Of a DNA stretch of 64,000 nucleotides, positions 1-64,000 are shown one piece after another. The stretch lies in NCBI RefSeq assembly GCF_024502345.1, contig NZ_JALDNN010000001.1; one strand, 5' to 3'. Source of the stretch: Escherichia coli. GTDB lineage: Bacteria > Pseudomonadota > Gammaproteobacteria > Enterobacterales > Enterobacteriaceae. Position 1 is the stretch's first letter. Every line of letters starts with the position of its first letter. A model generated the notes under the pieces. That model did not search any database, was not told the DNA's origin, and worked only from the letters and a program-made list of their open reading frames with translations. A program made the translations under genes and the position numbers.

Positions 1-20994: not shown

Positions 20995-21840
20995 TCAGCC
21001 ACGTCTTGCACGCTGGATGTCGCGTATCCGCTGTTTTTCTGCGCGAGCCATCAGATACCAGGCGATAAATCCGACAATTCCGACCGCACCAAGGATCAAT
21101 GTTGCCAGGGCGTTGATTTCCGGATTCACCCCCATCCGCACACTGGAAAAGACCAGCATCGGTAACGTGGTGGCTCCCGGCCCGGAAACAAAGCTGGCGA
21201 TCACCAGATCATCAAGCGACAAAGTAAAAGCCAGTAACCAGCCAGAAATGATCGCGGGCATGATCATCGGTAGCGTAATGACGAAAAACACTTTCAACGG
21301 CGTCGCACCGAGATCCATCGCTGCTTCTTCTATCGAACGATCCAGTTCCCGCAATCTTGAAGAAATAACGACCGCCACATAAGCCGTACAAAAAGTGACA
21401 TGCGCCAGCCAGATGGTGAGCATACCGCGGTCCGCAGGCCAGCCAATGGCATGAGCAAGCGCGACGAATAATAACAACAGCGACAAGCCCGTGATGACAT
21501 CTGGCATTACCAGCGGCGCGGTGATCATAAAGGCAAAGCCATTTGATCCGCGAAACCTGCCAAAGCGCACCAGCACCACCGCCGCAATAGTTCCGAGGAT
21601 CGCCGCCGCCGTCGCCGCACAGGCCGCAATTGTCAGACTTAAACCAACCGCACTCATCATCGCGTCATCGCGCAATAATTCGCCATACCAGCGCGTTGAC
21701 CAGCCGGCCCACACCGTCACCAGCTTCGAGCTGTTAAACGAATAGATAACCAGCATCAGCATTGGCGCGTAGAGAAAGGTAAAGCCCAGCAGCAAAATCA
21801 CAATCCGCCAGGGCGAACGAACTACCGGTAAATTATTCAT
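20995..21840 (-). CDS. potI: putrescine ABC transporter permease
   Basis: ORF track 20995..21882; 281 aa from the internal ATG at 21840. Confidence 0.9.
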   Translation of the reverse strand: MNNLPVVRSPWRIVILLLGFTFLYAPMLMLVIYSFNSSKLVTVWAGWSTRWYGELLRDDAMMSAVGLSLTIAACAATAAAILGTIAAVVLVRFGRFRGSNGFAFMITAPLVMPDVITGLSLLLLFVALAHAIGWPADRGMLTIWLAHVTFCTAYVAVVISSRLRELDRSIEEAAMDLGATPLKVFFVITLPMIMPAIISGWLLAFTLSLDDLVIASFVSGPGATTLPMLVFSSVRMGVNPEINALATLILGAVGIVGFIAWYLMARAEKQRIRDIQRARRG

Positions 21841-22790
21841 CCGTGTTCTCCCACGCTTTTTTGCTGGTGTTTGTGGAACCACATTATCGGCACAATTAGC
21901 AGCAGCAACATGATGATCGCTACCGCCGAGGCCACCGGCCAGTCGCGGTTATTGAAAAACTCTTGCCATAGCACGCGCCCGATCATGATGCTGTCCGGGC
22001 CACCGAGCAGTTCCGGGATCACAAACTCGCCCACAGCCGGGATAAACACCAGCATCGATCCGGCAATAATCCCAGCTTTAGTCAGCGGCACGATCACAGT
22101 AAAGAACGTTTTCAGCGGTCGCGCACCGAGATCCAGCGCTGCTTCCACCAGCGAATAATCAATACGAATCAACGCGGTATAAATCGGCAGCACCATAAAC
22201 GGCACGTAGGCGTAAACAATGCCAATATAAACTGCCAGATTGGTATGAAGAATGGTCAGCGGTTGATCGATAACCCCCAGCCACAGCAGAAAATTATTCA
22301 GCACACCGTTGTTTTTTAATATTCCCATCCAGGCGTAGACACGAATCAGAAACGAGGTCCACGACGGCAGGATCACCAGTAGTAATAAGATATTACGGGT
22401 CGAAGGCTTACTGTGCACCACCGCCCACGCCAGCGGATAGCCGATCAGTAAACAGCAAATAGTCGAAATCGCCGCCACCTGTAACGACTGGAGATAAGCA
22501 TCGAAATAGAGCGGATCGTCGGTCAGTTGCAGAAAATTACCGAGATTAAGAGTGATGGAAAGTTGCCCGTCAGCCCACTCCATCAGTTCGGTATAAGGTG
22601 GAATAGCGCGCGCCATCTCTGCCAGGCTTATTTTAAAGACAATCAGAAATGGCAGCAGAAACAGCAAGATCAACCAGATATACGGCAACGCAATGACCAG
22701 TTTGCGCCCATGCTTCATTTGCAACTGCGACAACCACAGCTTAAATCCGCCCGGCGGTTTCGACTGGGCAGCAGGTTCAAGTGTACTCAT
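21837..22790 (-). CDS. potH: putrescine ABC transporter permease
   Basis: 317-aa hydrophobic ORF; stop overlaps the potI start. Confidence 0.9.
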   Translation of the reverse strand: MSTLEPAAQSKPPGGFKLWLSQLQMKHGRKLVIALPYIWLILLFLLPFLIVFKISLAEMARAIPPYTELMEWADGQLSITLNLGNFLQLTDDPLYFDAYLQSLQVAAISTICCLLIGYPLAWAVVHSKPSTRNILLLLVILPSWTSFLIRVYAWMGILKNNGVLNNFLLWLGVIDQPLTILHTNLAVYIGIVYAYVPFMVLPIYTALIRIDYSLVEAALDLGARPLKTFFTVIVPLTKAGIIAGSMLVFIPAVGEFVIPELLGGPDSIMIGRVLWQEFFNNRDWPVASAVAIIMLLLLIVPIMWFHKHQQKSVGEHG

Positions 22791-22799
22791 CTTTGCTCC

Positions 22800-23933
22800 T
22801 TAAACCGTAAGCACCACACAGCTGTCCACTTCCCAGCACAAGCGCACTTCGTCGCCCCAGGTCGGTAACCCTTTACGATGACGATGGGCGTTTTGTAGCT
22901 GGGCGCTAATCATCTGCCCACTTTTCAGACGAACGTGATACACCGAAAGATCGCCGAGATAGGCAATGTGTATCACCTCCCCCACCGCGAAGTTACAACC
23001 ATTGGCGGGCGGCTCTTCGCAAAGCATGATTTTTTCCGGACGCAGCGCTACGTGTACCGGCACGTTATCGACTACTGAAGCATCCGCATCGACTTTCAGT
23101 GGATGCACCAGCCCCGGCGAATAAAGCACCAGACCATCTTCCTGACGCTCTTTGAGTACACCTTCAAAGACATTAACCGAACCGATAAATTCAGCGCTAT
23201 AGCGGGTGGTCGGATGCTCGTAGATCTCTTCTGGTTCGCCAATCTGGACAAATTTCCCACGATTCATAATGGCGATGCGCCCCGCCATGGTCATCGCCTC
23301 TTCCTGATCGTGGGTGACCATCACACAAGTCACACCGACGCGCTCCAGAATATCCACAACTTCAAGCTGCATCCGGTCACGCAGCTTTTTATCCAGCGCG
23401 CCCATCGGCTCATCGAGCAGTAATAGTTTCGGGCGTTTGGCAAGGCTTCGGGCCAGGGCCACACGCTGTCGCTGACCACCGGAAAGCTGATGCGGTTTGC
23501 GTTTGGCGAACTCCTGCATATGCACAAGGCCGAGCATCTCATTGACCCGGCTGACAATTTCCGCTTTCGGTAGTTTGTCCTGTTTCAGGCCAAAAGCGAT
23601 GTTTTGTTCCACGGTCATATGCGGAAACAGCGCGTAAGACTGAAACATCATATTGATGGGGCGCAGGTAAGGCGGAACCTGTGACAAATCGACGCCATCA
23701 AGCATTATCTGTCCGGCAGAAGGTTGTTCGAAACCTGCCAGCATACGCAGCAGCGTGGACTTGCCACAGCCGGATGCGCCCAGCAGCGCAAAGATTTCAC
23801 CTTTGTAGATGGTCAGGCTGACATCATCAACCGCATGCTGACCATCGTAGGATTTGGTCAGATTGCGGATTTCTAATAGCGGGGTCAGCACCTTACGGGT
23901 TTTCGCCTGGGGGCGAGGGATAGCGTCATTCAC
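22800..23933 (-). CDS. potG: putrescine ABC transporter ATP-binding protein
   Basis: Walker A GASGCGKST, ABC signature LSGGQRQR; 377 aa. Confidence 0.93.
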   Translation of the reverse strand: MNDAIPRPQAKTRKVLTPLLEIRNLTKSYDGQHAVDDVSLTIYKGEIFALLGASGCGKSTLLRMLAGFEQPSAGQIMLDGVDLSQVPPYLRPINMMFQSYALFPHMTVEQNIAFGLKQDKLPKAEIVSRVNEMLGLVHMQEFAKRKPHQLSGGQRQRVALARSLAKRPKLLLLDEPMGALDKKLRDRMQLEVVDILERVGVTCVMVTHDQEEAMTMAGRIAIMNRGKFVQIGEPEEIYEHPTTRYSAEFIGSVNVFEGVLKERQEDGLVLYSPGLVHPLKVDADASVVDNVPVHVALRPEKIMLCEEPPANGCNFAVGEVIHIAYLGDLSVYHVRLKSGQMISAQLQNAHRHRKGLPTWGDEVRLCWEVDSCVVLTV

Positions 23934-24027
23934 GGCTGCTCTCCGGCATTAAATGTGTGCAAGCGCACCATGTTGGTGCGAATTGCCGGAGGGAGTGGCG
24001 CTCCCGCCCGGCATCTAAGGCTGCGGA

Positions 24028-25140
24028 TTATTTTCCGCTCTTCACTTTGGTCCACGCGCGGGTGCGCACACGGTCGATTTTCGGATCCTGTACTTTCAGA
24101 GTGAACAACTTCGCGCGGACATCCGCAGGCGGATAAATACCCGGGTTATCACGGACTTCCGCACTCACCAGCGGCGTGGCTGCTTTATTGGCGTTAGCAT
24201 AGAACACATGGTCAGAGATATGTGCCACCACATCAGGACGCAGCAGGTAATTCAGGAACTGATAGGCTTCGTCTTTATTTTTGGCATCCGCAGGCATGGC
24301 GAATACATCAAAGAACGCCATCGCCCCTTCTTTTGGAATCGAGAACGAGACATTCACGCCATTCTTCGCTTCCTTCGCGCGGTTTGACGCCTGCCAGACA
24401 TCACCTGCCCAGCCGATAGCGACGCAAATATCGCCGTTTGCCAGGTCGTTAATGTATTGAGATGAATGGAAATAACGAATGTTCGGGCGCAGCTTTAACA
24501 GCAGATCGGTAGCCGGTCCGGTGTAATCATCCGCTTTAGTGCTGTTGGGATCTTTGCCGAGATAATTCAGCACGGTAGCAAAAACTTCTTCTGGCGCATC
24601 GAGGAAAGATACACCGCAGCTTTTCAGTTTTTCCAGATTTTCAGGCTTGAGGATCAAGTCCCAGCTATCGACGGGCGCGTTTTCGCCCAGCACCGCTTTG
24701 ACTTTATCAACGTTATAGCCAATCCCGGTAGTCGCCCACATATAGGGCATAGCAAATTTATTGTCGGGATCGTGTTTGGCGACCAACTTCAGCAGTTCCG
24801 GGTCGAGATTCTTCCACTCCGGCAATTTGCTTTTATCCAGCGGCTGGAAAACTCCCGCTGTCAGCTGGCGTTCAAGAAAGCTTGCTGACGGCACCACCAG
24901 GTCAAAGCCGGTGCTCCCGGCCATTAATTTGCCTTCCAGTACTTCGTTAGAGTCGAAAACATCGTAGACGACTTTAATACCGGTTTCTTTTTCAAAGTTA
25001 GCCACCGTGTCGGGGGCGATATAATCAGACCAGTTATAAATGTGGAGTGTTTTTTGTTCAGCCGCGAGCGTGCCGACAGAGACGGCCATCAGAGCACCCG
25101 CAACCAGACCCGAAAGCCATTTTTTATTTAAGGCGGTCAT
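24028..25140 (-). CDS. potF: putrescine-binding periplasmic protein
   Basis: ORF track 24028..25290; signal peptide from the ATG at 25140 (370 aa). Confidence 0.9.
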   Translation of the reverse strand: MTALNKKWLSGLVAGALMAVSVGTLAAEQKTLHIYNWSDYIAPDTVANFEKETGIKVVYDVFDSNEVLEGKLMAGSTGFDLVVPSASFLERQLTAGVFQPLDKSKLPEWKNLDPELLKLVAKHDPDNKFAMPYMWATTGIGYNVDKVKAVLGENAPVDSWDLILKPENLEKLKSCGVSFLDAPEEVFATVLNYLGKDPNSTKADDYTGPATDLLLKLRPNIRYFHSSQYINDLANGDICVAIGWAGDVWQASNRAKEAKNGVNVSFSIPKEGAMAFFDVFAMPADAKNKDEAYQFLNYLLRPDVVAHISDHVFYANANKAATPLVSAEVRDNPGIYPPADVRAKLFTLKVQDPKIDRVRTRAWTKVKSGK

Positions 25141-25490
25141 ATCTCTTTCCTTCTGAAAGTTCGTTAACAAACGAACAAAAGTTGTCACACTGAAAGATAT
25201 GCAATAAACGTGCATATTTTTTATCGGCGCGGTGTAAGAAAAGAGAACTCTCTCCCGGCCAGCACTGCTCGCTATATAAAAGCATCGCAAGAATAACTTT
25301 AGCCAGGGTTTGAGACTATAGCTCGGATTAAAAAACGGTATTTAACAAATTTTTATGCGTATTTGCTCTATGTGATAAAGCCAAATCGACACAAGAGAAG
25401 TGAAATAATCTTTAAGAAAAGGTTAAAAACAGTAGATAATTTTGCAGCGCGCAGCCACTGCACCAGCGACTGCGTGCTCGAAAGGAGTTA

Positions 25491-25967
25491 TCAGTGGAGG
25501 AAATAGTTTTCGGTAACGTTGTTTTGCCCTTCATCGTCAGTCGGTAACAGCAGTTGATGGGCATTAGCTTCAAGAATGACCATCGAAATCTGCTCTTCGC
25601 TCTGACGCACGAACCATGCAAACTGCTCATAGGTTACGCCCTGCATAACGGATAAAGACTGGCAAACTACCAGCTTTGGCAGATTATCATCCTGCATATC
25701 AAGAAATGCTTTCACGGTCAGCGAACTGGCATTGATGGCAGATAAATCCGCCGCCAGCGGCAATACGGCTGAAGGTCGGACTTCCGCCATGGCAGAAAAC
25801 AGGATCGTGTTATCGATCAGATCGATTTTGGCATCAAAGACACCGTCGAAATTCTGCATATGGGGCAGATGCAGAGCCTGACAGTTATCACATTCAAAAA
25901 AACTCATCCCCAGGTCATCGAGCCATTGACGCAGCGTATCCAGACCAGGAACGACCAGCGATGTCAT
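25491..25967 (-). CDS. ybjN: YbjN-family putative sensory transduction regulator
   Basis: ORF track 25491..26015; 158 aa from the ATG at 25967. Confidence 0.78.
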   Translation of the reverse strand: MTSLVVPGLDTLRQWLDDLGMSFFECDNCQALHLPHMQNFDGVFDAKIDLIDNTILFSAMAEVRPSAVLPLAADLSAINASSLTVKAFLDMQDDNLPKLVVCQSLSVMQGVTYEQFAWFVRQSEEQISMVILEANAHQLLLPTDDEGQNNVTENYFLH

Positions 25968-26054
25968 AATTTTGTACAACCTCTTTCGATAAAAAGACCG
26001 GCACAGCTTACGCAAAAAGCGCAGGCAAAACCATGATCAGTAATGTGATTGCGA

Positions 26055-26957
26055 CTAACCACCCGTTTTCAGGCAATATTCTGTCGTAGCGTGGCGTTCG
26101 ATCCAGCGGATCATTTTACCCGCGATGTCGATACCGGTGGTTTTTTCTATTCCTTCCAGCCCCGGCGACGCATTCACTTCCATCACCAACGGCCCGCGAT
26201 TAGCACGCAGAATATCCACACCAGCAACGTCCAGCGCCATCGTTCGCGCGGCTTTTATCGCGATTTCACGCTCCTGTGGTGTGATACTGGCGACGCTTGC
26301 CGCGCCGCCACGATGCAAATTGGAACGAAAATCGCCCTCTTTCGCCCGCCGTTCAATCGCAGCGACCACTTCATCGCCAACAACCAGACAGCGGATATCG
26401 CACCCTTGCGCCTCTTTGATATATTCCTGCACCAGAATATGCGCGTTCAGACCGCGGAAAGCGTCAATCACGCTTTCCGCCGCCTGACGCGTCTCCGCCA
26501 GCACGACGCCAATTCCCTGCGTGCCTTCAACCAACTTGACCACCAGCGGCGCACCACCGACCATGTCGATTAAATCGCTGGTATCATCCGGCGAATGCGC
26601 AATGCCCGTGACAGGCAGGTCGATGCCCTGACGCGCCAGCAGTTGCATGGAACGCAATTTGTCACGCGCCCGGGCAATGGCGACCGACTCATTGAGCGGA
26701 TAGCTCCCCAGCATCTCGAACTGGCGCAGTGCCGCCGTCCCATAAAAGGTAATGGCGGTGCCAATACGCGGGATCACTGCGTCAAAATGGGGTAACTTGC
26801 GGCCTTTGTAGTGAATAGAAGACGCCGCAGGATTTATGTTCATGTAGCAAGAAAGCGGATCAAGAATTTCAACCAGGTGACCGCGCTGTATAGCGGCTTC
26901 ACGCAGCCGCTTACACGAATAGAGCGTTCCATCCCGGGACAATATGGCAATTTTCAC
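26055..26957 (-). CDS. rimK: ribosomal protein S6 glutamate ligase (ATP-grasp)
   Basis: 300-aa ORF with ATP-grasp features. Confidence 0.9.
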
Positions 26958-27017
26958 CCTGCACCTCTCTGTCAGACCTGGTCAAAAGCCCGCGTATCAT
27001 ACATCGACGTGGCGGTT

Positions 27018-27740
27018 TTAGCGCGTCGCCCAACCCTGTTTGTGCAAATAATCCAGAATAAATGGGCGGCTTTCTTTAATGATTGTTCGGCGGATATGAT
27101 CGCTCCAGGTATCCCGGCGATTATTGCTGCCACGGGTGAGGTAATATTCCGCCAGTTGCTCGTCATACTGCGCCAGTGCGTCTTTATCCAGCGGTTGATA
27201 GCTGTTTTCATGCACCAAAATGGAGGCCGGTAAACGCGGCTTGAGATCCGGATTATCCGCAGGCCAGCCAAGGCACAGCCCAAACAGCGGCAGAACATGC
27301 TGCGGTAATTTCAGCAGTTCCGTCACCGCTTCAATATTATTGCGCAGGCCGCCGATATATACGCCGCCCAATCCCAGCGATTCCGCTGCGGTTAATGCAT
27401 TCTGCGCCATCATTGCCGTATCAACGACACCGAGCAACAGCTGTTCCGCCAGGCCGAGCTGAGCATCCGGACAGATCTGTAAATGGCGGTTAAAGTCGGC
27501 ACAGAACACCCAGAACTCCGCCGCTTGCGCTACGTGTTTTTGCCCGCCGGTCAGCGTCACCAGCTCTTCACGTAATGCTTTGTCGGTAATGCGAATAATG
27601 CTACTACACTGCAAAAAACTGGAACTGGACGTCGCACGGGCGCTGTTAATAATCGCCTCACGCTGCGCGTCGGAAATGGGTTCATCAGTGAAATGGCGAA
27701 TGGAGCGATGGCCACAAATAAGTTCAATGGTTGGCGTCAT
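27018..27740 (-). CDS. nfsA: oxygen-insensitive NADPH nitroreductase
   Basis: 240-aa ORF, nitroreductase family. Confidence 0.9.
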   Translation of the reverse strand: MTPTIELICGHRSIRHFTDEPISDAQREAIINSARATSSSSFLQCSSIIRITDKALREELVTLTGGQKHVAQAAEFWVFCADFNRHLQICPDAQLGLAEQLLLGVVDTAMMAQNALTAAESLGLGGVYIGGLRNNIEAVTELLKLPQHVLPLFGLCLGWPADNPDLKPRLPASILVHENSYQPLDKDALAQYDEQLAEYYLTRGSNNRRDTWSDHIRRTIIKESRPFILDYLHKQGWATR

Positions 27741-28011
27741 TATCTTTTTCTCTTTCTGAACGTGAATATTGCGGTGGACGGTTCATCAGCTGTGGGGCAA
27801 GACGTTTTGCCACCTGAAGAATAACCACCACCGCAGCGGGAAGCATGAGCAAAACACCGAGAAAAATCATCAGAATCTGCACTTCTGGCCGAGAAAATGG
27901 CTCAGGCAGCGACAGGGAGTCGCTTACCGACAGCAGCGCCACCGCCAGCAACATCATTCCGATAAATTCCAGTATCAACACGCTTTTAGGCAATTTACCG
28001 ATCGCGCGCAT
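27724..28011 (-). CDS. ybjC: small membrane protein YbjC
   Basis: 95-aa ORF with two hydrophobic segments, overlapping the nfsA start. Confidence 0.7.
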   Translation of the reverse strand: MRAIGKLPKSVLILEFIGMMLLAVALLSVSDSLSLPEPFSRPEVQILMIFLGVLLMLPAAVVVILQVAKRLAPQLMNRPPQYSRSEREKDNDANH

Positions 28012-28170
28012 ACGCTTCCCTCTGCAAAGTGAGCTTTCAGTCTAAAACTTTTCACTGTATTGTGTTTAACAGTTATAGCTTTTAGCAATTAATGCAACAG
28101 GTTAAACCTACTTTCAGCGAATACATTTTAGCGTGATCATTACAGGCATAAATCTATGAGGAGAGAAATA

Positions 28171-28428
28171 ATGCAAACCGTTATTTTTGGTCGTCCGGGT
28201 TGCCCTTACTGTGTGCGTGCAAAAGATCTGGCTGAGAAATTGAGCAATGAACGCGATGATTTTCAGTATCAGTATGTAGATATTCGTGCGGAAGGGATCA
28301 CTAAAGAAGATCTACAACAAAAGGCAGGTAAACCCGTAGAAACCGTGCCGCAGATTTTTGTCGATCAGCAACATATCGGCGGCTATACCGATTTTGCTGC
28401 ATGGGTGAAAGAGAATCTGGACGCCTGA
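28171..28428 (+). CDS. grxA: glutaredoxin 1
   Basis: ORF track 28156..28428; CPYC active site; 85 aa from the ATG at 28171. Confidence 0.93.
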   Translation: MQTVIFGRPGCPYCVRAKDLAEKLSNERDDFQYQYVDIRAEGITKEDLQQKAGKPVETVPQIFVDQQHIGGYTDFAAWVKENLDA

Positions 28429-28437
28429 TCGTCTGAC

Positions 28438-28470
28438 AAGCCCTCGCGTTGAGGGCTTTACTGATTTTTT
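28438..28470 (+). terminator. intrinsic terminator after grxA
   Basis: hairpin aagccctcgcg ttgagggctt followed by a T-rich run. Confidence 0.55.
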
Positions 28471-28835
28471 CTGTGCTGTGGTTTAAACAAGCTACTGATA
28501 AATAAGAAACACAGTGCCCCCAGCGCACACCAGAACACCGCGCTTAGTAACCATGCCAGCTCTTGCCAGAATGAGCGGGTCGGTGAAAAAAACAGCCGCA
28601 TAATAAGCATTGAACAGGGTGCCGCCAGCATTGCGCCAAATAGAGGTTTCAGGACTTCTCTACGCTGTGAAAAGAAACTGGCAACTGCTCCAGGAAGAAT
28701 GAAAAACAGCAAGCCGATTTCAGGATGCCCGGCAGCCCGAAAAGCGCCTTTCATGTGCGTCGCCAGAAAAAGGCACACCACAATGAAGAGGACAAAACAG
28801 CAGATTGCCCCCGCCCAACGTTGTTTATGTTTCAC
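28458..28835 (-). CDS. ybjM: inner-membrane protein YbjM
   Basis: 125-aa hydrophobic ORF. Confidence 0.75.
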   Translation of the reverse strand: MKHKQRWAGAICCFVLFIVVCLFLATHMKGAFRAAGHPEIGLLFFILPGAVASFFSQRREVLKPLFGAMLAAPCSMLIMRLFFSPTRSFWQELAWLLSAVFWCALGALCFLFISSLFKPQHRKNQ

Positions 28836-29104
28836 TCGTTCCTCCTGACACTGCGTCTATCGAACACATTTTTCGCCAGTGTGGCGTTCAGTAAGATAAA
28901 GCCGCTTCGCATTCCATGCTAATATAGGCCAACGCAATTCATATAGCCGTTGATACCTAATGTGATTACACTAGTAAAATATATTGTTACTTTACTATCG
29001 TTTAGGTGCGCTGAATGAATCTGCGCCCTGAATTCTGGTAAAAAACATTATCGTAAATTACCATTTCTTTCAACAGCTTACTAGTAAACAAGAAGTTAGC
29101 CTCC

Positions 29105-30790
29105 GTGAATATAAACGTCGCCGAATTGTTAAATGGGAATTACATTCTGTTATTATTTGTGGTCCTCGCGCTTGGGCTATGTCTCGGAAAGTTACGACTT
29201 GGTTCGATCCAACTGGGTAATTCCATTGGCGTTTTAGTCGTATCGCTGTTATTAGGCCAACAACATTTCAGCATTAACACCGATGCGCTTAATCTTGGCT
29301 TTATGCTGTTTATTTTCTGCGTCGGGGTCGAAGCCGGACCGAACTTTTTTTCCATTTTTTTTCGCGATGGGAAAAATTACCTAATGTTAGCACTGGTGAT
29401 GGTTGGCAGTGCGCTGGTGATCGCCTTAGGGTTAGGTAAGCTGTTTGGCTGGGATATTGGCCTGACGGCCGGTATGTTAGCAGGCTCTATGACGTCGACA
29501 CCGGTTCTGGTCGGTGCTGGCGATACACTGCGTCATTCCGGTATGGAAAGCAGGCAGCTCTCACTGGCACTGGATAATCTGAGCCTCGGGTATGCCTTAA
29601 CCTATTTAATCGGTCTGGTGAGTTTGATTGTTGGTGCGCGTTACTTGCCGAAATTGCAGCATCAGGACTTACAGACCAGCGCCCAGCAAATCGCCCGCGA
29701 ACGTGGCCTGGACACTGATGCCAACCGTAAGGTTTATTTACCGGTGATCCGCGCCTATCGCGTCGGCCCGGAGCTGGTGGCCTGGACCGACGGCAAAAAT
29801 CTGCGTGAACTGGGTATTTATCGACAAACCGGCTGCTACATTGAACGTATTCGACGTAACGGGATTCTGGCAAATCCAGACGGTGATGCCGTGCTACAAA
29901 TGGGCGATGAAATAGCGTTGGTAGGCTATCCCGACGCCCATGCCCGACTCGATCCCAGCTTCCGTAACGGTAAAGAAGTTTTCGATCGTGACCTTCTCGA
30001 CATGCGTATCGTCACTGAAGAAGTGGTCGTTAAAAACCATAACGCTGTAGGTAAACGTCTCGCACAACTGAAGTTGACCGATCACGGTTGCTTCCTTAAC
30101 CGCGTCATTCGTAGCCAGATTGAGATGCCGATTGATGACAACGTCGTGCTGAACAAAGGTGACGTTTTACAAGTCAGCGGCGATGCCCGCCGCGTAAAAA
30201 CCATCGCCGATCGCATCGGCTTTATCTCGATTCACAGCCAGGTCACTGACCTGCTGGCATTCTGCGCCTTCTTTGTTATTGGGCTGATGATCGGGATGAT
30301 CACCTTCCAGTTCAGCACATTCAGTTTCGGCATGGGGAACGCTGCCGGGTTGTTATTCGCCGGAATTATGCTGGGCTTTATGCGTGCTAACCACCCGACC
30401 TTCGGTTACATTCCGCAAGGGGCATTAAGCATGGTGAAAGAGTTCGGCTTGATGGTGTTTATGGCAGGCGTTGGTCTGAGCGCCGGTAGCGGTATTAATA
30501 ACGGCCTGGGCGCGATTGGCGGTCAGATGTTGATTGCCGGATTAATTGTCAGTCTTGTGCCCGTGGTTATCTGTTTCTTGTTCGGTGCTTATGTATTGCG
30601 AATGAACCGCGCACTGTTGTTCGGCGCAATGATGGGCGCACGCACCTGCGCGCCGGCAATGGAGATCATCAGTGATACAGCTCGCAGTAACATCCCTGCG
30701 CTGGGCTATGCGGGCACCTACGCAATCGCCAACGTCCTGCTGACGCTGGCAGGGACAATCATCGTCATGGTATGGCCAGGATTAGGATAA
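29105..30790 (+). CDS. ybjL: putative AAE-family transporter YbjL (duplicated membrane domains, TrkA_C-like central region)
   Basis: 561-aa ORF starting at the GTG at 29105; hydrophobic N- and C-terminal halves around a soluble middle. Confidence 0.85.
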
Positions 30791-30902
30791 AACTGAAGTT
30801 GCCCTGAAAATGAAATTTTTTTGCACAACCGCAGAACTTTTCCGCAGGGCATCAGTCTTAATTAGTGCCACTGCTTTTCTTTGATGTCCCCATTTTGTGG
30901 AG

Positions 30903-30946
30903 CCCATCAACCCCGCCATTTCGGTTCAAGGTTGATGGGTTTTTTG
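30903..30946 (+). terminator. intrinsic terminator after ybjL
   Basis: hairpin cccatcaacc...ggttgatggg followed by TTTTTTG. Confidence 0.7.
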
Positions 30947-30964
30947 TTATCTAAAATTTATCTA

Positions 30965-31501
30965 CTACCCTGCAACCCTCTCAACCATCCTCAAAATCTC
31001 CTCGCGCGATAGCGGCTTACGGTCGGTGACAAAATGCAGCGTCATCCCCTCAATAAACGCATCAAGCGCGCGGGCGGTTCCGGGTTCAAACCATTGTTCG
31101 AGCGTTTGCTGACTGCGCTGCATCCAGTTTTGCATTACCGTTTTTAATAGCGGTTTTCGGCTAGCCAGCGCGTAGAGCTGGTACATCAGCTCCATGTTAT
31201 CCGGCGTTGCAACCTGTGAGCTGTAGATCATATCGGTGATAGCCTGGCATGCGCCTTGAGCATCACTAACATCGCTAAAAAATGCCTGATATTGCCGGGA
31301 CATGATCTCAGTAAAACTGCTGAACGCCTCCAGCAACAACTCATCAATTCCTGAAAAATAGTAGGTCATCGATCCCAACGGTACCCCGGCAAGGGTAGCA
31401 ATTTTGCGGTGCGTAACAGCATGTATTCCGTAAAGTTTCACCGCCTCCAGCGTGGCCTGGATAATTTTTTCTCGCCGTTGCGGATCGTTAGCGCGACGCA
31501 T
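30965..31501 (-). CDS. rcdA: TetR-family transcriptional regulator RcdA (YbjK)
   Basis: ORF track 30965..31531; 178 aa from the ATG at 31501; N-terminal HTH. Confidence 0.83.
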
Positions 31502-31584
31502 GTCATTTCCTCTGTCTGCAATTGTGTACAAATGTACACAACCTTGCTAATGTTGTCTTCCCTCTTCTTATTTTGACGTGATCT

Positions 31585-32793
31585 ATGACCGTAAATTCTT
31601 CACGTAATGCATTGAAACGCCGAACCTGGGCGCTGTTTATGTTCTTCTTTTTGCCGGGCCTGTTAATGGCGTCCTGGGCAACCCGTACGCCTGCTATCCG
31701 CGATATTCTCTCTGTCTCGATCGCTGAAATGGGCGGTGTTCTCTTTGGTCTGTCGATCGGTTCGATGAGCGGTATTCTCTGCTCGGCGTGGTTAGTGAAA
31801 CGCTTTGGGACACGTAATGTCATCCTGGTCACCATGTCCTGCGCATTGGTCGGGATGATGATATTAAGTCTGGCACTCTGGCTGACATCGCCCCTGCTCT
31901 TTGCCGTTGGTCTCGGCGTCTTTGGGGCAAGTTTTGGTTCTGCGGAAGTGGCGATAAACGTTGAAGGTGCCGCCGTTGAGCGAGAAATGAATAAAACGGT
32001 TTTGCCGATGATGCACGGTTTTTATAGCCTGGGCACGCTGGCAGGCGCTGGTGTCGGGATGGCACTGACGGCCTTTGGCGTTCCGGCAACGGTGCACATT
32101 TTATTGGCGGCGCTGGTAGGCATCGCGCCTATATATATCGCCATTCAGGCAATCCCTGACGGTACGGGCAAAAATGCTGCCGATGGCACCCAGCATGGCG
32201 AAAAAGGCGTACCTTTTTATCGCGATATCCAGTTGCTGCTGATTGGTGTTGTGGTGCTGGCGATGGCCTTTGCCGAAGGTTCTGCCAACGACTGGTTACC
32301 CTTATTAATGGTTGACGGTCACGGTTTTAGCCCCACTTCCGGCTCGCTGATTTATGCCGGTTTTACCCTGGGGATGACCGTTGGACGCTTCACTGGCGGT
32401 TGGTTCATCGACCGTTACAGTCGCGTTGCCGTGGTTCGGGCCAGTGCGCTAATGGGGGCGTTGGGTATTGGGCTGATTATTTTTGTCGATAGCGCCTGGG
32501 TCGCTGGGGTGTCTGTTGTACTCTGGGGACTGGGTGCCTCGCTGGGCTTCCCGCTGACCATTTCTGCCGCCAGCGATACCGGCCCCGATGCACCAACCCG
32601 CGTCAGTGTGGTAGCAACGACCGGTTATCTGGCTTTCCTCGTCGGGCCGCCGCTGCTGGGCTATCTCGGCGAACATTATGGATTACGTAGTGCAATGCTG
32701 GTTGTACTGGCGCTGGTTATTCTCGCGGCTATTGTCGCGAAAGCCGTCGCCAAACCCGATACCAAAACGCAGACGGCGATGGAGAATAGTTGA
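31585..32793 (+). CDS. ybjJ: MFS transporter YbjJ
   Basis: 402-aa ORF, 12-TM-like hydrophobic profile. Confidence 0.85.
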
Positions 32794-33608
32794 TGAGCAT
32801 TAAATTAATTGCGGTAGACATGGATGGTACTTTCTTAAGCGATCAAAAAACCTATAACCGTGAGCGGTTTATGGCTCAGTATCAGCAAATGAAAGCACAA
32901 GGCATTCGCTTTGTGGTCGCCAGCGGGAATCAATATTATCAGTTGATCTCTTTCTTCCCTGAAATTGCTAATGAAATTGCCTTTGTGGCTGAAAACGGCG
33001 GCTGGGTAGTGAGTGAAGGCAAAGATGTTTTTAATGGCGAGCTGTCGAAGGATGCGTTTACTACTGTCGTGGAACATTTGCTGACGCGCCCGGAAGTGGA
33101 AATTATTGCCTGCGGAAAAAATAGCGCTTATACACTCAAAAAATATGACGATGCCATGAAAACGGTGGCGGAAATGTATTATCACCGTCTGGAATACGTC
33201 GATAACTTTGACAACTTAGAAGATATCTTCTTTAAGTTTGGCCTGAATCTTTCCGATGAACTAATTCCACAAGTACAAAAAGCATTACATGAGGCCATCG
33301 GCGATATTATGGTGCCGGTCCACACCGGCAACGGCAGTATCGATCTGATTATCCCCGGCGTACATAAAGCCAATGGCCTTCGCCAACTGCAGAAATTATG
33401 GGGAATAGACGACAGCGAAGTGGTGGTCTTTGGCGATGGCGGTAACGATATTGAGATGCTGCGTCAGGCAGGCTTTAGTTTTGCAATGGAAAATGCCGGC
33501 AGCGCGGTCGTCGCAGCGGCAAAATACCGCGCAGGCTCCAATAACCGTGAAGGCGTACTGGATGTGATCGATAAAGTGCTTAAACACGAAGCGCCATTTA
33601 ACCAATAA
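32793..33608 (+). CDS. ybjI: HAD-superfamily (Cof-type) phosphatase YbjI
   Basis: ORF track 32790..33608; DMDGT motif I at the N-terminus; 271 aa; paralog of ybiV in this window. Confidence 0.85.
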   Translation: MSIKLIAVDMDGTFLSDQKTYNRERFMAQYQQMKAQGIRFVVASGNQYYQLISFFPEIANEIAFVAENGGWVVSEGKDVFNGELSKDAFTTVVEHLLTRPEVEIIACGKNSAYTLKKYDDAMKTVAEMYYHRLEYVDNFDNLEDIFFKFGLNLSDELIPQVQKALHEAIGDIMVPVHTGNGSIDLIIPGVHKANGLRQLQKLWGIDDSEVVVFGDGGNDIEMLRQAGFSFAMENAGSAVVAAAKYRAGSNNREGVLDVIDKVLKHEAPFNQ

Positions 33609-33693
33609 AAACGGCAGCACGCCCGGCAACACAATACCTGAATGAAGGCTGCATAATTCGCGGAAATTAACCCGCTGCATTATTTCAGGCGAA

Positions 33694-33978
33694 ATGATTA
33701 TGAAAAATTGTCTACTGTTGGGCGCGCTTTTAATGGGCTTTACTGGTGTGGCGATGGCGCAAAGTGTCACCGTCGATGTGCCGAGTGGATACAAAGTGGT
33801 TGTGGTTCCTGATTCAGTCAGCGTTCCACAAGCGGTCAGCGTCGCGACTGTGCCGCAAACCGTCTATGTGGCTCCTGCGCCAGCTCCGGCTTACCGCCCG
33901 CATCCTTATGTTCGCCATCTTGCCAGCGTAGGTGAAGGGATGGTTATCGAACACCAGATTGACGACCATCACCATTAA
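33694..33978 (+). CDS. ybjH: small secreted protein YbjH
   Basis: 94-aa ORF with an N-terminal signal peptide. Confidence 0.7.
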   Translation: MIMKNCLLLGALLMGFTGVAMAQSVTVDVPSGYKVVVVPDSVSVPQAVSVATVPQTVYVAPAPAPAYRPHPYVRHLASVGEGMVIEHQIDDHHH

Positions 33979-33984
33979 TTCGAG

Positions 33985-34021
33985 AATGCCTGATCGCACA
34001 AAGCAATCAGGCATTTTTTTA
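33985..34021. terminator. bidirectional intrinsic terminator between ybjH and mdfA
   Basis: hairpin aatgcctgat...atcaggcatt with a T-run on the plus side. Confidence 0.7.
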
Positions 34022-35251
34022 CCCTTCGTGAGAATTTCCCATCTGTTTATCCTTTAAAAAGATAACCATCAGCGACAACCACAAAATTCCGTTGACAAGG
34101 TTGAAGAGATTAAACAGTCCGTTGCCCCCGTTCAGCCAGGCATGTTTGCTGATTTCAATACCGACGGTAAAGATCAGCATTTGCAGCATTCCCATCGCCG
34201 CAGAAACCGTACCTTTACTCATATGGCTGGCAAACAGGGTTAATCGCACCAGTCCCGCATTCGCCAGACCAATACCGAAAGCATAAATACTTAACCCGGC
34301 GGTCATCCATAAATACGCGTGCGATGAGATAACCGTTGCCGCAGCAGCGACCAACAGACCAATCATAATCGGCCAGCCGCCCATAATAATCAGCGAACGT
34401 ACGGTGCGGCGCGAGGTCAGACGCGCTAACAGCAAGTTACCCGCAATTAACGCCCCGAAAATAGGCACTTGCAGCAAACCATATTCATAGCTGCTCAACT
34501 GCTCGCCGGTAATGATGATAATCGGCGACTGAGCGATCCACGCCAGCAACGGCAGGCTAACGAATCCCAGCGCCAGCGCCCCCGCCACAAAGCGACCGTT
34601 CTTCAGCACCAGCTTATAGTCACGACCGAGTTCTTTCAGCGACAGTTTCTCGCCTATACGCGTGGCGGTTTCAGGCATGGCTCGTTGCAGACCGAAAAAG
34701 GAGATCGCTGCCAATGCGGCAAACAAGACAAACATCCCTTCCCAGGGCAGCACATGGATCCACGCCGCGCCCACCAGTGGACCAAGTAGCGGAGCAATCA
34801 GCGCCACGTTCGCCATCAGCGCGGTGATCTTGATACAAACCGCCTCTTCGAAGGATTCCTGAATTGCGGCGTATCCCACAGCGCCAATGAAACAGAGGCT
34901 TATGCCCTGCAAGAAGCGCAACAGGGTGAATTGTTCAATGTTTTGCGCCAGTAATATTGCCAGACAGGTGACAATAAACCACACCACACCCGCCAGCATC
35001 ACCGGACGGCGACCAATACGATCCGACAACGGCCCCAGGAGCCATTGTAAAAACATCCCGCCCGCCAGATACGCGGTCATCGAAGTAGGAACCCAATCAA
35101 TGCCCGCCTGATATTGTTCCACCACGGCCAACATACCGGGTTGAATCATATCGTTGCCGATATAGGTTGAAAATTCGTAAAGCACCAGACAGAGAGGGAA
35201 AAGTAACGCCTGACGTCCAAGCCTGGCACCGGAAGCTAATTTATTTTGCAT
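34019..35251 (-). CDS. mdfA: multidrug efflux MFS transporter MdfA (Cmr)
   Basis: 410-aa ORF, 12-TM profile. Confidence 0.93.
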
Positions 35252-35535
35252 GCAATTTCTTCGCCAATAATAATCGCGCAGAGTTTAATAAAAGCGCAGC
35301 TAACGAGAAAGCGAATTTTGTAGCTGAAACCGCGGTTAAGCACATTCTTACATTATTGCGAGTATAGCTACGCTTTCTTTAAGTTTTATTTAACCTATGC
35401 CCGTTACAATCACCCACCGTAAACAGGCCGCTTGAGGGAAATAAGACGATGCCGCTTTACCCAGTTTAACCTGCACTTTATTCTCAACGACTTGCCTGTA
35501 TTGGCTCCCTTTTAATCACTTTGCGTCGGGAAGTT

Positions 35536-36132
35536 ATGCTGGAAAATTTGAATCTCTCTCTATTCTCTCTTATTAACGCGACGCCAGACTCGGCTCCGTG
35601 GATGATCTCGTTGGCGATTTTTATTGCTAAAGATTTGATTACCGTGGTGCCGCTGCTGGCCGCGGTACTTTGGTTGTGGGGGCTTACAGCACAACGGCAA
35701 CTGGTGATAAAAATCGCTATCGCGCTGGCGGTCAGCCTGTTTGTGTCCTGGACGATGGGACATCTTTTTCCGCACGACCGACCGTTTGTCGAAAATATCG
35801 GCTATAACTTCCTGCATCATGCGGCGGATGACTCATTCCCGAGCGATCACGGTACGGTGATTTTCACCTTTGCACTGGCATTTTTATGCTGGCATCGCCT
35901 GTGGTCCGGCTCACTTTTAATGGTGCTGGCCGTCGTCATTGCCTGGTCGCGCGTTTATCTTGGCGTCCACTGGCCGCTGGATATGCTCGGTGGATTGCTG
36001 GCAGGTATGATTGGCTGCCTTAGTGCCCAGATTATCTGGCAAGCGATGGGGCATAAACTCTATCAACGTCTGCAATCGTGGTATCGCTTCTGTTTTGCAT
36101 TACCGATCCGCAAAGGCTGGGTGCGTGACTGA
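35536..36132 (+). CDS. ybjG: undecaprenyl-pyrophosphate phosphatase (PAP2 family)
   Basis: ORF track 35521..36132; PAP2 motif PSDH; 198 aa from the ATG at 35536. Confidence 0.85.
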   Translation: MLENLNLSLFSLINATPDSAPWMISLAIFIAKDLITVVPLLAAVLWLWGLTAQRQLVIKIAIALAVSLFVSWTMGHLFPHDRPFVENIGYNFLHHAADDSFPSDHGTVIFTFALAFLCWHRLWSGSLLMVLAVVIAWSRVYLGVHWPLDMLGGLLAGMIGCLSAQIIWQAMGHKLYQRLQSWYRFCFALPIRKGWVRD

Positions 36133-36189
36133 TCTCTGCTAAAAAGTGTAGTATTGAGCGGCTCGCTTCAATAACTATTCAGAGGGATT

Positions 36190-36948
36190 ATGGAAACACG
36201 TCGCGAAGAGCGTATCGGGCAGCTGCTGCAAGAATTAAAACGCAGCGATAAGTTACATCTTAAAGACGCCGCCGCCCTGCTTGGGGTTTCGGAGATGACG
36301 ATTCGTCGCGATCTGAACAACCACAGTGCGCCCGTCGTTTTGCTCGGCGGCTATATTGTTCTGGAACCGCGCAGTGCCAGCCATTACCTGTTAAGCGATC
36401 AAAAATCCCGCCTGGTGGAAGAAAAACGCCGGGCGGCAAAACTGGCTGCGACACTGGTAGAACCCGATCAGACTCTCTTTTTTGACTGTGGCACCACCAC
36501 GCCGTGGATTATTGAAGCGATTGATAATGAAATCCCTTTTACCGCCGTTTGTTATTCGCTAAATACCTTTCTGGCGCTGAAAGAGAAACCCCATTGCCGC
36601 GCATTTCTGTGCGGTGGTGAATTTCACGCCAGCAACGCCATTTTCAAACCCATCGATTTTCAGCAAACGTTGAATAATTTTTGCCCGGATATCGCTTTTT
36701 ATTCCGCGGCGGGCGTGCATGTCAGTAAAGGCGCTACCTGTTTTAATCTTGAAGAGTTGCCGGTAAAACACTGGGCCATGTCGATGGCGCAAAAGCATGT
36801 GCTGGTTGTCGACCACAGTAAATTTGGCAAGGTGCGTCCGGCGCGCATGGGTGACCTGAAACGCTTTGATATTGTGGTGAGTGATTGTTGCCCGGAAGAT
36901 GAGTATGTGAAGTACGCGCAGACGCACCGTATTAAGTTGATGTATTAA
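36190..36948 (+). CDS. deoR: DeoR transcriptional repressor
   Basis: 252-aa ORF; N-terminal HTH (LGVSEMTIRRDL). Confidence 0.9.
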   Translation: METRREERIGQLLQELKRSDKLHLKDAAALLGVSEMTIRRDLNNHSAPVVLLGGYIVLEPRSASHYLLSDQKSRLVEEKRRAAKLAATLVEPDQTLFFDCGTTTPWIIEAIDNEIPFTAVCYSLNTFLALKEKPHCRAFLCGGEFHASNAIFKPIDFQQTLNNFCPDIAFYSAAGVHVSKGATCFNLEELPVKHWAMSMAQKHVLVVDHSKFGKVRPARMGDLKRFDIVVSDCCPEDEYVKYAQTHRIKLMY

Positions 36949-36956
36949 TGACGTAT

Positions 36957-36987
36957 AACCGGATGACGTTTCGCGCCATCCGGTTAT
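36957..36987. terminator. convergent terminator between deoR and dacC
   Basis: hairpin taaccggatg...catccggtta. Confidence 0.5.
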
Positions 36988-36994
36988 CAGAAGA

Positions 36995-38197
36995 TTAAGA
37001 GAACCAGCTGCCGAACCACTGATGGAATTTCATCATCACGAAATCCCACATCCGACCAAAGAATCCGCCCTCTTCCACATTTTCCATCACGATCAGCGGA
37101 CGCTGCTCAATGGATTTACCGTTAAGCTGGAAATCAATGGTCCCGACAACCTGACCTTTTTTCAGCGGTGCGGTAAGCTGCGGTTCCGTTAACGTGTAGC
37201 TCGCCTTCAGGTTTTTCAGCTGCCCACGCGGTATGGTCACTGAGCCCGCTTCGCCTGCCCCGAGATTCACTTCGCTCTTATCACCAAACCAGACGCGCTG
37301 AGTCACAAAGGTGGCATCAGGTTTAATTGGCGTCACGGTTTCAAAGAAGCGGAAACCCCAGGTCAATAATTTCTCAGACTCATTAAAACGGATACGGTCA
37401 GTTTTCGCCCCCAGCACTACGGAGATTAAACGCATATCGCCCTGGGTAGCCGAAGCAACCAGATTATATCCCGCGCCTGCCGTGGTTCCTGTCTTCATGC
37501 CATCAACATTCAGATTGCTGCTCCACAGCAGACGGTTACGGTTAGGCTGACGAATTTTGTTGAAGGTGAACTCTTTCTCTTTATGAATGGCGTACTCTTC
37601 CGGCACATCGTGGATCAATGCTTTACCCAGCAATGCCATATCGCGCGCGGTACTGAACTGCCCCGGCGCATCCAGACCGTGCACCGTCTGGAAGGTAGTG
37701 TTGGTCAGACCCAGTTTTTTGGCATAACCATTCATCAAACCAATAAATGACTCCTGGCTCCCGGCAACGTAATCGGCCAGCGCAATACAGGCGTCATTAC
37801 CGGACTGGATAATCACACCTTTGTTCAAGTCTGCCACCGAAACCTGATCGCCCGGTTTGAGGAACATTACCGATGAACCACGCAGTGCCGGATTTCCCGT
37901 CGCCCAGGCATCTTTACCGACCGTCACCATATCGGTGAGTTTAATCTTATCGGCCTTAAGCGCCTGCCCAACCACATAGCTGGTCATGATTTTAGTCAGG
38001 CTCGCGGGATCCAGTTTCTCATCCGCGTTGCCTTCTGCCAGCACTTTACCGCTGGCGTAATCCATTAAAATCCATGCACGCGCATCCACGCTCGGCGCTT
38101 CAACGGTTTGTTCCGCCGCGAATGCCGTTGGGGCAAAAAGGAATAAAAATGCAGAACCCGCTGCAAGACCACGAAGGAGAGAGGAGTATTGCGTCAT
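36995..38197 (-). CDS. dacC: D-alanyl-D-alanine carboxypeptidase PBP6
   Basis: ORF track 36995..38218; signal peptide and SLTK (SxxK) active-site motif; 400 aa from the ATG at 38197. Confidence 0.93.
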
Positions 38198-38443
38198 AAA
38201 TGCCACCCGAGTATCCATTCAAAAAAAATACGTTATATCGCCGTATGATAAGTTCGGTGATTAATAACGCACACACAAACTTAAAGAAACCGTAAGTTGG
38301 TAAAGTTTTTAAAGTTTATGCAATATCCTGCCGCTTCGCTGCTTCTGGTGTCATTTTTTTGCCAGCTGTTGCTTAAAAGTTAACTTTACTTCACCATCGG
38401 AGTCCTGTTCAGCCTGTGGCTGCCTGTCGGAAAAGGGGTGAGT

Positions 38444-39070
38444 ATGATTACGCTGTGGGGTCGGAATAATTCAACCAACGTAAAAAAAGTATTGCTGACG
38501 CTCGAAGAACTGGAACTACCTTATGAGCAAATTCTCGCGGGCCGTGAGTTTGGGATAAATCACGATGCTGATTTTCTGGCGATGACCCCTAACGGGCTGG
38601 TGCCGTTGTTGCGTGACGACGAAAGTGATCTCATTCTTTGGGAATCAAACGCCATTGTCCGCTATCTGGCGGCACAGTACGGGCAAAAACGTCTGTGGAT
38701 CGACTCACCGGCACGTCGTGCGGAAGCGGAAAAATGGATGGACTGGGCAAACCAGACGCTCAGTAATGCTCATCGCGGGATCCTGATGGGATTAGTCAGA
38801 ACACCACCGGAAGAGCGCGATCAGGCCGCCATTGATGCCAGTTGCAAAGAGTGCGACGCCCTGTTTGCCCTGCTCGATGCGGAACTGGCAAAAGTAAAAT
38901 GGTTCTCTGGCGACGAGTTTGGTGTGGGCGATATCGCTATCGCACCGTTCATCTACAATTTGTTTAACGTTGGCCTGACCTGGACACCGCGTCCAAATCT
39001 GCAACGCTGGTATCAGCAACTCACTGAACGCCCCGCAGTGCGCAAAGTGGTGATGATTCCCGTTAGCTAA
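38444..39070 (+). CDS. gstB: glutathione S-transferase GstB (YliJ)
   Basis: ORF track 38438..39070; GST fold; 208 aa from the ATG at 38444. Confidence 0.85.
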
Positions 39071-40182
39071 TTGCGTGGGCTAACTTTAAGTAATTCCCCA
39101 CTGGACTCGTCGGTGAGAACGTATAAATAACCGTCGGGTCCAGTGCGAACATCACGAATTCGCTGCCCTCTGTCCGTTAAAATACGGCCATCTTCTGTCA
39201 CTTTGTCGCCGTTGACGCTCATCACAATGACATCTTTATCTTTCAGCGCGCCAATAAATAATTTTTGCTGCCACTGGGGGAACTTATCGCTGTTATAGAA
39301 GGCCATGCCGCTCACAGCGGGCGAATCTTTCCAGTAAAAAACAGGTTGCTCGGTCCCGGCGACGATCTCCCCTTTCGCTTCCGGTATCTTAAAGCCTGAA
39401 TAGTTGATTCCCCAGGTTGCCAGCGGCCAGCCGTAGTTTTTGCCTTTTTGCGGGATATTAATTTCATCACCACCGCGCGGGCCATGTTCATTCAGCCACA
39501 GTGCATTACTCCACGGATTCATCGCCATTCCTTGCGGATTACGAATGCCATAAGACCAGATCTCGGCGCGCGCACCGGATTCCTTTATAAAAGGATTATC
39601 ATCCGGGATTTCGCCCTGATCGGTCAGACGCACCAGTTTGCCCTGTAATTTATCCAGATCCTGCGCCGTCGGGCGCTGATTGTTTTCGCCCAGAGCAATA
39701 AAAAGATAACCTTTACCGTCGAATACCAGCCGCCCGCCAAAATGGTTGCCGGTAGACAGTTTTGGCATCTGGCGGAAGACGGTGCGGAAGTCGGTCACTT
39801 TTGAGAGATCATCACTTAAGCGGCCATAACCCACAGCAGTTCCGGCTTTGCCATCATCGCCAACTTCGGAATAACTTAACCAGATGCGGCGAGACTGAGC
39901 AAAATCAGGCGCTAAAACCACGTCCAGCAGGCCGCCCTGCCCGTGCGCCCAAACGTCCGGAACTCCGGAAAGCGGCGCAGATAATCCTTTTCCTGCTTGC
40001 CAGTGACGCAACTCGCCGCCGCGCAGAGTGATTAACATACCGTGATTATCGGGTAAAAAGGCCAGTGCCCAGGGATGGTCGAGTTTGTCTTGCAGTACTT
40101 CGACATTTACCGTTGCAGGAGCCGCCCAGAGAGCGGAAGAAAGACAAATAAGGGGCACAAGGAAAAAGGATTGTCGATGCAT
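39067..40182 (-). CDS. yliI: PQQ-dependent soluble aldose sugar dehydrogenase YliI
   Basis: 371-aa ORF with signal peptide; beta-propeller-like sequence. Confidence 0.83.
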
Positions 40183-40261
40183 AACGCCTCCGGATTGACT
40201 CTGGCTTAAAGCGTAGTCAGTGGAGGAGATAACAAATTCATTTTTACAAAAACTTAAACAT

Positions 40262-40290
40262 GAAGGGGGAGACGCTTTCTCCCCCTTAGT
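40262..40290 (-). terminator. possible terminator after bssR
   Basis: hairpin aagggggagacgctttctccccctt. Confidence 0.45.
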
Positions 40291-40292
40291 TT

Positions 40293-40676
40293 TCAGGCCT
40301 TCTCAAGCATGGCGTGCTTCTGCAGGCTCTGGATACTCAGCGTTAAGCTCATCAGACAATTTTCAAGCTTATCGGCGTTGACGGTAATAACAGTCGGGCA
40401 ATCATGGTGCCCACTCATCAAACATACTGCGGCTGCCGCTAATGCTTCTTCAGCATGATGAAGAGCACTCCACTCTTCCTGATCCAGATGAAGATTCAAC
40501 CGCAGCGATTTATCGTGCAGTTCGCGATTCAGTTTAAAAAAGTTATCTCGTAGATGATTGCTTTCGCTGACGGACATGTATCCTTTTGCCTTCCTCAGTT
40601 GCACGTATGCAGCGAGGTCAACGCGTGCGTCGATCAACCGGTTCAGCAGATCGATTCGCTGTCTGTCAACGAACAT
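40293..40676 (-). CDS. bssR: biofilm regulator BssR (YliH)
   Basis: ORF track 40293..40709; 127 aa from the ATG at 40676. Confidence 0.8.
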   Translation of the reverse strand: MFVDRQRIDLLNRLIDARVDLAAYVQLRKAKGYMSVSESNHLRDNFFKLNRELHDKSLRLNLHLDQEEWSALHHAEEALAAAAVCLMSGHHDCPTVITVNADKLENCLMSLTLSIQSLQKHAMLEKA

Positions 40677-40888
40677 ACTTCGATCCTCCTCTTTCCAGCC
40701 TTGTTGCAATTAAATAGTATGGCTATTTTTTGAGCAAAATGCTGTCCAGGATCAATTCTTCACGCCGAATTAACAAAATTTACATTTCCTTCGCCTCCGC
40801 CAGCGAATGAGATTGCGATACAAATTTTATCCAGAACTCTGTAGAATCCCTGCCCTGACCTTTCCTGTAACTGAATATTTTTTAAGCT

Positions 40889-42214
40889 ATGAGCAAAGTA
40901 ACTCCCCAGCCGAAAATCGGCTTTGTTTCCCTTGGCTGTCCGAAAAACCTTGTCGATTCAGAGCGTATTCTCACCGAACTCCGCACTGAAGGTTATGACG
41001 TGGTACCGAGCTATGACGATGCGGACATGGTGATCGTCAACACCTGCGGCTTTATTGACAGCGCGGTACAAGAATCACTGGAAGCCATTGGTGAAGCGTT
41101 GAATGAAAACGGCAAGGTAATTGTGACCGGTTGTCTGGGGGCAAAAGAAGATCAGATCCGCGAAGTCCACCCGAAAGTGCTGGAAATCACCGGGCCTCAT
41201 AGCTATGAGCAGGTTCTGGAGCACGTTCATCACTACGTGCCAAAACCGAAACACAACCCATTCCTGAGCCTGGTGCCAGAACAAGGTGTGAAACTGACGC
41301 CGCGTCATTATGCCTATCTGAAAATTTCGGAAGGCTGTAATCACCGCTGCACCTTCTGCATTATTCCGTCTATGCGCGGCGACCTGGTGAGCCGTCCGAT
41401 TGGCGAAGTGTTAAGTGAAGCGAAACGTCTGGTAGATGCGGGCGTTAAAGAGATTCTGGTGATCTCGCAGGATACTTCCGCCTATGGCGTTGATGTTAAA
41501 CATCGTACTGGCTTCCACAACGGCGAGCCGGTAAAAACCAGCATGGTCAGCCTGTGCGAACAGTTATCGAAACTGGGGATCTGGACACGTCTGCACTACG
41601 TTTACCCTTATCCGCATGTGGACGACGTCATCCCACTGATGGCAGAAGGCAAAATCCTGCCGTATCTGGACATTCCGTTGCAGCACGCCAGCCCGCGCAT
41701 TCTCAAACTGATGAAGCGTCCGGGTTCTGTAGATCGCCAACTGGCGCGCATCAAACAGTGGCGCGAAATCTGCCCGGAACTGACCCTACGCTCAACCTTT
41801 ATTGTCGGCTTCCCTGGCGAGACAGAAGAAGATTTCCAGATGCTACTCGACTTCCTGAAAGAAGCGCGTCTGGATCGCGTTGGCTGCTTTAAATACAGCC
41901 CGGTTGAAGGTGCAGACGCCAATGCCCTGCCTGACCAGGTTCCGGAAGAAGTTAAAGAAGAACGCTGGAACCGTTTCATGCAGCTGCAGCAGCAGATTTC
42001 CGCCGAGCGCCTGCAAGAGAAAGTGGGCCGTGAAATTCTGGTGATTATCGACGAAGTGGACGAAGAAGGCGCGATTGGTCGCAGCATGGCAGATGCACCG
42101 GAAATCGACGGCGCGGTTTATCTCAATGGTGAAACCAACGTTAAGCCGGGTGATATCCTGCGTGTGAAAGTCGAGCACGCCGATGAGTACGATTTGTGGG
42201 GTAGCCGGGTTTAA
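40889..42214 (+). CDS. rimO: ribosomal protein S12 methylthiotransferase (radical SAM)
   Basis: 441-aa ORF; radical-SAM CNHRCTFC motif and N-terminal MTTase Cys cluster. Confidence 0.93.
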
Positions 42215-42219
42215 TTAAT

Positions 42220-42251
42220 TCAGGCCGGGCAAAATCATTTGTCCGGCCTGC
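42220..42251. terminator. convergent terminator between rimO and dgcI
   Basis: hairpin caggccgggc...gtccggcctg. Confidence 0.6.
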
Positions 42252-42260
42252 GAATAATGA

Positions 42261-43589
42261 TTACTGCCAGCTAATCTGAGCCCTGCCGTTTTTCTTACTC
42301 TTATACAGCCGCTCATCCGCCAGCATTTTCAAGCGTTCGACGGTGGTACATTCATTTGAATGCGCTACACCGATACTGGTACTTAAATTAATGCTTCCCA
42401 CCTGGAAATGAACGATTTCTTTTAGAATCGATAGCAACTCTTCCAGCGTTCCACCCGTATAAATCACCGCAAATTCGTCACCGCCGAAGCGGTAGATTTT
42501 ACCTTTATCTACCGGGATCTGTGATTTAAGGATTTTCACCACTTTCATCAACACTTCATCGCCCAGCAAATGACCGAAGGTGTCGTTAATGTTTTTGAAT
42601 TTATCGACGTCAAACAGGCACAAATAACCGCCTTTTTCCGGCAGCGCTTTTAAATCTTCGTCAAAGGATTTTCTGCCCATTGCTTTGGTCAGGTCGTCCA
42701 GGAACGCCGAGTTATACATACTGTAGAGTTTTTTGACATCGGCAGCCGAAAAGAAAAGCCCGCCATCCAGTACGCGTTCAAAATGGTTATTAATGATGGC
42801 TTCTTTCTCCACAATACCACGATTAATCACTCTGCGTACCAGATAGAGGCAACTGGTACCCGATATCACTGCCACCAATGCGGCAAAGAAAATAATCAAT
42901 GTACAGACCCGCAAATAAACATCTTTTTTATATGCAAATACGTACAATCCGGTCGGCAAATAGGCGAAGTGCTCCATCGCTTCCGAAACGGTGAAGATGG
43001 CGTTTTTAGCATTATATTCATCACCGGTCACCGGTTTACCGTTCTTAAATAGAGAGAACATCAGGTTCTCGCTGTCCATCGCCAGCGATTTTGACAGTAA
43101 AGAAAAACGCTCCAGACCAAGCAAAAATATCAGACTACGATTGTGAGTTACCGGATAGAGGTAATAGACGAAGGTTTTACCGTCAAAAGAGATAAACCCT
43201 GTATTTTTGACATGTCGATACTTCACAACCTGCATAATATCTGCACAATAATTTTTCTCGAACTCCTTTACCTGAATACATTCGTCACTGGAAATCAGAT
43301 AAGGACCGACATCGTACAAATAAGAGGGGGAAACCGAGTCGGCGTAAGCTGTGCGCAAACCAACCAACAGCTGTTCCTCCGTGGGATTTAGCGTGTTGAT
43401 AAGATCAATTGCCACGCTACGCCGATATTCAGCAATATTTGCCACCGCAAAAGCAGTATCAATAACGGACTGTTTCAGGCTATACACCCGTTCCTTTACC
43501 ATTTGAGTGTAGATCCCGCAGGCTACTGCTGAAATCATGATAAAAATCAGCAGACTGACTGTAAGTACGAACTTATTGATTCTGGACAT
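42261..43589 (-). CDS. dgcI: membrane-anchored diguanylate cyclase DgcI (YliF)
   Basis: 442-aa ORF; N-terminal TM segment and C-terminal GGDEF motif (RFGGDEF). Confidence 0.85.
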
Positions 43590-43907
43590 ACGTAAACTAC
43601 TCTTTTACTAATTTTCCACTTTTATCCCAGGCGGAGAATGGCATGGGTTTCTGGTACAGATACCCCCGAGCCTGAACACATCCTAATTTAATTAATTCGC
43701 GCGCAACGTCTTCGCTCTCTACGCCTTCCGCAATCACCGGGATCCGGTTATAGCGTGCCAGATCGAAAATAATGCGCACAATTTTTCCCGCAGTACCGAA
43801 AATATCGCCGGTAAATTGCGAGTCCACCTTTATGCTGTCTGGATTAATTTCATAAAAACGTTTCAGGTTTGACAAACCGGTGCCAAAGTCATCAATCGAT
43901 ATCCGTA

Positions 43908-43916
43908 CCCCTTGTT
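43908..43916. repeat. IS1 target-site duplication, copy 1 (ccccttgtt)
   Basis: identical 9-mer directly flanks the other IS1 end at 44685..44693. Confidence 0.9.
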
Positions 43917-43931
43917 GGTAATGACTCCAAC

Positions 43932-44435
43932 TTATTGATAGTGTTTTATGTTCAGATAATGCCCGATGACTTTGTCATGCAGCTCCACCGATTTTGAGAA
44001 CGACAGCGACTTCCGTCCCAGCCGTGCCAGGTGCTGCCTCAGATTCAGGTTATGCCGCTCAATTCGCTGCGTATATCGCTTGCTGATTACGTGCAGCTTT
44101 CCCTTCAGGCGGGATTCATACAGCGGCCAGCCATCCGTCATCCATATCACCACGTCAAAGGGTGACAGCAGGCTCATAAGACGCCCCAGCGTCGCCATAG
44201 TGCGTTCACCGAATACGTGCGCAACAACCGTCTTCCGGAGCCTGTCATACGCGTAAAACAGCCAGCGCTGGCGCGATTTAGCCCCGACGTATCCCCACTG
44301 TTCGTCCATTTCCGCGCAGACGATGACGTCACTGCCCGGCTGTATGCGCGAGGTTACCGACTGCGGCCTGAGTTTTTTAAATGGCGGAAAATCGTGTTGA
44401 GGCCAACGCCCATAATGCGGGCGGTTGCCCGGCAT
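43932..44435 (-). CDS. insB: IS1 transposase InsB' (expressed as an InsAB' frameshift fusion)
   Basis: 167-aa ORF recognisable as IS1 InsB (…[47 protein letters not shown]…). Confidence 0.9.
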
Positions 44436-44629
44436 CCAACGCCATTCATGGCCATATCAATGATTTTCTGGTGCGTACCGGGTTGAGAAGCGGTGTAAGT
44501 GAACTGCAGTTGCCATGTTTTACGGCAGTGAGAGCAGAGATAGCGCTGATGTCCGGCGGTGCTTTTGCCGTTACGCACCACCCCGTCAGTAGCTGAACAG
44601 GAGGGACAGCTGATAGAAACAGAAGCCAC
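44354..44629 (-). CDS. insA: IS1 InsA (transposition inhibitor / N-terminal part of transposase)
   Basis: 91-aa ORF with zinc-finger Cys (CPSCSAT…CSHC) and HTH; overlaps insB' as expected for the -1 frameshift arrangement. Confidence 0.9.
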
Positions 44630-44684
44630 TGGAGCACCTCAAAAACACCATCATACACTAAATCAGTAAGTTGGCAGCATCACC

Positions 44685-64000: not shown

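Follow-up and report, generated by a model that had tools for sequence, protein, structure and literature searches.

Insertions of IS1 in gal and lac, known from classical mutants, exert polarity whichever way the element points, and rho mutations relieve this effect. The element prefers AT-rich targets, and the frameshift from insA to insB is rare. Fusion promoters created by IS1 have been described as well, at bla TEM-1 and acrEF (review, PMC9330008).

In the c-di-GMP network of E. coli, adjacent genes for a phosphodiesterase and a cyclase are few; the pair considered here, pdeI (yliE) and dgcI (yliF), is one of them, and its physiological function is ill defined. Of the four intact cyclases of Shigella flexneri, DgcI gave the highest c-di-GMP level upon plasmid expression (PMC11327459). 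The present analysis concerns a pdeI gene interrupted by IS1 in Escherichia coli (NCBI RefSeq assembly GCF_024502345.1, contig NZ_JALDNN010000001.1); "window" refers to the whole stretch of 64,000 nucleotides analyzed, and all positions are those of the window unless stated otherwise.

Genomic setting

The window extended from aqpZ to ybiT and was an E. coli-type chromosome segment. It was collinear with strain 873.10 (E. coli O18ac:H14) at 98.3-99.8% identity, and IS1 copies were the sole structural differences between the two around pdeI-dgcI. Over 25 kb, identity to the best-matching complete genome reached only 99.6%. Among the 55 reference genes compared, 53 were full length in the window, the exceptions being pdeI and ybiU. 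The order on the minus strand near the insertion was gsiD, pdeI, and dgcI, with rimO converging from the plus strand, and the pdeI-dgcI block was AT-rich (35-45% GC vs 52-55% in the flanks).

Several other features of the window were recorded. ybiU (60737-62008, plus strand), which encodes a DUF1479 protein of 421 amino acids in relatives, contained a premature stop and was broken into open reading frames for 236 and 174 amino acids; it was the only broken gene besides pdeI among the 55 compared. A pentapeptide-repeat protein gene (599 amino acids; 12068-13867, minus strand) between ybjQ and ybjP was intact, and its counterpart in strain 873.10, the closest complete relative, was disrupted by IS1. 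The aqpZ-lysO intergenic stretch (1101-1489) was unalignable with that of 873.10 (387 bp vs about 225 bp there), and this length difference probably reflects variable repeat content. Rfam matches above the gathering score were the RybB sRNA (30870-30948, plus strand), between ybjL and rcdA, and two REP-derived naRNA4 elements (18116-18196 and 55334-55411, both minus strand); the same scan found no RNA family in or near the pdeI::IS1-dgcI feature.

Structure of the insertion

The features of the locus are summarized in Table 1. All of the IS1-defining features that were examined were present: the length, the inverted repeats, insA and insB' together with the A6C frameshift motif (TTAAAAAACTC) and the DDE domain, and a target duplication, which was 9 bp long (8-9 bp being typical of IS1). 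The terminal inverted repeats, GGTGATGCTGCCAACTTACTGAT and GGTAATGACTCCAACTTATTGAT, were imperfect: of the 23 outermost positions, 18 agreed. This copy was 99.1-99.7% identical to copies annotated in RefSeq as IS1A/IS1B family transposase genes, including one (99.5% identical) annotated as an IS1B family transposase with programmed frameshift. The left end, which bears the promoter, faced the 5' part of pdeI, and the right end lay against the 3' remnant.

Table 1. Features of the pdeI::IS1-dgcI locus and their positions in the window
Feature	Position	Strand	Description or basis
dgcI (yliF), 442 aa, GAPES2 + GGDEF	42261-43589	-	Translation, Pfam; RFGGDEF present
Spacer between pdeI stop and dgcI start, 7 nt	43590-43596	-	Sequence
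pdeI 3' remnant, 320 nt with stop codon and duplication copy 1	43597-43916	-	C-terminal EAL part
Weak sigma70-like match, TTGTCA-17-TGAAAT	within 43847-43885	-	Lacks the key -11 A; chance level
Sigma54-like match, TGGCACCGGTTTGTCA (TGGCAC-N5-TGTCA)	43870-43885	-	2 mismatches; overlaps DDFGTG codons; chance level
Target-site duplication, copy 1, CCCCTTGTT (read on + strand)	43908-43916		Perfect 9-bp direct repeat
Complete IS1, 768 bp	43917-44684	-	IRL at 44684 end, IRR against pdeI remnant
insB reading frame, 167 aa, DDE transposase domain	43932-44435	-	Pfam DDE_Tnp_IS1, E=2e-78
insA, 91 aa	44354-44629	-	Pfam Zn_ribbon_InsA + HTH_Tnp_IS1
IS1 left-end promoter-like site, CTGCCA-16-TATGAT	44650-44677	-	Consensus scan; PWM 8.85
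Target-site duplication, copy 2, CCCCTTGTT	44685-44693		Perfect 9-bp direct repeat
pdeI 5' part, codons 1-679	44685-46722	-	CHASE9 + half EAL domain (translation, Pfam)
Candidate pdeI promoter, TTGTAA-16-TAGAAT	46809-46836	-	Best sigma70-like site between gsiD and pdeI; PWM 9.83; prediction
Other IS1 sites in pdeI (window-equivalent)	44869, 44942, 45201, 45585, 45893		Each with about 9-bp duplication
Other IS1 site in dgcI (window-equivalent)	42826		About 9-bp duplication

Since insA and the insB frame were both on the minus strand, IS1 was co-oriented with pdeI and dgcI. The first-pass annotation had located the element 327 bp upstream of dgcI in the same orientation: the coding strands agreed, and the distance from IS1 to the dgcI ATG was exactly 327 nt (43590-43916), namely, the remnant of 320 nt plus the spacer of 7 nt. 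Its description of pdeI as a same-strand gene directly preceding dgcI was borne out by this short spacer, and the coordinates also confirmed that IS1 now lies between dgcI and the pdeI promoter region, with only the 320-nt remnant left on the dgcI side.

When IS1 and one copy of the duplication were removed in silico, a stop-free pdeI of 2349 nt (782 codons) was restored, which differed from that of K-12 by 39 nt and 5 amino acids; the insertion point corresponded to codon ~677-680, and apart from the insertion the gene contained neither a stop codon nor a frameshift. Because of the 9-bp duplication and this exact restoration, the allele is a single simple IS1 transposition, which is probably recent.

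Loss of PdeI and integrity of DgcI

The pdeI frame entered IS1 by 5 nt and stopped at a TGA (44682-44680), giving a product of 680 amino acids. This product retained the CHASE9 sensor, the membrane and linker regions, and the EALxR, N, and ExxE motifs (EALCR, HINVS, and VEITE), but not the DDFGTG, KxD (IKVD), EGVE, and Q motifs, all of which were located beyond the insertion. Of the 236 positions in the Pfam EAL profile, 2-146 were found in the 5' product and 144-236 in the remnant, the coding part of which began just before DDFGTG and ended at the pdeI stop codon (43599-43597). The metal-binding and catalytic residues of YliE, tabulated previously (PMC3484386), are carried by the EAL motifs listed here. 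Since the EAL domain was split and the DDFGTG, KxD, EGVE, and Q motifs were missing, the truncated protein cannot act as a c-di-GMP phosphodiesterase, and, judged from its sequence, the inactivation of PdeI is certain. CHASE9 and a complete EAL domain were not found in one polypeptide, so that the gene, orthologous to pdeI, is here a pseudogene. In the earlier proposal that one insertion affects both genes of the pair, the part concerning the phosphodiesterase was hence correct: PdeI is lost, with the EAL domain cut at about profile position 146 of 236.

DgcI showed zero signs of decay. It differed from the K-12 protein by 3 amino acids, matched exactly an allele that is very common (listed in 41,364 index blocks of a public gene collection), and had the composition of a diguanylate cyclase, i.e. 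GAPES2 and GGDEF domains with an intact active-site motif.

Transcriptional organization of pdeI and dgcI

The 7-nt spacing between the two genes was also found in K-12 and in all uninterrupted loci examined, and no terminator-like hairpin was detected between them by a sequence scan. In the uropathogenic strain CFT073, warming from 23 °C to 37 °C increased the expression of pdeI (log2FC 2.94) and dgcI (1.41), with the flanking genes unchanged (gsiD, 0.57; rimO, 0.14) (PMC12890032). The two genes thus showed several properties expected of an operon: the same strand, a short gap, no terminator in between, and (in the CFT073 data) co-regulation distinct from the neighbors. Based on the gap, the missing terminator, and the joint induction at 37 °C, we infer that a promoter upstream of pdeI normally serves both genes, at least in part. 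Divergent homologues of yliE and yliF were adjacent at plasmid-borne cellulose (bcs) clusters as well. The supplements of SMRT-Cappable-seq contained zero entries for pdeI/dgcI, and no transcript map was found.

A Rho termination region (Rho score, 2.68) has been located in K-12 MG1655 at 873,644, a point 666 nt inside pdeI (PMC7815308, supplementary file 2); in untreated cells, the read count was 100 before this region and 30 after it (PMC7815308, bicyclomycin data). The K-12 position corresponds to about 46057 on the minus strand of the window. Premature termination may thus affect the pdeI-dgcI unit also when IS1 is absent. Rho termination inside pdeI of K-12 suggests that read-through to dgcI is already limited under laboratory conditions, and this limitation may leave little for IS1 to remove.

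Occurrence of IS1 in the pdeI-dgcI block

The exact pdeI::IS1 junction was found in 0 of 5,426 complete RefSeq E. coli genomes; apparent matches were in fact IS1 copies located 136-544 bp away and merged with the flank. On the other hand, the exact 680-residue truncated PdeI was called on 6 public contigs (ENA and Logan assemblies only). The three of these that were retrieved reached 27-140 nt into IS1 and were 99.93-99.98% identical to the window.

Insertions of IS1 into the block were recurrent, at many distinct sites and in about 2% of the complete genomes: 62 carried a co-oriented copy (within about 1.4 kb) and 45 a copy in the opposite orientation. Examples include strains GPEC1201, 40EC, ETEC4088, E4, M37H, and RM9513, and in each of the five strains with a mapped insertion in pdeI, the annotation shows an intact dgcI. 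An insertion hot spot was considered and rejected: the occupancy was only about 2.5-fold over the uniform expectation, a figure roughly calculated from a chromosomal load of about 11 IS1 copies per genome and uncorrected for clonality, and the block is AT-rich. The idea that insertion orientations betray selection for dgcI expression driven by IS1 was likewise rejected, given the 62 co-oriented and 45 opposite copies.

Predicted consequences for dgcI expression

Ribosomes on pdeI transcripts would stop 5 nt inside IS1 (in IRL). If the frameshift from insA to insB is rare, about 765 nt of RNA, from the end of insA to dgcI, would remain largely untranslated, which is the classical situation for polarity of IS1 by Rho-dependent termination. 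Any translational coupling over the 7-nt gap between pdeI and dgcI would also be lost. No intrinsic terminator was found by a sequence scan of IS1 in the sense direction. The RNA over IS1 and the remnant was G-rich rather than C-rich; such RNA is not an ideal rut substrate, and this counts against Rho polarity here. The net effect would be complete loss of PdeI together with a reduction in that part of dgcI expression which depends on the pdeI promoter and is induced at 37 °C; leak-through or weak internal starts would sustain a low residual level. On sequence grounds, loss of PdeI with a polar reduction, rather than abolition, of dgcI transcription appears to be the most likely outcome, and we hold it with moderate confidence.

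An alternative, which we consider rather unlikely but still to be taken seriously, is that dgcI is mainly transcribed from a promoter of its own, either at the junction or within the ~300 nt that end pdeI; its expression would then be essentially unchanged and the cyclase uncoupled from PdeI. Binding of RNA polymerase holoenzyme in vitro at the yliE-yliF junction favors such a promoter: gSELEX-chip detected the sigma54 holoenzyme in the yliE-yliF spacer with yliF as the target, and the sigma28 holoenzyme at the same site (PMC8743547, PMC5493296). Nevertheless, these signals were barely over the cut-offs (32% intensity against a cut-off of 30% for sigma54) and were obtained in vitro only, and the remnant contained no convincing sigma70, sigma54, or sigma28 motif. 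Motif scans of the remnant gave no sigma28 match and nothing above chance for any of the three factors, the sigma70- and sigma54-like matches in Table 1 included; for sigma54, 36 matches were observed in the whole window vs 44.8 expected. The published gSELEX site for sigma54 and sigma28 at the junction was located about 300 nt away from the sigma54-like motif of the remnant.

Several expression and phenotypic data also fit a separate dgcI promoter. Rho terminates within pdeI in K-12, and dgcI of CFT073 was induced less than pdeI at 37 °C; this smaller fold-change is also consistent with a second, constitutive promoter. In CFT073, deletion of yliF altered adherence, with no phenotype listed for deletion of yliE. 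In S. flexneri, pdeI is outside the six intact phosphodiesterase genes, yet disruption of dgcI has been reported to affect biofilm, and in E. coli dgcI has stayed intact in each of the five mapped genomes with IS1 in pdeI. A stronger version of this proposal assumes that IS1 removes PdeI while DgcI is still expressed from an internal promoter in the 327 nt before its start codon, and that the recurrent, independent hits reflect selection for rewiring of this c-di-GMP module rather than tolerance of inserts in AT-rich DNA. We regard this version as doubtful; if true, an antagonistic phosphodiesterase/cyclase module would have been turned by IS1 into a cyclase-only one.

Even less probable is the idea that the co-oriented IS1 drives dgcI, by read-through from insAB' or from a hybrid promoter at its right end, placing the gene under the control of IS1 with possibly higher expression. 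The orientation would permit this, no intrinsic terminator was detected from the insB stop codon to dgcI, and the fusion promoters of bla TEM-1 and acrEF provide precedents. However, the junction between IRR and the flank had no acceptable -35/-10 pair: no outward -35 in the end of IS1 was followed 16-18 bp away by a -10 in the flank, and the best candidate, TTACCA-16-TCGATT, scored 4.2 on a simple PWM scale, on which the IS1 and putative pdeI promoters scored 8.9-9.8 and matches of at least 4 occurred in the window at a rate of about 23 per kb on each strand. The sole promoter-like site of IS1 was that at the left end, which matches the position of the known insA promoter; that left-end promoter is weak and is repressed by InsA. 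Furthermore, IS1 entered the block in either orientation with no clear preference for one, which speaks against selection for dgcI being driven by IS1. The earlier suggestion that IS1 imposes its own transcription on dgcI thus found no support in the sequence.

Although E. coli carries multiple copies of IS1 and repeats are prone to misassembly, the probability that the placement of IS1 is an assembly artefact (e.g. a collapsed or misplaced repeat) is practically nil because three independent public assemblies share the left pdeI::IS1 junction, and the perfect duplication and the exactly restored reading frame also stand against it.

Comparison with known systems

The allele, with its predicted polarity, is a routine IS insertion, for which the proper annotation is a pdeI pseudogene and an intact dgcI. 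As a natural allele lacking PdeI, with DgcI expression possibly altered, it may be a tool to ask whether the pair is co-transcribed, and also whether it acts as a local signaling module.

Close parallels are the other natural IS1 insertions in the block, which involve the same element, a 9-bp duplication, and the same AT-rich two-gene target, and differ in site from the present copy. In Shigella flexneri, pdeI is likewise absent from the intact phosphodiesterase genes and dgcI is among the four intact, active cyclase genes; unlike the degraded region of the Shigella type, 53 of the 55 reference genes compared were intact in the window, which makes a suspected Shigella origin unlikely, and the comparison of pdeI itself relies on the gene status reported for Shigella. 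As in the fusion promoters of bla TEM-1 and acrEF, an end of IS1 points toward an intact gene from its upstream side; in contrast to them, dgcI starts 327 nt away, and no correctly spaced -10 follows a -35 borne by IS1.

The classical polar mutants of gal and lac differ from this locus in that the operon status of pdeI-dgcI is based on the 7-nt gap and co-regulation, with no mapped transcript, that polarity is a prediction here, and that a weak internal promoter is possible. They resemble it in the arrangement: IS1 in the promoter-proximal gene of a two-gene unit on one strand, a premature stop inside the element, and a long, poorly translated stretch before the distal gene. The allele is a new example of a thoroughly known event, an insertional pseudogene caused by IS1 with a likely polar effect.
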